Shown here piece after piece: positions 1 through 64,000 of a stretch of 64,000 nucleotides of DNA. A program made the translations under genes and the position numbers. The notes beneath the pieces were generated by a model, which saw nothing but the letters and a program-made list of their open reading frames with translations, did not search any database and was not told the origin of the DNA. The DNA lies in the NCBI GenBank assembly GCA_965238275.1, contig OZ250186.1:992001-1056000 (forward strand). The letters are read 5' to 3'. Positions within the stretch are counted from its first letter, which is position 1; the number at the start of each line of letters is the position of its first letter. The stretch is from Nitrosopumilus sp. GTDB taxonomy: Archaea; Thermoproteota; Nitrososphaeria; Nitrososphaerales; Nitrosopumilaceae.

Positions 1-447
1 CTCTTTGGTATCCTCGTCAAGCCTCCTTAGAACATCCCTTATTGGGTCCGGAAGCATCTCTGTTCTCCCGATTGCCTTGACTCTCATCCTGCATCTGTGA
101 ATCCTCGGATCTGCAAGAAGCTTCTCCAGCCTCATCTGAATCAGCTTGTAGATGTACACCAGTTCGTCATCCTTCCTTCTAAGATTCTCTGCAGACAGTG
201 CATACAGCGTCACAATCCCGATGTCAAGCTCCTCGCACCAATCCAGAAGATTCTCCACTGCATCGGCTCCCTTCCCGTGTCCGCTTTGAGGCATCACCAG
301 ATGTCTTTGGGCCCACCGCCTGTTCCCGTCAAGAATCAACGCCACATGGTTTGGTATGTCCCCGTTTCGAATCTCCCTTTCCAGTCTTCTCTCATAGATC
401 TTGTAAAGACCCGAGAACCGGAACACGCCGTCCTTTATCTTGCTAAT
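1..447 (-). CDS. uppS: Polyprenyl/undecaprenyl diphosphate synthase (cis-prenyltransferase); 3' part runs off the window
   Basis: Manual translation of the minus strand gives GDIPNHVALILDGNRRWA...GHGKGADAVENLLDWC...TLYALSAENL. Start is uncertain (ATT at 447 or GTG at 426). Confidence 0.9.
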   Translation of the reverse strand, partial: MSKIKDGVFRFSGLYKIYERRLEREIRNGDIPNHVALILDGNRRWAQRHLVMPQSGHGKGADAVENLLDWCEELDIGIVTLYALSAENLRRKDDELVYIYKLIQMRLEKLLADPRIHRCRMRVKAIGRTEMLPDPIRDVLRRLDEDTKE

Positions 448-661
448 ACCTGTCCACCTTCAGTATCATACCATCGTTGAAAATATCAGTGTTTTTAGGG
501 GAAATGCAACAGCAGCCTAGCCAGACCGAACTTTGCCGTATGTGCTTTGCGTGGATAACGCTACTTTTGGCCAACCGGCTGTTCTGGCGGTACCTGTAGT
601 TGTCTTGGTTCTTTCACTAATCGCAACCAATTCCTGTCAGATTGCCTGGGTCGCCGTTTGA

Positions 662-689
662 AGTAGCAGTAGCAGTAGCAGCAGCAGCA
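662..689. repeat. Intergenic microsatellite (AGTAGC)n(AGC)n
   Basis: agtagcagtagcagtagcagcagcagca seen directly. Confidence 0.85.
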
Positions 690-718
690 TCTGATGCGGC
701 TTTTGGATATGCGGCATC

Positions 719-1861
719 TCAGTCTGAGACCATCTGCTGATCCTTGCGCTTTCTGTACTTTTTGAACAGGATCGTAGCTGAGACCAGCGTGACTGCCAAG
801 CCGCCGAGTATGGGCGGAATCAGGGTAAAGGAGTTCTCGTCATGAATCATTATGTTGGTGAACTGATGTATTGTCGGATACAGCGATGCCAGTACCACGA
901 TTCTCAGGATATCCGTAATCTGTCTTGGAATTCCTCCGATCCAGTTGCTTAGCAGCGTTCCGACAAGAATGGATCCCATCCCGATCCACAGGATCGGCAG
1001 CGATCCGAATATGAACTGTCCAATGATTACCTTGTTTGTAATGATGCTGATGATCTCTGCTGATTCGTACAGACTGAAATCCACCGAATCGATTCCGGAC
1101 GGGATAGATCCCAAAAGCAGCAGGATTCCTGCCAGCATTGTAGAGATCCTGATGAATCCCATCGGAGTGGGTTTGGCCCAGCTTGTCCACCTCTTGTCTA
1201 CGTCAAACGCCCTGATCAAAAACGCCCCTCCCAAGATGCTTACCAGCACTGCGAATATCTCTGCTGTGTAGTTAAAGACGGTGGCGACTCCGCCAATCAA
1301 CAAAAGAATTCCGGGAACCCCCAGAAAGAATTTGGAGTATCTAGAGTCGTATGCGATCATCTTCAGATACCTTCCAAATACTGCATACGAGTACTCGACA
1401 CTCCTGCTTACCTTCATTACGACACGCTGGACTGACACTACCGGCAGAACGTTCTGGATGACGGGAATGACTGCCTCGTCATCCTCCCCATCAGATACTA
1501 TGACTGCCCCGTCTGCCGAGAATCTTTCAATTACCTGCCTTGTCTCGGCAAGAATCTTCTGATCTGCCTGAACCCCCCTGTTCTTGACTCCTGCAATGGT
1601 GACCACCTCCACCTTGTAGTTCTTGCTGACTAGATCCTCGTATGTCTTGATTGCCGCGAAGATGGAGTTTGAATCCGCATCCTCGGGATCCTCCAATGCC
1701 AGTCTCTGCGCAGCCTCGATGCATGCATTCCTGCCTACCACCGGGGTCGTGATCCCTGCCTTCTCGCCTACGTCGTTGTCCCTGTCAACGCAGATTACAA
1801 GCAGCCTGCTGGATGCAGACGCACTTACATCTTTTTCGATTTTTTTGGAACGTTGGGACAC
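719..1861 (-). CDS. DUF373-family archaeal membrane protein
   Basis: LVICVDRDNDVG...DPEDADSN...VSDGEDDE motifs followed by several TM helices; GTG at 1861 is the likely start. Confidence 0.85.
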   Translation of the reverse strand: MSQRSKKIEKDVSASASSRLLVICVDRDNDVGEKAGITTPVVGRNACIEAAQRLALEDPEDADSNSIFAAIKTYEDLVSKNYKVEVVTIAGVKNRGVQADQKILAETRQVIERFSADGAVIVSDGEDDEAVIPVIQNVLPVVSVQRVVMKVSRSVEYSYAVFGRYLKMIAYDSRYSKFFLGVPGILLLIGGVATVFNYTAEIFAVLVSILGGAFLIRAFDVDKRWTSWAKPTPMGFIRISTMLAGILLLLGSIPSGIDSVDFSLYESAEIISIITNKVIIGQFIFGSLPILWIGMGSILVGTLLSNWIGGIPRQITDILRIVVLASLYPTIHQFTNIMIHDENSFTLIPPILGGLAVTLVSATILFKKYRKRKDQQMVSD

Positions 1862-1935
1862 GATCTTATTATACAATATTTCCTTTTTAACTTTAGTAAT
1901 TTCTGGTACCTGCATGTGCCAGATGGGGCCTCAAC

Positions 1936-2433
1936 CTACGGCCTGACATTGTCCGATGCCCTTACCTGTTCTTGGGACTCTGCCCTTAGTGATTCTATCC
2001 TTTGCATGGTCTGTGTAATCTGCTCTTCTGACTCTTCGTTTTCAATCATGCCGGCAAGAACCCTGGTCTCTGCAATGTATGTGTTGAACGTCTTCATTGC
2101 CTCCATGTACTCTATGTAGCTTGCCTGCCATTCCTCCGGCGGCTTTGATGTGACAAACTCGCTTATCTGGGATGTTACCTGTGATGACGTGGTCTCTGTT
2201 ATTGCAACATACTCCTCGGGTGTGATGCTGCCGCTGAGAAGATTCTGGTACTCGATACTGATTGACTCCTGCAGCACCTCGTGAATGCCCTGTACCCCGT
2301 CGAGATGCTGTCTGTAGTCTGATATGACAAACGTTGAATCGTTGCCCTGCGGCACCAACCATATAAGAAAACTTACCGCCGTCACAGCAGCCAGAATGAT
2401 CCCTGTTGCGATCACTCCCTTTTTTGAGGCCAT
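1936..2433 (-). CDS. Hypothetical membrane-anchored protein
   Basis: 165-aa ORF, N-terminal TM segment, helical acidic body. Confidence 0.7.
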   Translation of the reverse strand: MASKKGVIATGIILAAVTAVSFLIWLVPQGNDSTFVISDYRQHLDGVQGIHEVLQESISIEYQNLLSGSITPEEYVAITETTSSQVTSQISEFVTSKPPEEWQASYIEYMEAMKTFNTYIAETRVLAGMIENEESEEQITQTMQRIESLRAESQEQVRASDNVRP

Positions 2434-2711
2434 TTTGTGTTTTATGATCCTGATGCTTATAACTCATATCTGTCACTCACGACATCCTGTAGTCTCCGTC
2501 TCGTGAAGAGTCTGCGCAGTCCGGATGCAGGCACCCTCCCTTACACGTCAAGCATGCATCCGGCCGGATCGTCCCAAAAGCAGGTTCCTGAAACCCGTAT
2601 CATCTCTGAATTCAGGCATTCTGATGGCAGAAGTAATTAGCATATCTCAACCCTATAGTCAAATAGCTTTCACATACTCTTCCTAAATAACCCCTCACAA
2701 TCAGTTTGGGA

Positions 2712-2855
2712 ATGGCTGAAGCATACTGTGTAAAATGTCGAGCAAAACGGGAGATAAAAAACCCTGAAACAACAACGCTCAAGAACGGACGCCCCGCCGT
2801 AAGGGGGACATGTCCCACATGCGGAACAAAAGTTTTCCGGATAGGAAAAGCCTAG
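2712..2855 (+). CDS. Small zinc-ribbon protein (DUF5679-like), below the ORF-track cutoff
   Basis: MAEAYCVKCRAKREIKNPETTTLKNGRPAVRGTCPTCGTKVFRIGKA*; two CxxC pairs; T-rich tract downstream. Confidence 0.85.
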   Translation: MAEAYCVKCRAKREIKNPETTTLKNGRPAVRGTCPTCGTKVFRIGKA

Positions 2856-2914
2856 TGGGCACCACCACCTTTATTTTTCAAAACCAATATAGTGCTCCTC
2901 TGTCAATCCATGTC

Positions 2915-3337
2915 ATGAATGAGGAGCAATACACGAATCTGCTGGGACGCATCCAGGGCAGTTTGGGAGACACTGACAAGAATGCCTCTGCAAGGTTCGA
3001 ACTTCCGGTAGTGGATGTGCTGTGGGAGGGGCAAAAGACGTTTCTGCGAAATTTTTCGGACTTTCCCAAGGTTCTGCGCAGGAACCCGGACAAGGTTCTT
3101 CAGTACCTCTCAAAGGAGTTTGCAGTTCCCGCAGAGAAGCTCGGGGACAAGGCAATGTTTATTGGCCGACGTGCCCCTGACGACTTTACAAGGCTGTTTC
3201 AGATTTATGTAAAGGACTATCTGGAATGCCATACCTGCAAGAGTCCGGATACAAAGATCCACAAGGAGAACCGAATATCGTTTCTGATCTGTGAGGCGTG
3301 TGGGGCAAAATCCACATTGAAAGGCAAGTATGCATGA
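2915..3337 (+). CDS. eif2b: Translation initiation factor aIF2 beta subunit
   Basis: RFELP...NF..F.KVLRR.P...LSKE and C-terminal CHTCKSPDT...CEACGA zinc ribbon. Confidence 0.93.
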   Translation: MNEEQYTNLLGRIQGSLGDTDKNASARFELPVVDVLWEGQKTFLRNFSDFPKVLRRNPDKVLQYLSKEFAVPAEKLGDKAMFIGRRAPDDFTRLFQIYVKDYLECHTCKSPDTKIHKENRISFLICEACGAKSTLKGKYA

Positions 3338-3630
3338 TGCAATTTTCAGTAAAAATGACTGACTATCAGCACAATCTGATGCTCAACATATGCGATGCCG
3401 ATATCCTGGAACGACGCCTGACAGATGGCGATCTTCGTATGCATATCAGCAAGGGCTGCTATGGTGAGAATCTGGTAGGATGGAAGGAGGCAGAGGATCT
3501 GCTGGAAAAGTCCTCCATAATTAACATGGCAGGAGAAAAGATAGTCCGTCTGTCAATAGAGATCGGCGTGGGCTCTGAGGCAGGAATAAGGACCATATCT
3601 GACGTTCCGTTTCTAATAGCCTTCAAGTAG
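3334..3630 (+). CDS. DUF424-family protein
   Basis: LNICDADIL...Y.E...AEDLL..SSIINMAGEKIV...VP pattern; overlaps the aIF2-beta stop. Confidence 0.85.
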   Translation: MMQFSVKMTDYQHNLMLNICDADILERRLTDGDLRMHISKGCYGENLVGWKEAEDLLEKSSIINMAGEKIVRLSIEIGVGSEAGIRTISDVPFLIAFK

Positions 3631-3804
3631 TCCCGGCTCCTCCATGGATTCGACAAAAGGAGGCCATGCGTGATATCCGGCATTCAAGATTCCTGCAATC
3701 CTGCCGGTAGGCGTGTGCCTGACGCAGAATGGAGAACATTCAAACCACGGTTATCCATGCCGCTCAAAGGAAATCCATTTACCCTGAGACGTGCAAATTC
3801 TTTC

Positions 3805-4584
3805 ATGTCTGATGAGGTTGGCCGAAAGCTCGGATCCAAGATAGACCGGAAGCTTATCCGGAAGTCCCGACGTGGGGGTCTCAAGGATGGCTTCAAGAAG
3901 GGAAAGGTCGTCAACGAGGTGCTGGACAAGCCTACTGTCATGATGCTATACAAGATGATCTCAGATCATGTCATAGCATACGTCAACGGCGCAGTCAGTG
4001 CAGGCAAGGAGTCAGTACTGTTCTGGGGGGTTGATGAGGACGGCGTCAGCATCGCACTTAAAATCTATCTGGTAAGCACATCAAATTTCAAAAAGCGCGA
4101 GATCTACATTGCGGGGGATCCCAGATTCTCACACATGAAAAGAGGTACCAGAAATTTGGTTTATCTGTGGGCAAGAAAAGAATTTCGCAACCTGTCCCAG
4201 TGTTACAATGCCGGCCTTGATGTTCCAAGACCGCTGTACGTGGCAAACAACATACTTGCCATGGAGTTTGTAGGCAGAGACGGCCGGCCTGCAGCATCCC
4301 TGCTTGAATCCGATGTGGATCGCGACGACTATGATCAGGCAGTATCGATCATTCGTGACATGTACTGCAAGGCGCATCTGGTACACGGCGACTATTCAGA
4401 GTATAACATATTCAAGACACATGATGGCCTGGTACCGTTTGACATGGGCTCTGCAGTAGACCTGAGACACCCAAACTCCATGGAGTTTCTTAAAAGAGAT
4501 ATTAACAACATTACACGGTTCTTCAGTAAAAGGGGAGTCCCTGTTGAAGATCCAGCAAAAATACTTGGGGATGTTACAAGATGA
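3805..4584 (+). CDS. rio1: RIO1-family serine protein kinase
   Basis: SAGKESVLF, IALKIY, WARKEFRNL, LVHGDYSEYNI and FDMGSAV motifs. Confidence 0.93.
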   Translation: MSDEVGRKLGSKIDRKLIRKSRRGGLKDGFKKGKVVNEVLDKPTVMMLYKMISDHVIAYVNGAVSAGKESVLFWGVDEDGVSIALKIYLVSTSNFKKREIYIAGDPRFSHMKRGTRNLVYLWARKEFRNLSQCYNAGLDVPRPLYVANNILAMEFVGRDGRPAASLLESDVDRDDYDQAVSIIRDMYCKAHLVHGDYSEYNIFKTHDGLVPFDMGSAVDLRHPNSMEFLKRDINNITRFFSKRGVPVEDPAKILGDVTR

Positions 4585-5153
4585 TCTTTGAAAAACTCGT
4601 TCGTATTCCAGACGACAGAATCGCAGTCCTGATTGGAAAGTCGGGATCCGTAAAATCCCGAATAGAAACATCCTGTCATGTCGTGCTGGAGATTGACGGC
4701 AATACAGGCGAGATTCTTGTAAAATCCGACGACGACGTGGCAAAGATCAGGCCGTTCAAGGCCGTGGAGATAGTCATGGCCATCGGAAGGGGGTTTTCAC
4801 CCCAGACTGCCATGACCCTGTTGAAGGGCCAGAACACGCTGCATATTATCGATCTCAAGGAGTTTGCCGGCAGGTCCAAGACCGGCATTGAAAGGATTAA
4901 AGGTAGACTTATTGGAGAAGGCGGTAGGGCTAGACGAAACATGGAAAATCTAAGTGGTACCAGCATCTCAGTTTACGGTAAAACCGTCTCCATCATTGGC
5001 AGTGTGGACAGACTGCGGCTGGCAGTTGATGCAGTCTCATCGATCTCAAAGGGTAGTGTGCATGGAGCCGTGTATGGCAGACTGGAGGCTGCAAACAGGC
5101 AAACCAGGCAGGAACGGATGATACTGTGGGAAGATCAAAATGTCCTTGATTAA
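4581..5153 (+). CDS. KH-domain pre-rRNA processing protein (Dim2/Pno1-like)
   Basis: RIAVLIGKSG, AIGRGFSP and RIKGRLIGEGG KH motifs; typical RIO1 neighbour. Confidence 0.9.
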   Translation: MIFEKLVRIPDDRIAVLIGKSGSVKSRIETSCHVVLEIDGNTGEILVKSDDDVAKIRPFKAVEIVMAIGRGFSPQTAMTLLKGQNTLHIIDLKEFAGRSKTGIERIKGRLIGEGGRARRNMENLSGTSISVYGKTVSIIGSVDRLRLAVDAVSSISKGSVHGAVYGRLEAANRQTRQERMILWEDQNVLD

Positions 5154-6999
5154 GGAACAGTTCAACCAGATATCCCCCAGCGAGTTCTTTTACAGCAACC
5201 GGGATCTGGCAGGATTCAGTAACCCCACGCGCTCGCTTTATACGGCTGTACGGGAGTTTGTCGAGAACTCGCTTGATGCGTGTGATCAGAAGAGAATCCT
5301 TCCCACCGTCTATCTTACAATCAAGCCAGTTGATCCTGACAAGCACGATCCGCGTCACTACATCCTTACCGTTCGTGACAACGGTCCGGGCATTGATCCA
5401 AAGCACATCCCACTTGCATTTGGAACCGTCCTGTATGGCTCCAAGTTTGGCCTCAAGCAGGCGCGGGGCATGTTCGGACTTGGCGCAACCATGGCAATAC
5501 TGTACGGCCAGATTACCACCAACAGGCCTGTAACAGTAAAAAGCTCCACTGATGGAAAGACCCAGCACGTATTTGAGATACTGCTGGACATTCAGAAGAA
5601 CAAGCCTGTGATAGTCAAGCATGAAACTGTAAAGACTTCGACTAGGGGACTTTCTGTGAGTATCTGTCTGGAGGGAGATTACTCCAAGGCCGGAATCAAG
5701 ATTCGCGACTACGTCTACGAGACATCCCTCATTACACCGTATGCCACCATCACATTTGATGATCCCAAGGGACAGACATTCCGCAACCCCCGGTTTGTAA
5801 AAGACATTCCCCCTGCCCCTACCATAATCCAACCACATCCGCACGGAATTGATGTAGAACGGATAAGAAGAATGATAACCGAATCCAGATTCGAGATTCC
5901 TACCATTACTGATGCAATGATTTACAAGATTCGAAAGGATCTGAACCTTTCCAAGGGCAACTTCAAGTATGCTGCAATCATGGGACGGGCAAAAAAGAGA
6001 TGGAAGGGCCTGTCGCGCCAGGTACGGGTCTCGCTTGCCATAATGTCGTTTCTAAAGATGGATTTTGAAAAATTAAGCAAGATCAAGATCGAAGAAATTG
6101 ATGTTCCCAACAAAAAGATATCCTATTGGGACTTTGGAGTCTCCCAGTCCAAGTCAGTCAGCATGAATCCTGCAAGCCAGTATTACAGACAGCTAACAAA
6201 CACTGTTCAGGGGGAGCCGCTTGACACGTTTCTAACCAAGAGGTTCCAACGCGTAGGCCCTACCACTGCAGCAAAGTTTGCCGGGTTTGCCGGCTTCAAG
6301 CCTGAGAAAAGAATGGGAACCATGACCAATCAGGAACTGGTAATGCTAAGCGACTCTCTTCAAAAATTTGACGGTTTTCTTACACCGGATTCAAGCTGCC
6401 TTGCGCCACTTGGAACAAAATCCCTTGAGAAGGGAATCAACAAGTTCTTCAACCCACAATTCACTGCCGTAATACAGCGTCCGGCCTCTGCCTACTCTGG
6501 ATTTCCGTTTATAATTGAGATGGGCATCGCCTACGGAGGAGACATCAAGACCGGCGGACCACATGTCTACCGATACGCAAATCGAATTCCATTGCTCTAT
6601 GACGAGGGAAGCGACGTGGTTCTCAAGGTAATAAACGAGATCGACTGGGGAAGATACAAGGTCAAAGGCGAGCCGCCGTTTGTCATCATATCCCACATAT
6701 GCTCCACTAGAATTCCGTACAAGACGGCCGGAAAGGAGAACGTTGCAGACCGGCAGGAGATCGAACGAGAGATCAGGCTGGCAATACAGTATCTGTCAAG
6801 AAAGCTTGCCTCATACATGTCAAAGAGAGGGCAGGCAGACGCGGCCAAGAAACGGGCCAACCTGTATGCAAAGTACATCCCACTCATCTCCCAGTTTTGT
6901 ACGGAGCTTGCAGGCAAGGAGCAGGAACCAAAATACGGGAGCATGTTGGAAGTCCAGGGTCCGGTGGTACCTGACAGGATTGCAGAGGGGAAAGAATGA
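5140..6999 (+). CDS. top6B: DNA topoisomerase VI subunit B
   Basis: GHKL motifs EFVENSLDA, DNGPGI, LYGSKF, RGMFGLG; YANRIPLLYD transducer region. Confidence 0.96.
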   Translation: MSLIKEQFNQISPSEFFYSNRDLAGFSNPTRSLYTAVREFVENSLDACDQKRILPTVYLTIKPVDPDKHDPRHYILTVRDNGPGIDPKHIPLAFGTVLYGSKFGLKQARGMFGLGATMAILYGQITTNRPVTVKSSTDGKTQHVFEILLDIQKNKPVIVKHETVKTSTRGLSVSICLEGDYSKAGIKIRDYVYETSLITPYATITFDDPKGQTFRNPRFVKDIPPAPTIIQPHPHGIDVERIRRMITESRFEIPTITDAMIYKIRKDLNLSKGNFKYAAIMGRAKKRWKGLSRQVRVSLAIMSFLKMDFEKLSKIKIEEIDVPNKKISYWDFGVSQSKSVSMNPASQYYRQLTNTVQGEPLDTFLTKRFQRVGPTTAAKFAGFAGFKPEKRMGTMTNQELVMLSDSLQKFDGFLTPDSSCLAPLGTKSLEKGINKFFNPQFTAVIQRPASAYSGFPFIIEMGIAYGGDIKTGGPHVYRYANRIPLLYDEGSDVVLKVINEIDWGRYKVKGEPPFVIISHICSTRIPYKTAGKENVADRQEIEREIRLAIQYLSRKLASYMSKRGQADAAKKRANLYAKYIPLISQFCTELAGKEQEPKYGSMLEVQGPVVPDRIAEGKE

Positions 7000-8597
7000 T
7001 GGCAGGCAAGAAGGCATATACTAATAGTAAAAAGGCCACCCCCACCAAGATAGGCGCCACCAAAAAGAAATCCGCCACCAAAAAGAAATCCGCCACCAAA
7101 AAGAAATCCGCCACCAAAAAGGCACCTACAACCAAGCAGACCACCCTCATCAAGAGGAAATCCCCCGGCGGCATCAAAAAGGCCACCCCCACCAAGACAG
7201 GCGCCACCAAAAAGAAATCCGCCACCAAAAAGGCACCTACAACCAAGCAGACCACCCTCACCAGAAAGAAACCCGTCGACGCCAAGAAGGCTACTCAGAT
7301 CAAGAAGACCGGCGCCACCAAAAAGAAGACAGCCGCCACCAAAAAACCCGCTTCCGCTACGAGGACTACTCCAGCCAAGAAGACAGCCGCCACCAAAAAG
7401 AAGACAGCCGCCACCAAAAAACCCGCTTCCGCTACGAGGACTACTCCAGCCAAGAAGACCGGCGCCACCAAAAAGAAGACAGCCGCCACCAAAAAATCCG
7501 CCTCCATTAGGAAGGCCGCCACCAATGCTATGATGAAACAAAAGAACGTGCTTGATGCCCTCAGGATTCATGGCACAAAGATATACGATGATTTGAACTC
7601 TGGAAAATTTCCGCAGTTTTCGATACCTAGCAGATCAGTCAATAACATCGTCTATGACAAAAAGCATAGACAGTATATCCTGGGAAACAATTCGGCATTG
7701 AGAAGTGCAAAGAACTCGTCCCAGCTAAGATCCTTTACACAGCTTATGTGGCTTGCATTCTTTGCCAACAGGCTGACCCATGAGAAAAAGTCCTCGACTC
7801 TGAGGGACGTCTACTATTCGTCGCAGGCCTTTGCAATTGATTTTGACAGCCAGTCAGAATCCGACAACATTATAGTGGATCTAGAGGCGGTAACTGCAAA
7901 ACCGCGGGAAGATTTTCACATATTCCCAGAAGAGAGGAGCTCCATATTTGGCGACTTGGACATCGAGTACACGGTTCCTGGTTATGAGGGAAATTCTATG
8001 AACCTGTCCAACCATCCAGACGGGTATGCCATAGGGCCCAGTCTGACTACTGCCGAACTGGTAGGTACGAGTGCCGAGATTGTTATTGCAATCGAGAAAG
8101 GCGGACTCTTTACAAGATTCGTTGAAGAGCAGGTAGACAAAAAATTCAAGTCCATAATCATAAACACCGGAGGACAGGCACCCCGTTCCACCAGGACCCT
8201 TCTCAAGAGGCTCCATGATGAGCTGGGGCTGCCTATCATCATCCTTACTGACGGTGATGTGTACGGGGAGCATATTGCCATGGTTATAAAATCCGGATCT
8301 GCCAACGCGGCCCACCTCAGGGAACTGACCGTCCCTGATGCAAAGTGGGTCGGTGTGTGGGCAACTGACATTGAAAAATACAAACTGCCTACAATTCCGA
8401 TGACAGAGTCTGACATCAAGAGATGCTACGATCTGAAGAAGGATCCCAGATATGCCGACGGAATATGGAAAAAGGAACTGGAAGTATTCCTGAGGCTTAA
8501 AAGAAAGGCAGAGCTGGAGGCCTTTTCAAAATACGGTCTTACAAACATAACTGACAAGTACCTGCCGCACAAGCTGGAACTGGCAAAGAGCCTCTGA
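6996..8597 (+). CDS. top6A: DNA topoisomerase VI subunit A with long Lys/Ala/Thr-rich N-terminal extension
   Basis: TLRDVYY catalytic Tyr region, AIEKGG and LTDGDVYG TOPRIM motifs, KAELEA; about 175 aa of low-complexity N-terminus. Confidence 0.95.
   Translation: MMAGKKAYTNSKKATPTKIGATKKKSATKKKSATKKKSATKKAPTTKQTTLIKRKSPGGIKKATPTKTGATKKKSATKKAPTTKQTTLTRKKPVDAKKATQIKKTGATKKKTAATKKPASATRTTPAKKTAATKKKTAATKKPASATRTTPAKKTGATKKKTAATKKSASIRKAATNAMMKQKNVLDALRIHGTKIYDDLNSGKFPQFSIPSRSVNNIVYDKKHRQYILGNNSALRSAKNSSQLRSFTQLMWLAFFANRLTHEKKSSTLRDVYYSSQAFAIDFDSQSESDNIIVDLEAVTAKPREDFHIFPEERSSIFGDLDIEYTVPGYEGNSMNLSNHPDGYAIGPSLTTAELVGTSAEIVIAIEKGGLFTRFVEEQVDKKFKSIIINTGGQAPRSTRTLLKRLHDELGLPIIILTDGDVYGEHIAMVIKSGSANAAHLRELTVPDAKWVGVWATDIEKYKLPTIPMTESDIKRCYDLKKDPRYADGIWKKELEVFLRLKRKAELEAFSKYGLTNITDKYLPHKLELAKSL
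7030..7525 (+). repeat. Coding minisatellite array in top6A (ATKKKS, KKTAATKKPASATRTTPA units)
   Basis: Repeated gccaccaaaaagaaatcc 18-mers and longer duplicated blocks. Confidence 0.9.
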
Positions 8598-9080
8598 CTA
8601 TCTTATTCTCAGCGTCAGGACTCCGTTTCTATACTTGAAGTCCAGTATCTGCATGTTGTCTGCACCGTCCATTGGAACCTCTCTTGTGAATCCTGCAGTC
8701 CCGCGTATATACAGGATACAGTCAATGAGCCTAACTGTGATCTTCTCCTCGGGTCCGGGAACCTCGGCCACAAAGACAAACTCGTTTTCACCCTTTATGA
8801 GATCGTATACCCAGTTTTTTGACTCCTGCTCCCTCACACCGCTGTAAAACGGCTTTTGCTCCTTTGTGATCTTCCTCAGGTATCTGACCCAGTAGAACAT
8901 GGTCAGCGCAGCCACGCCAATCAGGATAAAACTCACAAATCCTGAATCCTGCCTCTGTGACATGACGTAGATTATCCCAAGAAGCACGATGACTACAATC
9001 GGAATGACAAAGTTCAGTGACTGTTCATTTGAGTATGTGCCCTTGTAGCTTGCCAAACAACAAGAATACTGCTCTGCCAA
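8598..9080 (-). CDS. Membrane protein with C-terminal Hsp20/alpha-crystallin-like domain
   Basis: Two TM helices, then VAEVPG and FKYRNGVLTLRI. Confidence 0.75.
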   Translation of the reverse strand: MAEQYSCCLASYKGTYSNEQSLNFVIPIVVIVLLGIIYVMSQRQDSGFVSFILIGVAALTMFYWVRYLRKITKEQKPFYSGVREQESKNWVYDLIKGENEFVFVAEVPGPEEKITVRLIDCILYIRGTAGFTREVPMDGADNMQILDFKYRNGVLTLRIR

Positions 9081-9303
9081 ATATAAAAGACTCTATGCGG
9101 AATCCTGCCTCCCCATTGGAGATGGCATCGCCAATCTGAATTACAGGAGCCTGCGAATGTGAGCCGGGAATCACATGAACCATTCTGGCAGACTGACACT
9201 GCCTGCTCAGGCACAAATCCGCGCATCCATACGAACCCCTGCGCCCTTCTCTGCACGACTGGCGATCTCGTACTTTTTATTACCACTCGGCATAATCCCG
9301 CCG

Positions 9304-9525
9304 TTGGCAGATGGGCCAAAGCTTCCCGTATTCACAAAGAGGGACATAATGTTAAGGGGAACGGTAATCGCCGTACTAATCTCGGTTCCATCGCTCGTAG
9401 CCTTTGTACTGGTCTGGATAATTCTAGGCGATATGATACTTGGGGCCATACTTGGTGCCGTCATCCACTTCATAGCCATGGGGTTCTCCCTGAAGATATC
9501 AAAGAGACTGCTGGTCAGAGGATGA
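9304..9525 (+). CDS. Small hypothetical two-TM membrane protein
   Basis: Hydrophobic ORF at the head of a + strand run; start uncertain. Confidence 0.6.
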   Translation: MADGPKLPVFTKRDIMLRGTVIAVLISVPSLVAFVLVWIILGDMILGAILGAVIHFIAMGFSLKISKRLLVRG

Positions 9526-9546
9526 CACATATTTCCCACGTCCGCC

Positions 9547-9909
9547 TTGGGAATGATGAGCATGTCACAGATCGAGGCAAACCTAGTCTCTGAGATAGGA
9601 CTGAGTCACATACAGGCAAGAGTGTACCTGCTGGTTACGTGCCATGGAAAGATGTCATCTGCAGAGATTTCCCGACGATTGGGAATTCAGCCCGATGATG
9701 CCCGGAAGGCAGCCGAGGATCTGATGGCGCTGGGCGCATTCATCGACATCTCAGATACTGAGTTTGAAGCGATGCATCCCCGATTCACGGCAGTCAACAT
9801 GTTTCGAAAGATGTGCCAGCGGACGGGGACGACCTTTCAGAGGAACCGGACAGTCGACAACATAGGGGCTCTCCTGGAGAAGCCGTATGATGATGCAAGA
9901 ACTAAATAA
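9547..9909 (+). CDS. TrmB-family HTH transcriptional regulator
   Basis: IGLSHIQARVYLLVTCHGKMSSAEISRRLGI winged-HTH pattern. Confidence 0.8.
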   Translation: MGMMSMSQIEANLVSEIGLSHIQARVYLLVTCHGKMSSAEISRRLGIQPDDARKAAEDLMALGAFIDISDTEFEAMHPRFTAVNMFRKMCQRTGTTFQRNRTVDNIGALLEKPYDDARTK

Positions 9910-9925
9910 TGCAGGTGATGGCTTG

Positions 9926-10324
9926 ATGGCATTGGACACCGAGACCTGTAAGCATCAGCCTGTATACAATGGAGTGATAAACATCAACATAAACGAAAGA
10001 ACAATCGGTTCTGTCGATGTATGGCGGTGCGGTGCCTGCAAAAAACGATTCTGTGAAGAAAAGCAGCTTGGAATCGAGGAACTGGCGGATCTGGTGGGCA
10101 TGCCCAAAATAAGCCCCGATCAAAAGTGGGCAGTGACAGTATGCAAGTTACAAAAGGACAAGTACCGATGGAAACTGGTGAGGGTGAACCAGAACGGCAC
10201 CATCAAACACGAGTGCATTGATGAGCGGCAAGTCACACTCAATGTTGCAGAATACAAGGTTGACGACAACGATCACTGGAGCTTTCTAATTGACGACAAC
10301 ATCAACAAGGCAGTAGAGATTTAG
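9926..10324 (+). CDS. Hypothetical Cys-containing protein
   Basis: CKH...WRCGACKKRFC; operon-like spacing. Confidence 0.7.
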   Translation: MALDTETCKHQPVYNGVINININERTIGSVDVWRCGACKKRFCEEKQLGIEELADLVGMPKISPDQKWAVTVCKLQKDKYRWKLVRVNQNGTIKHECIDERQVTLNVAEYKVDDNDHWSFLIDDNINKAVEI

Positions 10325-10330
10325 GTTCTG

Positions 10331-10615
10331 ATGGATCTCAAAGTTCACATAAATGATGTTCACGGCAGTCAGATGGCAGCCAAGATCAACGGCCGATTCG
10401 TTTTGGACGGCACCGAATTTCATTTTACCGCAATTGCATTTGGTAGGATAGGGGGCCAGAACATAGGTGCAAAGATCTCCAAAACCACTGAAAAAAAACT
10501 GCAGGATCTGGGCTATGACCCGGATGAGGTCATCATGCTACTCCAAAGGAGCCTGCTTCAGGGAGACCTGAATCTTCCGGAGGGCCTTAAAAGGGAGTCT
10601 TTCGCAGACGGCTAG
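10331..10615 (+). CDS. Hypothetical protein
   Basis: 94-aa ORF closely following the previous gene. Confidence 0.7.
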
Positions 10616-11403
10616 AACTCGGCCTCTTCTAGCGCCTTGGCACAGGAGCATCCCCTCGAGTGTGGAACCCTGCCTATCAGGCTTGTCAGAAGATCCCTTG
10701 TCCTCTTGACGTTTTCAGATATGGTCGCCATGACTTCCTTTGTGGTGACTGGCTTTTCCGCCCATACGTCATAGTCTGTTACAGTCGCTATTGACACATA
10801 GCACATCTGGGCCTCCCTTGCCAGCTGGCACTCCGGAACCAGCGTCATTCCGATTATGTCTGCACCCGTAGACCTGTAGAACCGTGATTCGGCCTTTGTT
10901 GAAAACCGTGGTCCCTCAATGCATACGTACGTGGCATCGGCATGGATCTGCATGTCCTTCTCCTGCGCTGCTGCAAGTACTGATGATTGCATCTCCGGAC
11001 AGAATGGATCTGCCACTGATATGTGAATCACCCTGCCTTCTTCTGAAAACGAGCCCTTTCTTGACTTTGTAAAATCCAGAAACTGTGACGGCATGACAAA
11101 ACGACCCGGTGCCAGATCCTCCCTGAGGCTTCCCACTGCCGAGGGTGAGACGATCCTGCTAATTCCAAGCTCCCTGAATGCCCATATGTTTGCCCTGAAG
11201 TTGATCATGTGGGGCGGAATGGTATGGCCTCTTCCGTGCCTTGGAAGAAATGCGATCCTTCTTCCCTTGAAGGTTCCCACCGTGATGGCATCTGAGGGCA
11301 TCCCGTACGGCGTCTTGATGGTAATCTCGTGTACATCATCAAGAAGACCAGAGTCGTAAATCCCGGTGCCGCCAAATATTCCTATCTCTGCACTCTCTTC
11401 CAC
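10612..11403 (-). CDS. mtnP: S-methyl-5'-thioadenosine phosphorylase
   Basis: [34 protein letters not shown] and VTDYD motifs. Confidence 0.93.
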
Positions 11404-11915
11404 TAGTATTTCACCAATGACTTGCAGCCGTACCCTTTGATCTTTTTGGTTCCGTTGAGATCTGTCAGTTCGATGATAAACGCAAATCCTGCAACCGTCC
11501 CGCCAATCTTCTCTACGAGTCTTGCAGATGTCATCGCAGTACCGCCGGTTGCAAGCATGTCATCACATATGACCACCCTCTGCCCGCTGCTGATGGCATC
11601 CTTTTGGATTTCCATCGTGTCCTTGCTGTATTCTGTGGTGTATGTTGATTTTGCAGTCTTTCCGGGAAGCTTTCCTGCCTTTCTAATCATCACCATGCCC
11701 TTGTTGTATCTTGTGGCAAGCAAGCATGCCAGAATGAATCCCCTCGAGTCAATTCCTGCAAACAGATCGACATCCCTGGGGTTGTAATGCCTTGAAAACT
11801 CGTCTGCAATCGTGCTCATGGCTGAGGGATCCCTGAGCATGGGACCAAAGTCCCTGAATATGATTCCCTTTTTGGGAAAATTCGGATAGTCTGCTATTCT
11901 GTCTCTTAGGTTCAT
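11403..11915 (-). CDS. apt: Adenine phosphoribosyltransferase
   Basis: [27 protein letters not shown] and PRPP motif [13 protein letters not shown]. Confidence 0.95.
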
Positions 11916-12179
11916 ACCACACTGGCAAAACAGGTAAAATAAAATTGTTTGATTCTGCCGTGCGTGGTACCGTTCAGGGCTTGGGCCCGTATATGACGCG
12001 CAACTGTCATGAAACCTGGTACATCCGTACCTGCATTCCGGACGCCGTCAGAGTATTTTGCATGTGGCAGAATTTCTGATGAATCCGTCATGGATATGGA
12101 ATGGCAGTGGCGCTATCCTATTGCATGTGTGGTATTTGCAGACCGGGGCACCCGTTGGCCGGAATTGCCACGTTGGCAG

Positions 12180-14330
12180 CTATCGGGTTCCTATCTGGTA
12201 TGCGGTCTCTGCAGATCTGAAATGGTCACTGGCCTTTACGGTGTATACGCCGGGTTCTAGGTCTGATGGAATGCGCCATATGACTTCGGCCTTCCCTGAA
12301 TCTGTGGATACGATCTCCAGCATAGCTATCTCCTTGCCGTCACTTGAGGTTATTGTTATGATTACCTGGTTCCCGCTGCTGCCTGCCACCTTGATATCAA
12401 GCGTTCCTGAAATTGTCTCCCCTGGGGTTACCTGTATCGACATTCCGTCCTTGGCTGGCGCAAACACACCGATATCTATAGTGTCAAAGTTGGCGCCGCT
12501 TCTTGCAGTGATGGTCCATGTGCCGAGTACCGCATCGTGAGGAATTCTGAAGGTGGACTCTGTTATCCTTCCCTCCAGGTCAGAGTACGTCTCCTTGACC
12601 CTGATCACGTCTCCGTCGGGATCCATCAGTATGATATCTAGCAGGACGTTGGGAGACGTCTCACCCAGTATCAGCATCTGGTCGTCTGGTTCATAGTCGT
12701 ATTTTGTGGTCTTGATTTCAATCTTCCCGGATTTCGTGTCCAGTCCTACCGAGAATTTCTCATCGCTTGCCGAAGTCCCCTTGCTGACGACTGCAGTATA
12801 TATTCCTGGGACATAGTCTGACAGATCAAGCAGGTGTGTCTGTTTTCCGTTTACCTGCAGCGTTATTGATGTTGCATTATTTTTGGGTTTGTCAAACGGA
12901 TCAATTATGAGCAGACTGACAATATCGGATGCATCCCCAGTCAATGTAATTATCGCAATATCGTCTGGCCTGTAGTTTAGCTTGTCAAACTCCAGGTTGA
13001 CTGGAATCTCGGGCAGCTGCCCAAGCCCTGCATAGATGAGCTCCTCTTCAATGCCCTGTGTTGCAATCAGCGTGTATGTCCCCACCGGCGAGTTCTGCGT
13101 GGTTTCATAGCTGAGGCTTATTCTGCCATCCCTGTCCGTACGCAGTTCATCTGCGAGCAGCTCGTTTCCAAACGGATCCTCCAGAACCATCCTGATTGCC
13201 ATGTCCGGCAACGCTGTTCCGCTAAAGACAATGGTCTCGCCGCGGTCAAATTTTAACATGGGGGTGGATATGATGATGACCTGATTTGATTCTACTGTCA
13301 TCTGCCTTTGTATGCTCTCCCGTCCGTCGGTAACTGTTATGCTGAATTTGCCAAACGGTGCATCCAGCGGCACGATGATAGGCTCCTCCAGACTCCAGTC
13401 ACCTCCCGAATAGATCTCGGCTGTTCGGGAGTTTGTTATTACGCCATCCTGGGTTCTCATCTCAACTGTTACGACGTTGCCGGGATTTCCAGTACCTGAC
13501 AGGTCCAAAGAGGTTCCCCTGTGTGCCACTCTTGGGATTCCATCAACTTCCAAATCTATGTCATCTGATACGAAAATATTGACTGGCGTCTCCCTTACTC
13601 TTATGCTGATCTCCTTTTCCTGGTCATCCTCTGCTATGACTGCAAACACCATCCTGCCTGGCTCGATATTGCCCGGTATGTTCATCGTGGTGACGAACCT
13701 GCCTTTCTCATCTGTAGTGAAACTACCTGCCTCTACTGTATCTATGTGAAAATTAAATTCCCTGTCTGCCCCGAAACCGTCTCCGACTACCCTGATAGTT
13801 GATCCCACGTTGGGCGTCTCTGGAATTATCCTAAAGACTGATCCTGGCAGTATGCTTGGGTCCTCCTCCTCTTTTGGAGGTATCACCACCTGTTCACTGG
13901 GAATCTCTTCGGCAAACGTCTTGTTTGTGTCTATCTGGTTGCCGTCTGCATCCAGTGCCCTCCAGTTGATTCCAGCGGAATCCGAATCCATCTTTACCCC
14001 GAACTTTACAGACTCCCCTGGCATGAGCGGCGTCGCCGATGTAAATATCAGCACTCCATGGGGGGTTCTCTCACCCATCCAGCCACTTTCTGCCTTGAAT
14101 GACTTGAATGTGGCGCCGCTACCGGGCCAGATTCTGAGCAGTTCCATGTCCACTCCTGACTCGTTAGTAAACTCTATGACTGTGGTTCCCTCCAACGCTA
14201 TGCTGCTGGCATCGATTCCCTCTGCATGCGCCTCGGGCGTATATGCAACAGGTATAGCTACAAGTACTGCTACAAGCACAGCAAACGAAAGGAAAACCCT
14301 GCCTGATGGGGTTCTGTGCATTGACTTCAA
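12180..14330 (-). CDS. Secreted/surface protein with tandem Ig-like (MG2-like) beta-sandwich domains
   Basis: Signal peptide ending AHA; repeated Y..G(D/E)....G...DP.G......G.Y/W.I patterns. Confidence 0.8.
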   Translation of the reverse strand: MKSMHRTPSGRVFLSFAVLVAVLVAIPVAYTPEAHAEGIDASSIALEGTTVIEFTNESGVDMELLRIWPGSGATFKSFKAESGWMGERTPHGVLIFTSATPLMPGESVKFGVKMDSDSAGINWRALDADGNQIDTNKTFAEEIPSEQVVIPPKEEEDPSILPGSVFRIIPETPNVGSTIRVVGDGFGADREFNFHIDTVEAGSFTTDEKGRFVTTMNIPGNIEPGRMVFAVIAEDDQEKEISIRVRETPVNIFVSDDIDLEVDGIPRVAHRGTSLDLSGTGNPGNVVTVEMRTQDGVITNSRTAEIYSGGDWSLEEPIIVPLDAPFGKFSITVTDGRESIQRQMTVESNQVIIISTPMLKFDRGETIVFSGTALPDMAIRMVLEDPFGNELLADELRTDRDGRISLSYETTQNSPVGTYTLIATQGIEEELIYAGLGQLPEIPVNLEFDKLNYRPDDIAIITLTGDASDIVSLLIIDPFDKPKNNATSITLQVNGKQTHLLDLSDYVPGIYTAVVSKGTSASDEKFSVGLDTKSGKIEIKTTKYDYEPDDQMLILGETSPNVLLDIILMDPDGDVIRVKETYSDLEGRITESTFRIPHDAVLGTWTITARSGANFDTIDIGVFAPAKDGMSIQVTPGETISGTLDIKVAGSSGNQVIITITSSDGKEIAMLEIVSTDSGKAEVIWRIPSDLEPGVYTVKASDHFRSAETAYQIGTR

Positions 14331-14370
14331 GTTCTTGATCTCTCACTTAAACCTTAAAGAACTTTTACCG

Positions 14371-14431
14371 GTAAGTGGTTAGGTTTACGCCTAATTCCAC
14401 AATGCTGCAGACATCGAACCTAAACAGTTAC
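14371..14431. mobile_element. About 60-bp miniature inverted-repeat element, copy 1
   Basis: Imperfect TIR GTAAGTGGTTAGGTT...AACCTAAACAGTTAC, flanked by direct repeat CTTTTACCG (14362-14370 and 14432-14440); core identical to 16855-16914. Confidence 0.8.
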
Positions 14432-14562
14432 CTTTTACCGTATGTGCCCAAGTCCATGCTCAGGTTCTGGTCGGAGATAAGCATGAATGCTGACATGACC
14501 GCATATGCCTGTGCCTGCGTTTTTTCCCTGGCGTGTTGTGAGGTGCCGTATCCCCTGATGTC

Positions 14563-16656
14563 TCAGCGCCTGGGTCTCATGTCTTTATAATTGGGAGCCG
14601 GAGCGGCATTCTGATACTGCCTGATTCTCTCTGCAATAAGCCTGTACAGCGATCTGAACTGATCCTTGGTTTTGTCCGAGAGGAAGCCGGTCTCGCCCAA
14701 TGTGATCTTTTCACAGACGTACCTTGTGATGTCTTCATTGTCAAACACTCCCCAGCCGTCGTCTGCATGCTCCTCCCAGACAGTTCTCAGCTTGTCCAGT
14801 ATCCCCCTTCCATCCTTTGGCATGACATCCTGGGCGGTAATATTTGCAAACCCCTCGTTTCTCAGTTTTATCTCATATGTCTGGTTTACAGGATACATGT
14901 AATCCTCAGGTACGATATAGTCCTCTATCGACTCCAACTTCTTTCCGTTCATCTCAAAGATGATCGTCTGTACCGGCGAAAAGCCGTTGGAATTCAGATG
15001 TGTCGAGATCTGCTTGGATTCGTCCGTGTTGTCCAGCAGGATAAACGTCTTGTATCCGTGGTTTCTGTGAAATATTGCCAGAGGAAGGACTGCGTTCTTG
15101 TTGTATGCGGCTACAACGTTGAGCGGATTCATTGATATGTTTGGATCCTGAAGGAACTTGTCAAATGCGTTGAGATACATCGCATCGGACATCGTCTCCA
15201 CTATGATTACAGGTCTTGAGTTTGTTCCAATCTCCCGGTCCACTATGGATTCAACTTGGCCCCTTGAGAGTCCATAGAGGATAGGCGTCAGCGTCTTGTC
15301 ATCTGCATTCCAATAGTCATAAAAGATTCTGCTGAGGTGCTTTCTCTTGTCCAGCTCCACTACAAGCAGGTTTCCCGGCGTGTAGTCAAATATCATGAAC
15401 GGTGAGTGGGTTGCATACAGAACCTGGTTGGATCCGGCCAGGTTCTTGAGCAGGTTCGAGATTCCCATCTGCTGTGTGGGGTGGAGGTTTCTTGCAGGCT
15501 CGTCTAGCAGCAACAACGCCTCCTTCAGCTCCGCCCTCTGGGTTTCGGCTGCAAAGTTCACAATAAATGAAAACGTCCACTTGAAGCCCTCGGCCCTCCT
15601 GTTGAGCAGTCCTGTGTTTGTAATTGTTCCATCCCTGTGTACATCTGAAATTACCACACTCATGATGTTTCCCGGATTGTATCTTAGATCCACATGGATC
15701 GGTTCTCCCTTCCATGCAGGATTCAACTTTCTAGTCAGTCTGTTGCTTGCCGTGTTGAGAAGCTTTATGCATTTTGACGGGTTGTTCTTTACTGCCTCAA
15801 GCTCATCTATGTTGAGCTCTGCAAGATAAAAGAGGTTTCTTACAGTTTCAGCCCTGTCAAACTCCTCTATAACCTCGATGGAATTGGTTCTCTGATTGTT
15901 CTCTTCCCTGATAAACTCGTTAAGATTGATGCTGCCGTAGATCTTTTTGTAGTCTGAAAAGTAGACAAATCTTGGATGCATCTCTGATTCGATAAAATTC
16001 TGCATGGCAGTCTTTTCGCTGTTGCCGCTGAGCAGACTGGCAAACTGGTTTTCAGGGCTGTTGCAGATCTCCTCCCACTTCTCAATAACCTTTGGTTCCT
16101 GAACTGCTATCACCTGAAAATGGTTGCTAAACTCTGCCAGCTCCCCTTCAAACGTCTCCTGGTTCTTTGGAATAGACCCGTCAAAGAATTTTGTATCTAT
16201 CTGTATCCTCAGATGGTTTGGAATCGTATCCAGAAACCCGATAACCTGTTTTGTAAAGTTCTCCCACGAGTTAATATTGCCGCTATCCCCGTCGTCCAAC
16301 TCGATCTCATCAAACTTGTATTGAACCTTCGATCTTCTGTTTGTCCTGAACAGTCTGATCTTTTTTATCTCCGGAATTCCCGGAAACTTCTCCCTGATTA
16401 TGGCCGTTTCACGCAGATTCAGCTCAAACTCACCTTCGACTAGCTTGACCTCGTCTTTGAGCTCTTCACTCATTTCATCGCAAAGATCCAGCTCTGATAC
16501 CTGCTCGTCTTTGTTTAGCAATGTCAATGCCTGAAGGATGGTCGTCTTGCCACTCTCGTTTCTGCCAACAAAGGCTGCCAAATCCTCAACTGTTATCTCC
16601 CCAGAGTCATGAATGCAACGATATGCCCTGACTCTGAATTTTCTGAGTCGCATCAA
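14563..16656 (-). CDS. ABC/SMC-type ATPase with C-terminal TOPRIM-like domain (OLD-family-like ATP-dependent nuclease)
   Basis: Walker A GRNESGKT, LLLLDEP, ATHSP; IVETMSD and LLDNTD are TOPRIM-like. Confidence 0.8.
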   Translation of the reverse strand: MMRLRKFRVRAYRCIHDSGEITVEDLAAFVGRNESGKTTILQALTLLNKDEQVSELDLCDEMSEELKDEVKLVEGEFELNLRETAIIREKFPGIPEIKKIRLFRTNRRSKVQYKFDEIELDDGDSGNINSWENFTKQVIGFLDTIPNHLRIQIDTKFFDGSIPKNQETFEGELAEFSNHFQVIAVQEPKVIEKWEEICNSPENQFASLLSGNSEKTAMQNFIESEMHPRFVYFSDYKKIYGSINLNEFIREENNQRTNSIEVIEEFDRAETVRNLFYLAELNIDELEAVKNNPSKCIKLLNTASNRLTRKLNPAWKGEPIHVDLRYNPGNIMSVVISDVHRDGTITNTGLLNRRAEGFKWTFSFIVNFAAETQRAELKEALLLLDEPARNLHPTQQMGISNLLKNLAGSNQVLYATHSPFMIFDYTPGNLLVVELDKRKHLSRIFYDYWNADDKTLTPILYGLSRGQVESIVDREIGTNSRPVIIVETMSDAMYLNAFDKFLQDPNISMNPLNVVAAYNKNAVLPLAIFHRNHGYKTFILLDNTDESKQISTHLNSNGFSPVQTIIFEMNGKKLESIEDYIVPEDYMYPVNQTYEIKLRNEGFANITAQDVMPKDGRGILDKLRTVWEEHADDGWGVFDNEDITRYVCEKITLGETGFLSDKTKDQFRSLYRLIAERIRQYQNAAPAPNYKDMRPRR

Positions 16657-16854
16657 GCCATATTTAGTTGGCTTCGATTTAACTTATTCGACGTTTGATT
16701 TGGGAATTATATGGATTGGCAGACCCCACATATTGACAACGCTGTTCCACGCCGGCGAATGTTTGGTTGTCCCGTAGTGCAACCACGTGTTTGGGCAGCT
16801 GCATGCTTGTGCAACCCCGCCTAGATTTGGCTGGGACGAGTATGTACGCCTGAC

Positions 16855-16914
16855 TAAGTGGTTAGGTTTACGCCTAATTCCACAATGCTGCAGACATCGA
16901 ACCTAAACAGTTAC
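16855..16914. mobile_element. About 60-bp miniature inverted-repeat element, copy 2
   Basis: Identical to 14372-14431; flanked by CGCCTGAC (16847-16854) and CGCCCGAC (16915-16922). Confidence 0.78.
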
Positions 16915-16927
16915 CGCCCGACTCCGC

Positions 16928-18446
16928 TATAGTGAAAAGCGAAAGTCCGTGCAATTTTGAGATCCTTTTTAAGAAAATAAATCCCAACTACAGGTATGAT
17001 TGTCAGCAGAATCATCAAGATAACACAATCTCGGGAACTGTCGCGCAAGATCGTGAAATGCTCCCGGGAAACAGACATCATTTACGACATGACGATCATG
17101 ATGAAACTTGCACACCCGGGAACCACACAGTTTGATGTCAACAACCTGATAACAGGATGGCGCAGGGAATTCGGCCTGACCAACAGCGTCCGCATGCATG
17201 AGGCCGCCTCAAAACAGGCTTTCCAGGCGGCAGTCAAATTCCGCAAGGCAAACCGGCTCAAGCACAACAAGCGCATCTGGCGCAAGAAACAGATCAAGCT
17301 GGGGGAAAAGAAGACGTACAGGCACAACAGGTGGACCGAGCCGTCTGGCCTGATGAGGCGCGGCAGGAAAACAACCAGGCTGCGCTCGCTGAATTCACGC
17401 GGAAAGCCAAAACTGCGGGACGATGGCACCGTATTTCTGCCCGGACTCGGGGAAGTAAGGCCGCGCGTAAAGATCCCGGAAGGCAGGTTCGTGTCATTCC
17501 AGATGATTGATGTTACGAAAAAAGTCACGCGCAGGACGAAAGATTCTGACTGCGAATTCAGGCCGTGCCTGCAAATCGAGGTTCCGGATCCCGAACCCGT
17601 GACAGACGGCGACGGCGACAGCTGCAAGGCCGGATTGGATCTTGGAGTCAGGCACCTTGCGGCAGTCGCAGACGAGCATGGGAATGAAAAATTGTACAAT
17701 GTCCCGGGAGGCTGCAAGAGGCATGACGGCGACAGGATTGATCAGCTGAAATCACTTAGATCAAGATGCCAGACAGGCTCCAGAAGATGGAAAGAGATCG
17801 GCCGCAAGATAGCGCATGAATTGAAAAATATATCAAACAGGCAAAAACACAACGAGATCGACATTGCCAGGCGGATAACAAAAGGGCTGTCTACATTGTT
17901 CTTGGAAGACATGGATTTGACCAAGATGAGGCGATCCAACGGAAATTCCTCAAAGACGGGGCTGAACCGCGAGATGGCATACTCCAGGATGGGGGAGTTT
18001 CGATGTCAGCTTGAATGGCAGATGAAAAAGAAAGGCGGCGTTGCAAAACGCGTGAAATACAGGTACACGAGCCAGAAATGCGCTGCCTGCCAAATAGTGG
18101 ACAGGAAGTCCAGAAACGGCGAATCCTTTGTCTGCGTGTCCTGCGGGTGGTACCACCATGCCGACAAGAACGCGGCAAAAAACATCTTGGATAATGACTG
18201 TCTCCATACGGAGGAGACTGGCGGCCAAGCCCACGGGAATCGTGGAGGCACCATTGCAGGTGTCGAGGTCGTCACAAGGCGCGAGGATCACGGATCGGAT
18301 GGTTCTGGAATGAACGATTCGACAAGCCGGCTTGGACCCGGCAACAAGGATGATGATGATGTTGGAAGATCTGACAGAGCGCCGGAAAGAGCATCAGGAC
18401 ATGCTACAGAGAGATCTGTTTGCACGAACTTTCGCTCGCCGCTATA
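16928..18446 (+). mobile_element. TIR-bounded non-autonomous element carrying only tnpB, with TA-flanked IS630/Tc1-like ends
   Basis: Left end TATAGTGAAAAGCGAAAGTCCGTGCAA (16928-16954) vs reverse complement of right end (18420-18446) TATAGCGGCGAGCGAAAGTTCGTGCAA: 22/27 identical. Confidence 0.78.
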
Positions 18447-18447
18447 A
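16996..18447 (+). CDS. tnpB: TnpB-family RNA-guided endonuclease
   Basis: RuvC-I GLDLGVRH, RuvC-II LFLEDMDL, YTSQKCAAC...FVCVSCG zinc finger, RuvC-III HADKNAAKNI; all three acidic residues present. Confidence 0.93.
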   Translation: MIVSRIIKITQSRELSRKIVKCSRETDIIYDMTIMMKLAHPGTTQFDVNNLITGWRREFGLTNSVRMHEAASKQAFQAAVKFRKANRLKHNKRIWRKKQIKLGEKKTYRHNRWTEPSGLMRRGRKTTRLRSLNSRGKPKLRDDGTVFLPGLGEVRPRVKIPEGRFVSFQMIDVTKKVTRRTKDSDCEFRPCLQIEVPDPEPVTDGDGDSCKAGLDLGVRHLAAVADEHGNEKLYNVPGGCKRHDGDRIDQLKSLRSRCQTGSRRWKEIGRKIAHELKNISNRQKHNEIDIARRITKGLSTLFLEDMDLTKMRRSNGNSSKTGLNREMAYSRMGEFRCQLEWQMKKKGGVAKRVKYRYTSQKCAACQIVDRKSRNGESFVCVSCGWYHHADKNAAKNILDNDCLHTEETGGQAHGNRGGTIAGVEVVTRREDHGSDGSGMNDSTSRLGPGNKDDDDVGRSDRAPERASGHATERSVCTNFRSPL

Positions 18448-18466
18448 ATAGATATAAGGGAATTGG
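18200..18466 (+). ncRNA. Putative omega/reRNA scaffold plus flank-derived guide for TnpB
   Basis: Lies between RuvC-III and the element's right end, where TnpB guides are normally encoded; short hairpins visible (CCACG/CGTGG, GGCACC/GGTGTC, GCCGG/CCGGC, AGCAT/ATGCT); boundaries inferred. Confidence 0.45.
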
Positions 18467-18569
18467 AGATCCTAGTTAGTTGTATAACTCCAATCTCGTG
18501 CGTAAATTATCACCAATAAAACACGATCTAGACACGATTATGCAACAAACTAGGAGATCCTAAAACAAA

Positions 18570-19013
18570 ATGGCATCAAAGACCGTTCTTATATTTATAC
18601 TGCCTGTGTTGTTCTCGATAGTGTTTGGATCCGCAGTAATGGCCGATATTCTTCAAAAGCCTGATCGTACCCTGAATATGTGGCCTGTGTCATCTGAGAC
18701 CACATCTCATGAAGCCCTTGAGATCATCGGACTATCCGAGCACTACTCTGTATCCGAGTTAATAACAGCACAATTCGTAGTATCCGATCCCTCTTTTGAC
18801 TGCGCCGATCTATATGTTACAATTTATTCAGAAAACGTGTCTGTCAGCCAAAACGGATTCTTTAAACAATGTTTCGGGAATGAAGGCATCATTCCGGTAG
18901 ATGATACGTTCTCTGAGACCATTGACACTCCGGGATCCTATGAATTGGTGGCACAGCTTGGATCAGAAAACTTGGGATTCATTCTGGCTAGCGAAATATT
19001 TACTGTTAAATAG
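18570..19013 (+). CDS. Hypothetical exported/membrane-anchored protein
   Basis: N-terminal hydrophobic segment, beta-rich body with two Cys. Confidence 0.7.
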   Translation: MASKTVLIFILPVLFSIVFGSAVMADILQKPDRTLNMWPVSSETTSHEALEIIGLSEHYSVSELITAQFVVSDPSFDCADLYVTIYSENVSVSQNGFFKQCFGNEGIIPVDDTFSETIDTPGSYELVAQLGSENLGFILASEIFTVK

Positions 19014-19058
19014 GAACATCCTATGATAAATATGAGGCGATTCTAAAGGTGTGGTGTT

Positions 19059-20012
19059 ATGGACGTAACAGGTGATTCGCAAACCATAGAAGAGATCCGG
19101 GCAGAGATTGATAAACTAAAAAGGAAGGCGATGATTCTGGATTCGTCGTCCACAAGCACTATCAAGGGATCCTATTCAAAGAAACCGGCATCAAAGACTG
19201 CAGCCAAGAAGCCTGCAGCCAAGAAAACCGCATCAAAGACTGCAGCCAAGAAAACCGCATCAAAGACTGCAGCCAAGAAGCCGGCAGCCAAGAAAACCGC
19301 ATCAAAGACTGCAGCCAAGAAGCCGGCAGCCAAGAAAACCGCATCAAAGACTGCAGCCAAGAAAACCGCATCAAAGACTGCAGCCAAGAAGCCGGCAGCC
19401 AAGAAAACCGCATCAAAGACTGCAGCCAAGAAGCCGGCAGCCAAGAAAACCGCATCAAAGACTGCAGCCAAGAAGCCGGCAGCCAAGAAAACCGCATCAA
19501 AGACTGCAGCCAAGAAAACCGCATCAAAGACTGCAGCCAAGAAGCCGGCAGCCAAGAAAACCAAACCCAAAGAATCTGAAAAAACGCCCGAAGAGGAGAT
19601 GGAGGCAAGCCTCTCTAATGAGGAGATTGAAAATTTTCGGATTGAAAAGGTCGACATGGACAAACTCACAAACAAGGTATGCGTCATTCTGGCAGAACGC
19701 GAATCAAACGGAATGCTTCAAAACGAACTGTGGAAGAAACTCAAACTCTCAAACCGTGACGGCTCCCGTCTGTCATTGAAGCTTGAGAGAATGGGAACCA
19801 TTACCAGAGAGAAACTTCTTCAGAAGAACCGCTGGACTTACAAACTAATCCTAAAAAAGACCCCAATCAGTACCAAATCTATCGAGAATGCCCCCTGCCT
19901 GGTGTGTCCTGTTGAACAAAGATGTACCATAGACGGTGAAATCAGCCCTAGAAGCTGTCAGCTTATTGAGGACTGGGTAATCAATTCGATGAAGAAGCCG
20001 AAGTCCCGATGA
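19059..20012 (+). CDS. TFE-beta/RPC34-like protein (winged HTH plus Cys cluster) with histone-H1-like Lys/Ala repeat region
   Basis: GMLQNELWKKLKLSNRDGSRLSLKLE wHTH; APCLVCPVEQRC...SPRSC..IEDW Fe-S-type motif. Confidence 0.82.
   Translation: MDVTGDSQTIEEIRAEIDKLKRKAMILDSSSTSTIKGSYSKKPASKTAAKKPAAKKTASKTAAKKTASKTAAKKPAAKKTASKTAAKKPAAKKTASKTAAKKTASKTAAKKPAAKKTASKTAAKKPAAKKTASKTAAKKPAAKKTASKTAAKKTASKTAAKKPAAKKTKPKESEKTPEEEMEASLSNEEIENFRIEKVDMDKLTNKVCVILAERESNGMLQNELWKKLKLSNRDGSRLSLKLERMGTITREKLLQKNRWTYKLILKKTPISTKSIENAPCLVCPVEQRCTIDGEISPRSCQLIEDWVINSMKKPKSR
19183..19562 (+). repeat. Coding tandem array of 42-bp (ASKTAAKKPAAKKT) and 27-bp (ASKTAAKKT) units
   Basis: Near-identical gcatcaaagactgcagccaagaa... 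units repeated about 10 times. Confidence 0.95.
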
Positions 20013-20599
20013 GGCTCATAGACGCCCGCAAGGATCCCTACAGGAAGCTGGCCCATGAGCAGGGTTATAGAAGTAGGGCCGCATACAAGCTCAAGGAACT
20101 GAACCAGTCTTACCGCATAATCGGTCCGGGATTCAACGTACTTGATCTCGGATGCGCTCCCGGAGGCTGGACCCAGATGGCTGTAAAACTGGCAGGAAAC
20201 CAGGGCAAGGTAATGGGAGTAGATCTGTCCTATGTGGAGGAGATTTCAGGGGCTTACATCATCCGGGATGATATAGGAAACGAGGCTGTCATAGACGAGA
20301 TCATGTCGTATTTTGAACGCAAGGTCAACGCCGTAATATGCGATCTCTCCCCGCAGGTCAGTGGAAACTGGTCAGTTGATCATGCAAAGCAGATCTCACT
20401 CAACTATGACTGTGCCCGAATCATGGATCAGGTTCTGGCACGCAAGGGGAATGCCGTCTTCAAGTTGTTTGACGGGGAGTATTCCATGGAGTTTCGGGAC
20501 TACATACGCAAGAAGTTCGCCCGGACAAACCTTACCAAACCCAAGGCAAGCAGAAAACAGAGCAGCGAGTTGTACTGCGTATGCCTGGGATTTATGTGA
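20009..20599 (+). CDS. rlmE: 23S rRNA methyltransferase RlmE/FtsJ
   Basis: GYRSRAAYKL, VLDLGCAPGGW, KPKASRKQSSELY. Confidence 0.94.
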   Translation: MRLIDARKDPYRKLAHEQGYRSRAAYKLKELNQSYRIIGPGFNVLDLGCAPGGWTQMAVKLAGNQGKVMGVDLSYVEEISGAYIIRDDIGNEAVIDEIMSYFERKVNAVICDLSPQVSGNWSVDHAKQISLNYDCARIMDQVLARKGNAVFKLFDGEYSMEFRDYIRKKFARTNLTKPKASRKQSSELYCVCLGFM

Positions 20600-21752
20600 T
20601 GGACGAAAAGATCTCCCCAACCTCGTCAATTCTGGCATCGGTTCTGAATCCTGTAGGGTCAAGCGATGTGGGGCTGGCAAGAAAATCCTTTCTCTGCAGG
20701 CAACGTACTGCATCCTCCAGACTGGGCGGCGAGATCCCCGTCCTTGAGGCTACCTCGTCAAGTGTAAAATACGTTCCAGGCATATCTGATTCCATCACGC
20801 ATCTGTCGATGATCCTATGACAGGCCTTGTTTACATTCAAACCTGCAATCTCTGACGACATTGCCTGCACAAACTTTCTCTCAAAGATCTGCCCTGTCCA
20901 CAGGGGACCTGCTGTGCTCACATCCTGTCTGCATACCTGGCATTTGGAATCCATTACAGGCGAGACTCTTCTGTGTTTGCAGTTATTGCAGTGCAGAATG
21001 TAGCCTGTGTTCTCCTGCGGATCCGGCCTGCTTTGGACCCTGACGTACGTTCTGTAGTAGTGCATGTTGCTCTCTACAAACACCGGCGTTATCGTGACTC
21101 CCAGCCTTGCAGCAACCGTCCTCAGGCATCCCAGAATCAGCCTTATTGCAATCTCATTTCTATACACGGCCCTGACAGGAGTTCCCCCGTACCTTCTCTT
21201 GCACGCATCATTAAAGAGCCCGTTGAGCACTTGAAGATCCGTTGCCGTTGCAGAGAGGATTCCCTTGTGCATGGTTGCGCGAATCCCACAGTCAAAGAAC
21301 TGGGCAGGCGAGCCAAACGGGTCAATGTCGACAATTGCCCCCCTGCTTCCGCTTCTTGAACAGCTACTCAGAAACCTGCATGCCTCGTCCCCGGAAAACT
21401 TTACGTTTTCCATACCGTTGAGCTTTGCAGAATGGCGAGCCATCTCCAGTGCAGACGGGTTTAGATCATTGACGATGACGCTCTGTACATCAAGCTCGTT
21501 TCCAACCCTTAGTCCCCTGGCCCCCACCCCGGAAAGCGCCTCCAGGAATACCCTTGCACCCTCAAAGCCTCTCAGAAATGCAGCATATGCGGCAATCGAC
21601 AAGTCCCGGGTAAGGGACGCCCTGGGATTGAAAAACGCCGGCCTTCTTGGCGGAACGCTCTCCGTCATTGACTTGCTTGGAACCAGCAGCCTTGTCCTGC
21701 CCTCGACAATCTCCACAAGCGATCCGTCCAAAACTTCCAATTGATTCTCCAC
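20592..21752 (-). CDS. trm1: tRNA (guanine26-N2)-dimethyltransferase
   Basis: FFNPRASLTRD, LSGVGARGLR, DIDPFGSP, TATD, GPLWTG. Confidence 0.92.
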   Translation of the reverse strand: MENQLEVLDGSLVEIVEGRTRLLVPSKSMTESVPPRRPAFFNPRASLTRDLSIAAYAAFLRGFEGARVFLEALSGVGARGLRVGNELDVQSVIVNDLNPSALEMARHSAKLNGMENVKFSGDEACRFLSSCSRSGSRGAIVDIDPFGSPAQFFDCGIRATMHKGILSATATDLQVLNGLFNDACKRRYGGTPVRAVYRNEIAIRLILGCLRTVAARLGVTITPVFVESNMHYYRTYVRVQSRPDPQENTGYILHCNNCKHRRVSPVMDSKCQVCRQDVSTAGPLWTGQIFERKFVQAMSSEIAGLNVNKACHRIIDRCVMESDMPGTYFTLDEVASRTGISPPSLEDAVRCLQRKDFLASPTSLDPTGFRTDARIDEVGEIFSSIT

Positions 21753-21798
21753 TGTCGGAGACTACAACGGTTTAATACCTGTATCTTGGGACAGAATC

Positions 21799-22416
21799 GT
21801 GCAAATATCTGGGGTCGACGAGGCCGGGCGCGGTTCCATGCTGGGCCCGTTGGTAGTTGCAGGGGTTCGGATGGAGAAAAACCGGATACGCCAGTTGTCT
21901 GCACTGGGCGTTAGGGACTCTAAGAAACTCTCTCCAAAATCCCGCCAGAACCTCTATCATAAGATAACCGGGATGGTAGACGACTACTGCATAGTAAGCG
22001 TACCTCCGAGATCCATTGATGCAAGCGTCAGAATGCACCACCTTAACATACTGGAGGCCAGGTACATGGCAAGGGTCGTCTCAAGACTGGCCCCTGACGT
22101 ATCGTACGTTGATTCATGCGATGTCAACGCTGACAGGTTTGGAAGGGAGGTCTCCCGTCTCTCCGGGCATAGGGTTCGCTCGTACCATCATGCAGACAGC
22201 AGGTTTGTAGTGGTGTCTGCTGCCTCCATTCTTGCAAAGGTTGCCCGGGACGAGGCAGTTGCCAGACTCCGCCGGGTTCATGATCTGGGAAGCGGATATC
22301 CGTCGGATCGTACCACGGTAAAATTTGTAACCGGATACTATGAGGCACATCACGCCATGCCAAGCTTTGTGCGCAAGAGCTGGAAGCCGATCCGGCGAAT
22401 CATGAATCAGTTGTGA
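21799..22416 (+). CDS. rnhB: Ribonuclease HII
   Basis: GVDEAGRGSMLGP, DSKKLS, SAASILAKV, GSGYPSD. Confidence 0.95.
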   Translation: MQISGVDEAGRGSMLGPLVVAGVRMEKNRIRQLSALGVRDSKKLSPKSRQNLYHKITGMVDDYCIVSVPPRSIDASVRMHHLNILEARYMARVVSRLAPDVSYVDSCDVNADRFGREVSRLSGHRVRSYHHADSRFVVVSAASILAKVARDEAVARLRRVHDLGSGYPSDRTTVKFVTGYYEAHHAMPSFVRKSWKPIRRIMNQL

Positions 22417-23108
22417 TATCTTGCAATGACAATTGCATGATCCTTGTCATACGGGTGTAAGTCGATGGTCTGCATTATGTCAAATTTTCCTCTCAGCTTT
22501 TCTGACTCCTCCCTGACAATCCTCTGCGGCTCCTTTGTCACATCTATACTTCTTGTCTTGATTACCAGTAGCAGGTATCCCCGGTCCTTGAGAAACGTCT
22601 CGCAGTTCAATATTGCAATCCTTGTCTGATCCGGCTGCGCAATGTCAGTATACACGACATCCATCCTGCCAAACACTGCAGAGTACTCCTTTGGGGTTCT
22701 TGCATCCTGCAGTACGGGAATTATGTTTGATCTGTGCGAGGCCACCCTGTCCAGAAAGTCCCTTGCAACCCTGCTTGCATGCTCCACGCCGAAGACTATT
22801 CCGCCGGGGCCTACTATGTCTGAGATGTGGCTGACAGTGGTTCCAGTCGAGGCCCCAAGGTACAGAACCTTGGTCCTGTTTTCAAATGGGAACTCTTCAA
22901 GACCGTTCATTATTGCAGCTGCCAGCTTGCTTCTGAACGGATCCCACAGCCTGTACTCTGTTCCCTTTTTGACTAGCAGTTTCTCCTTGTACACCTGGCG
23001 TCCGGGCACCATGTTCTCTGTTGCCAGTCTTTTCTCCCCGTCTGATCTTATCCACTGGAATGGTGGGTTATCTCCGTCCAAACTTTTTTCTCTTCTTGCC
23101 CCCTGCAT
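22407..23108 (-). CDS. flpA: Fibrillarin-like rRNA/tRNA 2'-O-methyltransferase
   Basis: EYRLWDPFRSKLAA, VLYLGASTGTTVSHISD, DIAQPDQ; start uncertain. Confidence 0.94.
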   Translation of the reverse strand: MQGARREKSLDGDNPPFQWIRSDGEKRLATENMVPGRQVYKEKLLVKKGTEYRLWDPFRSKLAAAIMNGLEEFPFENRTKVLYLGASTGTTVSHISDIVGPGGIVFGVEHASRVARDFLDRVASHRSNIIPVLQDARTPKEYSAVFGRMDVVYTDIAQPDQTRIAILNCETFLKDRGYLLLVIKTRSIDVTKEPQRIVREESEKLRGKFDIMQTIDLHPYDKDHAIVIARYHN

Positions 23109-24336
23109 CGGGTTTTTTCCCGCCTTTTTTGTATCTGTCTCCTCTTCTGGAGCCGTCCCTTCCCCTGGAGCCGTCTCTTGGCCCGTCATGCCTGAACGGC
23201 TGGGTTCTTGGATCCCTCTCAACCGGGTTCTCATACTTTTTACCTATCTCATCGACTCTGATGTTGAGTTTTTCAAGCAGGGTGTTGTTTATCCCCTCTC
23301 CGTATACGTCCACCCTTGCTGCAATTGCCGCCTTTGCCGCAATTGCCCGTGCAATCTTTCCCCTCTGCCATCTCGGAGCGGAATGAACCATCGCATGCTG
23401 GAAGAGCAGTCCGTGCTTTGGCGGCTGGGATCCTGTCTTGAGTGATCTGAACAGGGCCCTTTCTGCCCCTATTACCTGTATGGTGCTGGCCGGCAGTGAT
23501 GCCAGCCTCTTGATGCTTCCGGCCCGTGCAAGAATTCTTGCACCAACTGCCGTCCCAAGTATGACCGAAAGGTTTGGTGCGACTTCCTCCATGCCGATTC
23601 TGATGTGTTCTTCAAGACTCCTTCGCATCTCGTACAGGTTTAGCAGCTGTTCTGCCATGGACTGTACTATTGCCAGATTCCCGTCAGAGATGTCCCCGCC
23701 CCTGCTCCTTGATGCCACCAGCAGGAGCATCTCTACCTTGGATTCTGGAAATCCTGCATCCTCAAAGGACTGCTTTGTGAGGGAGCTGCGCCTTCCCGCA
23801 GAGACGATCTGCGCATAGCCGTTGATGCTGTCAATGACGTTGTCCAGCTCTGGAAAATGCAGTCCGTACCACTCCCTCAGTCTTGAGCTTAACGCGTTTG
23901 CTATCTTGTCAATCTCATCAAGCGAGTTTATTGCCTGTATGATGTGCAGGTCCGGACTCTCAGAGGCCTCGGTAACTCTGGATGAGGAGAGTCCGAGTGC
24001 AAACTCCCTCAGTTTTCCCAGTGCGTCATGCGGATTGGATGCAAAACCCGAATCCGCTATCACCTGGGGCTTGGATGCCTGGACTGCCTCGATCTCAGAA
24101 TCCTCCATGATTCTGGCATCAATGGAGTTCCTCTTCAGAATGTTGAGAAGAGACTGGTCACTTACCGTCACCCCCCTCTGAATGGATGTAAGATAATCGC
24201 TCAGCTGGCTAAGCCCTGCCTTCTTGTCCTTTACTGCAAGATAGTCCCTGACCGGTTCTCGGAATGCAAATGATTTCTGCAATGCCCCATCGTCAAACAC
24301 TGCGATTCCAAGCTCTGTCAGGATTACAGAATACAT
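23068..24336 (-). CDS. nop5: Box C/D sRNP protein Nop5/Nop56
   Basis: LREWYGLHFPEL, LPASTIQVIGAERALF, PPKHGLLFQH. Confidence 0.95.
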   Translation of the reverse strand: MYSVILTELGIAVFDDGALQKSFAFREPVRDYLAVKDKKAGLSQLSDYLTSIQRGVTVSDQSLLNILKRNSIDARIMEDSEIEAVQASKPQVIADSGFASNPHDALGKLREFALGLSSSRVTEASESPDLHIIQAINSLDEIDKIANALSSRLREWYGLHFPELDNVIDSINGYAQIVSAGRRSSLTKQSFEDAGFPESKVEMLLLVASRSRGGDISDGNLAIVQSMAEQLLNLYEMRRSLEEHIRIGMEEVAPNLSVILGTAVGARILARAGSIKRLASLPASTIQVIGAERALFRSLKTGSQPPKHGLLFQHAMVHSAPRWQRGKIARAIAAKAAIAARVDVYGEGINNTLLEKLNIRVDEIGKKYENPVERDPRTQPFRHDGPRDGSRGRDGSRRGDRYKKGGKKPDAGGKKRKKFGRR

Positions 24337-24473
24337 GACTGATACACCTATGATGCCTTTAAAAAAGATACCAGAACCGCCTCAGGATGGATGGGTGTGG
24401 ACGGGATGACCGTGCACAAGTATGATTGTACTGCAACAAAAGACGTGATGCCTGCAGATAGTCTCCTGACCGG

Positions 24474-24656
24474 CTAGCGCTTCCTTCTTCTCTGCCCGGG
24501 CTTGTTCTGTCCTGGAAACCTGCCAAGCACAAACCGCTTCTTGAAGTTGCTTTTGTTTCGAAGGCTAGAGTTGGTTCCGACGATCTTTCTTCCCTCCACC
24601 TTTGGAGTCTGTCCCCGTACCTTTCCTGCCTTGGTCAGCGAACCGTGAGTTGCCAT
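24474..24656 (-). CDS. rps30e: 30S ribosomal protein S30e
   Basis: HGSLTKAGKVRGQTPKV. Confidence 0.95.
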   Translation of the reverse strand: MATHGSLTKAGKVRGQTPKVEGRKIVGTNSSLRNKSNFKKRFVLGRFPGQNKPGQRRRKR

Positions 24657-24751
24657 ATCTTAGACGACACTGCAGTGAATTTATGTATTTGGAATGACTC
24701 TCCTTTTTTCATGTTACTGACGCCTGCCATGAACTGCCAGGCAGCATGACA

Positions 24752-26482
24752 CTACCAGTATTTGGCCTTTACAGTCTCGATTACCTGTTCGTGTTCCTTG
24801 CTCTTCTTTCGGGCGTATCTTTCCATGGCTCCTAGTGGAACGCCGCCGAGGGATCTTGCAATGGCATTAAAGAAGTATCTCTGGGGGCCCTTGGCGCCTG
24901 TCTTGGTCATGAACTTCTGGATGCCATACTTGAAGTTGTGCTGCCATGTCTTGTAAAGGACGCCAAGCTGTGCAGGCGTCATCTCGTTTCCAATGTTGAA
25001 AAAGTCGGACTTTTCAAGCAGTCCTATGGGAACAAACGTCAGCGCCGTGGCCGTAAACATCGATTCAGGCTGCTCGCGTTCCAGCTCGTTAATCAAACGT
25101 ATGGTCTCCCACGAGTCCTCCGGAGTCTCGTCGTTGTCAAGTCCCATGATGAGGGTGAATGCCGGAATCCAGTAGTCCTGGTTCAGGGTCTTGACGCCCT
25201 CCTTGACAACCCAGTGCCACTCGTCTGGACTGTATGGCGCAAGCTTTCTATCGGCGTACTTGCCTATCAGCCTCAGACTCCCCGTCTCAAATCCCGCCTG
25301 GACGCCGATCATGTTGTCAGGTCCTGCCTTCATGATCCTTGAGAGGCTTGGAATCAGCTTTTCATCGGCAATGGCTCCTGCAAGCGTGCCGTGGGTCGGG
25401 TTTGTATGTTTGACGCCTGTGGACATGATTGCAGTGAACAGCTCCTCTAGCGCCTCCCTGTTTGGCTCCATGCCCTTGGCGGTTCTAGGATTCATCCCAT
25501 AGACAAAGATGTCGTCGCTGTGCACCCATGCAGACGTGGCACCGCCCTTCTTCATGTTGATCTCAATCTCTTTTTTGACCTTCTCTGGCGGATAGTATCT
25601 GAGCGATCTCAGCGTGACGTCGCAAAACTTGCATCCCCTTCCGCAGCCCCTCATCACCTCGACCATTCCGTGCATGCTGGGCTCCACTATGTTGGGAATC
25701 TCCTCAAGATCCGGCCTGTCCCAAAAGTTCACGAACCTGGCATGTATCTTCTTGCCATCCCTTTCAAACTCCTTTATGTTGACCTTGAAATTACTCCTCT
25801 TCCTGAACGGGTCCATGTTTTCAAAGTCGCCGTTAATCAGATAGTTGAAGAATCTTCCTGCGTGGCCGTCGATCTCCGGGGCTATTCCTCCAAGCTCCCC
25901 TTCCAAAATGGCATATATTCCAAACTCCTCGATCTTTGCCGGGTCATAGTTGTACTGCCATGTTCCAGATGCGCCGGAGATTACCTTGGCCTTGCTTCCT
26001 GTCTTGGCCTTGGCAGCCTTGATTCTCTGATGAAGCTCCGTATTGTAGTATTCGTCATATGAGATCTGTTTTCTGCCGTACGTAAACGTCATGGTTACCG
26101 GACCCATTCCGAGCGGATCCATCTCGTATGTTCCTACAGCCTCTGTCCTGGGCCCGATGAACTTCTCTATGTGATCCGGATGCGCCACCACCACCTCGCT
26201 TCTGTCAAATCCGTCCCGCAGAAGTCCTGCCTCAAGCTTTCTTAGTCCGTACGGTGCATAGTCTGCAACGCCGTTGGTATGGGGAATGTAGTTGCAGATA
26301 AAATCAAACAGAACCTTGGGGGTTACCTGTTTTCCAAGAATCTTGTACAGCAGGCTGCTCTTGTCCCTGTGCGGATCAAGTGCGGGCGCACACCCAAAGA
26401 ACGTAGCAAGAGACAGTCCCCTGTATGGAGACATTAGTGTACGATCTGCTGTTAGGACTATTTTTGGTGTTTTCATCCCCAA
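24752..26482 (-). CDS. Archaeal radical SAM protein
   Basis: EVMRGCGRGCKFC (CxxxCxxC); APYGLRKLEA N-terminal motif. Confidence 0.88.
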   Translation of the reverse strand: MGMKTPKIVLTADRTLMSPYRGLSLATFFGCAPALDPHRDKSSLLYKILGKQVTPKVLFDFICNYIPHTNGVADYAPYGLRKLEAGLLRDGFDRSEVVVAHPDHIEKFIGPRTEAVGTYEMDPLGMGPVTMTFTYGRKQISYDEYYNTELHQRIKAAKAKTGSKAKVISGASGTWQYNYDPAKIEEFGIYAILEGELGGIAPEIDGHAGRFFNYLINGDFENMDPFRKRSNFKVNIKEFERDGKKIHARFVNFWDRPDLEEIPNIVEPSMHGMVEVMRGCGRGCKFCDVTLRSLRYYPPEKVKKEIEINMKKGGATSAWVHSDDIFVYGMNPRTAKGMEPNREALEELFTAIMSTGVKHTNPTHGTLAGAIADEKLIPSLSRIMKAGPDNMIGVQAGFETGSLRLIGKYADRKLAPYSPDEWHWVVKEGVKTLNQDYWIPAFTLIMGLDNDETPEDSWETIRLINELEREQPESMFTATALTFVPIGLLEKSDFFNIGNEMTPAQLGVLYKTWQHNFKYGIQKFMTKTGAKGPQRYFFNAIARSLGGVPLGAMERYARKKSKEHEQVIETVKAKYW

Positions 26483-26524
26483 CAGAATACTCGAGTGATT
26501 TATTTTAAACCTTGCTAGTCTCGC

Positions 26525-27337
26525 CTAGTATGCCTCTAGCATTCCGGCCTTATTCCTGTAAAAATGCCCAAATTCCCTGTTTTGTAGAAGATGTTCTCCG
26601 TCAAAGACGGTTCCATCCCTGCAGACAAGATCTCCTCCCGTACAGCAGCTGCCGCAGATTCCTACCCCGCACTTCATCATCCGCTCAAGACTGGCCTGTA
26701 CAAAGATTCCGCGTGAGTGCGCAGCCTGCACGGTCTTGTGCATCATAATCTCAGGCCCGCAGACGTACACGCCGTCATAGGATATCTTGCCGACTAGGCT
26801 CTTGACAAGTTCGGTAACGAGTCCCCTCTCCCCATAACTCCCGTCGTCAGTGGATACCATTATCCTGTGCCGGTTGCCCGCCAAAAGCCTGTCTGCAAGA
26901 TCCTCAAAGAATACCTCCTCTCTTGACCTTGCCCCGATTAGGACCGTGACATCGTCTTCTGGACTGACGGTGGTAAGCAGTCTCATTATGGGAACCAGGC
27001 CGGTACCGCCTCCCACCATCAAGAGCCTGCCTGTCTTGAGACAAAACGAGTTTCCATAGGGCCCACGTACTCCGATCCTCCCCCCGGCCCCTATCTGAAA
27101 CAGTCCTGACGATGCAGGTCCGTGACGCCTTACGGTAAATGCAGCCTTTCCGGCCTCTTCTGATATCATCACACTCATGGGCAGCTCGTTTATGCCCGGA
27201 ACCCAGACCATTGCAAACTGTCCGGGAAGGGCACTTGACATTATCTCATCTGAGAATACCAGGGTTCTGACAGTCGGGGTCTCATCAATCACCTTTTCGA
27301 CTGTGACGATTGCAGGATGGTTACGATCCCTGTGCAA
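26525..27337 (-). CDS. pyrK: Dihydroorotate dehydrogenase electron transfer subunit
   Basis: PGQFAMVW, RGPYGN, GGGTG, CGPE, MKCGVGICGSC. Confidence 0.93.
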   Translation of the reverse strand: MHRDRNHPAIVTVEKVIDETPTVRTLVFSDEIMSSALPGQFAMVWVPGINELPMSVMISEEAGKAAFTVRRHGPASSGLFQIGAGGRIGVRGPYGNSFCLKTGRLLMVGGGTGLVPIMRLLTTVSPEDDVTVLIGARSREEVFFEDLADRLLAGNRHRIMVSTDDGSYGERGLVTELVKSLVGKISYDGVYVCGPEIMMHKTVQAAHSRGIFVQASLERMMKCGVGICGSCCTGGDLVCRDGTVFDGEHLLQNREFGHFYRNKAGMLEAY

Positions 27338-28232
27338 GTCCCACCATGTCCGTTATCCTGGCAATGTCCATCTCTGCCATGTACTGTAATATGCCGCCGT
27401 TGATCTCGTCAAATATGTTGATCCATCTGTCCCCCACTGCGCTTCCAAGCTGTACTGCGCATGCTCCTGCCAGAAGAAACTCGACGGCATCCTCCCACGA
27501 TGATATGCCGCCGCATCCGATGACAGGGATGTCATACTTGGAGACTATCTCATAGACGCAGCGCAGCGCGATCTGCTTGATAGGGGTTCCGGAGAGCCCC
27601 CCGAACCCATTGCTGAGAATGGGCCTCTGTGTTCTGACATCAATTGCAATGGACCGGACAGTGTTTATGGCAGTTATTGCATCAATTCCCGCGCTGATGG
27701 CAGTCCCTACGGTATCGAGGTAGTGTGTTGTGCCTAGGCCCACTTTTGCAATGACTGGCACGTCAGATGCGCCCTTGACTGCAGTCACGATATCCTCTAC
27801 CAGCCTTGGGTCATCGCCTACCTCCAGTCCGACCTTCTCCACATGCGGACATGACAGGTTCAGTTCGTATGCCGTAACCCTGCAGCCCTTAAACCGGGAA
27901 ATCATCGTCTCAAACTCCTCCGGGACGGATCCCACAAGACTCACAATTATTGGAACATCCTGGTTGGATCTTATAATTTCTGCAAATGCCGTCGCTCCCG
28001 GATTGGACAACCCTACTGCATTGATCCATCCTCCCCCCTTTACGCTGATTATGGTGGGGTTGGGGTATCCCTCCCACGGTTCATTACTCAGGGACTTTGT
28101 TACAACTGCACCCGCTCCCGAGCGGTACAGCCTGTCAAAGACATCCATGGAGATTCCAAGGATACCTGATGCCAGTATCACCGGCCTGTCCAGTTGTATT
28201 GTGCCTATGCAGGTTGCTAAGCTGGGCTCCAC
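27321..28232 (-). CDS. pyrD: Dihydroorotate dehydrogenase (family 1B)
   Basis: LASG, NAVGLSNPG, ELNLSCPH, AINT, GGLSG, IGCGGI; GTG at 28232 is the likely start. Confidence 0.94.
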   Translation of the reverse strand: MEPSLATCIGTIQLDRPVILASGILGISMDVFDRLYRSGAGAVVTKSLSNEPWEGYPNPTIISVKGGGWINAVGLSNPGATAFAEIIRSNQDVPIIVSLVGSVPEEFETMISRFKGCRVTAYELNLSCPHVEKVGLEVGDDPRLVEDIVTAVKGASDVPVIAKVGLGTTHYLDTVGTAISAGIDAITAINTVRSIAIDVRTQRPILSNGFGGLSGTPIKQIALRCVYEIVSKYDIPVIGCGGISSWEDAVEFLLAGACAVQLGSAVGDRWINIFDEINGGILQYMAEMDIARITDMVGLAQGS

Positions 28233-28686
28233 CTTGTTCAATTGGCTTGGCTTTGAATATAACAGTTGTTTGCGCGTTGTGTCTGAGGCAGTGGTCAAGT
28301 CCAAACCCATGGAATTGCGGGCATGGCTATGGAGATGTTTATGGACGGGATGGTGCCAGATCATGCCCCACCCTCTTGTCCCCGAACATCAGGAAGATGG
28401 TCTGGGATGCCAGTCTCAAGGTTACAGTCTATCACATGCTGATAGATACGGGAACAGGAAGGCGCAGAGTCGATTGGATGAATACTTTACAAGTTCTAAT
28501 GGAATGTGGCGACATACTATTTTTACGGGTTCTGTAACATCTTCGAGGGATGAATGGATCTTCTCCAGATCGGATCCGGCAGAAGGGAAATAGTACTCTT
28601 ATCCACACAAACATGAAATAACCATCGTGCTGGCCATGTTCTGGCCGTTCTATGGGGTTTTTTAGGACTGGCAAACAAGTATTAAC

Positions 28687-29220
28687 ATGAACAAAAAAAT
28701 GTTGGTACCGCTTGCCGTCATATTGATTCTCCCCGGAATGTATCTTGGGGGAGCCATACCCATGTCTGTGAACACCGAGGCTTGGTCCCCGGTGTACACC
28801 AACGAGGAGCTGGTGGAGTACAGCGACCTGATCATACACGGCACCCTTACGGACAACTACTCCTACGTGGAGTGGTACACCAGCGGGAACATTGCAGTCC
28901 CATCGGTGTACACTGTTTGGACCATAGAGCACAGTGAAACGTTCAAGGGCCCCGCTGACGGCAAGACCGAGTTCGTCGTAAATGGAGGATCCTACAACAA
29001 CATCGTCCAAGACGTGATGCATGAGACGGAATTGATCAAGGGAGACGACGTGATCGTCTTTCTGACCAAGGAGCCTGACAGCGTCTACAAGGACCACTAT
29101 TACATGGTGGGAATCGAATCCGGCATCTACAAGATCAACGACGGTTTTGCAACAAACAGTTATGTAAAGTCATCCTATGATGTGGATTCGCTCAAATCCT
29201 CCCTCCGGTCATTCACTTGA
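28687..29220 (+). CDS. Hypothetical secreted protein
   Basis: Signal-peptide-like N-terminus; EELVEYSDLIIHG...ETFKG...VIVFL pattern; T-run after the stop. Confidence 0.75.
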   Translation: MNKKMLVPLAVILILPGMYLGGAIPMSVNTEAWSPVYTNEELVEYSDLIIHGTLTDNYSYVEWYTSGNIAVPSVYTVWTIEHSETFKGPADGKTEFVVNGGSYNNIVQDVMHETELIKGDDVIVFLTKEPDSVYKDHYYMVGIESGIYKINDGFATNSYVKSSYDVDSLKSSLRSFT

Positions 29221-29259
29221 CTTTTTTTTATATCGTATTGCACCCTCTGTGGTCAGTCG

Positions 29260-29379
29260 CTACTTCCGGTTGAAGACGGGATTCTTGGTGGGATCGAATC
29301 GATGCACTTCCCCGGTCTCCAGATCCGTTACGTGCCACAGGCCGTCAATGACCTCGAATTTGCCCTCGTGATTACTCAT
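29260..29379 (-). CDS. Putative 39-aa small protein
   Basis: MSNHEGKFEVIDGLWHVTDLETGEVHRFDPTKNPVFNRK*; TATA-like TTAAATAA upstream. Confidence 0.45.
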   Translation of the reverse strand: MSNHEGKFEVIDGLWHVTDLETGEVHRFDPTKNPVFNRK

Positions 29380-29404
29380 GTGGAAAAATGTGGTTGGGAA
29401 TTAT

Positions 29405-29608
29405 TTAAGGAGTAAAAGCGTCATGCAGTGCTTTTCTCAAGGCACGCGTATCGTTGCCGCGATCCTTGTTCCCGAAGAACAGCTCACAGTGTGCGCATTT
29501 TTGGCAGGCGCACACCCTGAAAGGACGGCGTGGATCCGGGGTCAATGTTTCCCAAATGAACTCGGCGCCTCCACAAAATCGGCATTCCTTCTTGATCTCA
29601 TCCATCAT
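29405..29608 (-). CDS. Small zinc-ribbon protein
   Basis: CRFCGG...CQKCAHCELF. Confidence 0.55.
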   Translation of the reverse strand: MMDEIKKECRFCGGAEFIWETLTPDPRRPFRVCACQKCAHCELFFGNKDRGNDTRALRKALHDAFTP

Positions 29609-29741
29609 GGCGATCCGATCTAACGGGTATAAAACAGGGATTATTCAGCAATCGGGAGAAGATCCGCACCATCCCAGCTCTCGAAGATTATACAGAACCT
29701 TTTTACGGTAACTTTATAAGTACGGTACCATACGGTATATC

Positions 29742-30884
29742 ATGGTAGATGATATCAGACTCGATAGTTTGGAGGGCGTTGGCCCCGTAACTACAAGAAA
29801 GCTATCTGACGCAGGTATTCACAACGTTATGGATCTCATAGTGAGGGGTCCTGTGGAAATATCTGAGATAACCGGAATGGAGAGGGATACTGCAGACAAG
29901 ATTGTCAACAAGGCCAGGCAACACATGGTTGAAGGCGGAATGATTGCCAAGGATTTTGTCAGTGCAAGCGAGATCTACAAACACAGACAGAGCATCGGCA
30001 AGATTACAACCGGCACAAACTGCCTTGATACGTTGTTTGACGGCGGAGTTGAAACACAGGCTCTGACAGAAGTCTATGGAGAGTTCGGATGCGGCAAGAC
30101 ACAATTTGCCCATACCATGTCTGTCATGGTTCAAAAGACCAAGGCAGAAGGCGGACTTGAGGGCGGTGTCTTGTATATTGACACTGAAAACACCTTCAGG
30201 CCCGAAAGAATCGTCTCGATTGCCCAGGTACATGAGATGGATCCAGAAAAGGTTCTAGACAACATCATCGTTGCACGTGCCTACAACAGCGCACACCAGA
30301 CACTGATTCTAGAAGAGGCAGGCCAGGTAATTAAAGAGAACAACATCCGACTGATCGTTGCAGATTCTGCAGTGGGGCTTTTCCGTTCCGAATATCTTGG
30401 AAGGGGAACGTTGTCCAACAGGCAGCAAAAACTAAATCATTTTGTGCACCTGTTGTCCCGAATTGCAGAGACATACAACTGTGCTGCAATTGCAACCAAC
30501 CAGGTAATGGCATCCCCTGACGTCTTTTTTGGAGATCCCACACGCCCGATTGGTGGAAACGTCGTTGCGCACACAAGCACCTACCGGATATACTTCAAGA
30601 AATCCGGCAAGAAGCGAATCGCCAGAATGGTCGACAGTCCTCACCACCCAGAGGAGGAGACAATATTTGCCCTCGGCGAGGCAGGTGTCATGGATCTCGA
30701 AGATACTGTTAAGACCAAAAAGAGTACCAAAAAAGAGACTTCCAAGAAAGAAACCCCCAAAGAGTCCAATGCTACGACATCCGATGAAACCGAATCCGAG
30801 AATGCTGCTGCTGCTGCTGCTGCTGCTGTGAACGCAGAGCCTGCAACAGATCTCAGTGACGCTGATCCTGAACCCCTAGAGTAA
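29742..30884 (+). CDS. radA: DNA repair and recombination protein RadA with low-complexity C-terminal tail
   Basis: HhH N-terminus, GEFGCGKTQ, YIDTENTFRPER, GRGTLSNRQQKL, PIGGNVVAH. Confidence 0.96.
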   Translation: MVDDIRLDSLEGVGPVTTRKLSDAGIHNVMDLIVRGPVEISEITGMERDTADKIVNKARQHMVEGGMIAKDFVSASEIYKHRQSIGKITTGTNCLDTLFDGGVETQALTEVYGEFGCGKTQFAHTMSVMVQKTKAEGGLEGGVLYIDTENTFRPERIVSIAQVHEMDPEKVLDNIIVARAYNSAHQTLILEEAGQVIKENNIRLIVADSAVGLFRSEYLGRGTLSNRQQKLNHFVHLLSRIAETYNCAAIATNQVMASPDVFFGDPTRPIGGNVVAHTSTYRIYFKKSGKKRIARMVDSPHHPEEETIFALGEAGVMDLEDTVKTKKSTKKETSKKETPKESNATTSDETESENAAAAAAAAVNAEPATDLSDADPEPLE

Positions 30885-30991
30885 ACCACTCTCTTTTTAT
30901 TTTTATAATCAATCTTTGGCTGGTCCCGTATGGCCTGTCCTTGGCTGAACCAGCATGGTTTTAAATAGGGCTTTGGAAGGTTTTACACTAC

Positions 30992-31291
30992 ATGGCAACC
31001 AAGAAGTCCCACGGCCGTTCCCACGGGTTCAGGCACAAGTCCAGATCCGTCATGAAAAAGAGGGCACCAAGAGGCGTCTCGTTCCTGTTGCGTGAATACC
31101 AGACAGGCCAGCAGGCACTCGTAATTATTGATCCCAGGCAGCACAAGGGGCTGCCACACCGGAGATACCACGGCAAGGTTGGCGTGATTACCGATGTTGG
31201 CCGGCGAGCTATAACACTTGATGTAAAACTTGGAAACAAATCGAAAACCTTAATCACTAGGTTGGATCATATAAAACCGTTCGGTGTATAG
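30992..31291 (+). CDS. rpl21e: 50S ribosomal protein L21e
   Basis: SHGFRHKSR, HKGLPHRRYHGKVG, RLDHIKP. Confidence 0.95.
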   Translation: MATKKSHGRSHGFRHKSRSVMKKRAPRGVSFLLREYQTGQQALVIIDPRQHKGLPHRRYHGKVGVITDVGRRAITLDVKLGNKSKTLITRLDHIKPFGV

Positions 31292-31295
31292 AGAT

Positions 31296-31622
31296 ATGGA
31301 AGAAATACAAAAGAGACAGGCAATCTCGCTGCCAGAGACCAAACAGATTCTGGGCAAGGTTGATCCCGAGGACATGGATCAGATTCAGCGCTGGACGTTT
31401 GACTATGTATCAAAATTTACATCAATTGACCCTGATAGCGCCCGGGAGATGAAGAAGATGCTCATAGAGGGATGCGAACTGACTGAAGACGAGGCAGTTG
31501 AAATCGTAAACATCAGACCAACAAGTATGGCCGAGCTTCGCTCCTTTACTTTTGGGTGGAAGAAGCTGATTCTTGCAGAGACTCTGGAAAGAATACTTAG
31601 GATAATCCGGGAGCATTCCTAA
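31296..31622 (+). CDS. rpo4: RNA polymerase subunit Rpo4 (RpoF)
   Basis: IQRWTFDYVSKF...AVEIVNIRP...ELR; conserved position after L21e. Confidence 0.88.
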   Translation: MEEIQKRQAISLPETKQILGKVDPEDMDQIQRWTFDYVSKFTSIDPDSAREMKKMLIEGCELTEDEAVEIVNIRPTSMAELRSFTFGWKKLILAETLERILRIIREHS

Positions 31623-31642
31623 ATATTCAAGCGTGTTTAATC

Positions 31643-32209
31643 TTGGACCGGGCACAACAACCACCCAGAAGATATGAGGAATACACTTATGTACTGGATT
31701 TTAACCCGCGGGGAAGGTCATCGACCATCCGTGGCAAGGATGGAATAATCGTGACTGTAATAGGCGAGGACCGGCTAACCCTCCTGGAGGTTCTCGGGGT
31801 GCCAAACTCGACATTTGACGTCGGGGAGCGGATCTACATTGGCAGGGAGGGACGTACAAAGGCCCTCTCCGTACTGGGAAAGATGGATTATTCCGGGATC
31901 TCAATGTCAGCGCAAAACGAACTGCCCGGAGTGGTTGAAAATATTGTGACTCGTAACGAGTCCCGGTTTATTGAATATTTGAACAACGCAAGACCCCTGA
32001 CCCCAAGAATTCATGCATTGGAACTGATTCCGGGAATAGGCAAGATGTACATGAAGACGATGCTTGAGGAGCGGGAGATCAAAAAGTTCGAGAGCTACGA
32101 GGACCTGCAGGAGCGGGTGGGACTCAAGGATCCGATAAGGCACATCTCTGAAAGAATCATAGACGAGCTGACAGGACAGAGCCGGATGAATCTTTTTGTA
32201 AAGAAATGA
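31643..32209 (+). CDS. DUF655-family protein (OB fold plus HhH)
   Basis: EEYTYVLDF, LTLLE, RIHALELIPGIGK. Confidence 0.9.
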   Translation: MDRAQQPPRRYEEYTYVLDFNPRGRSSTIRGKDGIIVTVIGEDRLTLLEVLGVPNSTFDVGERIYIGREGRTKALSVLGKMDYSGISMSAQNELPGVVENIVTRNESRFIEYLNNARPLTPRIHALELIPGIGKMYMKTMLEEREIKKFESYEDLQERVGLKDPIRHISERIIDELTGQSRMNLFVKK

Positions 32210-32910
32210 CAAGGCATCAACAACTGGGACAACACTTTCTAAACTCCGGTTCCATTGCCAGGCTGATAGTGTCTGAGGCTAGAATCACAAAAAATGATGT
32301 CGTCTTTGAACTGGGAACCGGCTTGGGAATCCTTACGCCGCTGCTGTGCAGCATGGCAGGCCGCGTGATATCCATTGATGCTGACAGGCAGCTTGCAGAG
32401 GCTGCCAGATCCGCACTCTCTGGCGTCAGAAACCTTGTCATACGGCACGGTGACGGCCTTGAGAGCGCCGATAATTTTTCAATCTTTGTATCAAACCTGC
32501 CATACTCTCGAAGCAGGGATGCAATAGAGTGGCTGGCCCAGAGGCAGTTTTCCCACGGGGTAATGATGGTTCAGCGGGAGTTTGCAGAAAAGCTGTTTGC
32601 CGTATCCTCTGCAAGAAGGGCAGTAAGCATAGTGGCCATGCATGCATTTGACATCCGGATGATCTCTTCGGTGGGAAGGAACAACTTCAAGCCGCCTCCC
32701 AAGGTCGATTCTGTGATTCTGGGAATAACAAAAAGAGGCAGTCTGGACCAGGAGCAGATACAAACCATCAACAGAATCTTCTCGTACAGGCGCAAGACTG
32801 TGAAAAACGTTTTACGGCAGTTCGGACTGGATTCAACAGAATGCCAAAGAATAGACGACCTTTCAGGAGATGAGATAGTCGGCATTGCAAACCGGATTCT
32901 TGGCAGATGA
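32206..32910 (+). CDS. rsmA: 16S rRNA dimethyladenosine transferase
   Basis: LGQHFL, ELGTGLG, SNLPY, MVQREFA, F.PPPKVDS. Confidence 0.92.
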   Translation: MTRHQQLGQHFLNSGSIARLIVSEARITKNDVVFELGTGLGILTPLLCSMAGRVISIDADRQLAEAARSALSGVRNLVIRHGDGLESADNFSIFVSNLPYSRSRDAIEWLAQRQFSHGVMMVQREFAEKLFAVSSARRAVSIVAMHAFDIRMISSVGRNNFKPPPKVDSVILGITKRGSLDQEQIQTINRIFSYRRKTVKNVLRQFGLDSTECQRIDDLSGDEIVGIANRILGR

Positions 32911-33418
32911 CGAGTATACCCCGTCTGAGGACACCTTCTTCATGGCAGATCACCTTGAAGACGAGACAGGCGGCATGGCGCTGGATGTGGGGAGCGGCTC
33001 GGGATATCTGACCAAGCTGCTCTGCAGAAACTTTTCGCTGGTGGTGGGAACAGACATCAACTTCGGCGTATTAAGCAGACAGACATACCGGACAGAAAAC
33101 CTGGTGTGCTGTAATGGATCCGATGCCCTGCGGGCAAGGTTTGATCTCATAGTCTGCAACCTGCCGTATCTTGCAACCGATGAAATACTGGATGCTGCAA
33201 CCGACGGCGGCCCCGAGGGCTTTGAGGTTCCCAAAAAGATCCTAGACTCCGTATGCGGGAATATCCAAAATGACGGCAAGTTTGTCTTTGTGACGTCCTC
33301 GCTGTCAAACCATGAACGGCTGGCTGGCTACGCCCAAAGCCTGGGACTGAGGACCAGGATAGCTGCAAGAAAGAAACTCTTCTTTGAGGAACTGATTCTC
33401 GTAGAGGCGACACACTGA
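32885..33418 (+). CDS. HemK2/Mtq2-like protein methyltransferase
   Basis: YTPSEDTF, LDVGSGSG, NLPYL, DGGPEG, LFFEEL. Confidence 0.88.
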   Translation: MQTGFLADDEYTPSEDTFFMADHLEDETGGMALDVGSGSGYLTKLLCRNFSLVVGTDINFGVLSRQTYRTENLVCCNGSDALRARFDLIVCNLPYLATDEILDAATDGGPEGFEVPKKILDSVCGNIQNDGKFVFVTSSLSNHERLAGYAQSLGLRTRIAARKKLFFEELILVEATH

Positions 33419-33419
33419 A

Positions 33420-34451
33420 TTATCTTCTGAGCATGCTGACTGCATATGCGATTATGGCATCTGTCATCTGTGTTGTTGAGGCGCTGCCTCCGATATCCCA
33501 CGTTACGGCCCTGCCCTCGTTGACTACCTGCTCTGTTGCAGAAAACACCGCATCCCTGATTGCAGTCTCTCCCAGATAGCCTGCCATCCAGGCTCCGGAA
33601 AGGATGGCCGCAGTCGGATTTACCTTGTTCTGGCCTGCAAACTGCGGCGCGCTGCCGTGTGCGGCCTCAAACATTGCAAAGTCGTCACCCATGTTTGCCG
33701 AATAAATGAGCCCTATGGATCCCACCAGTCCTGAAACAAGCTCCGAGATTATGTCCATGAACAGGTTTGTACTTACCAGGACGGTCCCGTTGAACTGCTC
33801 CGGGGCCACGACCAGCTGCTGTGCCATGTTGTCTATGTATATCTCCGATACCTCCACATCCGTCCCTTCTGCGGCCCTTACTGCGGCATTCCAGAATATG
33901 CCGTCAGTCTGTTTCAGGATGTTCCTCTTGGTTATTGCCACCATCTTCTTCATATCGTGATCCCTGGCCCACTCCATTGCAGAGTTGAGCAGCCTGTCGC
34001 ACCCTCTTCTTGTTATCTTTCTGATGGCGATTGCATCGTCATCTGTAATCTTGGCCTCAATGCCTGCGTACAGCCCCTCGGTGGCCTCCCTGAAGCATAC
34101 GCAGTCAAGTTTTCTGCCCGGGGTCAGCCTCTCAAAGGTCTTTGCAGGCCTGATGTTGGCGTACAGGTTGAACTTTTGGCGCAGGGTGACTGCAACGCTT
34201 CTTGGCGCGTCGGGAACGGGAATCGTCGTGGTCGGACCCTTGAAGCATGCATCCGAGTCCTCCAGAATCCTGACAGTTCCTTCCGGGATGTATGATGAAT
34301 CCCTCCTGCCGTTCCTGTCCCACTGCTCGGATCCGGCATCGCACAGGATGATCTCAGACTGGATGTTGCACTCCCTGAGAACCCTGAGCATCGAGTCTAC
34401 GACCTCTGGCCCTATCCCGTCTCCCCTCATCACTGCAGTCTTTTTGCCCAA
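33420..34451 (-). CDS. Isocitrate/isopropylmalate dehydrogenase family protein
   Basis: GDGIGPEV, LRQKFNLYANIRP, REATEGLY, FEAAHGSAP, NPTA. Confidence 0.92.
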   Translation of the reverse strand: MGKKTAVMRGDGIGPEVVDSMLRVLRECNIQSEIILCDAGSEQWDRNGRRDSSYIPEGTVRILEDSDACFKGPTTTIPVPDAPRSVAVTLRQKFNLYANIRPAKTFERLTPGRKLDCVCFREATEGLYAGIEAKITDDDAIAIRKITRRGCDRLLNSAMEWARDHDMKKMVAITKRNILKQTDGIFWNAAVRAAEGTDVEVSEIYIDNMAQQLVVAPEQFNGTVLVSTNLFMDIISELVSGLVGSIGLIYSANMGDDFAMFEAAHGSAPQFAGQNKVNPTAAILSGAWMAGYLGETAIRDAVFSATEQVVNEGRAVTWDIGGSASTTQMTDAIIAYAVSMLRR

Positions 34452-34586
34452 AACTGTCAGGCCTTACAGCGTTTATTATTTAATCCTACTCTGCATGTTC
34501 AGGTACAAGCCTCCGGCCGTGACGTAATGCCTGATACGTATTCTCGATAGGTTCGATTTAATACGTGATGCAGTCATGACAAATTC

Positions 34587-35336
34587 ATGCTGATTGTCCA
34601 TATATCTGATCTCCATGTAGGCTCCCAGTTCCTGCCAGAAAAGTTTGATGTTCTGGAAGACGAGATCAACAGGCTGAATCCGGATGTCATCGTCGTTACG
34701 GGGGATCTGACCAACGAGGGTCTGGTAGGCGAGTATGAGCGGTGCAGGACACTGCTGGAAAGGCTTTCCACGGGTAGGAGGATGATTGCAGTCAGCGGAA
34801 ACCATGACTACAGAAACACCGGCTACCTGCTGTTCAAAAAATTCTTTCCGTTTGAGCCGGTAAACGAGCTTGATGATGACACCGTTCTGGTCACTGTGGG
34901 GACTGCCAGACCTGACAGAAACGAAGGGGAGGTGGGATACAGGCAGAACCTCTGGCTGGAGCGAACCATGAAAAAGTATGCAGACCGGATAAAGATTGTT
35001 GCAATGCATCACCACCTTATTGCCATTCCTGATACGGGATCGGATCAGCTTACCGTGGTTGATGCAGGCGACGTACTGCGGACAGTACTGGATACCGGGG
35101 TGGATGTTGTCATGTGCGGACACAAGCACAGGCCGTGGGCGTGGAACCTTGGCACCCTGACTGTCCTCAACGCAGGCACTCCCACATCAGAACGGGTACG
35201 CGGCCTGTTTGAGAACACCTACAACATCATCAACATCTCCAACAGACAGATAAGCATAGATCTCAAGGTTGTAGGCGGAAAAAGGATCCCAATGGATGAA
35301 TTTGTGAGAAACTACAGCCAATCTCACGTCGAATGA
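34587..35336 (+). CDS. Metallophosphoesterase (calcineurin-like)
   Basis: HISDLH, TGDLT, GNHD, MHHH, CGHKH. Confidence 0.92.
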   Translation: MLIVHISDLHVGSQFLPEKFDVLEDEINRLNPDVIVVTGDLTNEGLVGEYERCRTLLERLSTGRRMIAVSGNHDYRNTGYLLFKKFFPFEPVNELDDDTVLVTVGTARPDRNEGEVGYRQNLWLERTMKKYADRIKIVAMHHHLIAIPDTGSDQLTVVDAGDVLRTVLDTGVDVVMCGHKHRPWAWNLGTLTVLNAGTPTSERVRGLFENTYNIINISNRQISIDLKVVGGKRIPMDEFVRNYSQSHVE

Positions 35337-35367
35337 TTTTTTTAGATACTGATTCTAGGGCTCTTGT

Positions 35368-35454
35368 GCGGGGATCGCCTAGCTTGGTAGGGCGTGGGAT
35401 TGCTAATCCCATGTCCGCAAGGACACGGGGGTTCAAATCCCCCTCCCCGCGCCA
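35368..35454 (+). tRNA. tRNA-Ser(GCT)
   Basis: Acceptor stem GCGGGGA/TCCCCGC, anticodon arm TGGGA-TTGCTAA-TCCCA, long variable arm, GTTCAAATC T-loop, encoded CCA. Confidence 0.95.
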
Positions 35455-35490
35455 TTAAAACTTTATAGTGCATTCCAGAAGAGTCACTCC

Positions 35491-35652
35491 ATGGGACGAA
35501 GAAAGACTCAAAAGATTATCCGTACTGGCCCAAAGAACGCAACCACGGGAATGTGTCCACTCTGCAGGACCATCGGCAGGGTGTTTCTCCTTGGCCCCCC
35601 AGGAGAGGAGAGGGGAAAGTGTGAAAAGTGCCGTCAGGAATTTGAATTATAG
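35491..35652 (+). CDS. Small Elf1-like zinc-ribbon protein (53 aa)
   Basis: MGRRKTQKIIRTGPKNATTGMCPLCRT...GKCEKCRQEFEL*; basic N-terminus plus two CxxC. Confidence 0.7.
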   Translation: MGRRKTQKIIRTGPKNATTGMCPLCRTIGRVFLLGPPGEERGKCEKCRQEFEL

Positions 35653-35900
35653 CCTTGCATGAAAACCGCCCTGATTTTTACAGTCCGCCGGCACCTGTCG
35701 CCGGATGCGCAGATCGCATGCGTCCTGGCCGGCCCGTGCATTCTGAAGCCGCATTCCAAAAACCCCCGGGCAGACACTGCATGTCTGTAGCATGCCTGTC
35801 CGATCTGTGCCTGCACATTCAGGCATCCTGGGGTGTCGTGCATGGGGAATTCCATGCCAAACCATTAACTTTTTAAGAAAAATCATTTCCATAGATCTGT

Positions 35901-36071
35901 ATGGATCCTGAAGCAGAGACGATATATGGCCGTGTTGCAAGACTTGAAGACGAGGTCGCCCTTCTTAGAAACGAGGTCGATACCATAAAAAAGGCAATGA
36001 GAAGCAAGATTATACGTCATGAGATAGCGATGATCAAGAACGGCGCCGATGTAAATTCTATAGTTGATTGA
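35901..36071 (+). CDS. Small coiled-coil hypothetical protein (56 aa)
   Basis: MDPEAETIYGRVARLEDEVALLRNEVDTIKKAMRSKIIRHEI...; TTTTTAAG upstream. Confidence 0.65.
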   Translation: MDPEAETIYGRVARLEDEVALLRNEVDTIKKAMRSKIIRHEIAMIKNGADVNSIVD

Positions 36072-36843
36072 TCCTTTGTTTTGTTTCATCGATCAACTCT
36101 AGAACGAACTCCGTATCCTCTGCATCCGGACTGATCTCCAGATATCTTGCAAGATCCTCCAGTCCCGGTTCCGGATTTGACATCCTGCACTCCAGGATTC
36201 CCCTGTCCCTGATGTCCGGAGGGGACTCTGGCATGACGGCCAGAATCATGTTTGTGCACCTGAGTGCCCTGTCATAATCCAGCATCCTGGCATAGGAATC
36301 CCTTGTGTCGTGCATCATCTCCACAAGAATCCGTCCCTGGCTCATCTGTCCGGAGGTTCCGTGCCGCCGCGTCCCGTCCTGCTGCCGCTGCCGCTGCTGC
36401 TGCAACAGCAGCAGCCTGCCGCGGGCCGTATCAAGAACCGTGCCGCCGCATTCCACCATGACAGATTCTGCATCCCTGAAAATCACAGCGTCCAGTCCGA
36501 CAAATCTTGCAACCTCTGCATACAGGACGGCCATGCACATGACAGTCCCCCTCCTCCTGTCAATCAGGTTGTTTAGGAACATGCCGGATGTGCCATCTGC
36601 ATCAAAGCCCAGATTCCCAAAGAGATGCTCGCTTAGCATCCGGATCCTGTCTGCCGGATCATTGATGGCTCCTGCTTGCTCCCTCAGGGACATCCCAATC
36701 CTGCCTATTCTTCGGACATATTCATCCACATCAAGATCCGGATGCTCCAGAATCTGTGCCATCTTTAGCGCCTTTTCAACCAGATTGAATCCGGGATTCT
36801 CTACAAACGAGAGCCATTCTGACACAAGCGGATCAAACTTCAA
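36058..36843 (-). CDS. SirB1-like transglutaminase-core/TPR protein
   Basis: LFGNLGF...FLNNLIDRRRG...LYAEVA; C-terminal TPR DIRDRGIL...LARYLEISPDAED; start placed at TTG 36843. Confidence 0.8.
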   Translation of the reverse strand: MKFDPLVSEWLSFVENPGFNLVEKALKMAQILEHPDLDVDEYVRRIGRIGMSLREQAGAINDPADRIRMLSEHLFGNLGFDADGTSGMFLNNLIDRRRGTVMCMAVLYAEVARFVGLDAVIFRDAESVMVECGGTVLDTARGRLLLLQQQRQRQQDGTRRHGTSGQMSQGRILVEMMHDTRDSYARMLDYDRALRCTNMILAVMPESPPDIRDRGILECRMSNPEPGLEDLARYLEISPDAEDTEFVLELIDETKQRINQL

Positions 36844-38057
36844 CTCTGCCGGCTCATCTTTTTGACATACATCTGCGGATCCTTGAGCTCCCTCGTACTT
36901 GGAGGCACCTCGATTATCTTTTTGAATGCGCTCCTGCCAAGGCTCTCGTAGACTGCCTCGGTGAAATCCTTGCCCATGCTCTTTCTGACCTGGTATGACG
37001 AAAAATCCGTCCCCATGAACGTGGCCAGGTAGTTTTGAAAGTCCTGGTCGTCTCGCAGAATGTTCTCGATTGCAAATCCGGCCATCCCCTCCATTGCAGT
37101 AAATGCTGCATGGTGCTGCTGTATGGGAACAAGCCACCTCTTGTAGATGTCCAAGAGCTGCGGAACGGCTTGGCCGATCTGGGGGTCTATCTCTACGTGC
37201 GTAAACGTCATGACGTCCGGCCCAATCTGCTCAATCAGAAAGTGATCCGGATTCAAAAAGAAGAACAGGTTGGCCCTCTTTGCAAATGGAAAGTCGTCTG
37301 GCACCGCCTGCAGCTGGCAGTACTCTGAAAGCCTACTGACAGTATCGGCATCAAGTGACAGTATTATGCCTGCAAGCTCCTCGTTGATTCTGTTGACCTC
37401 TGCTGCGGCACGCCTGTTTACCTGCTGCAGGTTCCCCTGCGCCGAGTGGATGATCTCCTCCAGTACTGTCATCTTTATGGCTCCCCTGTACCCTGAATTC
37501 ACGTCCCCAAACCTTGACTCGTACGGCTCCCCCTGCTTGTGGAGGATTATCTGCGGATACCTTGAGAGGATGAATCTGTTCAGGTATATCACGGAGTCCA
37601 GATAGTCGCCATACGTGGTGGTAATCTTTGATATGTACTGTATTGCATACGTCGAGTAAACAAAATACTTTGCCGTATCCTGCTGCATCAGTTCTGCTAT
37701 CCTGCCGTGATCCTCCTTTGCAACTGCTGCAAAAAGATCCCTGACATACCCTGTTGCCCCCTTTTGTGCAAAGACCTTCCTGCCCTTGAGCATCTTCAGC
37801 TCGTCAAGCTCCGGAAACTCCAGCCGCAGGCTCTCCGGAATGCTGACTCCGAGGAATTCCTCTGCCTTGTGTCTGTATGATGCAAGAGCCTCTGCTGCAA
37901 CCTCGCTGATATCCTGAAACCGCACCCTTTCTCCGATATCCTCTGCGGCCGTGGCAGCCATGCGTGTAATCTCCTTCTCCTCGTTAATCTCCACTGTCAG
38001 CTGGCCAAACAGGGCCTCGGCAAACTCCTCAAACTCACCCAATTCGAATAGGATCAA
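36840..38057 (-). CDS. Hypothetical zincin-like metalloprotein
   Basis: VLEEIIHSAQ and TAMEGMA resemble zincin motifs; long clean ORF. Confidence 0.7.
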   Translation of the reverse strand: MILFELGEFEEFAEALFGQLTVEINEEKEITRMAATAAEDIGERVRFQDISEVAAEALASYRHKAEEFLGVSIPESLRLEFPELDELKMLKGRKVFAQKGATGYVRDLFAAVAKEDHGRIAELMQQDTAKYFVYSTYAIQYISKITTTYGDYLDSVIYLNRFILSRYPQIILHKQGEPYESRFGDVNSGYRGAIKMTVLEEIIHSAQGNLQQVNRRAAAEVNRINEELAGIILSLDADTVSRLSEYCQLQAVPDDFPFAKRANLFFFLNPDHFLIEQIGPDVMTFTHVEIDPQIGQAVPQLLDIYKRWLVPIQQHHAAFTAMEGMAGFAIENILRDDQDFQNYLATFMGTDFSSYQVRKSMGKDFTEAVYESLGRSAFKKIIEVPPSTRELKDPQMYVKKMSRQS

Positions 38058-38269
38058 GGCACACTACATTTAACGCTATCCTGATCTCCAGTGGATGGAA
38101 ATGTGTCTAATTGCACATGCCAAGACAAGGGCGTTTTGCATCCGTTCAAGCTCGTACGTATCTTTTGGGACCTGCAGGCGTTAACCTGGCAGTCACAAGT
38201 GTTCCACCGTTTCTGTGAAATCATCGGCTCGATACGGCTTCCCCACCATGCCGCCATCCACAGAAGGAT

Positions 38270-38530
38270 CCAATCCCTAGATGCAGGTGCTGTAAATGAA
38301 TATCGGGAAGGACAGCAGCAGTATGCGCACCGACTCGTTCCTGTTTGTGGTGCGGGGCCTGGGGGACTTGTAGTTGCTGTACGCAGTCTCCACTCCCCAG
38401 CAGAGGCGGTACTGTTCTGCGAATCCGTGTGCACCTGTCAGACTGCTGCCGGACACGATGGCCGTCTCGATCCTGGTAGCGGGGCCGCGCGCGGCAGTCA
38501 ATACAGAACAACAATGAAATACCAATGCCG
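38270..38530 (-). pseudogene. IS4/ISH3-like transposase C-terminal relic
   Basis: YRLCWGVETAYSNYK.PRPRTTNRNESVR resembles the Y-R-W-IE-K signature of IS4-superfamily DDE transposases; truncated. Confidence 0.65.
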
Positions 38531-38542
38531 TGTAATGATGGT

Positions 38543-38848
38543 ATGGCATCGCCGATAGTAATCCCGATAATCCTGGTAGCGATCATCGGGCTGTCAGGGT
38601 ATCTCATATACAAGTTTGTGATATTTGACTTCTCCTGCAAGAGATCCGTAACCCGAATGCTTCGCAAATACAAGATCCAAAAGAGTCCCTCCCAGATAAT
38701 CCGGGAGTACTATGCCTTGAAGGGGGAATCGCTCCCTGCAAAGGACATCATGGACCTCGAACGCACCTACAGGCAGAAAGAGCCCGAGCAGTTCCTTGCA
38801 ATGTATGATGCTGTGCGGGAAAGCCACAAGCGAAACGGAGAAGAATAA
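38543..38848 (+). CDS. Small membrane-anchored hypothetical protein
   Basis: N-terminal TM MASPIVIPIILVAIIGLSGYLIY followed by a helical domain. Confidence 0.72.
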   Translation: MASPIVIPIILVAIIGLSGYLIYKFVIFDFSCKRSVTRMLRKYKIQKSPSQIIREYYALKGESLPAKDIMDLERTYRQKEPEQFLAMYDAVRESHKRNGEE

Positions 38849-39141
38849 CAGCCAGTCCTCAGGGGAGCATATTGCTCAGATGTGAGGCATGTCGGTACAC
38901 CCGTGCCTGTTGCAGGAAACCGCTTCTGGTGTGGCATATTGGGGCATATAGAAGTGATTAAAAACAAAAATGAAAGGAATGACAGTCAGTTTCCAGGAGT
39001 TGTGTAACCGTTTCGCTTTTTGAAGTGGGCTGACTGTTGCAGCATGGACAGATATGCCGGATTGCCTCACGTACAAAGTCATGCGCAGCCCTGTCAAGCA
39101 GGCGGCTTTCCGTATTTTCCAATGCATTTTTCATGCATGTC

Positions 39142-40661
39142 CTAGCTGTCGCCTGAGGCGGATGGGGAGAATGACGATGACGATGCCTGAACAAGGTGAT
39201 CAAAAAAACTCCGGTTGTTTATCCAGTCGGTCAGTTTGATGGTAAACAGGACCGAGTTGGCCTCCATTCCCTTTACAGAACGGTTTCCTCCCCCGTCGTT
39301 TCTTACTGCCACCACCTTTCTGTTGGCCCTCTCGCAGGGATTGTTGGTGGGTGATATGTCTCCCTTCTTGTGGCGCAGAAACGTGGTCAGGAAATCGCGT
39401 TCCCGCCTGAACCTCTTTTGATACCTGTTTATGATGCCCTTTTCGCCGTCCCCGTGTTCCCGACTCATCAGGCTGGATAATTCCGCATCAAACCGGTCGG
39501 CTGCGGCAATCCTCTTTTCCCTGTCCGTGGTTTCATCGGCCTTGTGGAGTCTTTTGAGTATAGCAAGGCCGTCCTTGAGGAACCTAGTGGCATCCTTGCC
39601 GGGATCCTGGTACTTGAGATCCCTCTTCATTATGCGCATCTGATGCCACAGGCACATCTGGTGGTTCGTGCCCACGTGCAGCCATGCAGTATGCGAGTCG
39701 TGTATGGTGATGCCCTTGAACCCGGGCAGGAATTCCTTGAGTGCCTTGATGCTGCGCGACTTTGAGACCTCCATCAGGCAGCTGTCCTTTCCCAGAGCAG
39801 TCAGGACAAATCCCTTGGCGTCGCCAACCGGCCACCACAGCTCGTCGCACCCCCGGTTATCCTCTGCCAGTATGCCCTTTCTGATGGATTGGTGCTCCGG
39901 GGCCAGCCTCTCGCTTGTGCGGATCTTGTTTCGGTATGCGCTGGAGCGCGACATCTTTACCTTCAGAGCATCGCGGCTGGTCTCTGCTGCCTTGCCGTGA
40001 GAGATTCCGTTTATGTTGAGGTGGGTCATGAGTGCGGTGTGGTTTGAGGACGTGCGCGCATACGGCATGGCGTCTGGCACCTTGCCTGATACCTGCTTTT
40101 TGCATCTCCTGCAGTACCTCCTCTTGATGACGTACCTTACGTTCTCTATGACGAATCGCAGCACCCTGACTACCCGGTCGTACTCATCAGTAACCCCGGA
40201 GAGGCAGTCGCCGCCGCAGTGGGACACTCTTTGCAGTCGACAGTCTCGTCCCTGTCTATGTCTTCTGGCCTCATGTTGATGGTGGCCTTTTGCCCCTTTG
40301 GCCTGCCCCGCTTGCCGGATGATTTCCGGTCAGATACAGTAACTGTCCGGATTCTGTTGACTGTCAAATTGAGCCGCTTGTTTAATCCTGCGTATTTCTC
40401 CTTCTCCATCTCGGCGTCCTCCCTGGCCTTCAGGCATTCCCGGACAAGGTATTCATTTGAGCCAGTCACGGCCGGAGGGTTTTCCGGCATGCCCGCAGTT
40501 TTGGCAACTGCATCCAGCAGTGTGTCAAATACGGCCTTCCGGTATGAGCAGCACTTGCAGTCCTGCCTGTTGCACGGCCTGGCATCCGGCGAGGCTTGTT
40601 CAATCTGGGTTTGAACAACAGATGTACCACCATGGTTTTTTGACACATTCCAACTGGGCAA
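39142..40661 (-). pseudogene. IS66 transposase (TnpC-like), split by one frameshift near 40222
   Basis: GRPKGQK linker; zinc ribbon ECP[H]CGG restored by adding one C; GCDE, IHDSH and TNNPCERANR catalytic motifs. Confidence 0.85.
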
Positions 40662-40730
40662 CCACTAGCATATGGATCTTTATGATTCATAGAATTATAA
40701 TTTTTAAAGAGGAGATCCCAACAATCCAGT

Positions 40731-40964
40731 ATGAGGCTGCTGACCAGACCCACCCGTCGGATCAAGGGCAAGGTGTACAAGACATGGTACGTCACCCTGC
40801 GCATCAAGACCGTAGATGAGCTGGGATGGTCATGGGGACAATATCTGGATACTGAAGTCAACGGAGACGCCCTGATCATACGGCCGCGTAGCCAGCCACA
40901 GAATGCGTCGGCGATGGTACAGACAGATGAAACTGAAGATGCTTCAGACGGCACCAAACAATGA
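40731..40964 (+). CDS. AbrB/MazE/SpoVT-like small DNA-binding protein inside the IS66
   Basis: YVTLRIKTVDELGWSWGQYLDTEVNGDALIIRP swapped-hairpin pattern. Confidence 0.7.
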   Translation: MRLLTRPTRRIKGKVYKTWYVTLRIKTVDELGWSWGQYLDTEVNGDALIIRPRSQPQNASAMVQTDETEDASDGTKQ

Positions 40965-41033
40965 TGCAGTTTATGAATTATTTTTGGTAGAAACCAATTG
41001 GACTGACTGCTGGCACTTCAAAAAGCGAAACAC

Positions 41034-41915
41034 TTACGGAGTTGTCGGGATTGCGATGAATGGCGTTCCGCCCTCACCTACTACAAGTGGTAGTTTTCCA
41101 TCCCATGCCTTTGTCTTGAGCCATTCAATGTAGTTTGGATTTGTAGCCAGTGCGTCATTGATGATGGCTATGGCTTCTGCCTCTCCCTTTGCCTCTGCGA
41201 TGTTTGCATTTGCAAGACCTACGGCGTTGGCCTCTCTCTGTCTTGCCTCTACCTCGATTCTTCTAAGGTCGTTTTCTGCCTTGAGGGCCTTTTGCTCTGC
41301 CTCCACCTTTGCCTCTATTGCCTGCGAGAACAATGGCGAGAACTCAAAGTCGGTAATCGATATAACCTCGGTTACCACTTCGAACTGGTTCAGCCTTTCT
41401 CGAATTGATGTCTCTATGTCCTGCTTGACTAGGGGACGTTTTGTAATCAGTTCTTCTGCGTTGTAGTTGGCCGTTACCTGCTTAACTGTCTCCTCAATCG
41501 CGGGCTGGATAACCCTGTTTTCATAGTCCAGTCCCAGATTCTTGTATAGGCGGTGTATTGACTCCTTGTCCGGATGGTAGTTTACAGTTACAGTAGTCTC
41601 TACTGTCTGCAGATCCTTTGATGCGCTTCTGGAGTTCTTTTCATACTTTAACGTACGAACCTCAATGTTGACTACCTCGTCCTGAAATGGCACTACAAAA
41701 TGCAGCCCCTCATCAAGCGGAGGATTTGCCACATCCACTGCGTTCCAGTGTAGGAGGACGCCCCTGTGCCCCGAATCTACAATCTTTACTGATGCAAATA
41801 CTGCAACACCAACTACTATGAGTACTATGATGACTATGGCTACTCCTTTTGCCGCATTCATGTTTACGTTGGCTCCAGGTGTTCTGTATCTTGACAATTG
41901 TACTTGTGTGGACAC
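41034..41915 (-). CDS. Prohibitin/SPFH (band 7) family protein
   Basis: TM, then VDSGHRGV, EGLHFVVP, SKDLQTV, AEELITKR, AIEAK, WDGKLP. Confidence 0.92.
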   Translation of the reverse strand: MSTQVQLSRYRTPGANVNMNAAKGVAIVIIVLIVVGVAVFASVKIVDSGHRGVLLHWNAVDVANPPLDEGLHFVVPFQDEVVNIEVRTLKYEKNSRSASKDLQTVETTVTVNYHPDKESIHRLYKNLGLDYENRVIQPAIEETVKQVTANYNAEELITKRPLVKQDIETSIRERLNQFEVVTEVISITDFEFSPLFSQAIEAKVEAEQKALKAENDLRRIEVEARQREANAVGLANANIAEAKGEAEAIAIINDALATNPNYIEWLKTKAWDGKLPLVVGEGGTPFIAIPTTP

Positions 41916-42093
41916 ATCCCTCTATTATATCATCGCTAGTGACGGGCGTGCATGCCCAGGCCGCCTCCAAAATCAGGCACGTCCATTTGCATGATTCATG
42001 CCCGGACAGATCCCGTAGGCTGGATTTTGTAAATGTGGAGAACGCCCGGCGGGCATATCAACAGATTTATCCCATGACTGCATACGGCTGGTA

Positions 42094-42571
42094 ATGGAGC
42101 ACGACTTTATCTGGGCGTACATGCTCATATTTCTGGCAATCCCGCTCTGGCATCCCGCTTGCAAGAATCATTCCCAGACTGCTGTCCCGAAGAGCCCGGG
42201 GTGACCGCTACCCGGACATTGGGCAGAAATCAGACCCCAAGGCGTCCAGAGGGGAGCCGGAGCCGTCAAGGTATGAAGATCCCTCCGGATATGAAGACCC
42301 CTCGGGGAACGATACTGAAAGGCGCCAAAAGATGCCAGAGCCATCCAAGCCGCAGACAAAAGAGATGATCGTTCTTGGCGAGCTTCACAGGGGAGCCAGA
42401 ACCTTTGAGAGCATTCAGAAGAATACGGGCATGGACGGCGGTGTTCTTGAGGGGATTCTTGAGAAACTGGAGAAAGACGGTCTGCTAAAGGTGGTCCAAA
42501 GACAGCGCATGCTTGGTTCCAGAGTCGAGCTGCATCCCACTGACAAGGGGTTCAGGAAGTACTACTCCTAG
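42094..42571 (+). pseudogene. Membrane-anchored winged-HTH protein, frameshifted by a 13-nt tandem duplication
   Basis: Removing ctggcatcccgct (42147-42159) joins MEHDFIWAYMLIFLAIPLARIIPRLL... in frame to the wHTH ORF 42332-42571. Confidence 0.7.
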
Positions 42572-42697
42572 TCGTGTGGCTCGTACCGGATGACAAGGCC
42601 GCTACGTGTTCCTGTCCAACAAACATGATGCAGTGCCTGCAGGGATTGACCGGGGCGTGGAAAACATCATGTATATTTCTCCCTGAATGATTTTGTA

Positions 42698-42812
42698 TGC
42701 CGGGGGCGGGTTTCGAACCCGCGACCTCCAGATTATGAGTATTGCCTTAGTTGGAGAAACCCTGGAGTTTGCCAATCAAGCTGGCACTCTAACCAGGCTG
42801 AGCTACCCCGGC
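42698..42812 (-). tRNA. tRNA-Met(CAT), probably elongator, with a 40-nt intron at non-canonical position about 30/31
   Basis: GCCGGGG/CCCCGGC acceptor stem and GTTCGAAAC T-loop; removing 42741-42780 gives CCAGA-CTCATAA-TCTGG. Confidence 0.88.
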
Positions 42813-42947
42813 ACGTTACTTGTGTGAATCCATGGGGAATTAAATGCTACGACTGACAATCCGCTGGGGCCAAAATCACATAACTTTACCCATCATGCGT
42901 CTGACCCTCTAATGTATTCATTCGGGAATCTCTGGCCATTCTAATTT

Positions 42948-44813
42948 CTAGTTTCGAACCCACAGGAATTTCTTTTGCAGGGCCGACGTGTACATCTTCT
43001 CCCATTCCACACTAGTCCATTCATTGAACGTGCGGGGATCGATATAGTTTCGAAGGGACGTGCCAAGGTTGTAGTCTTTGGTCTTCTCTACCAATTCGAT
43101 CTGCATCTCTATCTTCTTGATCTGCATCCTGTATCTTTCCTTCTGCTCTCTGATCTGTTTGTTCAGCATCCTGATTCTTTTGTTCTTGTTCTTCTTCTGG
43201 ATGTCTGTCTTTGGCTCATTGGATCTTACATTTGCCAGCCTCTCCTCAGTCTTTTCCCATGGCTTTTCTTTCTTCTTGTCATTGAGACGGCCCCTCTTTT
43301 TTTGCAGTGACTCCTCAAACGTCTTGGGAATGGTTCTCTTGTGGTTGCATTTTTTGGCAGCCTCAAGGTTTGCCAGTTTTGCATGATGAATCTTCACATC
43401 TGCATTCATTTCCCTTGTTGTATCCAGTTTTGCAAGATAATCCTTGACAACCTTGGTGGCAAGATATGTCCTGAATACCTTGGCAGTCATTCCCGGTACT
43501 ATTTTTGAATAGTATGCATTGACCTGTCTTGATCTGATCTTCCCAAAGATCTTATCCTTTGGCTTCTTCTTGCCAATTATCCTCTTGAGATTCTCCTGAA
43601 ACTGCTTGTCATCACCTTCTGCCTTTACCGTCTCCTGCCATCTTACGCTGTCCTTTCCAAGAAAATCGAATTTTACTGCATCTTTCGTGATGGAGATGTG
43701 CTCCTTTCTCAGGGTAGTGGCGCCTACCGTGTCTGCCTCATCGGGATCCTTCTCGTCGCCGACCCTCATCGCAGTCCTGTAGATAAGATAACACACAGTG
43801 GCAACCGTGCGGGTTTTTTCATCCTTGCTTTTCATGTCACGTACCATACTGTTCCATATCTTGTCAATCTCCTCTCCCAGCATTGTTGCCTTGTCGTATT
43901 TTTCCTTGTCCTTATCCTGCTTTACTCCGGCAGTGTCTGCAAGCCACACATACTTTGTATTTCCTGTAAGGTAGTCTGTCCACTTGGCAAGCCATGTCGC
44001 ATCGTTCTGGGAGACAATCTTGCCCCAATCTCCCTTGGGCACCTCGGCCTTTTTTCCAAGGTTCAGCGTCACATCCTTGAAGTCAATCCGCGGCTTCCAC
44101 CTGCCCCTGAGCGGATGATCGCCCCTTCCGATGAATATTCCAGGCGGCTCTGCCATGTAGTTTGCAATATCCACCTTTTTTCCATCCATGACGGCAGTGC
44201 CGTATTTCTTTTTCAATTTATCCCGTTCTGCATTCTTTTCCCTTACACGCGCCGCTCTCTCTTCTTCTTTCTTTTTTACCAGCGCCGCTCTCTCTTCTTC
44301 TTTCTTTTTTACCAGCGCCGCTCTCTCTTCCTTTATTTTCTTTGCAAATGCCTTTTTTTCCTCCTTTGCCATCTTTGCCATGGCTTCCTTTTCCTCCTCC
44401 CTCTTCTTTGTGCGCGCCTTCTTTTCCTCCTCCCTCTTCTTTGTGCGCGCCTTCTTTTCCTCCTCCCTCTTCTTTGTGCGCGCCTTCTTTTCCTCCTCTT
44501 TCTTCCTCTCCCGTTCCGCCTTTTCCTTGTCAACTATCTCGTAGGCGTCCGAAAAATCGATATCCTTGTAGGATACCTTCCTGAATTTCCGGTTCAGGAT
44601 TTTGGCAAAATCCATTGTAAAGTTTTTTTGAAACACACTGTCTTGCACATACGGGGTGTCCTTCTTTTTTGCCCACTGGTAGATCATCTCTTCCTGTTTG
44701 ATGTCAAGGTCCACCTCCTCTCCACCAATCCTTATCTTGATCCGGCGGGACTTGTATGGCGGCGGGAATCGTATTCCGTTATGCTGCAGGGTTTTCCATT
44801 TCATTCTCTTCAA
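42948..44813 (-). CDS. DNA topoisomerase IB (eukaryote-type) with a Lys/Glu-rich repeat insertion
   Basis: KWKTLQHNG, EPPGIFIGRGDHP, MRVGDEKD, FDFLGKDS, AKVFRTY, CNHKR, catalytic LGTSLRNYIDPR. Confidence 0.95.
   Translation of the reverse strand: MKRMKWKTLQHNGIRFPPPYKSRRIKIRIGGEEVDLDIKQEEMIYQWAKKKDTPYVQDSVFQKNFTMDFAKILNRKFRKVSYKDIDFSDAYEIVDKEKAERERKKEEEKKARTKKREEEKKARTKKREEEKKARTKKREEEKEAMAKMAKEEKKAFAKKIKEERAALVKKKEEERAALVKKKEEERAARVREKNAERDKLKKKYGTAVMDGKKVDIANYMAEPPGIFIGRGDHPLRGRWKPRIDFKDVTLNLGKKAEVPKGDWGKIVSQNDATWLAKWTDYLTGNTKYVWLADTAGVKQDKDKEKYDKATMLGEEIDKIWNSMVRDMKSKDEKTRTVATVCYLIYRTAMRVGDEKDPDEADTVGATTLRKEHISITKDAVKFDFLGKDSVRWQETVKAEGDDKQFQENLKRIIGKKKPKDKIFGKIRSRQVNAYYSKIVPGMTAKVFRTYLATKVVKDYLAKLDTTREMNADVKIHHAKLANLEAAKKCNHKRTIPKTFEESLQKKRGRLNDKKKEKPWEKTEERLANVRSNEPKTDIQKKNKNKRIRMLNKQIREQKERYRMQIKKIEMQIELVEKTKDYNLGTSLRNYIDPRTFNEWTSVEWEKMYTSALQKKFLWVRN
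44245..44500 (-). repeat. Coding tandem repeats in TopoIB (33-bp REEEKKARTKK and 30-bp EERAALVKKK-type units)
   Basis: Repeated ttttcctcctccctcttctttgtgcgcgccttc and agcgccgctctctcttc blocks. Confidence 0.9.
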
Positions 44814-45121
44814 TTTCGATCCTGTGTATGTATATCAACTTAACGTAAAACGTCAAAATAACGCATGGTTACTCCACAAGTGGCGAAAATCCTGGTGCTC
44901 TTGTGGTAGCATGCCTGAAGACGCATGCTGGATCGGCTTACATCACATCATGATGCCGTGCACCCAATTCTGGCGCCATACAAATTCACCCTGCTGTGGA
45001 AAAACATCCAAAACGGTGCGTTTTTCTGTCCGTTGTACGCATCATGTAAAATTCAGGCACAGGCCCACTACTGGATTTTTCGTGCCTATAAGCCAGATTG
45101 GACTAAATTTTTTCCGCGGCA

Positions 45122-45949
45122 CTACCTGGGAAAGAGTTCCTTGCTCATGTATTCTTCAAACTCCAAATCCGTCTTTCCCTCCTTTGCCTGCATGAACATG
45201 GCCGCATCCGCCCCTATCAGGTATCTTGGCAGCATCTTTTGATCATGAATCGCCTTTAAGACGGTCTCTGCAACCTGCGCAGGAGGCGTTCCCATCTCTA
45301 TCATCATTTTTAGACCCATCTGTATGTGGTCAGTCAGTTTCTTGTACTTGGGATCCATGCTCGAGTCCGGCGTTTTCATGGCATCAAGAAAGTTTGTCTT
45401 GACTACTCCTGGCTCAATCAGCGTTGTCCTGATTCCAAACTGGCCAAGCTCATACCTGAGACATTCCCCCAACCCCTCAAGTGCAAACTTTGAACTGATG
45501 TATGCCGGAAAGCCGGGCAGGCCCATTCTTCCTGCAACCGAACTGATGTTTACTATGTCCCCTGAACCCTGTCTTCTCATGACAGGGGCTACTTCCTGAA
45601 TGATTCGCACAATGCTAAAAAAATTCGTCTCAAACTGCCTTCTAAAATCGTCCGTTGATATCTCTTCTGTGCATCCAAACTGTGCATATCCGGCATTATT
45701 TACCAGCACATCGATCCTCTGACAGTCATCCAGGATCTTTCCAATTGCAGACACCACCGATTCCTCCTTGGTTACATCCATCTCGATGATGTTGATTGGA
45801 AGGCCCTCATTCACAGCAGATTCCAGCCCTGAGGATTTTTTGGTATCCCTCATGCTTGCAAACGTATTGTATCCGTCCCTTGCAAGTGCCAGCACCGTCT
45901 TCAATCCTATTCCTGACGAACTTCCTGTCACAAGGGCTACCTTTTCCAT
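45122..45949 (-). CDS. Short-chain dehydrogenase/reductase
   Basis: TGSSSGIG, DVLVNNAG, NISS, YISSK, IEPG. Confidence 0.93.
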   Translation of the reverse strand: MEKVALVTGSSSGIGLKTVLALARDGYNTFASMRDTKKSSGLESAVNEGLPINIIEMDVTKEESVVSAIGKILDDCQRIDVLVNNAGYAQFGCTEEISTDDFRRQFETNFFSIVRIIQEVAPVMRRQGSGDIVNISSVAGRMGLPGFPAYISSKFALEGLGECLRYELGQFGIRTTLIEPGVVKTNFLDAMKTPDSSMDPKYKKLTDHIQMGLKMMIEMGTPPAQVAETVLKAIHDQKMLPRYLIGADAAMFMQAKEGKTDLEFEEYMSKELFPR

Positions 45950-46595
45950 GGGTATGCTGTTACCTTGCCATATTATGCTGTTTCGGGTTGTTGCAGTACG
46001 GCTGCTATGGACAAAACAAGCAAAGCTATGCGGCGCATGCCATGACATTCAAAGGAATGGCGGTCTGCTGGTAATACTTCCGGACGAACTCGCCACCTAC
46101 CACCAAAGTCACTGTAAACATGTATGAAAAAGAGCAGGATGCAGGCAGTTATTTTATTGTTCATAGCCCAACTCTCAACGATGTAGAAAATAACAGTGGA
46201 TTTAACGACAGTGCAGATGCCAATAATATAACATGATAAAAAAATCCAACATTCTTTTTTATTTTTTATATTAATATTTTTAAAAATAAGAGATGGAGAG
46301 TCAACACGTGATTATCCTTGGTTACAATCCTCAATTTTAGATTACATCCAGAGCATACAAGAAAAGAACCGTTGGATCTGCAAGAAAATATCCTTGTAGT
46401 AATTTCGGAGGGTTCTGACGATATTAGAAATTATGCGTAATTGATTCTTTTTCTAAATCCTCAAAAATGCGCTAAAACCCTGGTCAAAATCTGTATGCCT
46501 CCAGGCGCATGCCTGAAAATTGGCCATAACATGCATCCATTTAGGCTCTGGTGGATTTTGGTGCTCAGATCACAAAAATTTACCAGATCCCCGGC

Positions 46596-47357
46596 CTATT
46601 CCCCGGAGAGATCCCAATATGTGGCGTCTTCCTGTTTGACGGTAGGGCGTTTTCGGCTCTTCCATTCGCGGAACGATTTTGAGTAAAGCCTTGGGTTTGC
46701 GCCTATTGAGCGCAGTGCGTAATATGCAAGCCCTGAGAGCGTTCCTGCACTCCCACAATACGTTATTACTGAGGATTGTGGCGTGATGCTGCGGTTCCCA
46801 AAGATCCTCAGTAGTTCCTCCTTGTCTCGCAGCACGTTATCTCCGTCTGCCAGCATGCGGTACGGCACGTTGACCGCGTTGGGTATGTGGGATTCGAGAA
46901 AGTTCAGTCTTTCACGGTTGTCAAGCAGCATAGTGCCTTCCGGATGCGCCTCAACATCCTCCAACACGGCCAGGATGGCCGTGTTCGGTTTTACCTCAAA
47001 TCTTGCCGGCGTGACAGCAGGCTCGTCTCCTGCAACAGGCTGCGTGCCAAGCTTCTTCCAGCCCGAATAGGTCTTGTCCAGCAGGGAAACTGCCGGATGG
47101 CCTGCAAGCTCCAGCGTCCATGCGACCCTGGATGCGATCGCCCCATAGGTGTCATCATACACCACAACCGGGTTGTCTGTTCCAACGCCGGCAGAAGATG
47201 AAACCTCGCCTACCTTGGCAGGCGTCTCGTCTGCAATCAGTTCCTTAAGCGGCAGACTGACTGCTCCGGGAATATGACCTTTCAAATAATCGTCTTTTCG
47301 ACGGGAATCGACTATTGTGGCGCCAATGGCATCCGCTATGCTAGTGGTTGCTCTCAT
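46596..47357 (-). CDS. Two-domain rhodanese/sulfurtransferase
   Basis: Y.KGHIPGA, VVVYD, SHIPNA, ITYCGSAG. Confidence 0.9.
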   Translation of the reverse strand: MRATTSIADAIGATIVDSRRKDDYLKGHIPGAVSLPLKELIADETPAKVGEVSSSAGVGTDNPVVVYDDTYGAIASRVAWTLELAGHPAVSLLDKTYSGWKKLGTQPVAGDEPAVTPARFEVKPNTAILAVLEDVEAHPEGTMLLDNRERLNFLESHIPNAVNVPYRMLADGDNVLRDKEELLRIFGNRSITPQSSVITYCGSAGTLSGLAYYALRSIGANPRLYSKSFREWKSRKRPTVKQEDATYWDLSGE

Positions 47358-47423
47358 GTTGCATGCTAGTCAAACTTTTTAATAATGGTTACGAAATCCT
47401 CAATATCCCTGATATGGTTTGTT

Positions 47424-47702
47424 TACACTGGTCCGGTTCCCGCTAGAATAGGAACGATCAGCATTGCACACTTTTTAGCCGTGTCAAGGGAGGTGCAACA
47501 TGGCTGACAAGAAGACAAGGTGGAGCACAAACGAGAAGATCCGGATTGTGTTACAGACATTCAATCCGGAGACCAAGGCTGCCAGATGAGTTTACCCAAT
47601 GCTGGGAGGTGATAAACCCAAAGGAGGTAGCAAACAGATAATGAGAGCAAAGTGTGCAGAAAATGTTGCAAAAAACTATCCTAAAGACAGGGGACCACTC
47701 CA
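47424..47702 (+). mobile_element. Internally deleted IS3-family relic
   Basis: OrfA-like start MADKKTRWSTNEKIRIVLQT fused to a right-end segment ending CCACTCCA, homologous to revcomp of 48441-48570; left boundary approximate. Confidence 0.65.
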
Positions 47703-47872
47703 AATACTGCGTGGATTTTGCCATTTTGTAGAAGATCCGCATTCAGACCCCATGCAGGATGGCGTTTTCGATCGAGCATCAGTACAAAAGTGAGGATACT
47801 CAGTCACCACCCGCGTTTGCAGAAGAACCCCTAGTTCTTAATCTTTTTTAGGATGCAGCATGCATGAGATGC

Positions 47873-48004
47873 ATGTCAGATACAAGGCAAGTGGATGACC
47901 TGACCCCTGAGGAGATCAAGGATATTGAGGAATTCAGAAACGGCGATCACGATGGGAAAACAAGAACTCTTCAAGAACTTTTAGAAGAACTCAACGAACA
48001 ATAA
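47873..48004 (+). CDS. Small acidic putative antitoxin (43 aa)
   Basis: MSDTRQVDDLTPEEIKDIEEFRNG...LQELLEELNEQ*; its stop overlaps the ATG of the RelE-like gene. Confidence 0.65.
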   Translation: MSDTRQVDDLTPEEIKDIEEFRNGDHDGKTRTLQELLEELNEQ

Positions 48005-48323
48005 TGTGGGATTTTACCGCGAGTCCAAATTTTTGAAACAGTTCAAAACACTGGATTTGCAAACAAGAAAACGTGTCAATAAGGCATTAGACGAACTTGC
48101 CAATTCTGAAAACCCTTCTGATTCAGGCCCCGCACCACGAGCAGGAACGAGTGGGAGTTTCCCGACATTTACAACGCCTGGGCGCTGGTCCGCCAAACCC
48201 GGCATGCGAGTTTTTGCATACCCTGTTGGGAAATACAGAATACTCTTTAGCATAAGATATTTTGAAAACACGATAGACTTGATGCGTGTCTGTGACCACA
48301 AGTCAGTATACAACAAAGACTAG
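48004..48323 (+). CDS. RelE/ParE-family toxin with a probable early frameshift and a foreign internal insert
   Basis: FLKQFKTLD...RVNKALDEL..SENP...VGKYRILF...V.DHKSVY; ATG 48004 is out of frame by one T in a T-run (alternative GTG start at 48006). Confidence 0.7.
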
Positions 48324-48440
48324 GCCTCTAAGTTTTTCCTGACTGAGCCTGCTGACCCAAACCCGCTTCATCCATGAGTCATGGGTCGACTCAGCGGACG
48401 GGTATGCAGTACAGTCCTTCAAGTAGGAAAAATAATGAAT

Positions 48441-48913
48441 TGGAGTGGATTCTTGTTTTTGGAACCGTTTTTGGCAATATTTTGTTCACACTTTTTACTC
48501 TCATTATCTGTTTGCCACCTCCTCTGGATTCATCTTCACCCAGTGTTTTGCAAGCTCGTCGGGCGTCATGTATCCCATGGCAGAGTGAATCCTGTGCCGG
48601 TTGTAGTATGCAAACGTCTCAAGGAGTACCATCTTGACCTGTCTTGCATCCCTGAATTCGTGCGGCTAGATGTATCCCTTTTTGAGTGTCTTGTGGAACG
48701 ATTCTATGTGTCCGTTTTGTTGAGGTATGCTGAAATGGATGTACTCTAGCTTTGCGCCAAGCACGTCAACGGATTTTCTAAAGTCCCTGCTGGTGTACTG
48801 GGAGTCATTGTCTACCCTTATGGTCATCTTGGATGGTTCAGGACAGTGTGCTACTATGGCGTTGGTGATGGACAAGACTGCACCATACCTGGCATGTTTG
48901 GGAACATTCCTGC
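48441..48913 (-). pseudogene. IS3-family transposase (integrase core) 3' relic with right end
   Basis: DNDSQYTS, PQQNGHIESFHKTLK, in-frame stop, then YN.HRIHSAMGYMTP; terminal TGGAGTGG. Confidence 0.85.
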
Positions 48914-51412
48914 TCATACCAGCGGCCTCTCCCCTTCAACAGGCTCCACAATCTTTGTCTCCTCCCCGCCAATAATCCTCTCAAGAATCTCCAGCGACGC
49001 ATTCTTGTGCAGGTACTCGTTGTTGTTCCCGCATCTGTATGAGAACGTACAGCGGGGGCACCCTGACTCTGCCTTGCATGGGCACTCCCCTACAATGGCA
49101 AATCCCCTCCTGAGCACCTTTTCAAACCTGTCATAGAGGGCCTTGCTGGCACCGCTGCCCCCCACCGCCCCGTCATACACAAAAATCAGACCCGACGTAC
49201 CCAGCGATATGCCGCCGAGATCCTGGGAAACCCCCCCGGTAATCATGTTGCTTCCCTCAATCACCACGTGCTCTGTCGCATGGTATCCGCTGGCCTCTAC
49301 ATACTCTGGACTCTCTGCCGTACCGGCGGATTTGACGGGCCTTGGGGCATGAAAGACGATCCCCTTTGTGACAAAGTCATACTCGATGGGCTCATCTAGC
49401 AGAAACTTTTCCCCCTGGCCAACCTCTTCTCCAAGCCTAATCCTGACATACCCGTAGACTGTCTTTTTGACGTGCAGCCTGCAGAATGCAACCTCGATGC
49501 CGTACACATTCCTCCTCTCCATGACCATCCTGATTGTGGGCCATTCCTCGGTAAGCGCCCTTGTGTGGTATGGGTAATCCCTGGGAATCCTCTCCAGCCT
49601 GGCATGCCTCCCGGCAGCATCAAATTCACTTACCCTGTACTTGGTGCCTGCCAGGAGATAGATGGCGTCCTTGTGCAGCTCCCCCAGCGCAATCGGAAGC
49701 GCCCTCTCTCCCACCTTTTTGCCATCCAAAAGTATGTCTACTGACTCCCCGATTCCCCTGATGCTGTACTGCGCCAGCTGCCGAACCCTGTCCGGAACCG
49801 GAAGTATCCTGTCGTTGGAAACCCTGAGATTCCCCCTCATGATGTGGCCTTCTATGGCGTCCCTGTGCTCTGCCACCTCGTGTACCGATATTGGCATGTC
49901 GCAGGCCATGGCCAGTACCTGAAACTCCTCTATGAACGGGTTGTCCGGATCAACGTAGATCCTCTCGATATCCTCAAAGTAGTCATCAGAATGGTTCCTA
50001 TAGTACTGGGAGATGGGATCGTTCCCAAGCACCAGAAACGCGTACCCGCGCTGTCCCTTTCTTGCCGATCTACCTATTCTCTGGATCAGCCTGTTTACCG
50101 GTACCGCCGATGAGACCACGCAGTCAACGTCTCCAATGTCCATGCCAAGTTCCAGCGTGGGGGTGCACGATATCGCCTGCAGGCTGCCGTCCCTGAACTG
50201 CTGCTCGACTGCCCTCCTGTATCCTGACATCAGGCCCGCCCTGTGAACCCTTATGTCGATCTTTTTTCGCTGCGCCTGAATCGCCAGCAGTTCGGCGTTC
50301 AGGTGGGAGTTGTTGAAGATCATCGTCTTGTGGTGCTGCCTTGTCATCTTTTTTGTAATGTCCGTCATCAGGTTCCTCTGTGACATGAGGGACGGAAACA
50401 GCATTGCAAAGTCTATGCCTCCCCTTCTTCCTGCGCCGCAGATGACACGCATCTCCTGGCCAAACAGCTGACTGCAAAACTCCCCGGAGTTTTCAAGGGT
50501 TGCAGATGCTGCCACGACCTGCAGTTTGTTCCTGCATATTCTCCTGAACCTCTTTATGATGTAGTGCACGTTTGAGCCAAAGATTCCAGAGTAGACATGC
50601 GCCTCATCAACCACAAGAATCCTGGCAGATGCCAGAAGCGATGCAAACCTGGTATGCCTCCACATGTGGTAGTGCAGCACGTCAAAGTTTGTCACTATTA
50701 TCTTGGGAGGATTCCTGATGATCCTGATCCTGTCTGTCTGCGCAGTATCCCCGTCAAACACCTCTGCACCAATCCCCATTGCCCCTGCAAGCTCCCGAAT
50801 CTTTGTAATCTGATCGCGTGCAAGCGCCTTTGTGGGGTATACAAACACCGCAAAGACTCCCGTGCCTGCCTCCCCTGCACTCCTCTGTATCGTGGGAACC
50901 ATGAACGCCTCGGTCTTGCCTGACGCGGTGGGTGCCTCGATGACCACGCTCTGTCCTGCCATGATTCCCGTGATCGACTCCTCCTGAAACCTGTAAAACC
51001 TCTCTATTCCCCTTTCTGCCAGGTGCCTGCAGATGGGCTCGCTCAGGCCAGACTCGTTCACACTGACACCCATGTCCGGTTCGGGGCCTGTCATGTCCCT
51101 GTACTGTGCCACGTAGTACCTGCGCGAGAAGAGTATCCCCCTGACTATCTCATCAGGCTCGGAGTCTTTGATCATTGCGGTAATCTCCTCCCTGCTTCTG
51201 ATCATCTCAAGCTCTTCAAATTTCTGCCCGTCCCCGTCTGTGACCAGTCCCCGGTCAAACCTTGCAAGAAACTCCAGAAATACCTCGTCTGTACTCCCTA
51301 ATGGTTCAACCATGTCTCCGATTCCGCAACTGCTGCATGAGACGTGCATCATCTTGTTGAACGTCTTTTGAATATCCATTCCTGATCTGCATTTGGGACA
51401 GGCAAACTTCAC
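48914..51412 (-). CDS. DEAD/DEAH-box helicase with C-terminal DUF1998 (Hrq1/YprA/MrfA family)
   Basis: APTASGKT, YPTKALA, VDEAH, TLELGMDIG, QRIGRSAR; YDGAVGGSG...C.C..GCPRC zinc site. Confidence 0.92.
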   Translation of the reverse strand: MKFACPKCRSGMDIQKTFNKMMHVSCSSCGIGDMVEPLGSTDEVFLEFLARFDRGLVTDGDGQKFEELEMIRSREEITAMIKDSEPDEIVRGILFSRRYYVAQYRDMTGPEPDMGVSVNESGLSEPICRHLAERGIERFYRFQEESITGIMAGQSVVIEAPTASGKTEAFMVPTIQRSAGEAGTGVFAVFVYPTKALARDQITKIRELAGAMGIGAEVFDGDTAQTDRIRIIRNPPKIIVTNFDVLHYHMWRHTRFASLLASARILVVDEAHVYSGIFGSNVHYIIKRFRRICRNKLQVVAASATLENSGEFCSQLFGQEMRVICGAGRRGGIDFAMLFPSLMSQRNLMTDITKKMTRQHHKTMIFNNSHLNAELLAIQAQRKKIDIRVHRAGLMSGYRRAVEQQFRDGSLQAISCTPTLELGMDIGDVDCVVSSAVPVNRLIQRIGRSARKGQRGYAFLVLGNDPISQYYRNHSDDYFEDIERIYVDPDNPFIEEFQVLAMACDMPISVHEVAEHRDAIEGHIMRGNLRVSNDRILPVPDRVRQLAQYSIRGIGESVDILLDGKKVGERALPIALGELHKDAIYLLAGTKYRVSEFDAAGRHARLERIPRDYPYHTRALTEEWPTIRMVMERRNVYGIEVAFCRLHVKKTVYGYVRIRLGEEVGQGEKFLLDEPIEYDFVTKGIVFHAPRPVKSAGTAESPEYVEASGYHATEHVVIEGSNMITGGVSQDLGGISLGTSGLIFVYDGAVGGSGASKALYDRFEKVLRRGFAIVGECPCKAESGCPRCTFSYRCGNNNEYLHKNASLEILERIIGGEETKIVEPVEGERPLV

Positions 51413-51491
51413 AATATGTGCAGGCAGGGACTGATTTATTGCTATATCTGCTACCATTTATTAGACAAGGGCATATTCTTTGAATCTAAAA

Positions 51492-52259
51492 ATGACTCAG
51501 ATTGAGACCAACTGCATCTACAACATGGACTGCGTTGACGGCATGGCAATCATTCCTGACGGCACAATTGATCTTGTCATTACGGATCCTCCGTTTGCCA
51601 TAAGGTTTGGCGGAAGAAAGGCAAACTACAACAGGCTGCCCTCAAGGGTGCTCTCCGGATACAACGAGATCAAGGCCGATGACTATTACCGTTTTACCCA
51701 TGAATGGATGACCCAGGCATTCCGGATCCTCAAGGATTCTGGAAGCATGTATGTCTTTTCAGGCTGGAACAACCTCAAGGATATCCTTCAGGCGCTTGAC
51801 GATGTCGGGTTTGTAACTGTCAACCACATCATATGGAAGTACCAGTTTGGGGTAGTCACCAAAAGGAGGTTTGTAACATCCCACTATCACTGCCTCTTTG
51901 TCTGCAAGGACGACTCCAAGAAGCAATTCCATCCGTTCTCCAGATTCGGCAAGGACCAGAGGGAGGACGGGCGGAGCCTCCACTACCGGGACAAGGAGGA
52001 CGTCTGGGAGATCAAGAGGGAGTATTGGCATGGATCTGAAAAGACCCCGACCAAGCTGCCCGCAGATCTGATAAAAAAGATACTGGCATACTCTAGCCGG
52101 GAGCAGGACACGGTGCTGGATCCGTTTCTTGGTTCCGGACAGGTCGCAGTCGTCAGCAAGTCATGCGGCAGGAATTTTGTGGGCTTTGAGATAGTCCCGG
52201 AATATTACCGGTTTGCCAAAAGGAGGCTTGACGAGAACCTGTACAAGATAGACTCGTGA
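51492..52259 (+). CDS. Site-specific DNA methyltransferase (N4-C/N6-A, beta class), no cognate restriction enzyme seen
   Basis: DLVITDPPF catalytic motif before PTKLP and VLDPFLGSG SAM-binding motif. Confidence 0.9.
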   Translation: MTQIETNCIYNMDCVDGMAIIPDGTIDLVITDPPFAIRFGGRKANYNRLPSRVLSGYNEIKADDYYRFTHEWMTQAFRILKDSGSMYVFSGWNNLKDILQALDDVGFVTVNHIIWKYQFGVVTKRRFVTSHYHCLFVCKDDSKKQFHPFSRFGKDQREDGRSLHYRDKEDVWEIKREYWHGSEKTPTKLPADLIKKILAYSSREQDTVLDPFLGSGQVAVVSKSCGRNFVGFEIVPEYYRFAKRRLDENLYKIDS

Positions 52260-52281
52260 CGAGACGCTGCACATGATGCAT

Positions 52282-52671
<390 letters not shown>

Positions 52672-53059
52672 GGTGTGTAATGGTCAGGATTAAAATTAAA
52701 TGTAATGTTGCTTGATTGACCGAATCTGGTATGAATCCCCTGGCTCAAAAAAAGGGCGATCCTGCCAGTTCCAGACCCGCGTATCTACGTTGCAGGCTGC
52801 CAAGACCACCGGCAGAAACCGCAATATGCGTAAAATGTTTTTCAGGAATTTATCCAAAATTATGCGGACTGATAATACGCATCCTTCTGGTTGGGTGCCG
52901 GTGGGCCGTCTGGGAATGTCCCGGACAGATTTTGCCATTTTTTATCCGGTCTGCAAAACCGCATATTTCCCGATGCCCGTATCTCACACCCCTCTCACGG
53001 AAACTGCCTGTCTGTGGCATCGGGATTTCGCCATGTATTGTTCTGTGTGGGAATGATTA

Positions 53060-54226
53060 TTAGCTTCGAATCCACTGGGGCTCCAGACTCTTTCTTGAGA
53101 GTACGGCCATGACGGTAACTGCGATTCCTACCGCAAACAGCACCACGTACGGCATTCCGCCCCCGAACGACTGCGTCAGCGAGCCTCCGATAATCGGGCC
53201 CACTGCCCACCCTGCGCCAAACACGGCCTCGTACGCGCCGATCATTCTGCCTGACATTTTGTTCTGGGTCTTGGTCAGGATTATCTCCAGGGTAAGCGGG
53301 AATATCACGCTGAACCCGAACCCCATCAGGATGACGGCCAACACAAACCCGGCAAACGAGTCTGCAACAGCCGAGATGCCAAGCCCCGCTGCAAGCGTAA
53401 ACGCTGCAACAATCAGGGTCAGACTTGTCCTTCTTGCAACCTTTCCTGTCAGCCCCAGCGAGACTACGCGCGAGATCCCGAGGATAAAGAACAGCATCAG
53501 GATGTCCGTGTCTGTCATACCCTTGTCGTTGAGGAATGCCGGATAGATTGTAAGGACTATCCCCAAAGACGACGTGCAGAAGATCAGCATGACGATTATC
53601 TGCGGGAATCGTCTCATCTCCCTGATTGACACAAACGAGAACTTTTGGGTAATTTTTTTGGGATCCACTCTGGACTCCCTTTTTAATACCATGAGTGCTG
53701 CCACTATCGCCACCACCACAGACAGCCCTGTCATCTCAAAGAGCATCCTGTAAGTGACGTCTGCGTTCTCAAGCAAAAACGATCCGATCATGGGGCCTAT
53801 CATAAATCCCATCGCAAAGAACATCGTAAACCATGAGATGTTTCTCACCCTGTCCCTTCTGGAGCTGTGGTTGGATATGATGGACTCGCACGGCGGCCAG
53901 AAGAACGCGTGGGACACGCCTATCATGATCCTGAGTACTATCATCTCGGGAACCGTCTGCACGACTGAGAGAAGGTATATCGAGGTCATGCTGATTGCGG
54001 TCCCTGCCACCAGCAGGTACCCGCTGTTGAATCTGTCAAGCAGAATGCCTACAAAAAGAGGAATGAACATGTATGGAATGAAATTGGCCAGTCCGATGAT
54101 GCCGAGATCAGAGTATGATGCGCCGACCACGTTCTTGGCAAAGACCGGCAGAATCGGTCCGTGCAGTCCGTAGGATATCCCTATTACCATGCTGATAATG
54201 CCTACTAGTATGAGGATTCTGTTCAT
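53060..54226 (-). CDS. MFS transporter
   Basis: About 12 TM segments; GILLDRFN motif A-like. Confidence 0.9.
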   Translation of the reverse strand: MNRILILVGIISMVIGISYGLHGPILPVFAKNVVGASYSDLGIIGLANFIPYMFIPLFVGILLDRFNSGYLLVAGTAISMTSIYLLSVVQTVPEMIVLRIMIGVSHAFFWPPCESIISNHSSRRDRVRNISWFTMFFAMGFMIGPMIGSFLLENADVTYRMLFEMTGLSVVVAIVAALMVLKRESRVDPKKITQKFSFVSIREMRRFPQIIVMLIFCTSSLGIVLTIYPAFLNDKGMTDTDILMLFFILGISRVVSLGLTGKVARRTSLTLIVAAFTLAAGLGISAVADSFAGFVLAVILMGFGFSVIFPLTLEIILTKTQNKMSGRMIGAYEAVFGAGWAVGPIIGGSLTQSFGGGMPYVVLFAVGIAVTVMAVLSRKSLEPQWIRS

Positions 54227-54924
54227 TTGTACGCAGCAATTATCACTGCCCCGCCCATAAGATCCTTCTCAAACTCCACCCTTGAGAACTTTTCAAGCAG
54301 AAGACCCTCGAGTTTTCTGTTCTGGGGCCATCGCTTGAACGTGTCATACAGCGCGCCAAACTTCAGTCCGAGCCTGCCTCCTGCAATAAACGCCAGCACC
54401 GGAAGTATGAATCTCAGATAGAACGATACTCCCGCCCTGACAAATGCCCGGTCCGGCTTTCCCAGGTCCACTATGACCAGCCTGCCGCCATCCTTGAGTA
54501 CCCTGTGTATCTCTGATATTGCAGTTCTGAGCCTTATTGCATCCCTCAGCGAATACCCGCACAGCACCGCATCAAACTCCCCGTCCCTGAACGGCATGTG
54601 CTCAAAGACCCCGTTTGCCATATCCGGCGGCTCCTCAAAGAACGTGCCCGTATTTCTGAGCATGGGGACCAGCGGATCATAAAGCGTCACTGAGATCCGG
54701 CCGCCTGTAAGATCAACTGCAGTCTTTGACATGTTCCCAAAACCGGATCCGGCATCAAGAATTCTGTCTCCCGGATGCACCCTGTCTGAGATCCCCATGT
54801 TCCTGTGTTTGGCATCCCTCCCAAGGGATATGATCGAGTTTACCTTGTCATATACTGGGATGATCTCCTCTAGTACCTTGATGACTGTTCCCCATTGGCC
54901 TCCAAGTCCCAAACTATCTGCCAT
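54223..54924 (-). CDS. UbiE/MenG-like SAM-dependent methyltransferase
   Basis: YDKVNSIISLG, ILDAGSGFG, MPFRDGEFD, EIHRVLKDGG. Confidence 0.85.
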   Translation of the reverse strand: MADSLGLGGQWGTVIKVLEEIIPVYDKVNSIISLGRDAKHRNMGISDRVHPGDRILDAGSGFGNMSKTAVDLTGGRISVTLYDPLVPMLRNTGTFFEEPPDMANGVFEHMPFRDGEFDAVLCGYSLRDAIRLRTAISEIHRVLKDGGRLVIVDLGKPDRAFVRAGVSFYLRFILPVLAFIAGGRLGLKFGALYDTFKRWPQNRKLEGLLLEKFSRVEFEKDLMGGAVIIAAYK

Positions 54925-54959
54925 CAAACTCCCATCCGGACAGTTCAGATCCAAAACTC

Positions 54960-55682
54960 TTATGCGGCAAATCTTGATGCGTTTCCGGAATGATCCTGCA
55001 GATCCGACTCTGGGATCCTCTCAAACAGTCCCCCTTCCGATGTTATCTTTGCCATCTTGATGTGGCTGACATCGTCTTTCTGCTCTGACTTGAGGTTTAT
55101 TGCCGCAATGGCAAGGGACACTGCATCATCCATATTCATCTCCGGGCTGTAGAACTTTTCGAGAAATCCGTTGACGTCGTCAGAGCCTGCGCCTATTGCC
55201 ACTGCTGTATACTGGACATATGTTCCGCTTGGGTCAGTCACGTATATCGAGATGCCCTTTTGATCGACTCCTGCAATGATTAGTGATACCCCGTTTGGGC
55301 GGACTCCCGAGTACTGTGTAAACTGGTGAGACTGATCTGCCAGATGCTTGGCCACTGTGGCAACCTCGACTGATTCGTCATATGTCATCCTGGTTCCCTG
55401 CGAGAAGAACCTTGCATTGTCCACCTGTACGCGTGCATCCGGAATGTAGCCTGCAGCTGCCACCCCTATGTGGTGGTCCACCTGAAATATCTTTTGTGTG
55501 ACATCCCTTGTCTGAAGGGTTCTTGGCTTCTCCTCTACTGCTATTATCACTCCCTGGCTGGTGACTGCGCCGATGGCCAGGGTTCCCCTCTTTACAGTCT
55601 CAATGGCGTATTCCACCTGGTATATCCTGCCGTCCGGCGAATACATTGTAGGTGTCATGTCGTAACCTCGTGATGCCATCAT
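54960..55682 (-). CDS. psmA: Proteasome alpha subunit
   Basis: GYDMTPTMYSPDGRIYQVEYA, GVRPNGVSLI, TDPSG. Confidence 0.96.
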   Translation of the reverse strand: MMASRGYDMTPTMYSPDGRIYQVEYAIETVKRGTLAIGAVTSQGVIIAVEEKPRTLQTRDVTQKIFQVDHHIGVAAAGYIPDARVQVDNARFFSQGTRMTYDESVEVATVAKHLADQSHQFTQYSGVRPNGVSLIIAGVDQKGISIYVTDPSGTYVQYTAVAIGAGSDDVNGFLEKFYSPEMNMDDAVSLAIAAINLKSEQKDDVSHIKMAKITSEGGLFERIPESDLQDHSGNASRFAA

Positions 55683-56511
55683 GTCATAAAATCTCCGTTC
55701 TAAGTTAATTTAAGGGTAAGTATACAGCATGTTCCTGTTTTCGTGTCGGGACGGTGCCCCGTTCTGATACACCCTCCCTGATTCATGCCGATCTTGCAGA
55801 ATCGGTGCCTGACAGAATTCTGTCCGATGTGGATGGCATCATTTCATGTTCTGCCCATCGGGGCACCAAATATGGGCGCAATATGGAAATAGAGTTTTTC
55901 AAAGCAGTTTTGGCGAATATTTTTTTAAAATTTGTGGAATAATCTGGTGTTATCGGGGTCATTGGATGGTCTTGCGCCTGGCATCTTTTAAACAGTATGG
56001 GGGAATGGTAAAGTTGTTGGCACGTCCCCGGCCCGGGTACGGACTGCTTCCATCAGAGAAGGTGATCAAGTCATACTACGGGGTGATGGATGAGAAAATG
56101 GCCAAACATCCGGCACCCGAAGCAGCCAGGATGATCCACGTGTGTGGTGCGGCAAGTTCTTCCGGGCCTGTGCCAAAAGTTCGTGCAGGCAGTGCATGGA
56201 AGATCATGCGGGATGGCCTGCTCGGAATCAGACTCGTTCGGATCCCGCTTCATGGAGGATATGCAAACCTGAAAAAGTTTGGCTGCTGACCGTGATGGCA
56301 GTCTAGGGGCGGCAGCAGCAGCGCCGATTGCAGGATGCCGGCATGGTTGCAAAACAAGTCTCCCCCGCCTGCGAATCCACAGGCAGCATGCGTGCCAAAC
56401 CCTTTCGGACCAGACACGTCAACGACATACAAAATAAAGGCCGTTTCTCCATATTGTCAATGGACAAGGCAAACGGACGTCTTTTGTCATCATTGTGTAG
56501 GGACCTGCTGC

Positions 56512-57688
56512 ATGGCTAGGCAGCCTGACGGACCGGAACCGGCAAAACCTACGAAGGACGGGCCTGCCAAAAAAGACCGTTCCGAATACAACAAGCAGTA
56601 CAGCGAGAAGAATGCAGAGAAGATTGCCATGCGGTCGAAGGCGTGGCGGGAAGCAAACCCGGAGAAGATTGCAGCGTGGCGGGAGTGCGCGCGCGAGCAA
56701 ACCCGGAGAAGATTGCAGCGTACCGCAAGTCAAACAACGAGAAGAGTGCGGCCAGGCAGAAGAAATGGCGGGAAGCAAACCCCGAGAAGGTTGCGGCGTA
56801 CCGCAAGTCAAACAACGAGAAGAGTGCGGCCAGGCAGAAGAAATGGCGGGAAGCAAACCCCGAGAAGGTTGCGGCACTGCGGGAGGCGAACAAGAAAGGG
56901 ATGCCGCGCAGCAGAAGAAATACCGCGAGACGCACAGGGCAGAGAGTGCCGCGCGGCAGAAAAAATGGCGGGAGGCAAACCCGGAGAAGAACGCCGCGTA
57001 CGTGAAGGCGTCACAGGAGAAGAAGAAGGCAAGGGATGCCGCGATGAACAAGGGAAAAGAGCGCCAGAATGGCCGCCACCCGCCGGTTGCACGAAAGAGC
57101 GCGGGGAGCAAAGGAACCAAGGGCCGAACAAAAAAGGCCACGACTACTACTCCCGGGAAGGAAAAGTTCTCGGCGCAAGCGTACTATAAAACGTACTACC
57201 AGAAAAACAAGGAGAAGATTACCGCGCAGCAAAGGGAGTATAATTCCAAGAACAAGGAGAAGATTGCAGCGTCCCAGAAGAAGAGGCGGGCTGAGAATCC
57301 GGAGAAGGACGCGGATAAACAGAGGGCGTACTACCTGAAAAACAAGGAAAAAATAGCCGCAAGGCGCAGGGAGAACAAGAATCCGACGGTGTGGCGGGCA
57401 TACTACGAGAAGAACAGGGAGAGGATTGCCGCATACAGCAGGGAGTGGCATAAGAAGAACAAGGAGACGCGGGCGGCACAGATGAAGGAATACCGCGAGA
57501 AGAACAGGGAAAAACTGGCCGCACAACAAAAGGAGTACCGCGAGAAGAACAGGGAAAAACTGACCGCACAACAAAAGGAGTACCGCGAGAAGAACAGGGA
57601 GACGATTACGGCAAAGCGCAAGGAACGGCGCGAGAAGGACAAGGCTGCTGCTGCTGCTGCTGCTGCTGCCGCCGCCGCCGGGACGTAG
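56512..57688 (+). pseudogene. Highly basic repeat protein (W/Y-RE-x-N-x-EK-I-AA units) spread over three frames
   Basis: Repeats continue across shifts at 56686-56696 (11-nt tgcgcgcgcga insert) and about 56895 (one base missing); 78-bp and 45-bp DNA repeats. Confidence 0.7.
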
Positions 57689-57784
57689 ATGTCTTGGAAT
57701 GCAGGCCCGGCACCCTGCGGGGCAAAACATGAACCCTTCGTTCACATCTTTTAAATACTGTTTTTCCGAACGAAATTTAATTAC

Positions 57785-60700
57785 ATGAACAACATCAAAT
57801 TTACCGCTTTTAGCGGTACAAAAAATAATAAATTTACAGAAAGAAACACAAACACAATAAAGAACAACAACTTACGAAAACTTACAAGCATAGCACTGAT
57901 GACGATAATGGTGGCAGGCGGACTCACGTTTGCCATACCCGGCATGGAGCCGGCACAGGCACAGAACCCGCACCTGAAGGTTTCAGCTGAGGGACAAGCA
58001 GACAACGTGATTGGCATAACCAACATCGTTGAGGTCGTGGTAATCGACGACTTCAACAGCGACGCAGGCGATGCTCCGCCAGAAGTAACTGTGGACGGCA
58101 GTGATCTTATCATGAGCCGTGCAGGTGAAACTGGCGGCGCATGGTACGGATACTTTGCAGACGTCGACATCACAGATACAGGCTTAACTGGTACCTGTGT
58201 AGACATTGATACTGACGGTAGCGGCACATGTCCCACTGAAAATCTTGTTTCAAGCACACATGGTGCAGCCGCTGTCTACACCTATGATTTGGACGGCGAC
58301 TTTGACATCATCTATCAGAGGCCCGGAGGCGACCAGACAGTAACACTTACTGCCGACGACCCCTCCTCAGACGCAGGCCTTGACAGGAACTCATATCCGC
58401 AGAACACCGAAGTAGAGATATCGATTGACGATCTTGCACTGAACGTTGACCCGACAAGCGTGGACTCGTGGACATTCACTACTGCTGAGGATGGTACACA
58501 AACCATCACCCGTAATGTAGGTGATACACCACAGACAGCTACTGACGGCGTTGAGGCGTTTTCCATAGATACGCACAACCAGGGAAGCAACCCACTGATA
58601 ACCGGTGGTAATGTGGATGAGGTAACATTTGAGGAGGACGGCAGAAACACGTCGGTATTCCTCAACAATGATTTCCGAACTACTGACGAGGCACCAAGGG
58701 GACTGTCATTTTCAGTCACATACGACAGCACCGCTACAAGTTCCGTTGGATTCAGCACGGCCAACATCGTAATAGACGCAGGAGACCAATGGAGTTCCGG
58801 CGAAGAGATCGGCATTACGCTGACTGACGGCGACGCCAACACCAGCACGCTGGATGCCAACGATCTTGACGTTTCAGATCCGAACCACATCATTCCGACC
58901 ATAGCCGTTGGAGAGCCACACACGCTTGCCAATGGTATAAGCGCGGCTATAAGCCAAACCGGTTTGGACGATGCTGATGATACTGCCTTGACTGATGGGC
59001 ACTTTAGCATGACTTCCACTGATGATGGGAGCAGCCAAAGGGTCGTAGTCAACAGTAACGTGACAGCAACATACGCCACTGACGACACAATAACCCTTGA
59101 TTTGACGTATACGTCCATACATTCCGACGACTACAACCGACTCGTGTGATCTTGGCTTCATGATGGTAAACTATGATCTTAGCGCATTCGATGGTATAGC
59201 CACCCTTGCAATTGGCTATGATGATGGTAATGCTGACACTGATGATGCCGCTGATGCTATAAATATTAGTGATAACGCTGATCTTGTTGATACTTATGTT
59301 GTTACTGCCGACAAACCGCTACCTGATACATTAAGGCTTACATTCATAACTGGCGACGATCTGGCCGGAGACGCAATAGCATTCGACATCTTCTCATTCG
59401 GTCTTACAGGCGACGACATGGGCGAGGATCCTGCCAACAGGGTCAACAACGCCATCTACAGGCTCGAACTCGAAGAGGACGGAGACAACAGCAGTGACTT
59501 TACAGGCACTCTGGAGTACATCGGACTCAACCAGGTCAACGTGCTGGAGCAATCCACGTACGAGGGCATTGACGCGTTCGGCGACTCCAATCATACTGAT
59601 CTCCGACGACGGCTCCGTCTCGGTGGACTATGACGACTTGGACTCAACCGGCGGAACCACGCTGTTTACGGCCGAGGCCGACACCCCGACACACTCTGGC
59701 GTGGTGTCCCTTGGCTCTGACGGCTACGGGGTAGCCGACACGGTAGAAATCACGGTAGAGGACGCAGACCTGAACGCTGACAGCGGAAAGGCCGACGTCT
59801 ATACGGTGGTCTCTGGCATGATCGAAATAGAACCGGCTGTAGTAGCAGATGACACTGCTGACCCACCTGTTGTGGCAAAGGATGCCGTGACAGAAACGTC
59901 AAACCTCAACGACAGGGTCGGCAGCGACCTACTGCTCGTACACCAAAACTCCAACGACGACAACCAGTTCGGCGAACAACTGCTCAGGGTATCCTTTGAC
60001 GGCGACCTCTGGACCAACCAGTGTATCGACCCAAGATTCTCTGACGCCACCAGCACCTATGGACTTGCAGACACCCAGTTCACGCTCCAGGAGACCGGAG
60101 CGGCCACCGGCGTGTTTGTCGGCACCTTCGCGGTTCCGGCAGAGCACTGTGCAAGATCAGGCAACGCTGAATCCGTCACTGGCAAGGACATCTCAGTAGA
60201 GTACATTGACTTCAGGGACGACTCCGGCTCAATCATATCGGTAAGCGCGTCTGCGGGCATACGATCCAACACCGGATCCGTAAGCCTTGACAGGACCGTC
60301 TACCCGGTACCGTTTGGCGGCGAGGGCACCACTGTCAACAACAACTCCGTATTTGAGACGCATTCAGATACGCCCCTTGGAAAGGGCGACTTGACTGTAT
60401 ATGTCAGCATCACCGATCCTGACTTTGACCAGTCATCCAACGGCATAGACCGCATCGAGATGGATGAAGGCACGGCCGCACCACTGCGCGTCGAAGTAAT
60501 TCGAGGCTCTCAGACGCACCCATTGGAGGTGGCAGGACATGATGGCGTGCCAATCCTAGAGACTGCTCCTGACTCGGGCGTATTCGAGCACGAGGTGAGC
60601 ATCTCATTCGACCAGGGCCCGTCTGATAACAACTGCCCGTCACCAGTACCGACTGACGACGTACCAGACCCCAGACCGATTGCTGAACAAAATGCACAGA

Positions 60701-62421
60701 TTCAAGAAGAGAACGCATTCACCTTGGCCGAACATTTCCAGAATCTTGCAGCAGTTCGAGAACATAACGCCGACCCAAACAACGCAAATGACCAGCAAGT
60801 TGAACCAGACAAGCCTGAACTCCGAAAGGAGGTTTCACTGACAACTCAGGGCTGTATCCTACAGGGAGACATTCTCCACGTGATATACAACGACCCGTCT
60901 GACGCATCCGGCAGTTCAAACACGGTAACTGACTCTGCAACATTCGACCTGAGAAACGGCGTACTCCAAGTTGACAAGCCGGGCACAACCGGCTACGTCA
61001 TCGGAACCGACATGATAGTGACGCTCATCGAGCAAGACCTCAACCTTGACAGCGCCGCCACAGAGACATACACCCTTGACCTGATAGAATGGGACTCTTC
61101 TGGAGGCACGGAACCGCTTAGCAACAGCGTGTTCGGCGCGACGCCATCCAACCTGCTTGAAACCGGTACCGATACCGGAATCTTCCAGGTCGTGATTAGC
61201 GTTCCACCTGAGATAGACGACCCCCTCGAAAGAGGTGAGGAGATCACCCTGACGTACAACGACTGGGGACCATCTGGCTCTGACCATGTCGGAGACAAGG
61301 ACGAGGAGATAACTGAGACTGCATACACATCCAACTTTGGCGCGTCAATCGAGCTGGACCAGAAGGTCTATACTTGGACTGACAAGGTCTACATAACCAT
61401 AGTCGCACCAGACCACAACTTCGATGCAGACCAGGTTGACGAGATAGGCGGCGACAATACGAACTACCCAATCAACATAAAGACGCAAGAAGCCGATATT
61501 GAGGGATACAAACTTGTCGAGACGGGTGCCGATACCGGCATCTTTAGCGGCGAGTTAATCCTGATTGGAGTTGCAAACGATGACCTTGACAAGGATCTTG
61601 AAGAATCTGGAGGAGCCGGACCAACTGACGGCCGCCTAGCGGCTGAGGACAGCGACGGGCTTGCAATAATCTTTGAGAACTCTGACGGCGACATAGTACG
61701 CGCCTCTGCAATAATCCAGTGGAACGTAGGCGAAGTCGAGTGGCTCGAGGCAAGTTATCCTGCACTCGGATCAGGAATAGTGAGGGTCATTGATCCTGAC
61801 ATGAACCTGAACCCGGAGGCAGTCGACAACTTTGATGTCAATGTCTGGTCAGACTCTGACGTAGGCGGAATCAGCCTTACCGTTACTGAGACCAACGCTG
61901 CAACCGGCATCTTTGAAGGCACAGTCTTCTTTGATGACGATTCCATCAGCAGCGGTCACAGGCTCAACGTGGAAGAAGGAGATACCGTAGTAGCAGAGTA
62001 CGACGACGTAACCTCACCGATAGAAGACGAGACCTCGGTTTCGGCAACCACTCTGATCGGCACGATAGTGCCGCCACTGGAGAGGGCGCCAATCAACAAC
62101 CTGAGGGCAGTCGACACGTTTGACAACAGCATCGGCGTAGCATCCGTTGGCCAACAAGTGGTCATATCTGCCGACCTGTCAAACGGCCAGGACAGGGATC
62201 AGAAGTTTATCTTCCTGATACAGGTCCAGGATGAAAACGGCGTCACAGTCTCGCTCAACTGGGTACTGGGAACGCTGGCCGCAGGCCAGTCATTCAGTCC
62301 GGGAGCATCATGGAACCCGACAGAGGCAGGCACGTATGACGTGACTGCGTTCGTTTGGGAATCCATCGACAACCCGACAGCACTCTCACCAACCGCAACG
62401 ATAGCATTAACTGTAAATTAG
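57785..62421 (+). CDS. Thaumarchaeal S-layer-type large surface protein, interrupted by two +1 frameshifts (about 59140 and about 59590)
   Basis: RKLTSIALMTIMVAGG signal; repeated ETG.DTGIF, D.D.N.D and ELDQKVYTWTDKVYITIVAPDHN; C-terminal VPPLERAP...VWESIDNPTALSP. Confidence 0.88.
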
Positions 62422-62435
62422 AAAACACACACCCC

Positions 62436-62453
62436 TTTTCTTTTTTTTATTTT
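62436..62453 (+). terminator. Oligo-T archaeal terminator after the S-layer gene
   Basis: TTTTCTTTTTTTTATTTT 15 nt after the stop codon. Confidence 0.6.
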
Positions 62454-62475
62454 GAATACGGCCTAACGTGGGTTA

Positions 62476-62522
62476 TGCATGCGTGCCTGCATGCGTGCCT
62501 GCATGCGTGCCTGCATGCGTGC
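62476..62522. repeat. 12-bp tandem repeat TGCATGCGTGCC, about 4 copies
   Basis: Directly visible. Confidence 0.9.
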
Positions 62523-62539
62523 AATGATCCATTACTTGC

Positions 62540-63634
62540 GTGATTGTAAAGACCATAAAGTACGTGACAGTCAGGCACTGGTGCAGGGACTGCAAGAAAC
62601 AGGTCTCTGCCAAGCCGCCCGAAACTGCTCCGCACGCCCGCTACGGCGCCAACGTCGGCGCCGTGCTCAACTTTTTAAACATGTCCGGGCTGTCCCACGC
62701 AAGATCCGTCGAATTCGCAGGCGACGCGCTTGGCACGCCCGTGTCCTGCTCGTCTGCATACAGGAACAAGATAAGCAGGGCCAGACAGATGGCCCCGGAA
62801 CGCGACGCCGTGAGGGAAGAGATCCTAAAGGAGCCGCACCTGGGGGCCGACGAGTTCCACTGGCCACTGGAAGGTGGCAGGCGCGGCTACGGCGTGGTCG
62901 CACTCGGCAAGAGATCGTGCCTGGTGGAAATAGTAGACTCCCGCAAGATAAAGACCATCAAGGGCGTGCTGCCAGGCTACGGGGGAACCCTCACGCAGGA
63001 CTCGTACCCGGCGTGGCTCCATGTCGGGTCGGCCCGCCAAATGTGCGTGGTCCACCAGGAGCGCCTGGTGCAGAAGGATCTGGAGTGGAACCCAGGCGGG
63101 GACGTGGCCGAATTCTTGGCCGGGCTGTCTGCCGTGCACAAAAAGATCTACCGCGCTTGGCGCGTCAAGGACCCGCATTCCAGGGAAGTGGCAGCTGACT
63201 GCATAGACTCGGAACTAACGGGGCTGTTTGCCGCCCCGTACAAAGACGACAAGTACGGCACCATCGCCAAATACCGCAAGCGGCGCTACCGCGAGGGGTA
63301 CTACATGACAACCTGCCTGCGGATCCCGGGCATCAGTCCGGACAACAACGCGGTGGAGAGGGCCAACCGAAGGTTTGTCTCGGTGAGGAATGACGGCGGG
63401 GGCAACCGGTCCCGGAAGGGCATGGACGCAAATTCCGTGCTGTTCACCTTGCTGGCCACTGACCGCGTCCGGGGGGAAAAGTTCTTCGACCACCTGGTGC
63501 GTTCCGCGTCCGGCGACGGCTGACAACGGAGCCTGCGTCACCATTTATCCGGCACGATCCGCGCTCTCGGATGGGGAGACTGCGCGAGTATAGGCGCGCA
63601 AAGCCAGCGGAACTTCAAAAAGCGAATCACTTAC
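62540..63634 (+). mobile_element. 5'-truncated IS66-family element (transposase 62540-63523 plus right TIR)
   Basis: CRDC, GADE, TQDSY, DNNAVERANR and C-terminal SASGDG resemble the 39-kb copy; TIR AACTTCAAAAAGCGAATCACTTAC at 63611-63634. Confidence 0.88.
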
Positions 63635-64000
63635 CTTTTTTCCATATACTTTCCAGTCACCCACAATGGGTGCATTCTCAAAAGTCAGCGTGCGTGTTAT
63701 GTCTCCCCTGCACACAAAATTACATATGGGATGTTGCTGTCCGTCAGGAGATTCAAGATAATAATATGCATATCTGCTACTGGTTGATGGATTTAGTGAC
63801 ATTTTAACAACGACTGTTGTGGCTACCGTGGTGGTTTTTTGCAAATCAATTTCCTCCTCAAACAATCCCGTGCCGGTAAAATGCACGTCGTGGTCGCTCG
63901 TATTCAAGGTAATATTGCCATTGACTTCGAGTGGTAAATCTATCTGCGAGCTCGTGCCTGCATGCGGTCCAAACAGATAATGACGCGTAAATGACTTTGT
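63635..64000 (-). pseudogene. Partial gene entering from beyond the window and cut by the IS66 end; proprotein-convertase P-domain-like
   Basis: Frame is open from 64000; LESPDG...TFENAPIVGDWKV pattern, then runs into the IS TIR. Confidence 0.5.

Follow-up and report, generated by a model that had tools for sequence, protein, structure and literature searches.

A tnpB element with IS630-type inverted repeats and a candidate omegaRNA in a Nitrosopumilus genome

TnpB nucleases are usually tied to the IS200/IS605 and IS607 groups of insertion sequences, with their scarless excision. Elements of the IS200/IS605 group possess neither terminal inverted repeats nor target duplications and depend on the Y1 transposase TnpA (PMC13565253, section 5.1). 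Association with DDE transposases has also been described. Altae-Tran et al. (2023, PNAS; PMC10691335) report a branch of TnpBs linked to IS630-family DDE transposases (‘DDE-6’), whose elements have symmetrical ends and a separate HTH protein, together with solo TnpBs that lie within DDE-type ends and are presumed to be mobilised in trans. In eukaryotes, Fanzor1 is found in Tc1/mariner and other DDE transposons (Bao and Jurka 2013; Jiang et al. 2023, PMC10530073; reviewed in PMC13565253). According to a 2026 review (PMC13565253, section 6.2), Fanzors read the 5′ target duplication within their TAM, and the 3′ copy forms part of the RNA scaffold. The same section contends that TnpB should be of little benefit to DDE cut-and-paste transposons. 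In the preprint of Meers et al., IS630 serves solely as a negative control.

The element described here lies in a 64,000-nucleotide stretch (the window) of the genome of a Nitrosopumilus archaeon, and the literature search found no account of TnpB in Nitrosopumilus, the single TnpB/Thaumarchaeota paper being unrelated. It is a clear archaeal example of the TnpB/IS630 pairing and not a new system. IS630-linked and solo TnpBs were already reported in 2023 (PMC10691335), so that its kind is known, and the proposal of an undescribed system in an earlier note on this DNA, made from the sequence alone, is not supported. What is added is the archaeal host clade, a candidate partner transposase, an omegaRNA supported by covariation and a C-TA flank, found at 32 of 32 left junctions, that predicts the TAM.

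The element, its TnpB and its copies

The element spans positions 16928–18446 of the window (1,519 bp) and runs from TATAG to CTATA, as read from the sequence and by a repeat finder. Its two arms are complementary at 22 of 27 positions (81%) and form the longest inverted pair of the region (Table 1). Between them, the sole long open reading frame (ORF) with a family match is tnpB, and neither the ORF list nor Pfam reveals a transposase gene inside the element, which is classed as non-autonomous because it lacks a DDE transposase gene of its own. The tnpB stop codon, TAA at 18445–18447, takes T18445 and A18446 from the element and A18447 from the flank. The earlier note had recognised the paired repeats with their TATAG and CTATA ends, a tnpB with all three RuvC acidic residues and a stop codon formed at the junction of right end and flank; all of these hold, with the correction that the element ends at 18446, one base before the 18447 given there.

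Table 1. Features of the element and its junctions, in window coordinates
Feature	Position	Strand	Basis and remarks
Candidate TAM: left-flank CGC, then left copy of TA; family pattern (T)NC+TA	16925-16929	+	Flank counts and empty sites; TAM role inferred
Left terminal inverted repeat, 27 bp, TA at start	16928-16954	+	Pair I1; kept at left ends of copies; 19-22/27 against family-D-like IS630 ends
tnpB ORF, 483 aa	16996-18447	+	ORF list, Pfam, residue alignment
Conserved structured RNA, omegaRNA scaffold candidate	18200-18446	+	RNAalifold covariation; overlaps codons of the TnpB C-terminal tail; ends in right repeat
Right terminal inverted repeat, 27 bp, TA at end	18420-18446	+	Pair I1; 23/27 against 3′ end of IS630 copy D1; RNA helix 10 pairs into repeat
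Predicted omegaRNA guide segment, right flank, about 16-20 nt	18447-18466	+	Inferred by analogy with TnpB systems

The neighbourhood holds further repeats and two long ORFs. A repeat of about 60–70 bp with internal inverted arms (I7; 16855–16924), of which at least seven further copies exist in the genome, stands 3 bp 5′ of the left end. On the other side, 18465–18560 is occupied by an insertion of about 88 bp with inverted ends (I2) and a 10-bp direct repeat (GGAGATCCTA). The orthologous spacer of the closest relative, G017, is without this insertion, which is probably a MITE; copies of about 80 bp lie at genome positions 1288730–1288809 and 1992783–1992864. Beyond it, a 317-aa ORF (19059–20012) encodes a long series of tandem units rich in lysine and alanine (AAKKPAAKKTASKT...), with a globular part at the C-terminal end, and upstream of the element a 697-aa ORF on the minus strand (14563–16656), with a P-loop motif near its N terminus, shows 72–88% DNA identity across the genus.

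Pfam assigns the 483-aa protein to OrfB_IS605 (E 1.6e-11) and Cas12f1-like_TNB (E 8.7e-16). In HMMER alignments, which at residue level cover the structures 9yyg and 9j09 only, D215, E304 and D390 fall on the RuvC acidic positions of 9yyg, a 408-aa RNA-guided nuclease labelled as AI-designed, and a CxxC...CxxC zinc ribbon is aligned to it as well. Sequence searches of the PDB also give weak matches to ISDra2 TnpB (8bf8/8h1j; query residues 170–399, E 2.5e-7) and to a mimivirus TnpB-like protein (E 2e-9). Within the clade alignment D215 and D390 are invariant and E304 is retained in 90% or more of the sequences. The protein is predicted to be an active RNA-guided nuclease. Its clade is narrow: a search of 5.8 billion proteins yielded 23 clusters at 44% identity or more, with the next matches at about 30%, and among 201 genomes of the order the clade is present in three at E 1e-20 or better. 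Scans of viral and metagenome contigs recovered relatives at 24–53% identity over their best segments, falling to about 30% or less in longer matches; these were considered too remote to bear on how TnpB was captured.

The host genome, a single contig of 2.217 Mb that is 99.9% complete, contains 34 DNA matches to the element, and blastn returns 33 segments; some 20 copies are full-length and some 10 are fragments, all with TATAG...CTATA boundaries. Among the ends listed, 24 of 24 right ends finish in CTATA (one as CTATG) and 19 of 22 left ends begin with TATAG (one as TGTAG); of the three exceptions, two have undergone rearrangement at the 5′ end and the third is broken by another insertion. 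The boundaries are not a product of chance, since identical ends recur across copies.

Several loci have a more complex structure. A second, single-copy TnpB family (P0016; 44% amino acid identity) occupies genome positions 501191–502710, where the right repeat is degenerate and the only one recognisable, and two main-family copies (genome 828605 and 2148252), truncated at the left, are joined there to the 5′ region of this family. At 950963–952545, the sequence after a divergent full copy consists of 51 bp similar to the 3′ tail of the element itself and, beyond these, a second right repeat, an arrangement that suggests a nested or tandem remnant, although its left flank is unlike the interior of the element. 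At 642577–645960 the left repeat of a TnpB copy is split by an insertion of about 1.8 kb with a 503-aa ORF (second copy at 498225–499733) and an apparent 8-bp duplication.

Related elements are found in few other genomes. Two further subfamilies of the clade occur in G017 (55–58% and 46–49% amino acid identity), and a Nitrosopumilus MAG (G217, locus L081) harbours one copy at 72% identity, the sole further locus in a wider scan of genome contigs. All of these elements carry inverted repeats of the same type as IS630 family D of the host (see below), and G017 also possesses family-D IS630 copies, whose ends are related. The association of this TnpB with IS630 ends is, on these comparisons, older than the host genome. 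Among 81 genomes of the genus the clade is found in three, those of the host, G017 and G259; the ends at the G259 locus (protein identity 38%) are weak (17/22) and of a different kind, and this locus was left out.

A candidate omegaRNA and the state of the family

For 15 elements drawn from three genomes, the 3′-terminal 260 nt were aligned and their common structure was predicted with RNAalifold, giving 52 pairs in 10 helices, 20 of which pairs show compensatory double changes. Paired cells make up 97.7% of the model, a figure that is flattered because the structure was derived from the same alignment used to score it, compared with 88.2% when partners are shuffled, and none of 500 shuffles reaches the value of the model. 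When the partners are slid by one to three columns, 34–47% of cells remain paired and the pairs with double changes fall from 20 to 0–4; the compensatory counts are large. The single-sequence fold has a z-score of −3.03. The structured part begins at about 18200 and reaches the end of the right repeat, within which a GCTC pairs with an internal GAGC to form helix 10. No relevant Rfam family was found in window 16700–18700, where the one match was at chance level (E 0.9).

This region is also coding. In the host genome no stop codon interrupts the tnpB frame across the RNA region before the element ends, whilst in G017 the frame closes about 30 nt earlier, and most indels seen when the 3′ tails are aligned have lengths divisible by three. 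Metatranscriptome contigs from four runs of two studies, 88–99% alike, span the element and cross 18446 into four flanks, although they show neither ends nor strand and may include DNA, and so speak neither for nor against transcription. The last 250 nt or so are put forward as a candidate omegaRNA, which ends, as expected, in the right repeat.

It may be asked whether the family is still mobile or whether it is a fossil, its copies immobile and its TnpB decaying or exapted. Subfamilies are 78–99% identical and the main subfamily 97–98.9%, yet no pair is identical, the closest reaching 98.9%; the absence of identical copies means that activity may not be current and that very recent movement is unsupported. 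Several copies are interrupted by other insertions, and of the 17 copies with both ends five have a broken ORF. The other 12, however, keep an ORF of 475 aa or more, and the catalytic triad is intact, the 3′-tail indels preserve the frame in most cases, the RNA pairing is kept by compensatory changes and the candidate transposase D1 is potentially intact. A fossil family is therefore judged unlikely, at perhaps a quarter of the weight.

Insertion sites, IS630-type ends and the oriented flank

The orthologous intergenic region is empty in two congeners. In G002 it reads ...GC-TA-AATAGATATAAGGG (ttttgc-TA-aatagatataaggg) and in G017, the closest relative (88% in the neighbouring gene), ...TG-TA-AATAGATATAAGGG (ctttg-TA-aatagatataaggg), each with a single TA and no element. 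Two other copies have paralogous flanks in the same genome, and all four of these empty paralogues contain exactly two nucleotides at the position of the element. They read TG, TG, AA and AA, not TA, which counts against the reading, although at 75–94% identity to the flanks it is explicable by divergence after duplication. The sites fit insertion at TA with duplication of the TA, which cannot formally be told apart from the case of an element that has a TA of its own at the end and inserts 3′ of ...C-TA. In the orthologous region of G017 (L055 339–1541), an insertion of 2.6 kb with a 400-aa ORF lies between a conserved ATPase-like gene and the empty TA site, and has the look of a further mobile element in this intergenic position.

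The host genome contains 34 DDE_3 (IS630) matches, which fall into four families (A–D) by DNA similarity and differ in their ends. The ends of family D follow a consensus, TATA[C/G]TGACG..CAAAAGTT.., that is common to the TnpB element. Against family-D-like IS630 ends of the host and its congeners the ends of the TnpB element are identical at 19–23 of 27 positions, compared with 8–16 of 27 for families A–C of the host; a relaxed scan for family-D repeats returned mostly noise, and of its hits only a few clear family-D-like ends were used. The IS630 ends of the host that come closest differ from those of the element at 4 of 27 positions. One member of the family, D1 (genome 1873253–1874348), sits in a (GTA)n tract with TA on each side and has an uninterrupted ORF of 354 aa, of which the 337-aa part scanned contains HTH and DDE_3 domains; its transposase is potentially intact. 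The GAAAAG-type left end of the TnpB element resembles the 5′ ends, and its GGCGAG-type right end the 3′ ends, of IS630 elements in G204 and G234 (22 compared with 19–20 of 27), a weak hint that left/right polarity may be kept between the two kinds of element. A stretch of about 490 bp at genome 123051–123540, with family-D-type IS630 ends and no long ORF, is a MITE-like relative.

From these ends, the IS630 family D transposase is the most likely agent to move the TnpB element in trans, cross-mobilisation being assumed. IS630 transposases at least 58% identical to D1 are found, among the same 81 genomes of the genus, only in the host and G017. This co-occurrence with the TnpB clade is suggestive only, as it concerns two genomes that are both rich in insertion sequences.

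The two flanks of the element are unlike each other. At the 32 distinct left junctions (22 from the host genome, nine from G017 and one from the MAG), the base 5′ of the left TA (−1) is invariably C, and −3 is T in 21 (18 of 22 in the host). At the 35 right junctions, the base after the right TA (+1) is G in 13, C in nine, A in eight and T in five. The −1 C comes from the target: the empty site of G002 and each of the four paralogous ones already have it, with G at the orthologous site of G017. The asymmetry tracks the orientation of tnpB in three diverged subfamilies, including the G017 elements, whose repeats are near-identical. It is best explained, on the available sequences, as a TAM of TnpB, (T)NC+TA, that would overlap the target duplication; a symmetric, TA-inserting transposase alone cannot produce a C on the tnpB-proximal side only. 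The occupied right junction reads ...CTATA-flank, unlike the order of TAM and guide target in the empty allele.

A target preference of the IS630-type transposase would offer another origin for the left-flank C, with TnpB as a passenger that has some other role or none. IS630 itself prefers CTAG, and C precedes the TA at 10 of 19 family-D-like IS630 ends, on both sides of these elements (five of five in G017), so that part of the C signal may reflect the transposase. A mild CTAG-type preference is indeed likely, and the slight excess of G on the right of the TnpB elements (13/35) fits it. A symmetric preference, however, predicts that left C should be as frequent as right G, whereas the counts are 32/32 and 13/35, and it does not account for an asymmetry that follows tnpB even where the repeats are nearly the same. 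Transposase preference as the whole explanation is consequently considered improbable, at about one chance in five, and the TAM reading is favoured.

The elements to which TnpB is most often assigned fare far worse as hosts. Searches with six-frame HMMs found no match to Y1_Tnp (PF01797) or to the Resolvase serine recombinase (PF00239) in the host, G017 and the MAG, of which the latter two also carry the TnpB clade, whilst control genomes do match. The locus could be read as a solo tnpB of the IS200/IS605 ‘IS1341 type’, moved by a Y1 TnpA since lost, in which case the flank motif would be the TnpA target and the repeats incidental. A conserved 5′ flank motif with a similar motif at the element end (CTATA) does resemble IS605 logic, and Pfam names the protein OrfB_IS605. 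Against this, folds of the left-end DNA revealed no subterminal hairpin that is significant relative to shuffles (z −0.6 and −1.4), the repeats match IS630 ends at 19–23 of 27 positions, TA is present in the empty sites and Y1 TnpA is absent from the three genomes; the assignment was rejected as highly improbable. An IS607-type element, with TA as the crossover dinucleotide of a serine recombinase, would share a dinucleotide between target and element end as observed, but the recombinase is absent from the same genomes and the 27-bp repeats are common to DDE_3 elements, so that this assignment, barely credible, was rejected too.

The mechanism put forward in the earlier note holds in these comparisons: neither a Y1 nor a serine transposase accompanies the element, other copies share the boundaries set by the inverted repeats, the predicted empty allele with a single TA exists (G002, with G017 as a second case), an IS630-type transposase element with closely similar ends is encoded in the genome (D1 and family D) and the ends are not IS605-like hairpins.

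Relation to described systems and to a proposed restorative homing

Taken together, the locus is probably a non-autonomous IS630/Tc1-mariner-type transposon that carries tnpB and an omegaRNA, is mobilised in trans and uses TnpB for homing or retention, a reading held with good though incomplete confidence. The earlier note had arrived at much the same IS630-like, trans-mobilised mechanism, which is supported, whilst its novelty is not (PMC10691335). Two 27-bp inverted repeats bracket tnpB and the candidate omegaRNA scaffold in the place of the transposase gene. A family D transposase encoded elsewhere in the genome would act on the common repeat consensus in trans and insert the element at TA, duplicating it. 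The omegaRNA would be read from the 3′ part of tnpB through the right repeat into the flank, so that the guide of each copy would match that copy's right flank. The empty allele, with the order (T)NC-TA-guide target, would then be recognised by TnpB through C+TA as TAM and cut, and recombination of the cut allele with an occupied copy would restore the element (restorative homing or retention).

The closest described systems are the DDE-6 elements. As PMC10691335 presents them, they share with the present element a TnpB inside symmetrical IS630-type ends, a TnpB 3′ end no more than 250 bp from the end of the transposon and the existence of solo forms. They differ in that DDE-6 elements encode an IS630 transposase and an HTH protein, whereas the copies examined here encode neither, and in that the host is a Nitrosopumilus archaeon. 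The overlap of TAM and target duplication proposed here was not found in its passages on DDE-6. With Fanzor1 the element has in common a TnpB-family nuclease as the cargo of TA-duplicating inverted-repeat transposons, be they autonomous or non-autonomous, and the proposed arrangement of TAM and duplication is the one stated for Fanzors in the portion of PMC13565253 cited above. Unlike Fanzor1, the protein is prokaryotic, 483 aa long and devoid of introns or eukaryotic features.

Two further groups resemble the element in part. Solo tnpB elements of the IS1341 group (IS200/IS605) are likewise multicopy, contain only tnpB and have an RNA scaffold at their 3′ end, but here inverted repeats and TA are present and TnpA is absent. 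MITE-like derivatives of IS630/Tc1-mariner transposons also combine the ends of an autonomous family with TA insertion and the lack of a transposase; in contrast to these, the element has 1.45 kb of functional-looking cargo (tnpB and RNA) rather than an internally deleted transposase gene.

A more specific scenario can be put forward only tentatively, and is rated less likely than not: that an IS630-type element captured TnpB independently in archaea, that nuclease and DDE transposase have since co-evolved, that the TAM, (T)NC+TA, contains the TA target of the transposase and that the right repeat has two roles, binding the transposase and forming the 3′ part of the omegaRNA scaffold. If true, the element would parallel, in a prokaryote, the Fanzor1/Tc1-mariner arrangement, and would offer a natural setting in which to ask whether cut-and-paste DDE transposons profit from restorative homing.

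As a compact archaeal protein with a predicted short TAM, this TnpB is also a candidate for genome-editing screens. The family combines numerous copies whose ends are defined with empty sites, a candidate transposase, covariation in its candidate omegaRNA and an oriented flank motif, and is a prokaryotic case that helps to test the argument, as made in section 6.2 of PMC13565253, that DDE cut-and-paste transposons have little to gain from TnpB. It yields testable predictions as to how an RNA-guided nuclease may serve a transposon that duplicates TA, as with the Fanzor1 elements of eukaryotes.
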